DNA of 64,000 bases from Hyphochytrium catenoides (GCA_900088475.1 FLMG01001584.1:1-64000); one strand, 5' to 3'. Counted from the stretch's first letter, positions 1 to 64,000 are shown. Program-made: numbers and translations. Notes: a model not told the origin generated them from the sequence alone.

Positions 1-40
1 TCTCTCTCTCTCTCTCTCTCGTTGCTCTCCCTCTCTCTCC
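1..40. repeat. (CT)n microsatellite
   Basis: tctctctc... run with short interruptions at the window start. Confidence 0.9.
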
Positions 41-323
41 TTTTTAGACTCCCTCCCGCTCCGCCATCATGGGCTCGGAGATCTCGCTCCAGCTCAATGG
101 CTTTCGGCTGATACCCTAATGATCCATCCCTTTACCTAACATTGTCAGCCTCACTAGCTTGGCTTCACCTACCTCAAGAGCTCCGTCTTTATACTTCGTC
201 TATTGTCTGTCTGGTAGGTGGTTGGTGCTTAGCGGCTCGGAAGTGAGCAGCAACTGTTGAGGGGAGCCTTTCTCTGTTATACTTAGTTCTTCCGGGAAAC
301 AAAAGGCACAGAGCCAAACAAAT

Positions 324-3300
324 ATGCAGAACGAAAGCACACAGCACCGCGTCAGCGACGCTCTTAAAGATCGATATCCCTACCGCTCTCCTCCATTTAC
401 GTCAGAGGTCGACCCACAACAGGTAACTACGGCCTTCGGTGCGAGAGCTGTTCCAAAGCTGGCAGGAGCGCTGCTTCAGGAGGATCTTGATGAGCAAAAA
501 AAGATTCAGGCTCTGAAGGAGCTAAACGAGATGTTAAGCAATCAGGTTTGATGAGGATGGCTGCTGGTGTAGCGGTCGGGTCGTGACCGTCCTCCTCTTC
601 ATCTATGATTGCACATCTTCTTAGAGCTATAATGGGCATCCTGTGTGCCCTCCTTAATGCGCTGGTTTCGTAGTACTCAGCCTGACTGCCTGGTACACTG
701 TATCGCTCCATTTTCCAGGCAATGCTGGGCTGATGCCACACGTCCTACTGCAGATTCTCTCCTGAAGTTTGCAATCATCATCTCTTCTTCTTGTTCTCAG
801 AAGCTTGCTTAACGACAACTTTAATCTTGTTCTCCGTGTAGGAGAATAAAGCGCGAGTGATCAGTAACAACCTCATCCCAATTGGCTGTTCGCTGCTTGC
901 TGCAAGCTCCGAAGAAGTCCAATACCAGGCCGCTCTTCTCCTAGCAGGAATAGCTACCGATAGCCAGGTAAACGGCTTTCCTCTCTTAGGATAAGATAAA
1001 GACCTTCTTCTGAGCTTACTGCGTGCCTAGGGACGGAAAGGCTTGAAGGAAGTAGGCGGGTTCGAGGACCTCGTGGATCTTCTGCAGCACACTTCCTCGG
1101 TCAGTTGCATTCCGCCTCTTTCCATCCTAGAGGTTGCCCTGGCGCGTCCTCCCTGTAACCATCTCAGCTCTATCTTCTCCGCACACCGATAATCCGCTCT
1201 GAAGCAATGGTACCCATTATCGAGATCTCTTGCTGATTGTCCTTCAGTTAATCTTCATCTCCCATATATCATCTTTCGCCCGTCGCCCAGCCTTCCATCC
1301 CAAAGCCGCATTCCGCCTCTATTGAACTTCTCATCCAAGAGCTTCATGTCCACATCAACCTGTCTAAAGAAATGCTCATGTAGATGCGACATCGTGTGGC
1401 TGCCACCAAAGTTCTTATGGTAACATCAGAGTTTAGAGATGGCATTAAACTATTGTTAGCGGAGGAGAAGATTCTCAGAGACTGCGTGGCTGCATTGGAG
1501 GGTCTCCTTGCCTCACTCTCGCCAAATGGCGGCTCACTGTCTCGACCTTCTTCTCCTCTCGTCCAGTCTCTTCTCTTACATCTTATGACCTTCCTCTTCA
1601 ACATTGCAAAAGATGAGAAGGGTGTGGAGAGGATGATCGATGGCGGAGTTGTATCGATGAGCCTTTCCCTGCTAAAGCTGTTTCGAGAGCTGGAGCCATT
1701 GATCATTGAAAGAACACTTGGACTGGAATGGAAACTAGGCCACCTGGTACCGGCTTGAAGTTTCTGTTGCACAAGATCCTGCCCTTCTTTGTTTGGTCTC
1801 TTTACCCTACCCCAGGGTTCTTCCCTAGAACTGGCCCCTTATCTGCCAAACTATGAACTGAGGGACTCTAGGCTATTTGCTAATCGCTCTCTTCTTGTTC
1901 TGACATAGCTCTTTTGATAGCCCTTGCTCATTCAACTCTCAGCCGCAGGGTAAGTCGAGTCTCATCGAGAATGGAGGCGTAAGGTTAACCGCTGAAGTGC
2001 TCCAAGGAGTAATGGAAGGCGAGGTGCATGCGGATCAGCAGCTGCTGAGAAATATCAAGAGAGAATGTGCGACATGTTGTTAGGCGGGGCTTCAGAAGTA
2101 TATCTTAACTCTTCCCATTTTACTCGGCCGCCTTCCTTGTCCCTTCCCCAGCTAAGGCTCTTCTGAGGCGCCACTTGATGCTGTGTTAGGCCCTTTCTCC
2201 CGCCCCGTGACTTTCAGACTTGCTCTTCTTCTCCCAATAGCTTTCGTCATCATTGACATTGCTATCGGTGTGATAGGCACTGGCGCTCTTATGCTCCTTG
2301 GGACCTCAGAGGAAGGAAAAGTCGAGGTCTATAAGTACGCCGAGGAGCTTCTGGTTGCTCTTGTACAAGAGGAGACAGAAGATCAGAAAGCTGTTAGGAC
2401 CAATGCCGTTGCAGCCATTAGGAATGCCATTGAGGCGCCAGAGGTGAAGTCAATGCCTCTTTCTAACTATCATATGTAGACTTTCGCCGAACCTGTGCAT
2501 GACTCTTTACATCAACCGAGTACCTTTTTTTTTTCTGTCTCTTATCATTAGGTTACCCTTAAAGTGACCCTTTCTCTAACTCAAGGTCGTGAGCACGCTC
2601 GAGTGGTACCTCTGTCTTGATATCTTATTATACATCTCAGTTGCCTTGTCTTGCGTGGATTGACTTGCGGATCTTCTAAGTGACAATATTGCTTTTCCAA
2701 GTGATACTATTGCTCTTCTAACTGATACTACTTCTTGACTTTTTTCCCTTAGGGTCTACGCCGGTTCACGGAATCACTACTATTCAAACCCAAAACTTTG
2801 GTTGATGTGATTGGTCTTCGAGCCTGCCGGCCCCTGTTAGACCTCTCTCTTCCTGACAAATCAACCACAAGTCCGTCAACTTCCTCTTCTGGCATTCGTC
2901 TGCAAGCTCTCCATCTAATTCTTGAGCTGTCAAGTATGAAGGACGGCCCTGCGACGGTGATGAGCTGCCCAGGAGCGGTTGACACCCTCTCGACATCCTA
3001 CCTAGAAAGCAAAGAAGAAGAAACGGCTTTAAGAGATTCCGCCTACAATGTGCTGCTAGTGCTGGCGAAGGTGAGATCATGAAAGAGTAACTCGATCTGC
3101 CGTTATCACTTACGCAGACGTCGACCTGATCCTTCTTCACCGGCCAACGGCCCCATCTACATCCACTCTTCGCCTACATGACCCCCCACTGTCGCCTTTT
3201 AATCTTGAAAGCTCCTCCTTGTGCTGCCACTATTGGGGCTATCCTCCGCAAGTATCTCTTTTCCTCTAACGCGCCCCTTCCTTTAAGTTCCCCACCTACC

Positions 3301-3398
3301 GCTCAGTCATCCGGCGGCGGATTCAGGAAGACGTGGCATCCATAGACGTTATGAAGATGGACAAATATCAGGAGCTGACCAAGCTGCTTACTGAATAG
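324..3398 (+). CDS. RSPH14: Armadillo-repeat protein, radial spoke head 14 (RSP14/RTDR1)-like; multi-exon
   Basis: N-terminal DPQQVTTAFGARAVPKLAGALLQEDLDEQKKIQALKELNEML resembles the RSPH14 N-terminus. ARM-like exons follow (GRKGLKEVGGFEDLVDLL; LGHL|PQGKSSLIENGGV; TGALMLLGTSEEGK; RTNAVAAIRNAIEAPE) with GT-AG junctions. Last exon EDVASIDVMKMDKYQELTKLLTE* ends at TAG 3396-3398 (less certain). Confidence 0.72.
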
Positions 3399-3735
3399 AG
3401 GAAGCTCTTGACCAGAATCAGATGACCGGTATGTTTAGGGGTCTAGGACGCTTGTAAGGTTAGGACAGGACTTTTAGCAGTGGTTCTGTCACACATGATG
3501 GACGGCTCTCCAGCTCTTCGATGTGTTATGATTATATTTACAGCAAAACCCGCGGCTTTGAAAGCTTTAACTGTCCCACATTTCTCTCACATTCATACTG
3601 ACAAGGGCTCCGTCCTCTTTGTATGTCCAGCTCTCTCACTTGAATCGCCACTAGGGACCTAGTAGGGACCTAGGGATCACTAAAAAGCCTCTTCCAGCCC
3701 TCTGGGCCCCAGCTATCACACGCTCCAACGGCCCC

Positions 3736-5308
3736 TTAATGTCCTTCGACAGATGGATAGCTAGCCGCCATCAGAATACCGCACTGACCTCCCTCTTGCT
3801 GCTTGTTTCTCTCAATGAGAAAGTAGCCATTCATGCCCCACGACTGGCCCCAGGAGTTCTTAAGCTTATAATACGGAGTACCATCTTGATACACACCGTA
3901 CCCTACAGCAAGGACTCCGTGGTCAAGATTGGTTCCACACTCTCCTGTTAGTACCCCATCATGGTAGAACATCATTCCGCTTTCATCAGCTTCAATGGCC
4001 ACTGCCACTGGCTGGCGCGCAATAGCAGCCATCAGTGCCTCTTCAGACTCTTCAACGTCCGTGTAGTTTGAGACTCTGGAGCCTTTGACGATATGGCATT
4101 CGTCCCTCTTGCAAGTTGGGCCCTTAACAGCCTCATACGGGTATTCTTCCCAGCTGCAATAGCCCTTATGGCGCATAATCCAAGCAAAAGCATGATCCAT
4201 GAGGCCTCCATTGCAGGCCATATCGTCCTGATCGCAATCCAACAGCTGTTGAACAGAAAGGTCTACTAGCTGCTTCGTAGCAAGAAAATACGCGCTTTCC
4301 ACCGCACCCGTGGCAGAAAAAGCCCAGCATGAGCCGCACTGTCCTTGGTTCTTCACTTTGGTAACAGCTCCCTCCTTGACCCAATCAACTTCCTTAGGAA
4401 GACGGATCGAACCCGTAACAGAGTTTAGTGTACCCTGAGTGAGAAACGGGTTTCTCTTCCTGTTTCTTAAGGTTTTCAAAACGCTCTCAGGAATCTTCGC
4501 ACCGAAATGCTGGCGGCGGAACTCCTCGAAGGACAGATGAGAGAACTCATTGTGAGCCATTGTCCAGGTCTTGCCTGACAGGTTGTGCTTGATAATCTTG
4601 TAGTGATTCTCAATGAACTGATCGAGGCGTCTGATCCACTCCTCAAGAGTGGAAAAGGTTTTGCCAAATTGAGACGCCCATTTCTGGAACAGGTAGTATA
4701 CGTCCGTGGGGCGGGATAGAGGAGACTGATCGTGGCGGAACACATGAACTTCCTCCTGTCTCTTTTGCTCTGAAGGTTTGATATCAACCTCCATGGCAAC
4801 ACACGAAAGAGTCTCGCCGGCTTCGTTCTCGACCGTGATCTTTACATTGACACCATCCAGTTTCGGGGCATCGGCTGGCACGTCCTGTTGCACTACTGCC
4901 TGGAACTTCTGCCCCTTCTTCACTGGACAGGAAAGAGAGAGGTCGGAACAGACCTTGAAACTTTCCTCAATGAGCTTGATTCCCATTACGTTGACTTCAA
5001 TCTTCGCCTTTCCTCCAGTAACGTCCAAGGAAGGGGTCCTACAGGTCGCGCCCGCACCCGGTCAGTAAGGTAGTTATAAGTCAGCATTCTGTCTGAGATC
5101 CATGGGCTGGGGTGGGCGCCCATGACGAATCTGAAAGAACTTACCCGAGGAGCTCGACATGCAGCTTCGTCCCGGCAATCACAGGGTCAGGTTTTAGGTT
5201 AACCGCATTGATAGCTAGCTTGTCCTGGGCGCAGGTCTTATATTCATGGGCCTGTGATCCCGCTAAGAAGAGGAGAAGCGCTGCAGTAGAGCCAAGAACG
5301 TTCCGCAT
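3736..5308 (-). CDS. Secreted papain-family (C1A) cathepsin L-like cysteine protease with N-terminal ML (MD-2/NPC2-like lipid-recognition) domain and I29 propeptide
   Basis: ATG 5308 gives signal peptide MRNVLGSTAALLLFLAGSQA; one intron (~5144-5039). ML-type Cys pattern YKTC..PDPVIAG..FKVC..SCPVKKG..LSCV; ERFNIN-type EWIRRLDQFIENHYKIIKHN; catalytic QCGSCWAF, LDHGVLAVGYG, KNSWG. Confidence 0.93.
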
Positions 5309-6540
5309 CTTTCCCTATGGAGTACGTCGCCGCCACTGTTGAGAGTACCACGGAATTGGGAGAAAGTTCTTGGGAACAGTCTTCCTTGACCGTGGAAGAT
5401 TGAAGAATGCAGCTCGTCTCTTCTTGGACACAGACTGAAGTGTCTGCAACAGTTCAAGTATTGCATTTGTACTGGGCTCCTCACGTGCTGTCTCTCTCCT
5501 CTCTGTCTTGTGCCCTCCAGCTCACATGCAAGTTTAATCGTCTGGCCATTTGCTTTCTTCACCCTGTCTCACACTCTCTGTCTCACACTGAAAACTCAAT
5601 TAGACTCAAGGGCAGTATCCTGGGAGGGGCAAGGAAGAGGAAAAGAGCAATGAAGAAATCTAAACGGCCGGCGAAGGATCAGGAGACTCAGGGGCTTAGC
5701 CATTTGACAGTCAAGTTACGATGCGGTTTATATCGGAATGAACTTTGTTCAGAATTGGTGTGGCTTTTGTGCTCACTACTACTATGCCTTGCTGGGTATT
5801 ATGCTATGGGTCATAGGTCCTAGGCGAGTACTACTACTGCCGCCATTGATAAGACTGAAGTAGTAGTAAGATCGGAGCCTGGCAGAGCTTAACGCATAGT
5901 GTACTCCTAGTAATGCGGTGCCGGTTGAAGTTGAATGAAGGGAATCGCCTTCTTTCCTTGGGAAATGTGGACTTTTGGGAATGACCTCCTCTCCTCTTCA
6001 TCAGCTCTTCATCAGCTCATCAGTCCCAAAGTACTCACAAGCAAACAGTCGAAGCAAGGAAGCCAGGACAAGCTTCTTCCACCAGCAGCAGCAGGTGAAC
6101 TGGGTTGGCGGGGAGGATGGCGTGGATTGAACGACAGCGATTATGAGTTCAGAAGTAGAAGGTGGTTCCTACTTTTTGGAGGCTGTGTGCAGGTGCTAGA
6201 GGAAGTCACCCCTATTCTTTTTCCTTCTTTTGCATCAGAAGTATCAAGGTCCCTGCCATTTTGCGGATCTATAACAGCGAGAGAAGGAGGATTTAGAAGC
6301 TAGGAGCTCTTTCTCCTGTGTCTGTGTCTTGGTTTCCATCGAAAGGCAGCAGGCGTAACAAAAAGCTTTTACAGTTGCAGATTACGTACATAACAGAAAC
6401 GCGACATCTGAACAGCAATACTGTAGCTAGGAAGAGAAAGGGGTATTATCCCTGCCAGGCAACAGAGCAGAGTGTCTGACAGAAATTGGTGGCCATTTTT
6501 TAGGGCATCGTAGTGAAATCATCCGACATAAGAGAAGGAA

Positions 6541-6574
6541 GCGCCAGGCCGTAGGAGGCGCTAGGCCGTAGGAG
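6541..6574. repeat. 17-bp tandem duplication gcgcYaggccgtaggag x2
   Basis: gcgccaggccgtaggag directly followed by gcgctaggccgtaggag. Confidence 0.85.
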
Positions 6575-6691
6575 CTACGCACCAATGAAGTCGGATTATT
6601 GTGTCGTAAAAAACGGGATAACATTAATTAATAAATAAACAGGCGCCTGCTGCACAGACCGCTGCTACTTCAGCTTGTATGGCCTTTATTC

Positions 6692-6747
6692 CTTTTCCTC
6701 AGACTACTTATCAACCTGACTTTTCCTCAGACTACTTATCAACCTGA
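6692..6747. repeat. Perfect 28-bp tandem duplication
   Basis: cttttcctcagactacttatcaacctga x2. Confidence 0.95.
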
Positions 6748-7348
6748 GCAAACATTATCATCAATAAACTGTCTACAAAGTGGCCTCCTTCCCAAGTCAC
6801 ACGGGATCCTGTGTTTGAAAGGGTCGAGGCTATTCTCCTTTTCCACACCCTCTATCTTGCAGCATAATTGTGGCTTCATTGTCACCATTCTGTGCAGTTT
6901 ATGAATCCTTTTTGAAAAGCCATAATATCACCCGAAGAAGACAGAACAGAAGAACGGACAGTGTCCGTCCCGCCAGGAGCGGTAGCGCAGCAAGTGTATG
7001 GCCTACTGTCTTCTTCTCTCTCATCGATCATGACTGATGTAAGCCGTTATTAGTAGAAGAGTTACATCACATCATCCTCCCTGAAGGTAATGATAGTCCA
7101 TTCTCATTACAGGTGGCCTGAATGGCGTTATTACCGCTTCTTACGGAACTACTCGAGATCGGTTCTTCAGGTTTTAATAACAATATTGGTAATGTTTGAG
7201 ACTAACTATTGGTGGTGTCTCCCACTTCTTTACCACATGTCTCCATTGTCCCTTACTTCTTGTTGGGAGGCATCCAAACTCATCATCTAATAAAGAACAA
7301 CTACTCTACTACGATCTTAGGGCCGCTGCTTTGCCTCCGTTTGATAAA

Positions 7349-7377
7349 TTAGGGTTAGGGCTAGGGTACTCTAACCC
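7349..7377. repeat. Interstitial telomere-like hexamers with inverted copy
   Basis: TTAGGG TTAGGG CTAGGG tact CTAACCC; GGGTTAG (7352-7358) is complementary to CTAACCC (7371-7377). Confidence 0.7.
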
Positions 7378-7741
7378 ATAAAACAATCTAAAATTTCACA
7401 GATCCAGACATAGGCTTACATTCAAATTCATTATCATCATCACCCCTGTCTTCAAGAAACGTCTTCTCTCATTATTATTACTTGTACTTCATTTTTACTT
7501 ACATATGCCCTTTTATTAACGAACAATTAGAAAGGAGTGATAAGAAGTAGACTACTGTTTACTGATGAGGAGCGTGGAGGAGATCGAGCTGAGGACGAGA
7601 CCATGCTTTCCTTGTTTCTTTTCTTCTTCTTCTTCTTCTTCATCTTTTACTTCTTGATTTACTCTTCCTTTGTTTATCTTATTCTCATAGTATAGTCTTG
7701 TTCTTCTTAGTAGTTATAACTGCTCGCTAATAATGATATTA

Positions 7742-7842
7742 AAGTGGAACTACTAGAAGAAAAGAAGACACGAAAGATGTACTAACGATAATAATGAAAT
7801 TGAAGTGGAACTACTAGAAGAAAAGAAGACACGAAAGATGTA
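7742..7842. repeat. 40-bp direct repeat (61-bp period) flanked by (TTC)n and (AAG)n tracts
   Basis: aagtggaactactagaagaaaagaagacacgaaagatgta at 7742-7781 and 7803-7842. Confidence 0.92.
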
Positions 7843-8354
7843 TGTACTACGAACAAGAAGAAGAAGAAGAACAAGCAAAAGTACTTAGAAGTTACCCGGA
7901 AAAATTCCTATCGTTCTAGCTTACCGTATTGAAGCAACAGCACAACGATTTACAGTCGTACAGACGGTTGTACAGATGAGCTCACAAGTTCCTACAAACA
8001 CGCATTGGTCCCTAAAGACAGGTATTCTTGGCGCCACCACCCAATGGCAGGACATGGAGGACGATAATAAGAGGGAAGAAAGGTGTGAACATCAGCTTCT
8101 GAACCGCCAGAGCAGCTCCTGCATTATGAAGCTTCATCGGATCATTGTCCTCTTCTGTCGGCCTCATCCGCCATCAATCCCTCACTGGCTAGTTACACGA
8201 CTGATAGAGACACACTAACACTGCGGCTGGCAGGGAGGACGAGTGATCACGCTCGTCTCGCCTGCTTCTTTAGCGATAGCGGTGTGACGCTGAGTTCGTT
8301 GAGGTGTTTTGACGCCCATTACAGCGTGAGGTTGAGTTGGCCAGAGCCAGGACC

Positions 8355-9843
8355 ATGGCCGGGAAGAAAAGAAAGTCTACAGGCACTGGCGATGAAGTCG
8401 CCACCAAGCAAGGGCAGGCAACAGAGCAAAAGGCTCCTAAGGAGTATGGAGGGTATAAGATCGTCTTTCTTCCACTGCCACATGGAGCGGGTTATCGCTA
8501 CATGTACTTGAAAGAGCACAGGGATAAGACAGGAGAAGCGCAGGTGACTTTACTTCCAGTGTCCTTGATCTCTATCTTTCAGATTCCTTCCGCCAAATTA
8601 CTGGCACTCCTCATTTCAATATGCCTAAGTATTTTATGTTAGCACTCTTGTTCCGCTCTCCCCGGAAAAGCGAGTTGCTTACAAGATCTTGCTCTTTGGA
8701 ATTATTGTGACTAGGGTCGAACACTCTTTATGAGCAACGTCCCGCCGTTCTTTAAAGATGAGCAAATCATCCACCTCTTCAAGGGTGTCAAGATTGAGAG
8801 CGTCCGAATTGGTGCCAACAAACCTGGGACGGCTAGGATAGCTCATGTGGTCTTCACGTCCACGAAGGGGTTACAGAGGTCGCTTGCATCTTCGTGGACT
8901 CTTTCTGAAGAAGAAATGTACGGTAGTGATACGCTCACAGGCTACGAAAGTAAGTGCACAAATGGGAAGTGTGGACTGGCGGAGTAATCGAAGCATCGTC
9001 AGAAGCTTTTCACTAACATAGGAAGAAGACTCAACGCTAGAATGCGAGATGACGTCCGCAGAACGTTGCAGTTTGTGCGAGAGGGCCAATAGAGTTTACG
9101 TATACTGTACAGCTAACCTCTCTCCCTTTTGACAGGGTATCTGGCTCATTATAAGGAACAGAGGCCCGACCCCGACCTTTTGCTGGATCAACTGAACAGC
9201 TACATTGATGACTTCGAAGCTCAAGAGGAGGAGGTGAGTGTTTACCGTAGAAGAAGCATTATAGTAATGGGTAGTCTAGGGCAGCTGACAAGGTAATCAG
9301 AACTGTATACCAGCAAGAATAACGCGGTCGATAGCAGAGTTCCGAAATGGGGCCTAAGCTGGTTTCTTTCGTTCTAAGTGTCTTCGTATCTCTATTCACA
9401 CCCCAGCGGAAGCAGGAGCTGAAGCGTAAGGCTTCGGAACCCGATGAGGACGGCTTTGTCATGGTCACCAGAAAGAAGAAGCCTCGGATGGAAGAAGAAA
9501 AGAAGAAGAGAAAGAAAAAGAAGCCAAAGGAGCTGCAGAACTTCTACCGATTCCAGATGAGAGAACAAAAGCGAAATCGTGAGTAGAGCTGGCTTAACCT
9601 TGCCATTTGTACCCTTTTTGCCGTTCTTCTCTGTTCGCATAGCTATTGTCATGGACACCCTCGCCATTGCAATAGCTCGCCTTTCAAGCATATTGTGCAT
9701 CCTGGGTATCCCAGTTCTCCTTTGATCACTGACTAACGCTTCCTTCTCACTACTCAGGCCTAATGGAGCTAAGAGAGAAGTTTGAAGAGGATAAAAAACG
9801 CATTGCTCAGCTCAAGGCGGCAAGACGGTTCAAACCCCAGTGA
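8355..9843 (+). CDS. RRP7: Ribosomal RNA-processing protein 7 (UTP-C/CURI component); 5 exons
   Basis: RRM-like RYMYLKEH..GRTLFMSNVPP; C-terminal RRP7 motifs PDEDGFVMVTR, KELQNFYRFQMREQKR, LREKFEEDKKRIAQLKAARRFKPQ*. Confidence 0.93.
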
Positions 9844-10106
9844 GTGATCGGAACTTTGTCAGGAAATGACGTCCTTGCGCTGCTCAATACCGACTGAGGG
9901 AGCAGAAGACCTGGAGAGCTACAAGGGTGCTGATTACCTTTTCTGTACCATAATATACATAGTGAGTCTCGACCTATAAGAAGGTCAGGCTAAACTGACA
10001 GCTGGTGCTCACAGTTTTACGGGGTACTTGGGCATCCTTAACAATGTAAAGCCACTTGACGGTAGCGTCTCTACCGTGCTGGTCTTCCTTTTGTAACTTA
10101 AAACGC

Positions 10107-11460
10107 CTATGGTTCCTTATCTCCTTCAATAGCCCCACAGCCTGTCACAATACATGGCCGAATCGGCCTTTGATTCCGTAGCGGGAGGCCCGCAATCTTC
10201 CGTATTGTTGCCATCCCACTGATGACTCGGCCGAACACTACCTTCTTGCAATCCAACCAGTCCAATCTCTGAAGAGAGATGAAGAACTGTGAGTTATTGC
10301 TGTGAGGGCCGCTGTTTGCCATTGCCTATGCAAGGGACGGAGTGGACAATGGTTTAGTTCGCTGCTTGACTTAGCTCATGGCTCGTGTAGTCGAAACTGG
10401 GAAAGAGCCTAGATAGGGTTAGCACGAAGTCCGGTCCGCCGCGGGACCACCAGCTTGCAGCACTTGTCTTGTCCTATAGTAGTCCCTTATACTCGGTTTC
10501 CATGACCACTTACCAGGGTTCCTGGGCCGTTCTGCTTGGCAGAGAATGACTCGTCTGCAAATGTTGGGCCATAGATGGAGTGGCCCTTAGAACCGCTACC
10601 ATCAACAATATCTACATGTAAAATGAAGACAATTAGAAGCAAGCTGACACCATTTGTCTCCTCCCAAGTTATCATTCCGGGTAGATGCTCACCTCCACCT
10701 TGTATCCAACCACCCGTAGCCACTCTGTGGATAGGAGCGTTAAGATAATGCAAAGTAACTCCTTCATCACTCTTTCCTTTCTCTCCAGTACACAGAGCGC
10801 GGAAGTTTTCGACTGTGCGAGGACACACATCAGAGAAGAGCTCAAAGACTACTCTGCCAAGAACCAGTGGAGAGTACTCAGTCTTTGCATCCGGATCTGA
10901 TTCGTCTCTCTTGACCTCTTTCTCGGTCGTAAAGTCCATGTAACAGTATACATGGCCCGACCGCTCACGATACAGAGCGTATTCTTTCTTGGCTAGAGTG
11001 CGGAAGAACTCCTCATCGTTAGAATGATCAAATGCGTCAAAATCGAGGGTTTGAGCACAGAATCTTTCAAACTCCTCCGGTCCTCCAATATAATGATTCT
11101 CATCATAGTACACGAGAGGAGAACGTCTGTGCTGCCCGGCACTGGCACCAAGAAGGCCCTGACGTAAAGGAAGCGTAAGACTTTATGCTAAAGATTAAGT
11201 CTCGAACTTCTGGGAAGGAGCGAACACCTTCACCGAGGAGGGAAGAGCCAATTTAGAGGGCGGGCAAGAATACTCACCGCTGATTTTGATTCGGCATACT
11301 CTCCCCACTCTGTCTCAACCATCGGAAGGACACATGACTCAATGTCGCTCCGCACCGAAAGTAGGTCTTGGATCATTTTTTTGCACTTGTGAAAGCGGGG
11401 GCAGTCAATCCTGCCTGCTATGGTGATCTTCATTGACTTTTTGATCTCACCCCTTACCAT
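10107..11460 (-). CDS. PPIL6: Cyclophilin-like protein PPIL6 (radial spoke RSP12-like), probably catalytically impaired
   Basis: N-terminal KITIAGRIDCPRFHKCK extension plus cyclophilin core GRVVFELFSDVCPRTVENFRALCTGEKG, IHRVATGGWIQGGD, SIYGPTFADESF, MANSGPHSNNSQFFI, WLDCKKVVFGRVISG. Confidence 0.85.
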
Positions 11461-11566
11461 GGTCTTTGGTGGGCGGGTGGACGGGATACAAGGAAGTATG
11501 ACTTATTCTAGTGGATGCTATGAGTTTGCCACCAGCGACCTGGAAGCTGATGATGGGCTGTCACGA

Positions 11567-11649
11567 NNNNNNNNNNNNNNNNNNNNNNNNNNNNNNNNNN
11601 NNNNNNNNNNNNNNNNNNNNNNNNNNNNNNNNNNNNNNNNNNNNNNNNN
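11567..11649. other. Assembly gap (N run)
   Basis: run of n. Confidence 1.
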
Positions 11650-11797
11650 TACTAACAACATCATCAGGAGCGGAGGAGGAGCCGGTGCGGTGCTGCCGCT
11701 GGTCCATCTTGAGGCTTCATCCAGAAGAAGGGCCAGGACTTGGCCGGAAGTAGTCAAAAATTGAGATTCGGGCGTTACAACAAAATACAAGGTAGCT

Positions 11798-11853
11798 AAG
11801 TACAAGTACAAGTAGGCCTTTTACTTGGGTACAAGTACAAGAACCAAGTACAA
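11798..11853. repeat. AAGTAC/GTACAA short tandem motif cluster, possible DNA-transposon subterminal remnant
   Basis: aagtacaagtacaagta..tacttgggtacaagtacaagaaccaagtacaa near an assembly gap. Confidence 0.55.
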
Positions 11854-13573
11854 TAAGGTTAGTCCACCAGACGTTATCCTGCAGTACTAGCAGTACAGAT
11901 AGTAAAGAAACAAGGAAGGGAGGAGGGTCGGTAGTCGTGCGTCGGGGTTGCTACCTCGAAGAAACAGTGGTGCCCCCGGTCTTCAACAGAAGTGAGAGCA
12001 GCATTGACCAGGAACGGAAGGCCTTGTATTAGGACCGTCATTATTGATAGTACCTTCTAAGAGATTCACACCTGAGTTTCTCTAAGAAAGCAAAAGAGCA
12101 ACAAAGCCCTTGTTCTATACCCATTGACCACAAGAAGAAGATTTACCAGAATAATAACTTTACTCAAACGGAAAAAGGTCGTAGGTGTGAAGTAGCTGCT
12201 TTGCTTTATCATTGAGAATCCAGCTCTCGACCTTCTTCTGGAGGTGGGTGCAGCATCTTCTCCTGGACGAAGTGGCCATCCAATCGGAGATAGCTACTGG
12301 AGCGAGCTCCTTCCAACACCTCTGGTCCGACGGAGATACTCTCAACCGCCGCCCTACATATAATTGCCTAACTAATGACACCGCCAGCAAAAGTGTTTTC
12401 ATGATCCGCTGCAATGGCGTTCTTCTTCAACCATGCCTATCGGCCACCAAAACGCCCCTCGCCTTATTACTTGACACCTCTGCTAGTCAGTAGTATCTGA
12501 TGATAGCTCTCTTGAATCCCGAGCACGTTTTCCTTCAGCACGCATCATTGATCTAGGTTTATCGTTGATAGAGGTCCAATTTAATGATGGCTGTAACGTC
12601 ATTTACGGTCATCGGGCTTCCACTTGGTGCTTGCAAAATGACTGCATCTTCCCACCTGCGACTTTGAATAGACCTCGTTACCGCTACGATAGGAGTTAAA
12701 AAGGTGGTGCGCTACCATTGGTAGCTGGTGGCAAACTGGCTTGATAATGGATGCTGAGAGGGAGAAAGAAACCCGGTGCACCATTACACCATTACTATCA
12801 GACGCTCTTTGCAATTGGACAATGTACAAGGTTATACAGTGTGCTTGTGGTAGTAGTTTGGTGGCCAGAAAGGAAAGTATGGAGTCCTCAGCCTCTACAT
12901 AATGATCACATCATCAAAAGGAGTGAGGCAGTCCAACCCAAGAGCCAAAAAGCTGTAACCCCCCTCCCCCAAAAGATTGCGATACTTACAATGAAATAAA
13001 CTATTCGAATTTTGCAGCTAACCTACAATGTCGATAAAAGGAATCTAAAGATAACATTGTTTCCTTGCAACTTTCACAAAAGAAAGATTATCATCATTGA
13101 TAACTAAATCTGGTAGTTTTGCGCCTCCGTCTGTCGCGATGCTCATGGCGCTGCTGGTTATAATCTCACTGATACCCAACTCTTTGCTGAAGACCAAACA
13201 GGAATTTGGATTCGCCCTGATGTCCCAAGCTGTAGACCTGTACAGGCTCCGTCAGGAGTGGAGCAAGAGATTCAGTGAAGCTTAATCAGTGCCTCACAGC
13301 TCTTTACTGTCTACAGTTCTCCAGCAACACTGGTGACGCAGAGATCCCGAAGGCTAACACAGACAGTGGCGGCGGCATTATATCTACCAGCCATAGGAGA
13401 TCGTTTTGTCTATTCTGCCCAGCGGAATCGTGTATCTCCCTGGGAACTAGACGTGCCTAACCCAGAGGCTTATCTCCCATCATCGTTCCCGATGGCGTTG
13501 ATGGGTTACAAATCCTATTGAGGTCACAGTGTCCTCACGCATAGAGGTGTAGAGCGTAATTTTCTACTGTCCT

Positions 13574-16500
13574 ATGGCTGGGCAAATTTCTCCAGCGGAT
13601 GATGGGGGGTCAAGCGTGAAGGTGGTTGTCAGAGTGCGACCGCTGCTCGGCCACGAAAAGGTTGAGCGTTGTCGGGAGTGCCTTTCTGTGGTTGAGGGGG
13701 AGCCGCAAATCGTCATCGGCGTTGACAGGTCAGTTATTTCGTCCTTGTGTTTCCACTTAACCGATGTACTCAGCCAAAAGGACCCTGGGTGGCCCCCTTA
13801 GTCTTCTCTTGACTACCACTCCTTTAGTGCTCAATCCAACTTGTGGGAAGACGGCTAACGAAGTAATATTACTATAGGTCGTTCACCTTTGACTATGTCT
13901 TTTCCAAATATGCCCAACAAGCGGACTTCTGGACCCCAGTGGCTCCTCTCGTGGAGGCGGCCTTCCAAGGCTATAATGCTACCATCTTTGCCTACGGACA
14001 GACAGGATCGGGGAAGACCTTTACAATGGGAAGTGGAAGCAACCTGGCTGTGCTAGAGGAGGATAGAGGCATTATTCCTAGGGTCATCGCCAACATGTTT
14101 GATCAGGTAAGACTATTTTCACATTAGACTCGAGAGCTTTGACATCGTACTCTGGCCACATGGTTACTTCAGTTGGCCCACTTTGACGGCTCTTCTTTCG
14201 TATGTCGTTAGATTGAGAGGAAGACGAAGGAAGTGGCCGGTTATAGCTACGAATTCAAGGTCCGCTTCTTAGAGATATATGGAGAAGAGATTCGTGATCT
14301 CTTGGACCCTCTGTCCGGCCGCGTCGATGACAGCAAAGTAGTTCTCAGAGAGGGAGAGAATGGAGAGGTAACCCTTCCTTGGCCTATCGAGTATCTTCAC
14401 TTTATCTTGTTCCTTTGTACGCGAACCACAGTGTACAAATATCTCTCACTTTTGACGAGGCTCAAGACTCCTTTCTGTGCCTAGGCTTTATTCCATAGCT
14501 ACTCCATTGCAATACCCTGATATGTCACACAAACTTGAAACCTAGGTCTTGGTCGTGGGCGCCAAAGAGGAGAGCATTCAGGGAGCCGAAGAGTTCATGA
14601 GATTATTGGAGAAAGGAACCCTTTGCAGGACTACGGGCAGTACCCTGATGAATGCGTCCTCCAGTCGGTCCCATGCCATTCTGACAGTTGTGCTGAAGCA
14701 GGAGATACCAGCTCAGGACCAAGGTCAATGAACGCCCACTTGTAGTCATGTCCTATCCTGGTGTTCCTCTCGTTGGCAGTCGCGGCCTTGTTTGCTATTG
14801 TCGCCATTGCAATTGTCGCCATTGCAAACGAGAGCACCCTCCTCTATCCTACTTAGCTACTGTCCATACTATCAGCTCTCTCTGCTGGTTTTTGAGTGCA
14901 ATGTGGCTCATCTTATGCAACTTGGCACTAGACAAGGAGATAAGAACGAGTAGCTTCAACTTCGTGGACCTGGCGGGCTCTGAACGGCAAAAACGTACAC
15001 AAGCGGAGGGACAGCGGCTGAAGGAAGGGATCGAGATTAACAAGGGACTTTTGGCGCTAGGAAACGTCATCAGCGCATTAGGGGATGACAAAAAGCGAGG
15101 ACGAGTCCACGTCCCCTACAGAGACTCAAAGCTGACAAGAATGCTGCAGGTAGGAGACGAGCAGGCCCCAAAGGGACAGAGTTTAGTACAATGATTTCCT
15201 TGGAAAAGTAGTCCATGACGCTAGGACATGCCACATTGATCGTCTCCGATTCATAGGACTCGCTAGGGGGAAATAGCCGGACGCTTATGATTACCTGTGT
15301 TAGTCCTGCTGATGTCAACTTTGAAGAAACTTTGAATGCTTTGAAGTACGCTAATAGAGCCCGAAACATCCGAAACAAGCCGGTGGTAAATAGAGACTCA
15401 GGAGGACTAGTCATAGAGCTTAAGCGACAGGTACGCCATATCAACACAGATCAAGCCACACGTAAGCATTGTGTTTAGCAAAGAGAGTGTGACTCTGCGG
15501 TGTATCCTCGACAGATCCAACTACTCCAAAGCGAGCTACTGACACTAAAAGGCATGGATGCGAGTGAGGGCTCGTCTCTTATGGCGCAACTGGAGAGACA
15601 GGCAGACCCTTCGAAAGGCGCGGCTTCAATAGTTGACTCAGTAGTCACCAAGCTGCGGGCAGAACAAGCAGAAAAAGAGGTTATAGGCTCTATAGCTCTC
15701 GACCTAGCTATGGTATACTAAAGATCGCCTTCTCTTGTTTTCAGGTGCAACGTCTTACGAATGAACTTCGCCAGCTGCGATCGCAAGCGTCACAGTACTC
15801 AGAGTTGCTTATATTAGCCCAGGCAGAGAGAGATTTTTATAAAATCAAACTGGACGATACAGCCAAACCCGATTCCTCTTCGTCCAACTCCTTTTCAGTG
15901 ATGCCGAGTTCTCCGATAGAGCCAAGTAGTCTCTCTGTTGACACTGCTCCTTCACTCTCCGGGATGGACAAGCAGTCTCTCACAACTTCCAATGACCCAG
16001 GTGCTAAGAATTCTGCCTTTCTACATGATTTGATGCCTTCTGAAGCCAAAGTGCTATTACACAGGGGCCTCCGAGCTAGAGGAGAATGAAGGCAGGGGGG
16101 TCGAACAGAAGGAAAAAGAGAAGCTGGAAATGACAGGAATAATAGCGGACTATCTCCGTACTATCGCCGACCTCAAGGAAAAGCTGCGCGCTGCAGACAG
16201 CCGAAGGGAGGAAGTGATGCTCGAATCACATTACGGGGGCCGTTACCTGAACCCAAAAGCCCAAGAGGTACTCATCTCCTTCGGTGGATGCTCATCTTAG
16301 GGCACATCCTCGCTGGACTCACTTCTTATACCCTATAGTCTTTTCTCTCTCGTATACTTTGAGGGGTCCGTCGTCGTATTAAGCTTGAACCTGATTACAT
16401 CTCCGCAGGAGCCAGAAATATCCAATAATCTCTTGGAAGAAGAGCTCTCTAATAACTCCTTGGACAATTCTGAGGAAATAGGATGGAAATCTTTGCCACA

Positions 16501-19500
16501 GACAAGTGCCCTACCGTCGGAAGGAGGAGGACTACTTTCGGCCGGGAATGAGGAAGCTGTAGAGGATGATCTTGTTACCCCGAGGCGTCTACACTCTGAG
16601 GAAGAGCCTGTCGCTCTCTTTAGAGAGGAAGGTGTTCAAGAGGAAGAAGAAGTAGAGAAACAGAGGGTGTTTCAGCACCGCCAACGTCAACTGGGCGCAT
16701 CTGTCATGGACCTAAGCCGAGGAATAGCTCTGAAGGAGGAACTCGTCCAAGAACTGGAGAAGAGGACACAGAAGCAGTTAGATTTGATGAAAGACTTCTA
16801 CGAACAAAAGCTGGCTCAGATGAATGAGGAAGTAGGTTTGTTTAGGGTAGAGATAGACCCTTGTTTGTCCATTCGGCTTATGGTTTTGCACAGTCCTAAT
16901 TGTTCCCTTGTCCTGAAGGTTATTAGAGCTACTCAGGACCGTGAGAAGCTTCTCAGAGAGCTTCAGGCACTTGAACACCGAAGTGAGGCCGACAAGAAGA
17001 CCGGGAACTATGAGCAACTGCAAAAAAAATTGAAAGATAAGGACAGTGAGCTCGTGGAACTCAAGAAAAGACAAAAGGAGCTCGAGAAAGTAATCCTAGC
17101 ATTTATAAGTTCTCAGTCTCACCATCCACATGCTTTTTCTCTTTATGCTCTATTCTAGCCTGGTCGTACTAAATGTCGCTTGTTACGCTATCCCCTTCCC
17201 TGCCAGTACACAGTTGTGTGTTCTAGGTCATGAGAGCTCTGTTAATCCTCAGACACGACTAACCCGATGCACTCTAATGAACTTCCTTCTCCCCCTCCCC
17301 TTCTTCTCCTTACACCATCCCCATTTCGCGGCAATCAGTATTCTCGAATGAAGCAGAAGTCTGAGATTCAGATGCGCCAACTGTACACTGAAATCAGTAA
17401 TATGAAGAAACAGAGAGTGGAGCTCCTCAAGAAGATGGACAAAGAGAAGAAGGCATATCAACAACAGGCAGCAGAGAGAAGAAAAGAGATCGTTGACCTT
17501 CGGAGGGACAAGCAAAATTTCCAAAATAAAGTCCGGCAACTGGGTAAGCAGTTAATCGTAGATCCATCACGAGCGCTCCCCTCTCAGAAACTGAGTTTGG
17601 CTTCTTGGACATGAGTTCAAGGATCTTTCCCTCTTCTGGGTTGAGAATAGACCACAGAATCCAGCCCATTGACTTCTGCTAGGCTATTCGCTGACATTCG
17701 ACCTACGCGCACTATTCATCTATGCAGGCGGCCAGCTAGAAGCTCAAGACCGCGTCCTCCGCCGGCGTATTGAGGAGGTCACGGCTGCAAATAAGCGGCT
17801 ACGGCAGCAGTTTAGCAGCGCAATCACGAGAGAGGAGATGAAGAAGAAGAAATGGCTCGATCAGCAAGTGAAAAAGCTTGCGGAAAGACAAAGAAGGGCC
17901 GAACAATTGGAGCAAGAGTTGACCAAAAGAGAGGCCATAATCAACAAAATGGAAGATCTACATGCGAAGCGGAAGAAGGTGGGCGGCCTCCGTCTTTCAC
18001 TATGACGTTAACGATCGTTCATCCGAGGGGTTCAGCCGATGCTTCTACGATGATGTCTCTGCCCATGAGCTGGCTGACATAAATTCTTTTGCCTCACGTC
18101 TTCCCTCAGCTGCAAGATGATGTAGCGCAAGCTGCATCAATCCGAGATGTTTTGACAAGCTCGGTATCCGGCCCTAAATTTCTTAGCTCTGAAGAGGAAT
18201 GCGCACTGCACGAGATAGAGGAGAGGATTGAGACTTGCCAAGAGCAGGTGTGAACCCTATTAAATTGGATATCTTCTCACCCGCTTACGGCATCCAATGT
18301 TCTTCATAACCCTCACCCTGACAGCTTAAGTATAAGGAGGAGAAGATATCCGAGATGGCGAAAGACGTTGAAGACCACGATCTGTCTGATTCTTCTTCAG
18401 CATCCCCTTTGCAAAGAATCTCGACATCTTCTCTTCCTGAAACTCGAGTCCTCCTTCGGCTACTCTTCGATATGCTGGTGCATGGAAAAGCATCTGAGGC
18501 TCAGCAACAAGAAGCACTCGCCTCTTGGAAGCAGAAGGAGGAAGATAGCCGCACTAAGTTGGAGCAGGCACAAGATCAAATTCAACAGCTGAAAATGCAG
18601 GTAGGATCCCGTATGCCTTGCTTGTGACCCTGTCCGACATGATGAGAAGGCTCCTTGTCGGCCTTTTGTAGATATGGCTTTCAATTTGTAGGACCACCAC
18701 GATGTAAAAGTGTTTTCAAGCTTTCCATGCTTCGCTGTTTTCATATGCATTCCTCCTCACAACTTATCTCATATTACACTCCCTGTACTCGTCTCGCAGT
18801 ACGACCAGCGCCTGACAGTGCTTCAGAAGGAACAAGAGGAGAGACTTAACTTCTATATGACATTCTACAGCGCACAGCAAGGTCACCAAGAGTCGGCAGC
18901 GGGTATATCTACAACAGAAGGTAGGTGAAAAAATGAACAGCGCATGGATTCCAAGTAGCTCGGGAGATTGCTACCGTGTTGTGAATTGAGTGGCATAATA
19001 ATTCCGATCAGCGCTTCAATGGAGAAAGCAGTAAAGGTCTTATGGGGGTAGGGGAAGATTCGGCTACTGACGAACGGGCATGCTAAGATAGATGATAACG
19101 AAGTTCCAAGCCCCAGCTAACTTCAATTTCAAGCCCAAGCTAACTTCAACCTTTTCGCAGCCCCACAGCCAAACATTGTTGCTCAAATAGCGGAGGAGAG
19201 AATTTCTCTAGTCCAGGAAAGAAATAAACAACTAGAAGCTGCTCAAGCAGAGCATGTACAACGAATGAAGGAAGTCATGGAGGAGAAACGTAGGCAAGGG
19301 AAGGTGAATGAGGAGCTCCAAGCCAAGATTGAGAGCCTTCAGAAAGAAGTGGCACAGGTATCTGTGAACATAAACTTATTGTAGAGCTATGCTTTTCTTA
19401 CGCCTGGGTCCTATCTACTCGATAGATGAAGGAGCGGCTAGCAGATAAGGACATTGTACCCCCAGCACCTACGCGTCTTACTGTTCACACTAATGGCAGA

Positions 19501-21481
19501 TCCTCGCCACGCAGGTCTATGAATCGGGAGGCAAGTATACTTGGTTTGAAACCTCTCTGCAAAGGCTGATCTATACATTCCGTCGCTGTCGATTCTCTGG
19601 CGCTTCGCAAGCTGGCACCTACCTATCCCTGTCATGATTCTACGTTTGTGTTCTCAAGCTGGCATCAACCTTTTGTTTCTGAGAATTGTTATCCTGTAGG
19701 GCTCCCCAAACCCCTCCGGGTATACCACACCTCCTGCCACGCATAACCCGATATCCCCTCCACACCACCATCGTCAGCGGACAGACCACCTTCCACCCGC
19801 TCCTCAGCGGAGAATGTCCGTCACCACATCTTCAGAAGATTCACCTGTACTCACAGTTGACAGAGCGAATCTCGGTTCCCCGGCGATGGAGTCCACAGCG
19901 AGGAGCCGCTCGGCGCCAAAGCACTTTGGCCATCGCACAGAAAGCGCTAACTTCACTACTGACGATGAAGACGATGATAATCTTCATTATGGTGCCCAGG
20001 AAACTGACTATGGTGACAGGGAAAGGGATAGAGAGCGCGAGAGAGCGGAAGACAGCGAAGGAGGCAGTGAGGCAGGCGCAGGACTAAGGCTTGGGTCGGA
20101 AGCTTCTTCCATCTTTGACAGACTGGCCAATCCAAAGAATTTTACCGGAATGCACAAACAGCGAGCCCTGGAGACTCAGAAGAAAAGAGATGAGATGAAG
20201 GAGTTGCTTGAAAAGGCCCGGCAGCGGAGGAGAGTTCGAGATCGGAGCGACGGTTTGCTGTCTCCAGGCGATGGAGGAAGCATGACAAGGGGAAGTAGAA
20301 TTCCGGAGCCCGGATGGAAAAGGAACAGCAGGTACTTACTGTCAAACTTCTATACTGAGGTTCGACTTGTGTTGAGGCTAATGGATTAATTGGTACATGC
20401 TATTACTCTATCGCGCAACAGCCAGTCTGCAGTGGATGACATAGAAGGAGGCGATGTAGCACTAGGAGCCAGAGAAGGAGCGGAGGGAGAACCCCCCTCT
20501 ATGGAACAAGATGCAACCAATGAGATGAAGGATGTCTACACGAGACTAGCGCTGCAGAAGACTGTGTCAGCTGAGAACAGGATTAAGGCTAACGAGGAGC
20601 AAAAGCACTTTCCCAAAGGGGACGTCGGAAGGATCATTGGGTGGGATCCGGTAAAGCGCAAACGTCTCATCCTACCTCCAATCCCTTATTATTGGTCATC
20701 CTCTAGTCTTATCACACACCGCATCGGGGAGTTTAGATCCTCTGGCAAGTTTGCCTCTCTGATGATAGTGTTCTGCAGTCGGGGAAGCCCATAGGATGGG
20801 ACAGCACGCGACCTTCAACTAGCCTCAGCAAGCTCAGGGTCTCCAAACCTGCCTTCTACGTTCCTATCGGACCACTTTCTCGTCGTCCAGGGTCAGAGCA
20901 AGGAGGTACGACTCTACATCCCTGCATGATCCACTACTCTACTGCTGCTTATGACAATGCTACATAGATAACTCAGATGCTGAACGCTTGGATAAACGAA
21001 GCGATAACCCGGACACAGAAAGAAGTGGCCCGTCCTCCATCAGCTCGCCTGAAAGACCTCACCCGGTAAACATAACTGCAGTCCCCATTTCGCCTTTGTC
21101 AATCAATCCTTGGTGTCTTTCATATATCTGAAGGCCATGCTCTGTTCCTAACCCGCCATCTTGGCAGCGGAACTCTCATAGAAGAAGCTTGAGTCATAAT
21201 GACGCTCCGAACGTGGATGAAATGTTCAACCCCGTGGATTATAATGCTAGGGAGCTTCTAGGCAAGTCATGTGAGGCGTATGCGATCTTCCAAGCTGCTT
21301 AACCTTATATTGGTAATCCTTAGGTGGTAAGCTGGCCCCAGAACAGGCCACTCTTTCTGGAGATGACAAGAAGGGCGAGATAGAGATGTTGGAAGCTCTT
21401 CCCACACCAGTCCCTCTCTCTGACCTGGAGGTGATTGTACCGGTTGTTGCGGAGCCAGAGTACACTCCGAGGACAGAGTAG
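13574..21481 (+). CDS. Kinesin-4 family (KIF4/KIF21/KIF27-like) N-terminal motor with long coiled-coil stalk and disordered tail; >20 exons
   Basis: [94 protein letters not shown]; kinesin-4-type stalk ([28 protein letters not shown]). The end at TAG 21479-21481 assumes a GC-AG intron; otherwise it stops near 21303. Confidence 0.9.
19107..19149 (+). repeat. Intronic near-perfect 20-bp duplication containing the CTAAC branch-point motif
   Basis: caagccccagctaacttcaa / caagcccaagctaacttcaa just upstream of the ttttcgcag acceptor. Confidence 0.8.
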
Positions 21482-21773
21482 CCCCTAGTCCTCCCTCAGT
21501 GTTTAGTGAGAGCTGCCTCCAGCTGCAAAAGAACCAAAGCGGTGTGGTGTAATACTATTGATGCTACATACATAATGGTACCATAGCCAAATTCTTCCTC
21601 CTTGGCTGAGCTGTCAGCGCAAATTTGGCAATTGTGGATGGAAGCCTGGTCTGGTTGAGCGTTTGACTCTGTAGTTTTCTTGACCCTCAGCAGCACTCCA
21701 TATTGAGCTGATCGCTAGGACTACCAAAGGGTATGGCCGACACCAAACGCTAGGCAGCCCGGATCCTCTAAAG

Positions 21774-22404
21774 TTACCCTGCGAAGCTGATCCCGTTTCT
21801 ATTCTGTTCATAGAGTCCAGCCTGCAGCATCACTTGGGAGGTGAAGTCAGCGAAGCGCGGGTCAAGCAGCGCCCGCTCTAGTCCTTTCGCTCTATCCGGA
21901 GCGGAGTCCACCTAATAGAGTCTCATGTCAGACCATATAGTCCATATATCTTACGACGAGAGATATGAAGCGCACATGGGAAAGAACTGCTATACATGAA
22001 GCAGAGTGCAATTGAAGACCAGGTGATTGAACTGGAAGCGAAGGAGGAAAAGAGAAGAAAACTGATGCAAAGACCTCTATGAGAAGCCGCTGTAGGACAG
22101 GATCGCGAAGTGCCGCTCTCAAACCCTCAGATTGAGCCACCCTCTGTTTATGTTCTTCCGTAATCTTCCAACTCTGCTCTTCTTCGTCTTCTTCTTCACC
22201 AACTGGAGCAGTCCGTTGCTCCTCTATTTTATCCTCCTCTTTGGGGGCACTTTTGCAGGTCCCATCTTCTGCTTTCTTATGCTTTTGGAAGCAGGGCACA
22301 GAACAATATCGGACTCTGCATTTAGGGCATTTATACTTCGGCACAGCTGCCAGGCAGATCGCGCAAAGACCACTGCCTTTGCCTGTCAGAGTTTGGTCTG
22401 CCAT
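21774..22404 (-). CDS. ZNHIT3: zf-HIT protein, ZNHIT3/Hit1-like (box C/D snoRNP assembly); 2 exons
   Basis: CAICLAAVPKYKCPKCRVRYCSVPCFQKHK; C-terminal SEGLRAALRDPVLQRLLIE|VDSAPD..LLDPRFADF typical of the Hit1 C-domain. Confidence 0.85.
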
Positions 22405-23561
22405 ACCCCTAGCGGTTGCTACCACATCGAGAGGCTGGATGAGGCTTAAAGTCTGGGCCGATATGAAGAGAGGGAGCGAAAGAGTGACTGCACCCTCACA
22501 GTAGGGCACCGAACCTTTGAGACCTGAAGTCAATCTTCTAGCTTCTGACGAACAGGGACGCTAGGACGAGAACCTCCCTATTGGTGTGCGACTTACGCAG
22601 CCTTACCATGTGGAGACGTGACAGCTGACAAGACGAAAGCGTGGCCTGCACTCGTGACCAAGCAGAGATGATGAAAGGAAAGAAGAAAGAATTAGAAGAG
22701 TTAGATCTCAACGATCCCATGCCGACGAGCGGATGGACGTAATCTGAGAAGAGCTGGTGAAGCTGCGCAGCTCTGGGAAGGAACTCTGGAAAACAAGAGA
22801 ATCAGAATCCGCGAGTGAAACGGCAAGTTGGTTGGCTGTCAGCTGAAGTTTTGTGAAGGTTTCATCTCGGTAGGATTGTTTCACTCCAACATAACTCGTA
22901 AGTGACTTATCATAACAGTACGTGAATTTCTTTCCCTGGTCCAATTATTCCGTGAAACCTTGGAAGGAGAAGAGAGATGTAGTAGAGTGTCGCTTGGGAA
23001 AAATTTTTGTACGAACTGCTCAAGGAAATGTCAACGCTGGTCGCCGTTGTTTCTCTTTTGCAGCGCCAGACGCGGGCAGGGGAATAGCCGATGAGGCCGC
23101 CGTGTCTTTCTCCATGTCATTCATTGGAAGAGTACTAGCAAAGGAATCTTTAGTTCTATAGTTTGCCTGTCAGCGAGCCATCAGTACCTCGTGGTGGGTG
23201 GTAGGGCTAAGACACATGAACACTGTCAGAGAGGAGAAGTGGGACGAGAAGGGCAACGTGCAGGATCCATCTTTAGCTGATGATGACTCTGTGCACCTTT
23301 ATATGTATGTTGAAGTCGTCTTATTATTAGGTCATAAATAGTGGATAAAGCAAGAGCTCTTTTCCTGGTCACGATAAGCGGGAACCCCTATGTCAGACGC
23401 AAGAGTTCCCCTAGTCATTAACCATTTCCCACACGCTTCCGACCCTCGACTCCAGTAAAAGCCAGGATCGTCGTGGTGCATATACTTCCCAAACAGCTAG
23501 CGGGCAAAGCACTTTCCCCATGCGTGCTTTGGTCTCCCTAACACTCAAAATCGCGGTTGTC

Positions 23562-26500
23562 TCACCTATGCGTTTCCTTGTAAGCCTCATAGGAAGTAGT
23601 AATGGCCGAGAAGAGAGCCTGAGAAAGCTGCAGCTCCTCCACCTCGGCACCCGACAACTTATCAGGGTGTAGATTTCTGACAGCTTTCATGAACGCACGC
23701 CGAATGTCTGAGGGAGAAGGAGACGCAGGAAGTTCTAGTGGCTCCATAGCGCGGGGATAAACCTAAGGAAAGAGAATATAACCGCGTTAGAAAAGGATGT
23801 GGAGTACTAGGTACTTGAAAAGCATCGTATGAGAAAGGCACAGGCGTCACAGTCTTTGCTCCCAGAACAACCCATAATCCCTAACAAACCCGATGCCGTA
23901 GCAAGGGACAGATACAAAGGATGCCGTAGCAAGGGACAGATACAAAGGAACGGAAGAGGTGACCGACAAGAAATCACCGTGGGGAGAAGAGGAGAAGCGG
24001 CAATACTGAAACATAGTCAGCAGACCTGATGTAGCGTGAGCAACATCTGCTGCAAGTCTTTGCCTTTGACCCATTGGTAAACAAATTTGTTCGCTGCTGC
24101 GGCCGCTGCCTCTGCTCTATTAGCTGCTTCCTTGGATCTCTGCTCCTCCGCCTCTCTTTGCTTAAGGCGATCCTACGCCAACATGCAACTTACTGAACAA
24201 GGAGCGTAGATACTCCCTTGTGGATGCAGCGATTCATATGACAAGAGTTTGGGGCTGAGGTTCAGAATTTCAACGGCAAGCGGAGGTAGAAACCATTGAT
24301 AGTTGAAATTACGAGGAAGAGAGAGTGAGAACTATAGAACAGTTACCTGCTGCCTTTTCTGAGTCTCTCTCTGCTGGGCCAGGATCCTCTCTTCAATCTT
24401 CTCCAATATGGCCTCTGCAGGCTTCTCCCATCGGGTGACGCGAGTGAGCTTATGGTAGTAATACTTCTCTCCATTCTCAGTAGTGACCTAGTAATGGACG
24501 CAGATACCACGTTCGTAGGCATTATATGGTAAGCTTATGAGATAAGCGCTAATTAGAGACGACATAGAGGCCCACAAGAGGATAAGTAATAGCAATTTGG
24601 AGCAAAAGGACTCACCGATGGCAGATCTACTTTTGTGAAGCAGAATAGTGCCCAACAGTTAGCAAAATAGCATACAAGAACAAGAGCAAGGTAGTGGATC
24701 CTTCAGACGAACGGGAGACGACGAACAACATACAAAGCGGCGTACAAGAAGCCTGAATGGCGTAGCCTACAGGGAGGCGCCCTACCTCTATCCACCCTCC
24801 TCTGATCTCTGGCCCTCCTTGTCCCCCGTCAGGGGCCCTAACAGGCGAAAGCTTTGTGTCCCCCTTCTCATCTCCCTCCTGTCCGCCACGTAATGGCTCT
24901 GCGTCTCCCATCGAACGTCCATCCCTGTTCGAAGTTGCCTTCGGCTCACCTGGCCAAGAGGTCTGGCCAGACGAAGGGGGAATTGAAGACTCGGAAGCAG
25001 AGTATGCAGGAGCAGAGGAATGACTAGACACTGTCTCTTCCTCATTGCCTTGTGTTGGGGGAGAGGCCATGTTCACGTTCGCTCTAGAACGGACAAACTC
25101 AAAACGGCTTCCTTTGCCCTTCTGCCGACCTAGAGCTTGCTTTCTCTGGAGTACTTCCTTCTTCCCAAGCCGATCTAGTTCCGCGTACTCCTGCTCAGCA
25201 ATCGTTAGGAAGCAATCTCAGCGGACAAAGGAATCGAGATAGACGAGAAATTTTATATATCGAGATAAGGCGGAAATAAAGAAGAATAGAAGAGGTAATA
25301 AAGTGGTCCAATATTAGAAAGGAAGAGCAAGAGGGAAGAATAGACATATACGCTAATAGGAGCCCTCAGCAACATCAGTCTTACCTCCAGCATCTTGAGA
25401 TATTCAAGGTCGATGGAAGGAGCAGCACCTTTTCCCTTGTCTCTGGCCTCTTTCTCGAGCCTTTCTACCTCCCGCTGTCGCTGAGCCTCATTGTAGGCAT
25501 TCATTTGTTCAAAACGATTTCTGGCGGGTGCCACTGTCGTCTCCCTTCCCTTGTGTTTCGTTCCCTTATCATCCTTCTCCGCTCCTACAGGCACCTTTCC
25601 GATAAGCCCACCACCCGAATCTCCGCCTGTGTCCAGCACAGGGGATGACTTAGTTCTCCTGCCTATGCCGGGGCTAGTGCTTGAGTAGAGCTTGGCTTCA
25701 AGCTCCTTGCCGTGCCGGCTGGCGTTAAGCTTGATAGTGTCTTCCTCTTCTCTTGGCAACGCCTTCCTTTCTTGGACACCGACATCCCCAACACCAGGTA
25801 TAGTAGGCGCCGCACCAAACAGGAAGTCGAAGTCACCTTCTAATCCTCTTCTGTCCCTGAAAAGCATAGAGTCAGATGGAGAGCCTTCCGGCTGTACTTC
25901 AATTTCATCTGGCTTTGCTTTTCCCTCAAGCGCCAGGCCCTTGCGAGAAGCTGGCCTCTTCTTCTTCTGTTTTTCTTTCTCATCCTCGGCAGAGGGCTTC
26001 TCGGAGGATGAAGCAGAGACACGATTAGGTCCTGGAGAGTGAGACCGTGACTCTTTAACGGTTCGAGGAGGATCAGGAGGGGGCGTGGGAGTGAGACCTA
26101 AAGTTTTCCTCTCCCCTTCAGTCTTTCTGCTTACTTCTTTGATGGAAGCAAGTGTATCCTTCGGTACTCTGCCGCTGTCAGGACCAAATAGGGATGGCAC
26201 GGGATCTTCACTATCACTATGTATCTTGTCTCCTTCGTCTGGATTTTCTTCGTCATCAGTTGATTGGAAGAACTCTGAGGTCCGCCTTGGGGTCCCTTCA
26301 CGAGGGCGAAGACTCCTTCCTGGGGATCGGACCGAGGCAGCCTGGAAACTTCTACTCTTCTCCCTTCCTTTAAAGGATGATGCTAAGCTGGAGCCAGACG
26401 ATACATTTGCTTCTTCTGTTTCTCTTGACTTTCTCCTTTTTCTGGCAAATGAGAAGATCTTCTTCCACTTGCTCTGGTCAGGGACTTGTCGTTCGTGAGG

Positions 26501-29500
26501 AATAGTTGGGCGAGAGAGATTGGAATGAACCAAGTCTCCTCCGTCGCTCTCCTTTCCCGTCCATACTTCCCTTTCAATCCCAGGGGAAGCCGGCTGGAGG
26601 GATTCAGCATCTTCACCATCACTGAACGAATACCAAGATGAAGAGCGCCTCAGTCGACAGACAGAGATGATTGCTACGATAAGTTAAAGACGGAGTATTG
26701 GCCGCAACAGGATTTTGATGACTCTGCAACAGGAAATCAACTACTTACCTAAGCGGTGGCAAGTGGTAGTGGGAAGTAGAAAAGAAAGTCCTACTTTCTT
26801 CTACCGTTCTCTCTTCAAGCTGTTGGTTAAGCTCCTCCCACACCCTTCGGCGGCGCCTACTCAGCGTCACCTGGGCCTTAGCCAGGACTAATGCGGTAGA
26901 CTGTTAATAGGTAAGAGAAGAGGGAAAGTGAGGGTAATAATAATATAAGAACGATCAAGGGCGGTATACACGAGGCGCAACGCGACCCTAATGGAACTAT
27001 TGCGAATGAAGAGATGACCGCTTGGACTACTAAGACAAGGATTGCTAGCTTGCACTGATATTCGAGTTATTACGCACTGATTTGCCCGTAACGCCAGGTA
27101 TTGCGATGGGTCTTTCTTTCTGTCTCAACATCCGGGCCTCAAAGCACCAACATCGTTCCGTGATAACTCCACGGTACCTTAAGCTGCCGATGTCGGAGAG
27201 AGGATGTTATCTCCCAGTCCTTGAGTAGCTTCTCCAACCCACTGGTTCTCAAGCTAGCGTCAGTCTTCGTTATACGCCCGCTGGCAGGGAGTGCAGATGG
27301 CACCACCTAGACAGCCGTAGTCATCAAACCAAAGTAAAAGACAGTGTCAACAGCAAGCAGTGCGAGGACGGCTCATAGGGTACGAAGTGGAACATGATGT
27401 GGGTATATGAAATATAGAAAGTCTTGGCACGTACATGGTGGACTTGGAAGAGGAGAGTGTCTGCGACAATAGCTTCCAGCGACTAGGCAGTCCAAGGCGT
27501 AACGGTATACGAGAGAGACGCCGGGCCCCCACAAAGGTGGAGGCAGGCACGGAATAGGATAAAGAAGAAAGGGACAGACCAGATGGTTAGTGACAAAATG
27601 GAGGCAGAGGAGCCATGGCCCATCCGGGACACAACACCCCAAAGCAACAATAAAGAAATGGTCCACAAATAACATGGCGAGGATTGTTTAATTTAGAGAG
27701 AATCCTTTGCTGGAGGGAGCTCCTCGCCTATAGCTTCCTCTTTCTCTTACCTTGGATGAATGCTCAAGTAGAGAGCTTTGTTTGATGGCGCTGCCCGCAA
27801 AGAGGGAGGAGATGGCAGCAGAGGATGAGAGGTTCTTTTTCCTCTCGTAGCGGGAATATAGCTTAAGCTGCTGCTGGAAACGGACAAACTCCGAAGATTG
27901 GTCCCGAAGGGCTTTGGCCTGCGAGTAGGTGATCGACGCCAGATAATCAGGGCACAGGACACTCGCTTCAACAAGAATTGGAGACCCTTTATAATACAGA
28001 ATCCATGTTTCTTCACCCGCTCGCCTTACTATCGTGAATCGTGGCTTTGCCAAAGTTTGGATCATTTACCAGCAGGCTTGTCTTCTTAGCAGTGCCAAGT
28101 AGAGTCTTCTCAATCAGTGGTAACTCCTCCTTGACGAGCAGCCGTAGAGCGTCTTCCCCTCTCTTGATGGCGAGAGTTGCTCTTGCATGCGTCAGGGTGA
28201 AAGGAAGTTGCTCTTCACTCTCTCTGAGATTATTGAACGAGTGAGAGGATGAAAGCACTGCTCTGCCTTCTTCGGCCTCCGGTGATGATAAGGGTAGAAG
28301 CCATGGGCTATTACTCTGCGTGTCACCTTGTAGGCTTGGATTTACCTACCGTTGTAGCAGTATACGCATGCGTTTTGAGAGAAAACCAAAGTTACGGTAG
28401 ACGATGCTGTTTCCAAGCCCTCTTCTCCCTCATTTATAATAACCTCACTGATCGGGCAGAGCTCCTACACTCTTATTTGTGTTTGTACTATGGTCCCCTG
28501 TGTCTTTCACCCTTATGACCATCATCACCATCACCCTTCTTTCCCATTGCGTTGTATTCTACAGGTTGCAACTTGCCTGCTTTATGACAAATTCGTTGTA
28601 GGGCATGGTCAGAAAAGCTTTAAGATCCTTGGAAGCAATGAAGTTACTGTGCGAGCAGAGAAACTGAAGCCACATCTGCAAGATGCCGCAGCGACTTGGA
28701 GGAGAGGGGGAATGAAGAGAATCCCCTCCTGCTGAGGAAGAGGGTGTCCCTCCTCCACCTCCTCCTCCCTTCTTGACGGAGCGAGAGCCTTCCTATCAAA
28801 AAGAGGAATTGAAAGTACAGGAGTCAATAACGATTACGTAATGCTACTCAGTCTATGACGCGGTCCTTGGATGTGCGGAGGTGCGCAAGACTTACATGTT
28901 TCGGAAGCGTAGGGACACAAGCCTGAGGAAAGGTTGCTACCAGTCTGGCATACAACCATCTGTCGAGGAAGAGGCAAGTTTACCGGTGAAAAGGCAGGAT
29001 TACGAGTCAAGGCAAGATAACGGGTGAAAAGCTAATGAGGATAAGTCAGCGATACCACGCTCCTTACATTCAACTAACCTACCCAAACTGCTATCAAGAC
29101 AGGAGGTAAAGGGAGTAGATTTCCTACCTGAAGTCATTGTAACGTCTTTCCACCACAGCAAGTGGGTCACGAGCCAGCGTGCCCGCCGCTTTCTCGAACG
29201 TTGAGATAGAAAATAGAGGAGCAGAGGTAGACGAAGATGAAGAGAGAGGGAGAGAACCCGATGACTTCGAAGATGAATGCAGAACCTCAGTAACCTGAAT
29301 ATGGCAGTAAAGTTCCCACATAAAGACACTGCGTTGCCTGGAAGCGGCAGAGGAGGCAGAATTCGTCTCCTCGGCGCCTAGTAAAGGTTTATCGGCCGAA
29401 AGATAAGAAGGAAGACTTCAGTGGGCGGTAGTGAAGCTTCAAAAGCCTAGACGCGTAATTTTCCTTGCAGTGACTCATCGCCCCTCTTCTGCCTGTGACT

Positions 29501-30845
29501 TAACGTACGACGTTTCCCTGGGTCCTGTCTCCGCCGACGACCTATTAAATATTCTCTCGCTACTTTCCATACGTATTTCCTTCCTTGTCTTCCTTCAGCT
29601 AACCCCTATACATACCTTTCAAGAGATCGGAGTCTGGTGTTAACGAGGAGGTTTCGCCATCTGCGCCCAAATCGTACGAGCTGGAGGCCTCTTTTCCCTC
29701 AACCGAGCGGTTGTCAAGCAATTGGTCCTTTGTGAAGTTCTCGTCTCTACAGAGCTCTTCTTCTATTTCCTCTTCTTTGCTTGCTTTTTCTCTCAAAGAT
29801 TCCACTTCTTCCTCCGGCTGCAGCCTATCTATACTCCTTGTACTCAGTGAGAGCTCTGGCACCGGATGGGCGGGGCTAGCAGTCGCTTCAGCATCATCAA
29901 AGGGTTTGCTTAGCCCTAGAACTCAGTAGATGGTAAGTCGACTCAAGCCACATTTGGTACTTTAACTAGAAGTGTGAAAGATAAGTTACGTCCATCAAAG
30001 CCGGAATGGTGATGCCATAAGGGACGAGAGTTAGGAGGTTGCAAGCACCGGCACTGTCCTGACGAGCGGGGTATGATCTACTACCCAGAACCTCTGCTTT
30101 GCAAAGGGGACAAGGAAAGCTTGATGCAGAAGACGAGGGATCCCGAGTCTCCTTTACTGACAGTGAGTCAGCATATTTCCTCAGTGCAACCTTTAGCTTT
30201 GACACCACTTCCTCCACTGTGAAGCTGCGCTGTCCTACCCGGCGAAATAGCACAAGGGCCACGGAGGGTCTTAGCGAAAGGTCGGTAATGACTCAAGAGA
30301 GAGAGGATACATCTCCACGAAGCGAAGGGGGCGGTATTTTCACCTACAGAGACCTCTTGGGAAACAAGTAGCAGAACTCCTACCGTCTGAGTTTTTGCTG
30401 AACTCCTTCCTTAAAGCGCCATATATCCGATCCATTAAGAGACGTATTTGAGGCATGGAGAACTGCAATCCGGAAACAGACTGCTGTGGTGGGTTGGAGA
30501 CATGATTGGGAAGCGCGCCGACTATATCGTTTTTCTGGCTCATGGCTAGAAGCTTGTCCGTAAGCATTGCAATCTCCTTTTGGTACTCTGATTTGGCTTC
30601 AAGCCGCCCCAGCTGCCGGCCCTCTTCATATGCAACCTGTCGAGCCTGGATGTTCTCCAGTCTGAGCATTGAAAAAGGAGAAGAAAGGCTGTCTTAGATG
30701 TCTGGACATCAAGCCCATCAGCTTTGTTCAACAGATTGTATACAGAGTCGTTCTCTAACTCGGCGTTATATTAAGACGAAGGGATAGCCAAGGGACAATG
30801 GTCTTGCCCTATCTGGTACCTCATCTGTTCCAAAAGCGCTTCCAT
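23562..30845 (-). CDS. Multi-domain endosomal-type protein: coiled coil - PX - BAR-like - disordered linker - WW - auxilin-type J domain (single-gene model)
   Basis: Spliced PX: VVERRYNDFR|WLYARLVATFPQACVPTLPKH|..RCGILQMWLQFLCSHSNFIASKDLKAFL. BAR-like end: RHRQLK|STALVLAKAQVTLSRRRRRVWEELNQQLE. Intron 26748-26622 joins in frame to the 426-aa ORF, which has no ATG at its 5' end. WW: GWIE|VTTENGEKYYYHKLTRVTRWEKP. J: QWVKGKDLQQMLLTLHQ|VY..IRRAFMKAVRNLHPDKL. The 5' start (MEALLEQMR, 30845) is uncertain. Confidence 0.7.
23892..23947. repeat. Perfect 28-bp intronic tandem duplication
   Basis: gatgccgtagcaagggacagatacaaag x2. Confidence 0.95.
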
Positions 30846-31501
30846 GACTGCAACACAAGCGATGCACTAGGACCTGCCTTCCCGGCTTCTAGAGGTTGCG
30901 TGGCACCAAAGCGTTCAGATCCTGATTATGATGCATCCTGAAAGCAGCGCAGGCATTTCTTGTCCAAGTCCTCCGTCCTGAACCAAATATTGCTCCTTTG
31001 CATAGAGATATCCTTAGTGCTGCCGCCGCGGCATCGGTCTCGTCATGACTCTGTTATCAGTTCTACCGCAGCATCCATGGCAAACAGTCCTCATCACTCT
31101 CCCTATTACTTTGCCTCTCTGCCTGCCCGCCGCGCAGTCTTCACCTCTTTCCTGACAGCATCTGAAGAAGAAGGATCTCAACAGCTCAAGATCCGAAGTT
31201 TCTTCTCTTCATGCTCTAACTTTCGAGGACGTGCGTATTGTACAAGTACTTTACGATGTACTCCGTATTATTGTTGTACGTTGTACAACTGTACAACTGT
31301 GGGTACGACCAAGGCGTACAAAAGTAAAGCTAACCGAAACTAGAATTTCACGAGTTTAGCATCGATAGTTCATACACTGGATTTGTAGGTCTTGATGGTG
31401 ATGAATGAGTCCTCGAGGTCTATCGTTGTAACAAGTGCTACAGTTGTAGAAGCTAATGATAAATAATACTCAGTAATGAACAGCGAAGAGCAATAATAAA
31501 T

Positions 31502-31565
31502 TCACCTGCCAGCTTCTTTATCATAAAGGTAGTTTTTCACTGTTATTTTTATAGCTGGCAGGTGA
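31502..31565. repeat. 13-bp perfect inverted repeat around an AT-rich 38-bp spacer
   Basis: tcacctgccagct (31502-31514) ... agctggcaggtga (31553-31565). Confidence 0.9.
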
Positions 31566-32055
31566 CTCACAGCGCTCTCTTTGCTCATCACGCCTCTGTT
31601 CTGCCTCGCGCCACCCACCAACACCCTGAGAGTTGAGCAGCCAGCATATTATCCAAACCCGACGAAAGCATCATCATGATAAGGTTCCTTGTTCGGCCCT
31701 CTTCTTGTCCCAAACCCAGCTCTCTTCTAGATGGTAGTACTTGCAAACGTTAACGCTTCCATACCAAGGAATCCTCTGGGGAGGACTCAGAAGGCTACAT
31801 GAACTTGGCTGGAGTCTGGATTCTTCTCGTGGCGTTGTCTCCTTTCTTGATGGATTGTCTGCAACCATTGCTTGCACGTGAAGCAACATACGGCTGGTTT
31901 CCAAATAGGATGCCCAAGGCCTTGCTGAAGCCAACAAAAGTAGCATCGTAACCAGCAGTTGCAGTGGTTGTCCCTTTCCTCTCTTTTTCCATCGGCGCAA
32001 TAGACGGGTTTGTCCATGGTCTGCTGATTTGGAAATCCAGTTCCATCATGCTTGC

Positions 32056-32764
32056 TCATCTAGACGTTGCTGTCGAGCGATGCGCATCCGTTCGCTGGTA
32101 GAGTGATGTTGGGTCAGCCATTGAGACAGGAGAAGGAAAATGCACCTCGAATTTTGATGATGTCTCGGTTGTCGCAACAAGTGGTTCTCTTTCTTCCTTC
32201 TTCTCCATATCATAAGCTCTAAGCTCGGCTAGGTGCCTGGCTTCTTGATCGGCAACGAGCTTTTTGATCTCTTTTGTCAAGGACTTTCTCTCTTCTCGTT
32301 CTCCTGTCTTCTTCTTGCTAAACTTCAGCCTAGATCGGGTGAATGCGTTGCGACTCAGTGAGTACGCTCATTGAGGGGCTGACGTGTAGGCGATCAACAC
32401 CAGGTATTTCATGAGAAGACAACGAAAGTAATCTATCTCATACAGTAGAGAAAAGAAGGTTAACCTTTGCTTCCTAAGCTCTTCTATCTCTCGCCGTAAG
32501 CCTTTCTTTTCCAGCTTGTGGCGCTGGAGGATTGCACCCCGGCTTTTGGGCTGAAGCTTCACTGTTAATCACCATTGATCACGAACGTCAGAGGCAGAGA
32601 CAACGAGCACTAGAATAGAGAACAATAAGAAGAAGCTGAGAAAGATACATGCCTTGATTAGCCTCGTCTTGGCCATCAACCATCATCTCGTCCTGCCCCC
32701 CTCCCTTCTTAGCGTATGGGATCGCCCGTTTGCCATGCTTCTTGGTCTTCTTCACTTTGCTCAT
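32056..32764 (-). CDS. Small basic coiled-coil protein resembling the N-terminal region of OTUD6/Otu2; no OTU catalytic domain seen
   Basis: MSKVKKTKKHGKRAIPYAKKGGG..NQ|VKLQPKSRGAILQRHKLEKKGLRREIEELRKQR|LKFSKKKTGEREERKVLTKEIKKLVADQEARHLAELRAYD; 3' end uncertain. Confidence 0.6.
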
Positions 32765-33391
32765 CTTTCGTTATCAAGCGTGACTTCCTTAAGGAAAGCA
32801 CCTTGATCAGTCTTGAGCCAGTTGGGCCTGAAGCAGCCCTAATGGTCGGGGCTGCAGTCAAAGGAACCAGTACTCGTAGCCGGAAATGTCGCGATGGGCA
32901 ACCTCTAATGCTATGGTAGTGAGTAGGGCTCAAGGGCCCATACCCTGCTCTCCTCGATGAGAATCAGCATAAAGGAAGTGTTTCTACATCTTCTCCTCTT
33001 CAGGTGGATGGAGTACATTGCATGATGCAATCCTGTAGACCTCCCCCAGGATAAACCAAAAACCTGACAAGAGACAATAAGAATTTATTTAGAATGGAGG
33101 ACGTTTGATTGGGAACGAGGGCGGCGATAATTGCGATAAAGGGAGGCTTTGCGTCTTCCTCTTCCTCTAACAGACAGATCTTCAGAAAGGTAGGCGGAAG
33201 CTGCATTGCAGATTGACCTTTATCAATGTCGGAGAGTGATCATGGAAGCTATGGACTCTGATGGGAGGCCATAGTGAGTCTGATCGGAGGTCTGAGTGGT
33301 CATTGGCTAACTACTAAGACGGAGAAGTACATTGACGAGTAATACCGCTGACCAGACGCTGAAGCCGGTACCCCAGAGTAGTTCAGGAGCT

Positions 33392-36300
33392 ATGGATATG
33401 CTGACAATGTACACGAGTGATACGGAGAACTATGGGGACAGCGACCATGACACGAGGAGCCCAGCAAAGGTTGCACCTCCTGTGAAGCTTCTCCAACCCA
33501 AAGTCAACCCAACACCGTATGTGGCAGCTCCCATTGAGGTTAGTATGAAGGAACCTTTATCTTGACCCAGCTTATTGTTACATCTATCGTCCAGCACATT
33601 CCGCAGTCCATGATGGTCCAGTACGGGCAAAAGGAAATGGCTGTCAATCTCCCTCTGGAGCTTCTCACTGGTCCTAAGCAGGTTTGTAGAAGTCTGGCCG
33701 CCATGTCTAGTGCGAGAAGATTGCTATGGCTCAGTGTATGAGATTAACTATGACACTCTCGTTGCTATTTCTGGCTAGGGTCCCATTCATCCACATAAGA
33801 AGGAGGTGATTATGCACGATGGCAAGATCGTACGCACGGGTATCGTAGAGGTAAGTAGCCATTTCACCTGAAGAATGAGCGTTCGGATCGCGTCTTCCCT
33901 TATAATTCCTTCCATATAAGTTCACCACTTGTCACACTCGCCCTTCTCCTGTCCTATTTATTCAGACATTAGACAGTATCCTTACACTGTCAGTGCTGGA
34001 CTTACTTCCTTCATCTGCCTTGAGGTCACTTTGTAGTGTGCATTCTTTGACCTTCTAGACATGTATACCTCAATAACTTCAATCCGTTATTCAGAGTACA
34101 AGTGTAGAGTCGTACGCTTTCGATGAGCAATTCAACTCCTATCAGAACTTCGGGGTTGCAAGGCTTCAAGGCGGAGAAGTACTTGCAGACATGAGCCGCT
34201 ATGGCAAGGCCCATCTCGGTTAGTAAGATCTCTCTCCCTTGTCGTCTCTACGTAGGTTATTCTAGAAAATATAAACTAAAAAGGCGTTGAAACCAAAGTG
34301 ATGGTGCCTTCATGGTTAGGATCTTGAATTACTCGGCCTTTCTTCTTGACATTTTTATGCTTTCTCATGTACAGATAAAAAGGCGCGGAAGGAAGATAAA
34401 AAGAGAAAGCTAGCGGCAGGCGATCCGGGGGATATTGGAAAGTAAGTTGCATGGCTAATTACATATGCTGCCAGCTCTGTTGCCGCTACGCCTGCCATCT
34501 AGTGGCACAAAATTGCACACTACGCTTCAAGCTTTCTGCTCGCACCGGAAGTGTCTGTTCTTATTCTTTCAACCCCCATGACGACCAGTAGTGTCAGGAA
34601 AGCTACTTTTTGTTTGGACTAAGTTGACTAAGTCCTGTAAGAAGCCCTACTCATAGTCTCTACTTTGAGCAGCTACCGAGGTCCCTGGGCGCCCTACCTG
34701 GACGAAAACCGGCAGTCAGATTATGAGCGCGGTACAATGACGGAGGAGCAGCAGCAGATTCGAGAAGAGTTGGTAACAAAGCTATGGCCTCTCGTCGACG
34801 TTTTGCTGTTCTTGACACTACTGCAACTGTGTGCCCCTGACGGCTGGTAGTCTGCCGGCAACGTCCTATGCTATTCTATCCTCCTGGTCAGCCTGTATGG
34901 GCCTTCGTTCGCGTGTACAGTTATCATACTTGTCCGAGCCCAGTCCGCTAATTCCTGTCTTGATATTCTTCGTTATCCGATAGCTTGCTCAGAAAAAAGC
35001 TCGATCTGCTGCTGATGAGGAGATTATTGACTTCGAGCGCATGATTGAAAGGAAGAAAGCATTCAATCTCCCTCCAAAGCTAGAACCTGGAAAGGAAGCA
35101 GGGGAAGGCAGTTCAGTCTTCCATGGAGAGGCCGAGCATGATTATCAGGTAAGGAAAATGCCACCTACCCTAGGTTGGCAGCTTCCTCCTCGGCCTATTC
35201 AATTACCACCTTTTCCCTCATCATCCCCAATATTATCCTTCATTGTGTCAACTCTTTTACTTCAAGAGTCCTGTAGCTCTCCATCTGCAGTACGCTATAG
35301 ATCAATTTTGCCGGACTCCTCCATTCATAACATCTCTACTGCTCAGAGCGCTGACATAGCCTGATTTTCCATGCAGGGTCGCCCTTGGACTGCACCACCA
35401 TCTGACCTCCGTCCAGATCCAGATCACAACTGTTACATTCCTAAGCGCTGTATACACAAGTGGAGTGGACACACAAAGGGTGTACAGGTATGTCAACCCG
35501 CTAGAACTTGTCCGAATTGCTACCCCTCTCAATTAGTGAACCTTGTCATGATTAGGCTATCGAGTTTATACCGAAATACGGCCACCTCTTATTATCGGGC
35601 TCTATGGACTCCAAGGTGAAAATATGGGATGTTTACAACGACAGAAGGTGCATGAGGACCTATAGTGGCCACGAGCAAGCAGTCAGGGCTATTAATTTTA
35701 GGTACGTACAGAAGGGCAAAAGATATTCCCTAGCTAAGTTGGAGTTGAGAGACGTTTACCGAGCCGCAGTACGCGCTATAAAGCAGAACATGAGGCTGGC
35801 TCGGACTTAAGGTCCACCCCATGGGCATCGTTTCTCTTTGTCGTGTCTAGCAAATTAGTGAACCACGCCACGATCTCCGCTAGCCTCCGTATAGCAACGC
35901 CGGGTCTCATCTAAGTCTCTGTACACAGTCCTGATGGCACGAAGTTCCTTAGTGCGGGCTTCGACCGGTTCATTCGTCTCTGGGACACCGAAACAGGACA
36001 ATGTATCAAGAGCTTTACCAACAGGAGAGTGCCTTATTGCGTGAAATTCTACCCGAAGGATGACAATTTATTTGTCATTGGAGACTCAAATCATATGATA
36101 GTGCAGGTACGAGCTGACTTGGGTACGGTCCACCGAGGACTTCTTCCCCCCACCCCACCCCACCCCCCACCCCCGAGTACCTCTGTTGCTTAGTTTAGCG
36201 TCGCTGCCAGAATCACAACGTTGCTGCAGCCGTGTTGTTCTGCTGCGATTTGTCCTGCTGCCATTCCGCTGCCTTTCAGTCTAGGGAAATGATGCAAGCC

Positions 36301-37317
36301 GTTAGCCCTGCTCATCAGTTTCTCTCTTTACTATCCTTCCTTCCGGCCGCCCGCACTAACAGCCTGCTTTTTCCCTATCCTGCAATTTGCATCTCTCACT
36401 CATACGTCTCGAAGTTCGATATCAAGAGCGGCCAGATTGTGCAAGAGTATAACCACCACTTGAACACAGTGAATACTGTGACCTTTATTGACGATGACAG
36501 GCGGTTTATCAGCACTTCTGACGATAAGAAGATGCTAATCTGGGAGTGGAATATTCCAGTCCCAATCAAGTACATTGCGGAACCTGATATGCACTCAATG
36601 CCAGCTGTCACATTGCATCCCTCCGGAAGCCATGTAGCTTGTCAGAGTCTAAATAATCAGGTAAGTGGAAGTCACCCTAGAGCTTTTGACTGCGTTGATG
36701 GAATAACATAGAGTCGAGCGAATGGATGTTGCACATTCCAAAAGATGTTTATTTCTAAGTTACTGGCACCTCATCAACACTTTCTTTACGCCATCCTCAT
36801 TCTATACATGTCTTCAGATTGTGGTCTATGGAGCTAGAGACAAGTTTAAGTTAAACAGGAAGAAAGTCTTCAAGGGCCATAGCAATGCTGGATTCGCCTG
36901 CCAGATTGACTTTTCTCCTAATGGACAGTACGTTTTACCCTTGTTACTATCATATACCTCCTGTCTTTCTTTGTCCTGCTGGCATCACACATTTTGTCCG
37001 CTGCGCACTTACTTCTTGGAGTACGAGTCGAATGGATCTCGTTTGGCTGACTGATGCAAGACTCACTTGATGCTAACTAGCCTTTTTCTTTGTGTTGTTT
37101 CCTCTGTCTTCCCATTCTGTCGTCAATTTTGTTCAGGTTCATCATGTCAGGCGATGGTGATGGACGCCTCTTTTTCTGGGATTGGAAGACATGCAAGAAC
37201 TTTCAGCGCCTCCGCGCTCATGACCAGGGCCCTTGCATTGGAGCTACTTGGCACCCAATAGAGCCCAGTCGGGTGGCAACTTGTGGATGGGACGGCTTGA
37301 TCAAGTATTGGGACTAA
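33392..37317 (+). CDS. CDC40: Pre-mRNA-processing factor 17 (WD40 second-step splicing factor); multi-exon
   Basis: [132 protein letters not shown]. Confidence 0.96.
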
Positions 37318-37736
37318 GGGAAACATGCTGGAAGTCGGCAGTAAAGGTCATGATTGGCATGGGTTTTATTTATTGCTCTCAGTCTGCTTCATGTATCAAT
37401 AAACGTCGAGCATACTGTGGAATTGGCAACCAGTCAGTTACCGTCGTTGTGGCCGTAACAAGGCTGTCCTTCTTTTATCAGGGATATAGACCTCCTGCTG
37501 CTTGCGACTACGAATTCCATATCATTCCGTATTCGTCCTCGACCTTGCAGCCTGTGACGCAAGTATTTCTCTTCCCGGTACCGGAAGACCCAGGAGGGCT
37601 TCACTCGAGCGCTTCATTTGAAGCCGACAACATATACAACATATACTGCTTGCGGAGATGGTCAATGTTGCCCTTGAAGTGATGCAACGAACGCTTTCTT
37701 TCCCCTTAGTGTCGAGTTCCCAAACACTCCAAAGCT

Positions 37737-40700
37737 CTATCCGTGGTGTAGGTTGTTGTCGCCTATACGCGGATTCTGAAGAGACTTCAGAGATACAACG
37801 AATATCCTGTCCCTGATAGACCTAAAAACAGAAAGGAGAGGAAGAAGAAGAGAGACCACGGCTTGACGTAATTCAAAGTGGGACAGACAACGTTCAAGTT
37901 CCTGAGTGGAAGAGAAGGAGAGCCTCTCTCTGGTTTCACTTTGACAGAAGGAGAGAGAAGAAGATTGACGAAGTTTGACGTCTACAATCTGGAGCCGGAG
38001 AACTTCTTTCTCATCGTCGCACTCTGCAGCTATTTCAGAAGCCCGTCGGTCGGTGTCGTATCCTAGCCTAGACTTGTCCTCCGTATTTGTGAGCGCCTGT
38101 TGTTTCTCTGGGTGGAACTCGATATGGACAAGAACGTAGACACCATCCACCTTTATCGCTTTCCTATATATCCCCCTTTCGGAGAGTCTCCGCCTCTCTT
38201 CTGCATATTTGTTATAGGTGCCTTCCGACTCCTTCAGCCTTAACGCCTCGTGGCCCTTTAGGACTGCGGATAGGGTGGTTGACGCTAGGATATCCCGTAC
38301 TCGCTCCTGTGCTATCTTATGCGCAATATATTCCCGAAGGTGTTGGAGAAACTCGGCCCGTGCCCGGTTGCGTCGATGGAAGCATTGAAGGGCAACCGCC
38401 GCTCTAGACTCTCTACGAAGCCGTACAAGAAGGTGAAGAGAAGGTGAGCGATAAGTGGATAGGGAGGATATGCCCGTTAGAGCTGCACAAGCTGTATGAC
38501 AGGTAGCCAGCTTCATTTTACGGAGTACATATCAACAGCGAGCGCATAGTAGCGTATGTATATGACGAAACTGAGGGAGATTGGTACTGGAAAGAGTTAA
38601 GAGGGCCTTGCAAGGAGCGTTCCGACTCATTCCTCACCTTCTCCTTGGAAGCTCTTGGGTGAGGAGCGTTTCCAAAGCTCCTTTTGCGCCAGATTTCAAC
38701 ATTTTCGGGACGAGGGTTGCAGCCGTAGACGCTGCGGACAAACCCAGCCTAGGATGTGCATTTGATGGAGGGCTGTTAGTAGGGAAAGAAGAGCTTTACA
38801 GGAGCACCCTAATGGAAATGGCCCTGGACGTGGTAACTCTAATCGTGTTCACAAAGAACTACTCACTGCCGCATTTTCTCTTCCCTAATCTCAATGGGGT
38901 CGTCTAGCTGCCCCCTAGGAGATCGAAAGGGAAAGACCAGCTCAAAGCCCTCGGTGGTGTTGGCTAGCGATAATGTGGCGCAGAGCTGATGTAGAAAGCC
39001 AGAGCGGGGACACAAACAGGTCTTCTGCGCAAATACTGCGCTTAGTGCCAGCTTTTTGTGGTGCATAGCGTGGTAGAAGTGTGTAAAGAGCGTGGATACG
39101 GAATAGAGGTAAACGTAGCGGATAGGTGGAAGTAGGAGGGGAGAAATAGGCGGTCCGTACAAGAGAGGGGTAAATCGTTGCCAAGGATAGAAGCCAAAGA
39201 TAGAAGTAAAAGGAAGACGTTTAACACATGCTTCACCTTCTTGGCCACGGAAGCCTGCCGTCTCTCTCCTGATCTGGGAAGAAAGGGGATAGATGCCGCT
39301 TCGCTTGTGGATATATCTACTTGGAGAGGAAACATCGATCGACCAAAGACAGGGGCCCAAACTCCAGGTCGAGTTGCAGTGATAGAATAACCTTCTCCGT
39401 CGTCCCTTACTGAAACCGTGATTAAAAACAGGAAGGATGTGTGTCGGCAGCGACAGAGACCTCCAGGACAGGGGTGCCAGCGGGAAGAGTAGCGAAGCCG
39501 ATAGCACTGCCTATACAACAACCTCTGGAGTACTAAGAGTTTGTCCTGCAGGCAGCGAGCAGAGAGAAGACGAGTAGCCAAGATGTTCAACGAAGACGAT
39601 ACTTGTAAGACACGTGATTACAAGAGACATTAGGAGGCATAGCTATTGTCTGAGTGTAATGATTGCTTGTTGCGGTATGAGGGGAACTTAGACATATGCA
39701 GGAGATTACATCTGGAGGAACAGGAGAAGAAGAGGGCAGAGTATAAAAGAGAACAGAGGGGGGAAAGCTGCTCTAACCTTACGCTGAATTCTGTGGAAGA
39801 GTGGCTGGAAAGTCCTAAGCCAGTATTCCTTGGTTATGGGTTCCTCCTGTCGCAGATCTAGAGGATTCGGTAGAGGCAGTTGGCGCTGAAGCAGCAGTCC
39901 GCCTTCATGCCAGCCAAAATGAAATGTGTAGCGAGGCCCATACACACTATCGTCCAAGCGGAGCTCTATTGTCTTCACCTCATTGTCTTCTCGTTCTGTG
40001 CCTCCTTTCACAGGGCTAACTGGGGTCCCAACTTCAAGGATCACTTTGGTAAGAAGAATAGCGTCTGCTATGTCCAAGCCAGCACGGAGAACTTCTACTT
40101 TTTGAGGAGAAGGACTTGAAGAAGAGGGTAGGGAAGATGCGGATACGGAGCGCGCGTTCGAAACAGTTTGCCTAATATCCAGAGCGCTTTTCCGCAGGGG
40201 ATAACCTTTCACTATCGCCGCCATGAGGGGGTCATCGGACAGTGGTTGAGCTATCTTCTCTTCTCTGAGGGGGAATGACGCGACGTCAGCAATAGCTTCT
40301 ACCGTTTCACCAAGCTCTTTTTCTTGAGGCGTCGACTTGTCCTGTTCCTCCTTCAACCCATTCTTCCGTGCCACCGCCTCCCCCATAGGTGTGACTGAGG
40401 GGATAGGGGTTCCTTCCTCTTTTCCTTTCTCCTCCGCCATTGGCATACGTTGGAGCAGCTTGCCACCTCTGTCCTCGTGCTTATATCCTGCTCGTTCTTT
40501 AAATATAAATCTCTTCCCTTGTATTTTGCAATGTACAACATGGTTGTTGTCACAACTCTCAAGGGCTGCTTCTTGATCTACTTCATACTTAGATTTGCTG
40601 GATTGGAGCTCAAGTGAGGTCTGCGGACAACGCAAAAGATATGACCGTCATTGAGGGGACTACTTCAATTATCGTTCAAGAAAGCAGCCTCTTCATAACC

Positions 40701-41390
40701 CTTGTTGCACAAGATAATGCAAAGGTCAGAGATGTGATGGCCTTGTGAACGTACCATCAATCGATCCAGATGCTCCAGCTTAGCCCATCGCTTGACTAGT
40801 TCGCCTCTGGACAGCAACGCACACTTTCCCAGCTGTTGGAATTCGTCGTGAAGGCGCTGAATCCTTCTACCAAGAGAAGCCAACCTATTGTCCCTATGGC
40901 CCAAAATCTATATGTAAAAAGTGTCTTAGTACAGCGTCACTCATCCTCTGTGCTTCCATGGGCACAAGCCATAGAGCAAGATGGGAAATTTCTGCATAAA
41001 GGAGAAACCTACCTGGCCCTTCTCTGCTATCGACTCTTGCCACGCCGCCTATTAACCAACAAAACATCAGTTCCACTCCAGAGACAGCGGAAATTTGAGC
41101 GAGGAGCCCACCTTCGCCTGCTCGAAGGCATACGCCTGGTCGGCATCCCATTCTCGTACCCTAACCTCTTCTCGTAGCTCCTGGCCGCTCTTGCCTTTGC
41201 CCTCTAGAAACGTTTCACCAACCACTTTCTTACTCTCTCCCTTCTCCTCCTTGCCTTGTCCACTGCTGCCATCTTGAGCTTCTCCGCAGGACGGGCAAAA
41301 TTTTGCTGCTTTTCTGAGAAGAATATACCCGCAGTAGTTGCATGAGGTTCGCTCACTCTCCGCGGCCCCAAGTAGCGTGAGTTTTAACAT
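37737..41390 (-). CDS. Uncharacterised protein with N-terminal zinc ribbon and a C-terminal IQ-like motif; multi-exon
   Basis: CNYCGYILLRKAAKFCPSCGE; long ORFs 39706-40635, 39042-39590 and 37737-38516 bounded by GT/AG sites; AAVALQCFHRRNRAR IQ-like. Some internal junctions are unresolved. Confidence 0.55.
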
Positions 41391-42363
41391 GCTAATGGTG
41401 GAGCAGCACCTGCTGGTGCTGAGCAGAGTCCCTCAATGGCGCATCCCTAGAATGGCTCTACAAACATTCTTAGGGGGCCAACTAGCCCTTTGCCTGCTAA
41501 ATGGAGTACAGGTCTTCTACCATTTATCCCCGTAGCAGAGGACAAGGATGCTGAGGTATGATCGACCTGGAAAATGAGCCCCCCGACATCAACCACTTAA
41601 CCCTCAGTGACCAGCACCCTGCCGTCGATCTCACGGTGAGCACCACGCTCCGTATAGTCGAACAAAGCAGTACCCTTCTATCAAACCCAAGTGATGAGTT
41701 TCCTGCTCTATCTCACGGCTGATGATGCCCGGCCATCGGCAATCTCACTGTGAGTACGATGCTATCAACGTATCAACCTCATCCAAAGGCCTTTATTAGG
41801 AGGAAATGCATGGATTTGATCAATCGCAGTGAGAACTTCAACGACATTCCTGACCTACCGGAAAATTTCGTTTCAGACTCAGCCGCTAACGGCAGTGATC
41901 TTTTACAGTAACTAAGGCCACTGATTACATTGTGATTCTCTGGGTGCATTTGAGGGGGTGCTGGTTGTGTTTGCTGTAGCTAGAGGTGTAGAGCTTTGGC
42001 TACTACCCCTGGGAAAGCGTTCCCAACTCAAGTATAATCAAGTATAAATAGAGAAGGGGTACCTTCACAAGGCAGTGCCCCCCTGATCTTAAGCCTGGGG
42101 CCACTCCCTTTGTAAAGATCCATCCCGCGATCATCGCCGAAGCCGACAGGAGACAGCAGTGAGATCAAAGAGCACAGACTCTGCCTGGAAAGGCAGCGAA
42201 GATAGAGATCATTATAGAGATTCAATCGTAAGACAGAGCTTCCACGAGCCACATTTTGCCTTCTAGACGACAGTACATCAAGGTGGTTGAGCGTGCTCTT
42301 AGCTAGTTCGACGTCACGTATTATAGAGCTAGGTAAAGGCTGGTAGGCTGACTCCTGAGAAGC

Positions 42364-44008
42364 ATGGCATCCAGGTAATCTAATCCAGAATGTCCCTGTC
42401 ACTTCCAAAATTCTCGACTGACCGTTTTGATGGTGCTAGGTACGATCGGGCGATTACTATCTTCTCTCCTGATGGACACCTATTCCAGGTTGAATACGCT
42501 ACAGAGGCTGTGAAGAAAGTGAGTCCCAGCCCCCACAGCCCAAGCCAATGGCTCCTGCTACTTTTTACTGATAACCGTAAACACAGGGTAACTGCCTCGT
42601 CGGTGTTAGAGGCAAGGATGCTGTCATATTGGGTGTGGAGAGGAAAGCCACTGCAAAGCTCCAGGTAAGACTTCATCTCTTCCTTCCTGAAAAGGCAAGA
42701 CCTTCATCTTTTCAGAAGAGGAATAAGAGAGGAAGGAGGCGTTAGATCCTTGTGCCTGATATCCATTTGGCTAAAAGCTTTTTGGCTTAGGACCCTCGGA
42801 CTATTCGGAAGCTTGTGAAGCTAGACGACCACATCACATTGGCTTTTGCAGGCCTTAATGCCGATGCCAGGGTACTAATCAACAAGGTGCATCTTGGCTG
42901 AAAGCGATCCGTTTGTCTACCTCTGGCTTCAGTCACACGGAAAAATGAAGTCTATCCTATACCTTTTGAGCTTTCGTTGGCGCCAATCTTAGTCCTACTT
43001 GACTCGTTCCTGNNNNNNNNNNNNNNNNNNNNNNNNNNNNNNNNNNNNNNNNNNNNNNNNNNNNNNNNNCGTGTGCCTTATTGACGGCGGCCTTATTTGG
43101 TGGCACCTTCAATCAATAGGCTCGCGTCGAGAGTCAGTCTTACCGGTTGACGGTGGAAGATGCTCCTTCAGTTGAATATATGGCAAGGTATATTGCCGGC
43201 ACTCAACAGCGGTACACCCAGCAAGGTGGCGTGCGGCCATTTGGCATCACCACCTTCCTAGCTGGGTTCGATAATCAGAAACGACCACAACTGTACCAGA
43301 CCGAACCATCAGGAACTTACACCTCATGGAAGGTAAGCTGAATATTATGGGTGATGATGGTCCTGTGTAGAGGGTCCGTCACTATAAAGGAGTAGTTCAG
43401 GCGGATTAGTGTACATGTCTCAAGCACTAGTTTCTATACTGCGAAGTGGTTCGCTGTCAGTCTTCTAAAGAGCGAGAAATGATGTTTTAAAGCGCTTTGG
43501 TTAGGCTTCTGCTGCTGGCCGAAGTGAGAAGAACATCAGAGAGTTTCTCGAGAAGAACTACGTTGCCGATCTTGACGAGCAAGGTGCAATCAAACTAGCG
43601 ATCCGTGCTCTACTAGAGGTAAGACATCTTAAACCGCGGCCCTACTGCGGACCCCTTGAGGCTAAATCAAGGGGTCGAAGAAACATACAAAGAGGCAGGA
43701 ATCAAATGATGTGGCAAGGATGGGATAGATAGAACAATAAGCCGGGACTGCCCTGCTCATCTGCTAACAAGTTATACCAGGTTGTGGAAGCAGGAGGCAA
43801 GAATATAGAGATTGCCATTATCCGTGCTGATGAGCATGTGGTAAGTAGAAGTCACATGCCACCTTCTTACTTACGGGTCCTAATTCCCACCCACCTCTTT
43901 TTCCTGGCCTTGTAGATTATGGAGGAGGAAAGAGTAGGGGAGATGTGCGCCACTATTGAGAAGGAGATGGAAGAAGCTAAGGCAAAAAAGGGTTCCGAGG
44001 ACAAGTAA
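42364..44008 (+). CDS. PSMA7: 20S proteasome subunit alpha type-7 (alpha4); multi-exon
   Basis: MASR|[26 protein letters not shown]|[15 protein letters not shown]|[22 protein letters not shown]|[40 protein letters not shown]; stop TAA 44006-44008. Confidence 0.97.
43013..43069. other. Assembly gap (N run) within a PSMA7 intron
   Basis: run of n. Confidence 1.
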
Positions 44009-44369
44009 TCAGAGCCAGAATCGTTTCTTAATCATCCAGGCTAACAGCTCCATTCGTTGTTCGTACCACCTTTCATTCTTCGCGTTGGGTGATTAAGACA
44101 ATAAATATGTAGGTTACTCTTTATATTTGAGGAGTCTTTCTAGGGTACGTGGCGGACACAGGCTCTCATGTCAAACTGACAACACAGTCCTTTATCCGTT
44201 CACACGTACCACCCACAGTCGACAACGTATAACTTCCTAGCTACGAGTCTGAGAGGATTCCTTCAATTTCTAGCTGACCAGACCTCTTCTGACCAGGACG
44301 TGCGCGGAGGAGCACGACAAAGCCTCATGGACCTCATCCATGCTAAGATCTTCCTGCCGCCAGCCACTG

Positions 44370-47300
44370 TTACTCTGTTGAAGAGGTTAAGGATAGAGGG
44401 CACACAGCCGCTCTTTCCTTAGCGGCTTCCTCTGTTCTGTCTGCAGCCTCACAATTATCGATGCTCTCGCAGTCATTTACAGAGAGTGAGATTGTTCCAT
44501 GTGATAAGCTCTTTTGATCGAGGTATGAGAGGGAAAAGGAGAAGGAGTCCGAGCCTAAGAAGCCAGGAGGTGGGAGATATCGGACTATTCTTCCCCTTTT
44601 GCCCATCAGGAGATGTTGTCTTGGCTTTTCGCCTTCGATCCCCGTCATAAAGTTGGGCTCCAGCTTCACACAACGATTCATAATGGACAAGATTAGGGGT
44701 AAGTTCTGGTTAGAAAAACGTCAAATCAGAGTGACGTGAAGTATTGTCCATTGTAAAGCATCGCAACGACAGAAACGATGAAAACCGTGTGTAAAAGCGT
44801 GACACCGACGGATTCGTTGGCTACAGAACCTTACCGTGCTCGGCACCAGGTCCGCCGTATACCGCCCTAGAAATCTATCGAAGCCTAGCATCGGAGATAG
44901 CTGACGACGACGGATGGCAGAGAAGCAGGTGATGGAGATCGGAATTAGAGGGCAGATGAAAGACTATATGTTGAGGGATTGCGGTGGTCTAGAAGGAAAA
45001 TCGGTAGGACACAGACAAGCAAGAGACTAGATACTTGTCTCAGAACATTGCCCTTTATGAAACGTAACCCTCTATTGGAGGAAATGAGAGGCTTGTAAGG
45101 ATCTAAGAGCGACAGTCGCGTAGCGCAGTCGCCCTTAAAAGGAAGACAAGAGTTCCAAAAACGCAACAAATTTATGCGCCAAACTCCTTTTATCATGCGG
45201 GAGAGCGAGGATGGGCTAGCCATTACCTTCGTTCCCGCGATCACTGGGTGATCAGCACTGCACAAGTCCGTCCCTCTAGCGTCGTTAGCTTCTCCTACAT
45301 TCAGGTACAGAGCGCCATGTAGAGGTAATGAGTTGATCTCGGCTCTAATATCCATATAGTGTTCATGCTTGTTGCCTACAGCCCAGATGAAGGTTTGCCA
45401 AAACGATATTAGAGACAAGCAAACAAAATGAGACCCCTCTCATCCGGCAAAATGGAGTCCCATAAAATAGTCGAAATGGATGGGATTTAGCTATATGGTA
45501 CTTAGAGACCTGCCGGATCCGTGATAATGAGGACATATTCGGCCAGGGCTCCTTTGTGAGCAACACTATTCCGGCTCGACCGGTCCAATGCAGAAGGCGA
45601 TTGTGGGGAGAGTGACATTGGATCGCCCTTTTTTCCCCGATCCGCTATCCTCAAGGTCCATTGGCCTGAGCCTTTCAAGCCTCCAAAGGCCTCCGCTAAC
45701 ATTTCTCGAGAGTCGTATGGAAGGGCGCCTGGATTGGAACGGCTTGCAATGGGACTGCCGCCCTGTAAAAGGGCAGAAAGGCAGGCAAGGAACAGAGTTA
45801 TCTTTAAAGCTGCACTGCCATAGTTGGTAGTGGCATATAAAAACAAGAAAAAACGGACAATCCTCAGGCATGAATAGCACCAACCTCGTACACAGTCGCC
45901 GTGCGACATACCTCGTAATCAGCAAGGGGCCTATGTCGGAGCTCAAAGACCTCAACCTCCGCAAGTGAAAGTACCACTGGCCTTTCAGACCCCCCTCCCA
46001 TTTTCTGGAGTCGAATGTACCTACAAAACGTCTCCACTGGGAGGATCATCGTGTTTTCTCGTCCTGGCTCAGAGAGCCGCCAAAACCATACTGGCATAAG
46101 TACAGAGAAAGAGTTAAAGGTCGAGAAAGTTGACCTAGCGGAACTACTTGCTATTACTCGGTATATACGCATACCCGCTCTGTCTCTTGAAGCTTCTATC
46201 CCAGTTAGGTTTTGGCCGTCAGCAGTTTCATTGAAGGCCATGACCCAAATGGTTGACGAATCATTATCCCTTGCCTCATATGGAGCGGTAGTGCTCAAAC
46301 TGACATCAATTTGAACCTATTCAGGGTAACATAAAGTTTGGACCCGATGATAAGCTCAAGACTGATAAAGTAATAGTGCTTTGACATAGGCAAGGAGCAT
46401 TTTCCGATAAGACTAGCTAGAGCTTGGAACGGTGCAAGTTACCTCGGATGCCAGAGGTTGTAGATCATTGGAGTGTAGAGCAATAATGGGTGGGCTGTCG
46501 GGCCCAATAAATGATACAGTCCATTCATAAGCTGCACGAAAGAAGAACATGGAAGCCAGTTAACCCAGGTCTATTAGATGATGATCAGAATATATATCCT
46601 ATGATTGGTAAATAACGGGAAATGACCTCTCAAAGGGCGGAAGATATGCGCCAAAATCAACAAGGGCAATGCAATGCTTGGGAAGTGACAATATGACAAC
46701 CACTTAGACAAACCAGCTGTAGGAAGTAACGATATCTATTGCATACCTCCCGTGATCATATCAGGCCCTCTGCGAATCACATTTACAGCACGAACCATAT
46801 CCAGTGCTAGGAGCTTGGACTGCATAGACTCCCCTCTTCCTAAGCCTGAATCCACCCTCCAGGGGTCTTCGTCTTTCGGACGAGGAAGAACAGAAAGTGG
46901 AAAGGCGCAATATTTATAGAGTGAGTGAGGAAACCTAACGGACATCTTTATATCAACGAGCATAAGGGAGATATGCCAGAGGGATTCTGGCGTGACTCGC
47001 TGCTTGAGTGCCGGCAAATAGCGTTCAGCATGAACGTGGATGAAGAAATGCACTGGCAACAGTTATGCTACTTTTGAAAAAAGGTCATCCAGATGCAAAG
47101 CGGAGATAGGAATCACAACTAGACTAAGTATGCTCTAGGGTTCCCTCACCTGCTGTTTGTGCTACAGCGTTGAAGCTGATTGGTCCTGTGACCTCAATTA
47201 CTCCTCCCTTCACGCATTGTAGGCTGAACGTCCCACTGACCGTAGAAGGCGAAGAGATACGGATCACAGAGCTTTCCCTTTGATAAGACTCTTCTTCTTC

Positions 47301-50300
47301 CAGCCAAACCTTGATTATTGCCCGCACAAGCATCAGGTAGGTGATCAGAGAAGCTTACTTCCTTACTCAGCACTGAATCTTGCAGTTGTTGATGGAAGCC
47401 CAGTGCAAGGGTAGAAAGGCAGTATACAAGGCATACAGTGTTACGATTCCTACATACCTTTATCGTCCCAACTCTTGTTGTCTCTCCAAGGTCAACTTCC
47501 CACCATGGGTCCACATCATTAAGTGCCGTCCGAGTCACCGAACCCTTTATGATATGGAATTTAGTCGTTAGGGACTATAATATTCTCTGAGAACGCAGGG
47601 GTCCCTCTTCTGTCTGTTGGCTGTCTAGGATCTTGATTCTCGCAAACATTTAGGGGTGAACTCGGGCTTACCTGAAGAAAAAAACCGCTTCGGTCTCCAT
47701 CAATTGCTCTATTTGCGTCGGCTCCAAAGCCAAGGGAGGACTGGTAAGCTCCTCCTCGCCTAGCTATATTAACTCCTGGAAAGTCTTTGAAAGAGTAATC
47801 CCAGCCTTGGCCAGCGATGACACCTGACACCAGGCGGGACGGGCCAAGACTGCATATTGGGGGCCACAGCACGATATGGAAAGGGAGGAGTTGTCACCAT
47901 CACCATGAAACTCTGACCAGAGAAATGGAGAAATACTACTACGGGATCTGCTGAGCCGGTGATAAGGAATGTTAAGGGACAGAGGGAGCATACAACCCCA
48001 TTCGATACGCAGAACAATGAACGGTCTAGTCCCTTAAGTGGAAGGAGTAACAAATTCGCAGAAGAATCCGCAGCACTACCTCGTTAGCCCATTGGGCTCC
48101 CCAAACATCCGCTGTCTTCCTTCCTGGTCATAAAGAACAGCCTCTCTCGCTTCATGGGAAAGAGCGAAAGAGAGGTTCCCAGCTTCCTCATGATAAAGTC
48201 CTCGAATCAGAACCTCCAGGTCAGCCACCATGTTCAGCCTACGGTTGAATGATGATGGTGATGAAGAGAACTGAAATGACGATATGACGCTTGACGACGA
48301 GGTTGTAGACGGTAGAGTCAGGATCGCGTCAACTCCTGGGAAGGAATGTTGCTGGTACTTTCTCTTTATGCTTCCTCCGTTTAAAGCCAAAGAGGTTGGC
48401 GAGAAGTAATTGATATCTGTCGCAAAAGAGGTCAGTTAGTACAAGCCGAGAGGGAGGAAGAACCATCAGAAGCGCTAGAGATTTTCCCAAGCGTGAAAGC
48501 CGTAGTGCTAGCTTTAACAGTTCTCACCGCCATAGGTTAAGATTTTCTCACCATCAACTTCGTCGGCGTGAGTAACGCTGTAGCGAAAGTAGACTCTTTG
48601 CCCGACTGTTCTCCAATAAGAGGCCTCAGTGGGCTGACCATCTCGGCGCGTCAAGAGGGTAAAAGTGGGAGACCCGGTAACAACAACCTCATGAGAGAAC
48701 TCGACAGCCAGCTCGACGAGCTCCCCAGAGACATAGGTCCCATCCTGCACTGTTGGATAGAAGGTCGAGACAAAGGGTGCAGAGCTATCCAGCTTTATCG
48801 CCCGATACGAGGAGAGACAGCCTTTGTCCCCTCGATAAAGCGGGGAGGACGGAGCTGGTAATGTGATATTCTACGAAGATATGACGGAACGAGCAGCGAG
48901 AGTTAGGAAGCAGATTAGAAGTATACTATGAGGACAAGCTAATCCTTAAACATGCAGACGAATTTTGATGGGAGCTGTAAATGGGGCGTAAGCACTACTC
49001 ACTGCCAGAGTATTTGGAAGAGTGGAGACTGCATATATTTTCCCATCGTTCAGGACTAGAGCGCTGCCTGCCATACATCTCGTTCCTGGCACCTCCCATG
49101 GCTTGCAAGACCTTACGTAGTCCAGTCGTGAGGTGGAGTCCTCTACATTCGTTAGAGCAAGAGTCAATATTTCAATGGTCGTCTATCTAAACCACTTATT
49201 CCCACCTCTTTGGACTGTTAGCTCAAATCGAAGAATATTAGTTCCAGACCCGCTGACATAAATGGCCGGACGCGGAGCGGGTTGGGTATTCATCCATAAC
49301 GCTGGCGGATCAGGCCCCGACATTTGCAGAAGTACTGGAGAGTCAAATGTTATCTGCAGAGGTATCATTTGGCCCCAACCATATATCCCGCTAGGGAGGG
49401 GGGACGATACAGAGGTAACTGACGGCGGCAATGTGCTAATTTTGATCCGTATCCGGGTCAAGCTGCCCATTGTATCCCCCGCGGGGAGGCGTAGGTCAAC
49501 TAAATAGCCCAAGGCTTTCGTCCGAATCTCCCAAGGCACCACTTCTGCTAGTCTTCCACCCTCTACGGCCGGTTCAGCTTCAGGGATACTATAAATCAAC
49601 GACCTTTGGTCCAGAACATCTAAAGGATTGGCCGCGTCGTTCTCTTGGACAATGTATTCGAACATCAGAGTTGCTGTGTTACTGCCGCCGACGTACGTTG
49701 CCTTCACTGGAGTCAAGTGCTGCGTCGGCCCAGACATTCCGGTGGAATCTCCAGCTAAGCAGCCAATGAGGTAAGGAGGGGCTTGAGTCGCATAGTACGC
49801 ATAGCTTCGTCTTTCGTCTGTGTTCCCTTCAAAGGTGCCGTCACTAGATCTTTCTTCTTCCCGTCCATTACAATCGTCCAGTTGCGCAGCTGTGCGGTTG
49901 TTGTAGACTTTGGGCTGATAATATATCGGAAATCCATCCATAGCATATCCAATAAGAAGCCTGTCCTGCCCTTGGGAAGAAGATGAGCCATACGAGAGCG
50001 TGGCCAAGAGGCATGAAGAAAGCCTAGTGTAGTGATACCTTACAATGGAGAATGGAGGAGTTACTTGTTACTGCAACGTTTACATAGCGGTTGTCTCAAC
50101 TATCTTTGCAATGTCAAAAACAGTAGGTAAAAACAACCAAACTTACATTCCGTTTGCATCCGGCGCCCCAGCGCAGCTATCCACGCTCAGGTATCCAGGG
50201 CCATTTGTGCTTGTAACATCATTATTGAACTCGTCCCGGTAGAACCTGATCGGCACTCCATCTAATCCAATACCTAGTGAAAAACGTTTAGGATTGCTCT

Positions 50301-53300
50301 TAAAAGCAGGTGAGACAGCTACCAGCTATACAAGAACTATTCACCAAAAAGGAACCAGAAAGCAGAACAAATTGACGATTTGGCCCCTGATAGATCGTCA
50401 GGACAAGTAGAATGGAGTGAGATCACTTCCATCGTGTTCAAAAATCGTGGTGAAGGACGGCGTGCTCAAGTACACAGCTCGAAAACAAAGGAGCAACCTG
50501 AAAGTTCTCGCTCCTGCAGTGGGCGTTGGTAAGGTGCCTTCCTTGGATATCTTGGAAATGAGAAGGTCCGATTGGCACTAACGACCTGCCACGGATTGTC
50601 TGGGCGGCCATCTTCATCTCTATCATTGTAGTCCGGAAAGAGAGTCCCTGACATCAAGTCACAGCTACAGTCGCTCCTCACTTCAACTGTGGGATGCGAT
50701 GAGTTTGAGATCACCACATCATTGACTCCACCCCTACCAACAATCCACCCTATGGAGGAATCTATCACTTGAGTGCCTTCTTGCGCTGCAAAGAATTATA
50801 GGTCAGGTCTACAGGTAAATGCAAAGTTACAAGACGGATAAATTTCAAAGCAGACGCTCACCGAGTGGTCTCTGGACATTGAGGGCCAGGTCTGGCTTGC
50901 CGGCAACAATAACAGGTTCGGTGAATGTCACAGAAATGGGAACTATCTGGTCTCTTCCGTACGTGCCCGGAGGAAGGGACGATGAGACAGAGAGTATAGA
51001 GGCAGCACTCCCTGCTATAGATATGCTGCCTCTGCCTCCCCCGCCTTCCAACGTAAAGTATAACGTAGAACCTGGCAAGGTAAGATCCGCTGGTTGTCCG
51101 GACACCTCCGCCCACCGCACAATATCCCCCACAAGTGCGTCTTTGGAATACGCAGCCAGGGATGAGCAAAAATCCTTCGAGGAGACGCTGAATGCAAATG
51201 ACAAAGTGTCGGTCATGTTGCCTCCTGCGTGGGATGTAGCGTCAGACGGACCACAAAGTGCTAAGAGCTGAGGAGAGGTACTTTAGGTCCACAAGGGCAT
51301 TGAAATTGCTTCTGTACAGAGTTAAAAGCTAAAACAACTCTGGAGAGATTAGGTGAAAACCTTGACTCGGGGTACACACGACATACCAGTAAAGATGGCC
51401 TTAGACTGAATGGTGTTAGGAGAGCAAAGACGAAGGGTAGGAAACCCGGATCGGATCTATGGAAGAGATGGAACCATCGTTAGCCCTACAGTGCGAGACA
51501 TTGGAACCAAATCAAGAGACCAAACACATGGGCGTAGGATGAGAAAGCGGAGCAGCAGAAACAACTAGGAGGGTGCAATTTTGTCAAATCCGGGTTGGCC
51601 AGTAGGTGAGGCTGAACTTGGTAAACACTGACCATGACCGTCGCGCTAAAGCGGACATGAAGAGTGAGAGCGGACCCTTTCGAGTATAATCCCGGAGTCT
51701 CTTTGGTGAAGAGCGAAAGGACCTTCGGTGGACCGGAGCTCACAGAGAGTCGTGACTTTGATAAACTACCAGGGCCACCTATGGTCATGGGTTAATCAAT
51801 CCACATGACTTATATAGACTAGAGGCATGTTTAGCATTCCGCATCTTAATCAAATTTCATACCGGGTGCAGGTAGGGTTAAATCTGCTGGTTGAATAGAA
51901 TTTGTGGACTTCCTTAAAACCACGCCTGGGAATGAAGGGAATGACAGAGGTAGCGTTACAGGAGGGTGAGACCAACCTCTATGGACCAGTGACCCATTTA
52001 AACCTAGCTTTTCCTTGGTTCGAACCGATAGCGGCTCGAGAACAAGGCACTCCTCACCTGACAAGGACGAACTAGCAAGGTAGTCCAATAAAGCGATATT
52101 GTCTCCGGGCTGCACCAGATACTTAAGAACTATCCGAGACCCCTCCGTGCGTACATAGGATGCGGATCGTCCCACATTCAAAGCTAGGTCCAGACTCCCG
52201 TAGGGCATTTCCACCTCGGCAGAGAACTGTAGCGATAGAAAGATTGACTCCCCTGGACCACTTGAGATACCCGTAGTGTTTGAAGACACAGAAAGGATGC
52301 TTGGTGGGGACGAGTCAACAATAATTTGGCGTACGTAGGAAAGACTGCCTGCAGTACCGTACAGTGATATGTGGCAATAGCAGTGGAATGTAGTGTCAGC
52401 GCTTTCAGCTTCCGAGAATGGAGGGAGATGAGGTGAAGCAATCTAGCAGGCAACGCACATAGATTGCGATAGATGGCAATAAGATCTGGTTTTACCTTTG
52501 CCTCTTGGAGGAGGGAGCCGCGTCGGCATGTAAAACCCATCCTTCGTTAGGAGGTGCTCAAATGGAAGTGACAAAGCTGAGGAAGAGGAATAGTCCAGTG
52601 GAGAAGCGCTATGCCCCAGGCTGCAGTACAAATGACGATTAGCCAGCCTCACTGCGATAAATGGATAAAAAGATTCTCTAATACGCCCTATCCTCCCGTT
52701 TATTCTGGAATACTGCCGCAGTGCGCAAATTACCCGTTGCCCTTCAACTCCAACAGCCAGACTTACCTGACAGTGTACACAAATGTGACGATATGTGTGC
52801 CGTTACCTCCTGCATACGGTGCTGGGCTGACATCTGCTAATCCTGGTCCTGTTTGCAGTAATAAGGACGGAGGAGAACGCAGCACGACTGGACTTGAAAA
52901 GACGACCAAGACTTCTACTTCCTCTCCTACTCCAATCCTTCCTCCATCATGATTAGTGAAAGTATAGAGTACTCTTTCTCCATCCGTTCGGAGTGCGATT
53001 CGGCCTCCCGAAGCTACTACCCCCCTTCGCTTTAAAGAAGGTGAAGGTGCAGATGGCTTAGGCAGAGACAGATTAGCATCAATCGTGGGAGATTGAGATG
53101 CTAACCGAATCCATGCCTGGCAAAGAGAAGATTGGCAGATCTGACTATCCTCGTCCACGTCTTCTTCGCTAAACCACCTCTTGTTCCGCACTAGAAGGGA
53201 AGATGTCGTCTCATAATCTAGCAGCCCTGTAATGGGTCCTCTGTCTTTCGTACTATCGCCTTCCCGGACGGTGTACTCAAAAACAAGGCGATTAGTTCCA

Positions 53301-56300
53301 TTCCCTTCCTTGAAACCTGCGAAAGCCGCTTGGAGTTTCAGGCTAGGGAACCGAGAGAAAGAGAGGACAGAACTGAATCCACTATACGAAGTACTGATGC
53401 CCAGATAGAGTGCGGGAAGGCCCTTGACGACTACCGGTCTAGAAAACACCACTTGGAGTTGGAGTTTTTCTCCGGTAGAGTATACCCCCGAGGGTGATAG
53501 AGATGAGACAGCGAGCACCGACGGGGGTGTACTGTCCAACTTCAGCTGCGCACTGTCGCTCAAAGAGTTTGCGCTGCCGGGAACTACCGTCGTGGCGACA
53601 AATAAGGGGTATTCGCATGACAATAGGGAAAAAGGGTACTGTTAGGGACACAACAGACGCAAAAGTCAAGCTTGCGCAAGTATAAAGAGCAATACTACAG
53701 ACCAAGGCAGGACCAACCATGCGAGCTGCTCCCCGGGGAAGCGACGAGAGGCAGACGAAGCACCAAAAGGATTGACATAGGAGGACCCTAAGACAGCATC
53801 AGCAACTTCTTTGCCAAACGTCTCACCTGGACATCTTAGAATGGCATCCAATACTGGGACTTCAGTCTTCTTCGTGATCCTTCCTCCGTGAAGCCTGAGG
53901 GGTTCGGTGTACCTCTGAGACGAGGTAGACCTGTCATCTACGACATCGAGCCGGCCTGTTGCGTCACGGAAAGAGACGATGTATCTGCAAGAACGAGGTG
54001 ATGATGGCTGAGAACAAGGATATCGCGAGAACCAAAGACTTTTTATCACGGTAAGCGGGGACCACAATAGAGGCAAGCAGGGCTCACAAAAGCTATAGAG
54101 AGACAGAACTAAGGTGCGGCAAAGAAGGGACCCTACAGTGGATATTTAAGGACAATCCACATAACAAAAGGGACTTGTATAATATTACATACAAAACGGG
54201 GACAGGCTTCAGAGTTACAGAGTATCAAGACCACGTACCGAAACCTAATAGTATCAGTTCCATTTCCTTCAAAATAGTCCGCATAACCGACTCTTTCTTC
54301 GGCGACAGAAAGGGCGAGGGATGGGAGTCCATAGATAAGCACAGGAGCCGAGAAAACCACCCCAAGAACTAGACGATCGCCAGCAGAAAAGGTTCCGGAG
54401 GTATTGAAGCTCATTAGGCTTAGCACCTAGCATATAAGCAAAGAATGCATGGAAAGATTATAACGATTTGCTCCTCGCCAGTGTTCCAAAACCTGCTGTG
54501 ACTCCCAGTCCCCAGTCCCTGGCCGATGCATGTTCTCTTTCTTAGCCTATGTCGTCATTGGTGCTCTTACCTCTGGCTGTGTGGTTTGAAGCTCTATGTG
54601 TCTTGTCCCTCCAAGGGAATTTGCTGATAGTCCACAAGTCAGATAACTCTCAGACACCTTCAACTAAAGCTGTGGCTTCAATCGCCCCAGAATTCTCAAA
54701 ATACGAGAGTGATAGCCAAACGAATGATAGACAATGTAAGGTCTAAGATAGCTATCATGATAGAAATACCTGAAAGCGGAGGCGGCAGATTAAGGTCCGC
54801 ATCAGTGACCGGCAAGGCCGATAATCGGCGGATCATTGCGCCATTTAGCGACAGAGACAGACTGTCTTTGTACTCCAACACGGGTAGCTGATCCGAGGTG
54901 CGGACTGCATAGCGAAACAAAAGAACCGCCGTGCCATTTCCACCTACATAATAAGCGCGCCGGCCGCTATCTCCTTTCTCCTTAGGGTAAATCGTGATGA
55001 CGCTTCCAGTAAGCGCAACAAATGGAATCCCTGCACCAAGAGGGGGCGGCACGTGTTAATTCAAGGCAGGGCACTATGGACACGACGTGCCGCCAGCTTT
55101 TGGGGGAGGGGTGTCTCCTTAGGGAAAAAGACGCTTCACAAAGGTAGCGTATGAGCACTGAGCAAATATGATTGTGCGGATGGAGGAGTCATGTATAGCC
55201 AAGAGGTTGAGGTGTCAAGAATCAAGAACACTCATAGCAATCGATGGGAGGATAAGAGAAAATAAGTTACCTTGGCCCAGCACTACGACGGGCATAGAAA
55301 ATGTGATGGTGATATGGATTACATCGCCATAGCCATAAAGGCCATCAGGGTTGAGGGCGGATACCCGGACAACAGCCGGAGGGTTCGTGTCGACCACGAC
55401 GAGGGACTGGGAGAGGGATCGCGGATCTGACAGAGAGGGCGAAGGCAAAGGAAGCGTGGCCAGTCGTGTGCCGAGGTCATCCCATAGTTCAACTCCTTGT
55501 AGCTCCAGAGCACTCGTAGATGCAACATCTAATGACGATGCGACTGTAGTATCTCCTATTTGCAAAAGAACGACGAGGCAAGCTTAAGGACAAGCTCCAC
55601 AGCAGCTATGTGTTTCTTAAGGGAGAACTGTTAGCAAACAGAACTGGATACAGAAGAAGTATACATGGAGTAGAAATGATAAGTAGTGGGAGAGTATGGC
55701 GTCAGATGGCGTAAAATAGCTGAGAGATATCTCCTACCTGGCTGTACCACGTATTTGAATTCGAGAGTATCAACGGCGACAGGAGGTACGCTCCGTAGAA
55801 GGGCCAATCGACCATTAGATAGTTGTAGACGGGGCCATAGAAATGAGAGAGGAGTCCATACCCTCTGCGCTGAATCGAAAAACTGATGCAAAGAGAGCGC
55901 AGGGTTAGTCGGCCTATTTGGGTCGAAGGACCACCGTTTAATCCTTGATTATGTCTTTGCACACTCTTTGACTTTATGGCTGCTCACTACTCTCAGCTCT
56001 CGCTTGTGTCATAGCCCATTCTTTGAAGCAATTCGCCGCTACTAGCAGTAGAAGGGTAACGAATGGCAGATGACATTTCCCTCAATTCATCACCCTTTTC
56101 GTACCTTGATTTGAATCATTCTAGTTCCATGGGGCCCCTCCTCCTCCCACACTGCCAAGACTGCATCTCCGCTCGATCCCAAGAAAGGACAAGCAACTGA
56201 CCTTTCTGGATCGACATTCAATGGTCTTCCAATCGTCCAGAAATCGTCTTCTCCCCCTTCTTCCATATCCAGCTCCTGATCCCAGGATAGGCTACCATCA

Positions 56301-59300
56301 TTCCACCTTGCTACCCGCAGTCTAGGACTCCCCCATGGAACAGAGCTATCCAGATAGGAAATATATAGAGAAGATCTAAACTCAACTAGTGACGGGGAGA
56401 AAAAGCGTGAATCAAACACCGTCGAGAAAGTAGCACTTGTCGTTGAAGATTCATGTCCAAACTGAGGCGTATTGACGGCTAGGGAAGACAGCAAGAGCCA
56501 TTCCTTGTCCCCTTCGTTTCTTGATAGAGACGCAGCCCATATCAGAGAAGATCCATTTACTTCCTGTTCCTTCCAAGATAGCAGAAGTCGGGCGTCGTCT
56601 CTCCCTTGCCTGGCTGTGTATAGACGAGGATGGGCAGAATACGATGAAGCTGACATTGCCAGCCCTACGGAAAAAGAAAGAGAACTCTTTCGGTAAGGGA
56701 CATGAAGAGACAAAGTAAAGCAGTGGCCAGAAGAAGGAGGGCATTACGGCGGTGGCAAAGACAGTAATGGCGAAAAGCAAATGACCTAAGCTCCACAGCC
56801 AGCCTGTGGCTCTGATACTTCCCACTTACCGCCCTCGTCTCTTAGTCCTCTATCCATCCTTCTCCAATAGGGAAGAAGAGAGCCCTCTTCATGTTCTGAA
56901 ACTCGTATAATGACCCTAGGACGACTTGACGAAGAAGGAGATGTCGTGCTGGGAGGGAGTAGCTGAGACCATGCTAAATAAACTCTATTTCTGTAGATAG
57001 AAAGTGACGGAGAGAGAGCAGAAAGGCGATCTTCTCCTTGCAATCCCGCACTTCCTTCACCGCCGTCTATGAGCTTCCAGGGGAACTGTATGGGTCTAAA
57101 GGATTTTACTCTAACCTACGGATGAGAGCGGCATTAAAAGAGGATCAAGCCAGTTGCAGGAAGAGAGCTCTTTAATTTGTAGCTTCTTAACCACGTAAGG
57201 TAAAATTCAATTCCTTAGAAGCAAGCTTGAAGGAACTATGTGCGACGCCGGTATGTACATTACATGGGTTAACATTAGATGGGTTCACCACAAAGGAGAG
57301 AAGGCCAGAAGAGGACGTGAGAAGGCCAGAAGAGGACGTTAATCTAGAAAAAAATAGGTCCACAGAATGTAGCCCGAGTAAAAGGGCCACAGGTCCACAG
57401 AATGTAGCCCGAGTAAAAGTCTCTTACCCTAGAAACTCCAAGGGGATTTCGTTCTTCCCAAGCGCAGTATATTATTCCGTTATGCGAGGCTAAAGTGGGT
57501 GACGCTGCTGCTCGGGACGAATAAACATTCAATCCGGTCACGCCTGCTCCGTCTAGGGACTGCCAGCTTCCTGCCAGGAATTCAGGTTAACTTAACAGAA
57601 GCTCGAAGATTTAGCATTACTAGCTGTCAACAAGAAATAAAAAGAGCATACCAGGGGTAACACAAAAATGCAAACGCCAAGCTCACCAAGCACTAGATTA
57701 TAGAGAGACGCTCTGACTTGCGGCACGCCATCTGCACCAGGCTCAACCCAAGCAACAATTGGGTTGTCCTCATGCAAGGCAATTGTCACGTCACTTGCTG
57801 TTCTCGCTGCGTCTCTATTAACTCTATCCGCAAGTCCTCCACCCACGAAGGAGATTGACGTCGAGGTAAGAAGCGCCGCTTGAACGTGACTAATTCCTGG
57901 AGTGGAAGTTTCTTCTGTCCAGACTAAAAAGACACTAGACGGCGACAGGGAAGTTAGAGCTACGAAAGACGGATGCTGTCCATCTTTGTCCTTTTCTCTG
58001 TTAACGCCTACGACAACCTTCACCTTCCGTCGGAACTTGGCGGCAATGTTTACTACTTCCCCCGCTCCATAGGTTCCTGGGGCCAAGTTTGTAACCCAGA
58101 CTTTCTCGGTCACAATAGGCGCTAGATGTATGGAAAAGACGAATGCAAAGGAACAGCCGTTAAGTGCAGCCCGGCTGATTTATTTTACGGTCCGCTTTTG
58201 CCCCCAACTTTCACTCTTTCTGTGATCAAAGGATGACAACTCCCTTACCTTGAGTATCAATACTCCAGGAGACTTGGTTCGACAAACACTTCCCTACCGT
58301 GAATGGAAGCGTCATATCCGCATCACCCTTGGGAAGAGACGAGGAATCCAATATAGAAACAATACCGTCTCCCGTGGGAAGAGAGGAAATAAGAGCACCA
58401 TTGAGCGAGAGGGCAGAGGGAGAGGAGAACTCAAGTTCAGCAACATTATCTCCTTCTCTGATCGTGTACCAAAATGTTAGTAGCTCATCAGTACTTTCTC
58501 CTTCTTGAAATATTGCATCTCCATTAGTGTTCATTTTGATGGTCGGTGTGCCTCCTTCGACCGCCACTTTCTTACTCATCTGTAGGGAGAAGCTTAAAAC
58601 GCCTGGAGGAGAAGTGAGCGAAGCCAAGTAGAAGCCTTTGCCGTACACTCCTGCAGGTGCTGACGTAAGCACGGCAATCACTTTTGGAGGCCGGGAGTCT
58701 ATTGTAATAGCACTGCTATCCTCCAGTCTCTGCAACGAGATGGGAAGGGGGAGAGAAACATCTGCTTCTGTTTTAGGGTTCATAGAGAGGCGAAGAATTG
58801 CTCCCTCATTGACATCCAAGGAGGCACCTGGAGGACAAGAAAGAGTCCAACGCTGTTCATCGGACGGAACAACGAAGCGAAAGTTGACACTGCGGCCCTC
58901 CTGAACCCTTCTTACTGATCCAAACAGGGGATCACAGTCTTCCTCGTCGGGAGGGTTGAAAAAGGGAGAGACAGGTTGTAGAGCATGTAGAGGGAGATGC
59001 GATGGTGATGGCGCAAACGTGACGGTGTAGCGAAAGCCACCTACAGTTGGAGAAGAAGTCACGGTAACAGTCCCGCCGAGGGATGCAATGCTCGCAAGAC
59101 GAGAGAGCTCCTCCAATAGAGCTCCATCTTCTCCCGAAGCTTTGTCATATTTTATACATCGGGTAACTTCATTTCCATATTGGAGACGATACTCTCCAGA
59201 TACGGGAGTTGAAGGTAAGTAAAGAGTGAAGGGCGAGGGAGATAAATTGGGGCCAATTTCTATCACTTGCACTAAGCCAGCGAGAGAATACTCGGCTTCA

Positions 59301-62300
59301 TGGCCAAAGGCAAGCGGAAGAAGAGGAGAGCCCCGAACCAGTACCGGGGCGGAGAACTCCGCGACAATGTCCACAATCTCTCCCGGTATTACCTCGGGAG
59401 AATCGGGGTGACGACTGTAGATCCTCTGAATGTACGGCGGCGTTGTGTCGATCTTAAGCCTGTGAGAGACCGAGAGGGATTCAGGACTTCCTGGTGTTGG
59501 AAGGAGTAGAAGAGCTCTTTGTCCCACCCATCCGCCCCTCGAGAGAGAGGAATGAGAAGCGGACAATATACTGCCGTATGGCGTTGCAAGAGAGAGTGAA
59601 GGATTTCCAATCTCCACTGGGTCTGCCATGTCACCTTCCCTGACAGTGTATGCGAAGGTGAGAGCCTGAGTGTTGTTCCCTTCTGTATAAGTAGCGTTAC
59701 CAACATTTAGAATTAGTATTGGCCTTCGCCCTACCACCCTTACTTCGCTCGTCCAATGGACGGTGATTAAAAGGCGATCCCCGGCTGCGTAGGTGCCATC
59801 TGCTAAGGAAGTGGAGAGATGTGACACTAGAGGAGGAGTAGGGCTGTGAACATTGGCGGGAGTAAGAGCAGGTAAAGAAGTGTCACTACCTGAGGAAGGA
59901 AGGCTAAGAAGAGCGTGTTGAGGGGATAGAGTTGATGCGCGCCTGACATCACCGGCCAGCGAAGAGGAAGCGGGATAGGTAAGAAGCTGTGTCGAGTCCA
60001 ACGGTTGTACCTCGTATATGAACGAAAGGGTTTCGCCTTGAACCCATTCGGGTAGATAAACACTATTTACCGTCAAAGCGGGGCCATCCAGACAAGATGG
60101 ACAATCTAAAGGGAATGATGAGCACTCTGGACCCGGAGAGAGAGCAAAAACTCGACCTTCATCAGGATCTCGTCCCTCCACGACGAGTGATGACGAACTT
60201 GACGAAAACGTTATGTAGTACCGACGTGTGAAAGGCAAAAAAGTTGAGTCCACGCTTACGCTCACGTCCATGTCGGCATCCAGCAACTCCTGTAGAATAG
60301 ATTCCAACGACACGGAGGCAGGCAGAGAGGGCAAAGAGGAAGCAGGAACATTCCAGTCTACGCAAGAAGAAAACCCCTGGTCCCCATACAGGAGCTGGAA
60401 ACTCCCTGTTTCTGCCCTGACATCCACTGTTTGGATGGTGGCGACCGGTGGGGCACAGCTGTCGTCCCACTCCGGGATAAGCGGAGCAAGAGGAGGAGAT
60501 ACGAAAAGAATAGTAGTCCTTAAACCGTTCCCATAGGTCTGGATATTCACCTCCTTTATTCCTATGGTTCGGAGTTCTGAGATGGCTTCCAAACGCTCTC
60601 TCAAAGAGGAAGGCGATCGGCTCTCCGCTAATCTGTAATCTATGCATGCGGAGAGACTGGACGAGTACCTTAGCCGGTATTCCCCATATATTAGTCGCCC
60701 AGGTCCTTTTACGCCAAAGTCGATTATCTGCAAAGTGCTACCTCGAGTGTAGACCGCTGTACCTAACGAAAGGGGAAGAGTCGGAGAGGAACTGGCAGGG
60801 ACAGTCACAGAAGATGAGAATTTTACAGCTATCTCCAGAATCCCTGGCTGCGGCTCTTTCTGTTCTTTCTCTCCCTTGTCTCTGTTCACCAGGATTGTCC
60901 ACCAACAGTTGGGGGGAGCACAAGAATCTGAGGGGTTAGAACATCCCTCGTAGTCAACTTGCAGTGCCAATATAGATTGAGAAGGGGAAGCAAAAGTAAT
61001 ATGGTAGCGGTGAGTTGTCACCCATTGAGAGGAGAAGCTCTCTTTGCTGACAGAGACTGATAGAGCCAGGGAAGAACTGGCTTCCAATGACGTCTTCACG
61101 GAAGCTGCTGAGTCGTCCCAAGCAAGGCATTCCGTGGGTATTCCCCCATAGAGTAAACGGAAGGTGCTTCCGGCTAATGTCGCAGATGGACTGGAAGACA
61201 AGTCTACAGTTTGAATCATGTCCTTTTCTGAGTAGAACGGACGAGGGTTAAGGATGGAAACTGCTACTATAGATGGTGGAGATGTCTCGACGACAATCTT
61301 GTGAGAATAAGAGAGGCTCCCCGCTCTGCCAGGATTGGGAAGATGCAGCGAGGCAGAACGAGAAGGGAGGAAAGCTCCTGCTCTAATACAGTCAGAAGTA
61401 AGAGAGCTCCACTGGGAAATGCTAGAGGCTATTGCGGAAACCGCTCTGTAGACCGCGGCTCTTGCAACTTTTCTGGAGGTGTCAGGCTGGTATTCCTCGG
61501 ACCAAAGGATGTACGTGCGGTCACCGTCCTCGAAACCTTCGGAGCTAACAAGCGAAGACGAGCTTGCACCCATGTGTGGGAAGAGGTTGAGTCCTCCTTC
61601 TTCACCTCCGGGAAAGACCACAGAGCTAGAGTCCACGAAGCGAGATATTGTTGTCGCTTCTCCAAGGTCGAATTCTCTGACCCTTACCCTCATTGGTATG
61701 CTGGGGTCAGAGGCTTCCTCCCAACTTAAAAGTAAACTCGTATCGCCCTTTCCTACGACCAGAGAGGGTGCTCGAGCAACTCCATTCCTGTCCCAGTTTA
61801 GGCCCTCCCCCATGTCTAGAGAAGACAAGCTGAAGTCCCTTTTATTGTAAGCTGATAGGTGAATGACGGAAGAGCCTAATCTTTCTTCTACCCAGGCCAA
61901 GAAGAGTAACTCTGCCGTCTGCGCCATGGTGGGCTCCATGGCAGAGTGAGAATTATCATGGTTGAAGCTTTCTCCGTCTGGAAGGACAGGGAGCCATCTG
62001 TTTGGACCGGAATGGTAGGCATATACCCTTACCTGTTTAGCCCCGGGGATCCCTCCAATCTCTTCTTCCCAGGCACAAAGGAGATTTCCTTCTTCATCTC
62101 TAATAGAGAGGACCGGATTTCGCGCGTTTGCGGATGGGTCATAATTTAATGGTGCCCCGAAATCCCTGTGGAGAAACCTCCAGGTATCGCTGTGAACGGT
62201 CCAAGCAGCTACACGGATCTGCTCGACTCCGGCGCCCGACTCTTCTGTCCAAGTCACATACATTACTCCGTCCAAAGCTACAGCTCTGGGACTCTGAGCA

Positions 62301-64000
62301 CTTCTTAGTGGATTTAGATTCACCCCTCTTCCTCCCACCCCTCCATCTATCGAAGTCCAAGAGGGTTCGTTGTTATCATTGTTATATTGTGCCACTCGAA
62401 TCTGCCAGACACTATCAATGGGGTTCCATTCGTGCCAGATAGCCATCAAAGTCGGGGTCGTAGGAGAGGATACAGGAGAAACAGACACCAATCGCAGTCC
62501 TCCGGCAGGTTGAGAGCTGTCAATAGCAAGAGAAGATGAACCTGTCACATCACTCCAGCTTGGACCCAGGAGAGATGGATCGAGTTGGACTGAAACACGC
62601 AGCAGAGATTGACCTCCAGCCACTTCTACTCTTCCAGCATATAGCAACCCCATATGCTCGACACCTGATACCGCCACTACGGAGAGAGACGACGGCGTGA
62701 GGAGGGGCCCCAGATAGTCCAGACAGACGAGAGAAAAATGCCCTGCATAATCCAATGTTGGGGAAGAGTCTCCTTCCTGCACCTCATAAAGAAAGCGGAG
62801 TTCTTTGGGTGACATTTGACGATATAACGGCAGAACCGTGTCATATTCTTTGCCGGTTCTTATGGCTAAAGACACCTGACCGTGACTGCTGGGAGTGATA
62901 GACACAGGAGACGAGAAAAATACGGATATCGGAATGATCTCTCCCACTCCATAGGTTCCACTCGGTATGCTGCTATTCACCGATGATATAACTGTGACGG
63001 CGTTTGCAATGCTTATTCCGAACGTCGGGAAGAGACGCAGCGGGGTCCCTGACAGACTGCGGAGGAGTGTCCGAGCTTCAGTGGTAGTAGACGCCTGCAC
63101 TATTGATGCGCCTAGTGAAATGGAAGTGAAGAGAATGGTTTTTCAGGTAAGCTAAGCTGCTTCCAATGCGATCGAAGGCCAGGCTGAAGCTTTGGATAAC
63201 AACAAACGTTAACCTCAGGTGAAATACGAGAGGACTAAGTGCACAACGTGTTAGCTAACTTACCTGAGGGTAACTCCAGAGCAGTGTCGCCTTCAACATC
63301 CACTACTGGTGCACTGTCTCCCAGATTCACCATGTACTCAAATATGCAAGTCCGGCCCCCTTCCATTCGAGAAAATGGTGCCCTTCCGATCCGTCCTCCC
63401 AGCCTGAGAGACATCACAGGAGCGCCTATGGTTCCAAGAAGCGTACGTCAATAGGTATTACTATCGAGAGAAGGCATCCTGCTGAAAGCTGGGCGACAGA
63501 AATGAAATCTACATTGGGAAATATGGGCCAGCACAGGACTTGACATCTCAAAGGGACAAGGTCGTGGGAGAAGGGTAGAGGTTCCAATATAGGAGAGAAA
63601 GGAACTTTGGGTTTTAAACCTGTGACATCAACGTCGGCCTGGAACACCACAGCTATCGGGATTATTTGCCCTGCAGTGTAAATCCCGTCCGGGACCAATG
63701 GGTAGAGCTCCTCCACAGCGTTTACGGTGGGGCTTAGAGTGATTGCGGACAAAGATGCTGCAGGCAAGAGCAGCTCCGCGTGGGTCATTGGAGAACCAGA
63801 CGCCTTCTTGATGTATGTATCCTCAATCGAGCCGTAGAGAACTGTTAGCCCTCGAGCACCCTCTACGTCGAGTCCCACAACCGAGTCATATTCTGTGACC
63901 TGAAACCGAAAAAGGAGCGTATCCCCTTTATCAGCTCCAGCTCCGTCACTAGTAGATAGCGACGACGATGCAAAGTCACTGAGCAAAAAAAATGGTGCGT
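44370..64000 (-). CDS. Giant modular extracellular-type protein (5' end outside window): ~17 Ig-like adhesin-type repeats, two 7-repeat beta-propellers, tail-like repeats, YHYH domain, P-domain with nested F-type lectin-like domain, C-terminal Ig/cadherin-like module
   Basis: Recurrent P.GtY..G..I.I.V.Fs.pV.V.G.P.L.L...A.Y..G.gT..L.F.Y.V..GD....LdY....L.l.gg.I......adL.LP motif across many minus-strand exons that join in phase by GT-AG; single 4.9-kb exon 58249-63111; stop TAA at 44370. Hand estimate ~4,500 aa within the window. Confidence 0.85.
57298..57419. repeat. Two adjacent intronic duplications (21 bp x2; 29 bp x2 with 35-bp period)
   Basis: gagaaggccagaagaggacgt x2 (57298-57339); aggtccacagaatgtagcccgagtaaaag at 57356-57384 and 57391-57419. 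Confidence 0.92.

Follow-up and report, generated by a model that had tools for sequence, protein, structure and literature searches.

A predicted fusion of a PX-BAR sorting nexin with WW and auxilin-type J domains in Hyphochytrium catenoides

A gene in the 64,000-nt stretch of Hyphochytrium catenoides DNA that we analysed (the window) is best explained, with a probability of roughly 0.6, as a single gene for a PX-BAR-linker-WW-J protein of ~1,381 residues that would bring Hsp70 to the endosomal membrane. From N- to C-terminus, the encoded order is a conserved helix, a PX domain, a three-helix BAR region, a disordered linker of ~540 residues, then WW, a coiled coil and, last, a J domain with its HPD motif. 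Taken together, the architecture of one polypeptide, its PX-BAR fold and its J-domain type emerge from these analyses with high confidence; its binding to membranes, its recruitment of Hsp70 and its client, again taken together, are put at even odds.

The gene lies on the minus strand and runs from 30669 (or 30845) down to 23562, the lower bound given in the original prediction and the last base of the stop codon. Sixteen exons (Table 1), whose splices are all predicted from the sequence, yield a single open frame of ~1,381 codons, with GT-AG introns throughout except for one GC-AG intron. Every sequence feature quoted in the original prediction was located on this strand; a 48-nt micro-exon (27482-27435) and the GC-AG intron were added to its model here. 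An exon at its proposed start of 30845 is possible and is not needed: the ATG at 30669 agrees with the N-termini of the family, which likewise begin 6-9 residues ahead of the QAR motif. Because these N-termini do not call for it, exon 30845-30820 is regarded as putative only. The family HMM covers window residues 16-128 in the N-terminal region. Further downstream, joining exon 7 to 27918 gave a gapless 43-residue family alignment from LP to an invariant (F/Y)E, which was obtained only with that join; an alternative with a 43-nt intron (28029-27987) was dropped, since it scored below the 28070|27918 join. The model that includes micro-exon 9 was the best among 621 enumerated splice models (104.2 bits, against 84.0 bits without the micro-exon).

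Table 1. Exons of the predicted gene and the disputed intron, in window coordinates
Feature	Position	Strand	Basis or remarks
Optional 5' exon (MEALLEQM..)	30820..30845	-	ATG and AG|GTACCA donor keep frame; joins 30661 in frame; putative
Exon 1, conserved N-terminal helical region (..QAR..GRQLGRLEAKSE..)	30384..30669	-	ATG 30669-30667; donor G|GTAGGA
Exon 2, end of N-terminal conserved region (..FTVEEVVSKLKVALRKYAD..)	30085..30234	-	Phase fits exons 1 and 3; HMM-covered; donor tentative
Exon 3, acidic disordered spacer	29616..29915	-	Open frame and compatible phases; without homology support
Exon 4, PX strands ending ..VVERRYNDF(R)	29128..29377	-	Family HMM alignment from residue 318
Exon 5, PX (WLYARLVATFPQACVPTLPKH)	28896..28959	-	Pfam PX positions 20-43, E 0.052 (exon alone); tblastn against P0015, 63% identity
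Exon 6, Gly/Ser-rich PX insert, then PX helix (..RCGILQMWLQFLCSH..KAFL..)	28577..28792	-	Pfam PX positions 53-82; GC-AG donor CAG|GCAAGT
Exon 7, PX-BAR connector and start of BAR helix 1 (..VKEELPLIEKTL..)	28070..28315	-	Family alignment
Exon 8, remainder of BAR helix 1 and start of helix 2	27751..27918	-	259.8 bits, against 253.3 for the 43-nt-intron alternative
Exon 9, 48-nt micro-exon (SLEAIVADTLLFQVHH)	27435..27482	-	Sites ctag| and |GTACGT
Exon 10, BAR helix 3 (..EKLLKDWEITSSLRHRQLK)	27178..27306	-	Aligned to family ..EWDEL..; sites tag|GTG, AAG|GTACCG
Exon 11, end of BAR (..RRRRRVWEELNQQLE..HLPPL)	26749..26900	-	Aligned to family H..W segment; strong donor AG|GTAAGT
Intron 11, disputed junction	26622..26748	-	In-frame TAA 26747-26745 inside donor
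Exon 12, disordered linker	25385..26621	-	476-codon open frame; family motif DLVHSNLSRPTIPHE at 26533-26480
Exon 13, linker and first WW strand (..GGWIE)	24786..25193	-	Tandem acceptor 25193/25190
Exon 14, rest of WW and start of coiled coil	24347..24487	-	Pfam WW 31.4 bits, E 1.9e-7; 68% identity to P0007
Exon 15, coiled coil and auxilin-specific extra helix (..VYQWVKGKDLQQMLLTLHQ)	24026..24172	-	Aligned to W..K..LL..L segment common to auxilin/JAC1
Exon 16, J-domain core	23562..23762	-	HPD 23669-23661; TGA stop 23564-23562; Pfam DnaJ 23.9 bits

The spliced window protein was compared with family HMMs only, and Pfam was run on single exons and on relatives. A fragment-wise HMM search of the locus matched the PX, WW and J exons only, and codon-usage scoring gave a signal too weak for delimiting exons. 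No RNA runs were listed in a read search over a 6-kb stretch of the locus; the read runs matching the long exon (exon 12) were DNA-like only, and four of them gave a single DNA-like 179-nt contig with no splice joints. Word-index searching with the long exon brought up no annotated protein of this genome between 262 and 833 aa, and a self match was likewise absent from an exhaustive protein search with the J exon.

Among 1.8 billion proteins, the closest relatives of the J domain were P0015, P0021 and P0007, all of which combine PX, WW and DnaJ. The architecture recurs in Saprolegniales, with orthologues in the saprolegnian oomycetes Aphanomyces, Saprolegnia and Achlya, and in metagenomic eukaryotes, in which a scan with a WW-J alignment was productive. 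A single unbroken ORF encodes everything from PX to J in three unrelated metagenomic eukaryotes (L002:5929-7791, L005:158-2899 and L008:1-3084); in L016 both parts lie on the same strand with introns between them. A profile search of a word-indexed library with alignment A1 gave no further members, and look-alike searches of the atlas returned generic J and PX/SNX clusters only. The domain order was confirmed in a full-length AF2 model of P0015, which gave no hint of docking by the linker. The original prediction did not recognise the architecture as described; no description of it was found in the literature searched, but the proteins themselves are on record in public databases, under no name beyond 'PX domain-containing protein'. 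Aphanomyces and Saprolegnia are genera with plant and fish pathogens, in which endosomal sorting is, to our knowledge, little studied.

The PX pieces that had been spliced by hand were found at the end of exon 4 (RRYNDFR, ending at 29128), in exon 5 (WLYARLVATFPQACVPTLPKH, 28959-28896) and within exon 6 (LQMWLQFLCSH..KAFL, 28792-28577), and the helical BAR-like segment (..AKAQV..RRRRRVWEELNQQLE..) fills 26900-26749 and ends in the donor AG|GTAAGT. Profile and structure comparisons within the family both support an SNX1/Vps5-type PX-BAR unit. Against solved structures, the family profile matched Arabidopsis SNX1 (E 3.9e-25) and Vps5 (5.8e-21), with alignments that extend into BAR helix 1, and the spliced window protein reached 96 bits with the family PX-BAR HMM. 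Pfam PX exceeded its cut-off of 21.6 in relatives (P0015, 54.5 bits; L002 ORF, 54.8 bits); in the window the domain is split over three exons, and profile positions 20-43 and 53-82 were matched separately. Pfam Vps5/BAR gave no match at E <= 0.01. The fold was assessed on an AF2 model of the homologue P0015, which is only ~25% identical to the window PX-BAR part; the model has three long helices (mean pLDDT 81), and its best Foldseek matches were SNX1, SNX9, SNX33, Mvp1 and Vps5. By VIA-align, this model matched the SNX1 PX-BAR unit with Z 20.6 over 276 residues, and its helical part alone matched the SNX5 BAR domain (Z 15.1) and arfaptin (Z 14.3). For the window protein itself, a BAR fold is predicted from the collinear HMM alignment to the family.

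The protein resembles SNX1, SNX2 and Vps5, the retromer-/ESCPE-1-associated SNX-BAR proteins, in having PX and then a three-helix BAR; SNX1 and Vps5 were the best profile matches among solved structures and SNX1 the best structural match. The residues usually in contact with PI3P appear from the alignment to be kept, namely RRY, the Lys of PTLPK (PxLPxK) and the Arg that precedes the Trp of LQMW by seven residues; in the window PX the intervening loop holds a Gly/Ser-rich insert. The protein differs from these nexins in its shorter BAR helices (~170 residues in P0015), in giving no match to the Pfam Vps5 model, and in its added conserved N-terminal helix, long linker, WW and J domains, a set of parts that we know from no described SNX-BAR protein.

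A WW domain is present as predicted, split over exons 13 and 14 (GGWIE|VTTENGEKYYYHKLTRVTRWEKP), and its signature (GWIEV..YYYH..TRWEKP) has the two Trp, the aromatic core and the final Pro. The second half in exon 14 alone exceeded the Pfam WW cut-off (31.4 bits, cut-off 26.9), and the closest solved WW domains were those of Prp40, FBP11, TCERG1 and WBP4. The family HMM over WW-J scored 188 bits on the window protein.

For the J domain, both the intact HPD (23669-23661) and the auxilin-like character held up, the six best solved J matches all being of auxilin type. Exon 16 reads KAVRNLHPDKL, with HPD and a basic helix II, and solved auxilin J domains were among the matches of a search with this exon; the H, P, D and K are invariant across 11 relatives. 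Pfam DnaJ scored 17.8-23.9 bits in all members (window exon 16, 23.9), under its cut-off of 27.8. Against solved structures, the family J profile matched JAC1 (3ag7; E 3.4e-13) and bovine auxilin (1xi5, 1nz6, 1n4c and 2qwo; 1e-8) from end to end, its positions 8-103 taking in the additional helix ahead of the J core (W..K..LL..L; window sequence VYQWVKGKDLQQMLLTLHQ). Ordinary DnaJ-type domains were matched at E >= 4e-5 over the core alone, aligning only from position 48-57 on.

Recruitment of Hsp70 to endosomal membranes rich in PI3P is the probable role of the protein, like that of the animal SNX1–RME-8 pair. The PX-BAR unit would bind curved, PI3P-rich endosomal membrane and probably dimerise there, and the tethered J domain would bring Hsp70 to this membrane and turn on its ATPase, by which protein assemblies on the membrane may be dismantled. 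Candidate clients are the SNX-BAR lattice itself, ESCRT-0 or clathrin patches, and partners bound by the WW domain.

Auxilin, GAK, Swa2 and the plant auxilin-like proteins including JAC1 resemble the window protein in their C-terminal J domain with HPD, extra helix and W..K..LL..L motif, and in the disordered region ahead of it. The window protein is without their PTEN-like, kinase or TPR domain and without conserved clathrin-binding motifs, and its membrane targeting would come from the PX-BAR unit. JAC1, whose J domain is the closest solved one, is known for chloroplast movement, not uncoating. Were the protein a true auxilin, its linker would bind clathrin, and the J domain and Hsp70 would strip clathrin from endosomal buds or flat patches. 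An auxilin-type J domain complete with extra helix, and a long disordered region right before it as in auxilin, would fit this role, and a link between RME-8 and endosomal clathrin has been reported (PMC9642905). However, pattern scanning of the window protein and of eight relatives revealed no conservation in their linkers of a clathrin box, DLL/DLF repeats, DPF/W, FxDxF, NPF or a W-box. This argues against the clathrin stripping first proposed for this J domain, as does the kinship with JAC1; we consider a true auxilin unlikely.

In the preferred reading, an Hsp70 recruiter on a PX-BAR nexin, a known functional parallel is RME-8/DNAJC13 with SNX1: both arrangements would put a J domain at PI3P endosomes beside an SNX1-type coat. 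RME-8 is a very large protein in which PH-like domains and IWN repeats surround a central J domain of another subtype. Neither a PH-like N-terminus nor IWN repeats were seen in Pfam scans of the relatives or in the full-length P0015 model; the likeness is one of function, without any relationship in sequence, and here nexin and J domain are covalently joined. RME-8 binds SNX-1 and has been proposed to act with Hsc70 in uncoating ESCRT-0 and SNX-1 itself (PMC9642905). Since RME-8 is missing in fungi and alveolates and patchy elsewhere (PMC9642905), the family described here may show how some lineages cover its function.

The layout is common to water moulds and environmental protists, so two functions that sit on separate proteins in animals would be combined on one in these organisms. 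A natural fusion of an SNX1-type PX-BAR unit and a J domain, kept in several protist lineages, lends independent evolutionary support to cooperation between SNX-BAR coats and Hsp70, and offers a simpler system, made of one protein, in which to find out what Hsp70 dismantles on endosomes. Tentatively, and at well under even odds, the protein may form a self-contained endosomal coat that brings along its uncoater. If so, an SNX-BAR lattice carrying its own Hsp70 recruiter would couple tubule-coat assembly and ATP-driven disassembly in one protein, and might replace, or be older than, the separate RME-8 of animals among pseudofungi (oomycetes and hyphochytrids) and related protists; the conserved, proline-containing HPTLxRPxxP motif of the linker could then bind the WW domain of the same polypeptide and gate its J domain. 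In exon 12 this motif reads DLVHSNLSRPTIPHE, which matches P0007 and the oomycete HPTLxRPLKP (family form HPTLxRP(L/T)(K/I)P, just after BAR), and it is accompanied by W..IF..RKRRK and two LFG motifs.

The single-polypeptide reading turns on the junction 26749|26621, at which an in-frame splice into a long ORF lacking a start ATG had been proposed. The frame is indeed preserved, the donor passing two bases to exon 12, and the two acceptors at 26648 and 26621, 27 nt apart, are both in frame with the long exon. No ATG lies between the exon 11 donor and either acceptor, and the first ATG within the 476 open codons is codon 273; of 20,000 shuffles of the preceding 272-codon part, none was stop-free. 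This ATG-less part carries the linker motif found in relatives directly after BAR, and the family HMM spans window residues 318-816 in one piece, the junction falling at residue 670. Continuous alignment across the junction, together with the relatives that carry PX, WW and DnaJ and the three uninterrupted ORFs, upholds one polypeptide.

A TAA at 26747-26745, within the donor, would end the protein after BAR in unspliced RNA, so a stand-alone PX-BAR product is possible. The gene might accordingly yield two products, a fused protein when intron 11 is spliced and a plain PX-BAR nexin when it is retained, so that the locus would alternate between a nexin that has its own Hsp70 recruiter and one that lacks it; the in-frame stop directly after the exon 11 donor and the paired in-frame acceptors would suit such a switch. 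It is, however, read from sequence alone, and the intron-poor L002, L005 and L008 are without such a stop and encode the fused form only, which makes two products quite unlikely. Very improbable is an accidental in-frame join of two adjacent genes, a PX-BAR nexin ending at this TAA and a separate WW-J gene downstream: the stop sits exactly at the donor, the splices are predictions, and mis-fused models occur, as in Aphanomyces astaci P0034, where a family member is joined to a TauD-type enzyme, but the 272 stop-free codons without an ATG, the lack of any ATG between donor and acceptors, the family's post-BAR motif within the ATG-less part and the uninterrupted PX-to-J ORFs of three unrelated organisms all speak for one gene. 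An enzyme of the same TauD type as that in the P0034 fusion is encoded by a neighbour gene in Saprolegnia.

Direct reading of the minus strand of this intron-rich eukaryotic genome (GC ~49%) recovered every feature quoted in the original prediction: the PX segments, the helical region, the long open frame, the WW motif and the J domain with its HPD. Exons were assembled by using the alignment of family proteins (A1) as a guide, with the splices resting on sequence and comparison, and the resulting model comprises 16 exons and 15 predicted introns with a single open frame of 1,381 codons. All introns are GT-AG with a single GC-AG exception. The family HMM score was used to decide two junctions, that of the micro-exon and 28070/27918; the latter aligns 43 residues without a gap between a conserved LP and the invariant (F/Y)E, and an alternative 43-nt intron was dropped on the same score. 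The family N-termini begin 6-9 residues ahead of a QAR motif and the ATG at 30669 matches this, so an upstream exon at 30845, where the gene had originally been started, is possible without being needed. The N-terminal helical region (relatives' residues 1-95) has no Pfam family; in P0015, the Aphanomyces euteiches homologue, it is predicted as a long helix (residues 20-90; pLDDT 76-82). The next gene downstream, on this strand too (21928-22533), codes for a zinc finger of the HIT type (Pfam zf-HIT; E 1.8e-10).

Features of the predicted gene, ordered along the protein
Feature	Position	Strand	Sequence	Basis or remark
Conserved N-terminal helical region	30384-30669	minus	QAR.LGR.EGRAE..	family conservation
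PX domain, three exons		minus	..VVERRYNDF(R) / WLYARLVATFPQACVPTLPKH / ..RCGILQMWLQFLCSH..KAFL..	direct strand reading
GC-AG intron donor, perfect	28575-28576	minus	CAG/GCAAGT	directly after last PX exon
Micro-exon, 48 nt	27435-27482	minus	SLEAIVADTLLFQVHH	+20 bits family HMM; top of 621 enumerated splice models
Last helical exon	ends at 26749	minus	..RRRRRVWEELNQQLE..HLPPL	
Long open frame, 476 codons	26683-25256	minus		direct strand reading
WW domain, split over two exons		minus	GGWIE / VTTENGEKYYYHKLTRVTRWEKP	
Last exon, J domain	TGA ends at 23562	minus	..KAVRNLHPDKL..	

We put the probability that the gene encodes a single fused polypeptide at roughly 90%, and the point in dispute is the splice between exons 11 and 12. 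The exon 11 donor is AG/GTAAGT at 26749/26748, and either of two acceptors 27 nt apart (26648 and 26621) restores the frame of the long exon, as the original prediction of an in-frame splice had it. The first 272 codons of the long exon contain neither ATG nor stop (0 of 20,000 shuffles of this stretch were stop-free), and the interval separating the donor from the two acceptors has no ATG either; the WW-J coding unit therefore requires an upstream exon, and by sequence the one that fits is the last helical exon. An in-frame TAA (26745-26747) lies within the GTAAGT donor, so that unspliced RNA retaining intron 11 would encode a PX-BAR protein alone. The fused reading is borne out by the family HMM, which scores 281 bits on the final model (E 1e-87) and whose second local alignment (residues 318-816) runs uninterrupted over the junction at residue 670. 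About 35 residues past the junction sits DLVHSNLSRPTIPHE, which matches (F/V)HPTLxRP(L/T)(K/I)P, a motif found in relatives immediately after the BAR domain and present twice, as a repeat, in the homologue P0007 (residues 284-335). BLASTP of the model against P0015 gave two collinear matches, one over PX-BAR (25% identity, E 2e-14) and one over WW-J (42% identity, E 2e-37).

To assess conservation of this layout, the 66-residue J exon was compared exhaustively with 1.84 billion representative proteins, which gave 28 matches; the host genome's own protein was not among them. The longer matches include P0015, P0021 and P0007, each with PX, WW and DnaJ in that order, and orthologues of P0015 occur in A. 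stellatus, A. astaci, A. invadans, A. cochlioides, Achlya hypogyna and Saprolegnia diclina. A PX-to-J protein is encoded by a single ORF in three metagenomic contigs: L002 (5929-7791; 620 stop-free codons that take in the RRY motif, helical region, linker, WW and J in that order; Pfam PX 54.8 bits, WW 37.3 bits), L005 (158-2899; the complete 913-residue P0021, found in two runs) and L008 (1-3084; PX-BAR part E 6e-13, WW-J part E 4e-60). L008 came from a scan of metagenomes, which also yielded L016; there both parts lie on the same strand with introns between, the PX-BAR exons ~2 kb upstream of WW-J, and in the metagenome contigs L016 and L021, which contain introns, the WW-J part occupies three exons, similar to the present gene. 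Among named relatives, saprolegnian oomycetes come closest, and their genes are intron-poor compared with the 15 introns here. The relatives settle the domain architecture, with which the present gene is collinear at the sequence level. The architecture had been put forward as undescribed: it is conserved and no description was found in the literature searched, but the proteins already stand in databases without a meaningful name (P0015 and its oomycete orthologues are 'hypothetical' or 'PX domain-containing protein' only). One A. astaci entry (P0034, 1046 aa) fuses the family to GBBH-like/TauD domains; since Saprolegnia (L001) has a gene of the TauD type two positions downstream of its family member, this entry is probably a mis-fused gene model.

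In Pfam, two of the PX exons gave weak matches to the PX profile, in stretches that complement each other. A profile built from the PX and helical region of the family, searched against solved structures, best matched Arabidopsis SNX1 (E 3.9e-25), Chaetomium Vps5 (E 5.8e-21) and mammalian SNX1, and the SNX1/Vps5 alignments extend beyond PX into the first BAR helix. The AlphaFold model of P0015 residues 165-500 (family alignment as input; mean pLDDT 81) has a PX fold with three long helices after it, somewhat shorter than those of SNX1. With this model, Foldseek placed PX-BAR units on top: SNX1 in ESCPE-1 (E 2.5e-8), then Arabidopsis SNX1, SNX9, SNX33, Mvp1 and Vps5. VIA-align gave Z 20.6 over 276 residues to SNX1; restricted to the helical part, the comparison gave Z 15.1 with the SNX5 BAR domain and 14.3 with arfaptin. 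The originally proposed PX-BAR unit is thus upheld by profile and fold in the homologue, although the Pfam Vps5 and BAR models had no match in the relatives scanned. The modelled helical part of P0015 is a predicted SNX1/Vps5-like BAR domain, and the present protein would carry one by virtue of its collinearity with P0015, where the fold evidence lies.

The WW half-exon scored 31.4 bits in Pfam, over the cut-off, and its nearest solved relatives are of the Prp40/FBP11 kind. The J exon fell under the Pfam DnaJ cut-off (23.9 against 27.8 bits), but when 11 J regions of the family were combined in a profile, its six best matches among solved structures were plant JAC1 (3ag7; E 3.4e-13) and five entries for bovine auxilin (E 1e-8 to 1.6e-6). 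These alignments are full-length and include the extra helix ahead of the J core; ordinary DnaJ-type domains matched in the core alone (E >= 4e-5). The present protein has the W..K..LL..L helix and HPD of the JAC1/auxilin type, to which we assign its J domain by sequence comparison. Unlike auxilin, GAK and Swa2, neither it nor its relatives contain conserved clathrin-binding motifs (motif scan for clathrin boxes, DLL, DPF/W, FxDxF, NPF and W-box), and the suggested clathrin stripping therefore finds no support. The linker (25385-26621) shares three conserved motifs with relatives: the proline-containing (F/V)HPTLxRP(L/T)(K/I)P (also in P0007 and the oomycetes), LFG with acidic flanks in one or two copies, and a basic helix W..(Y/I)..RRK. 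Since WW domains of the Prp40/FBP11 kind bind proline-rich peptides, the HPTL-type motif could be bound by the WW domain of the same protein. FAM21 retromer-binding repeats are LF motifs with acidic flanks, which the LFG motifs appear to resemble.

Domain order and fold types come from the analyses; membrane placement, J-domain reach and Hsp70 recruitment are our inference. Through its PX-BAR unit the protein would sit on curved PI3P membranes; the flexible linker would allow the J domain to sweep the surrounding area, and the J domain would bring in Hsp70 and switch on its ATPase on anything attached close by. In C. elegans and mammals the nexin/J-domain pairing is made in trans, by RME-8 with SNX-1 (PMC9642905), whereas here both would lie on one predicted polypeptide; RME-8 is missing in fungi as well as alveolates and has a patchy distribution in other groups (PMC9642905).

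Two soil metagenomes contain 7-8% of the long exon's sampled words. Four read runs yielded no splice joints and a single contig, of 179 nt; it comes from a run labelled as a different organism (X4, 2024) and matches the long exon at 25789-25967 with one mismatch.
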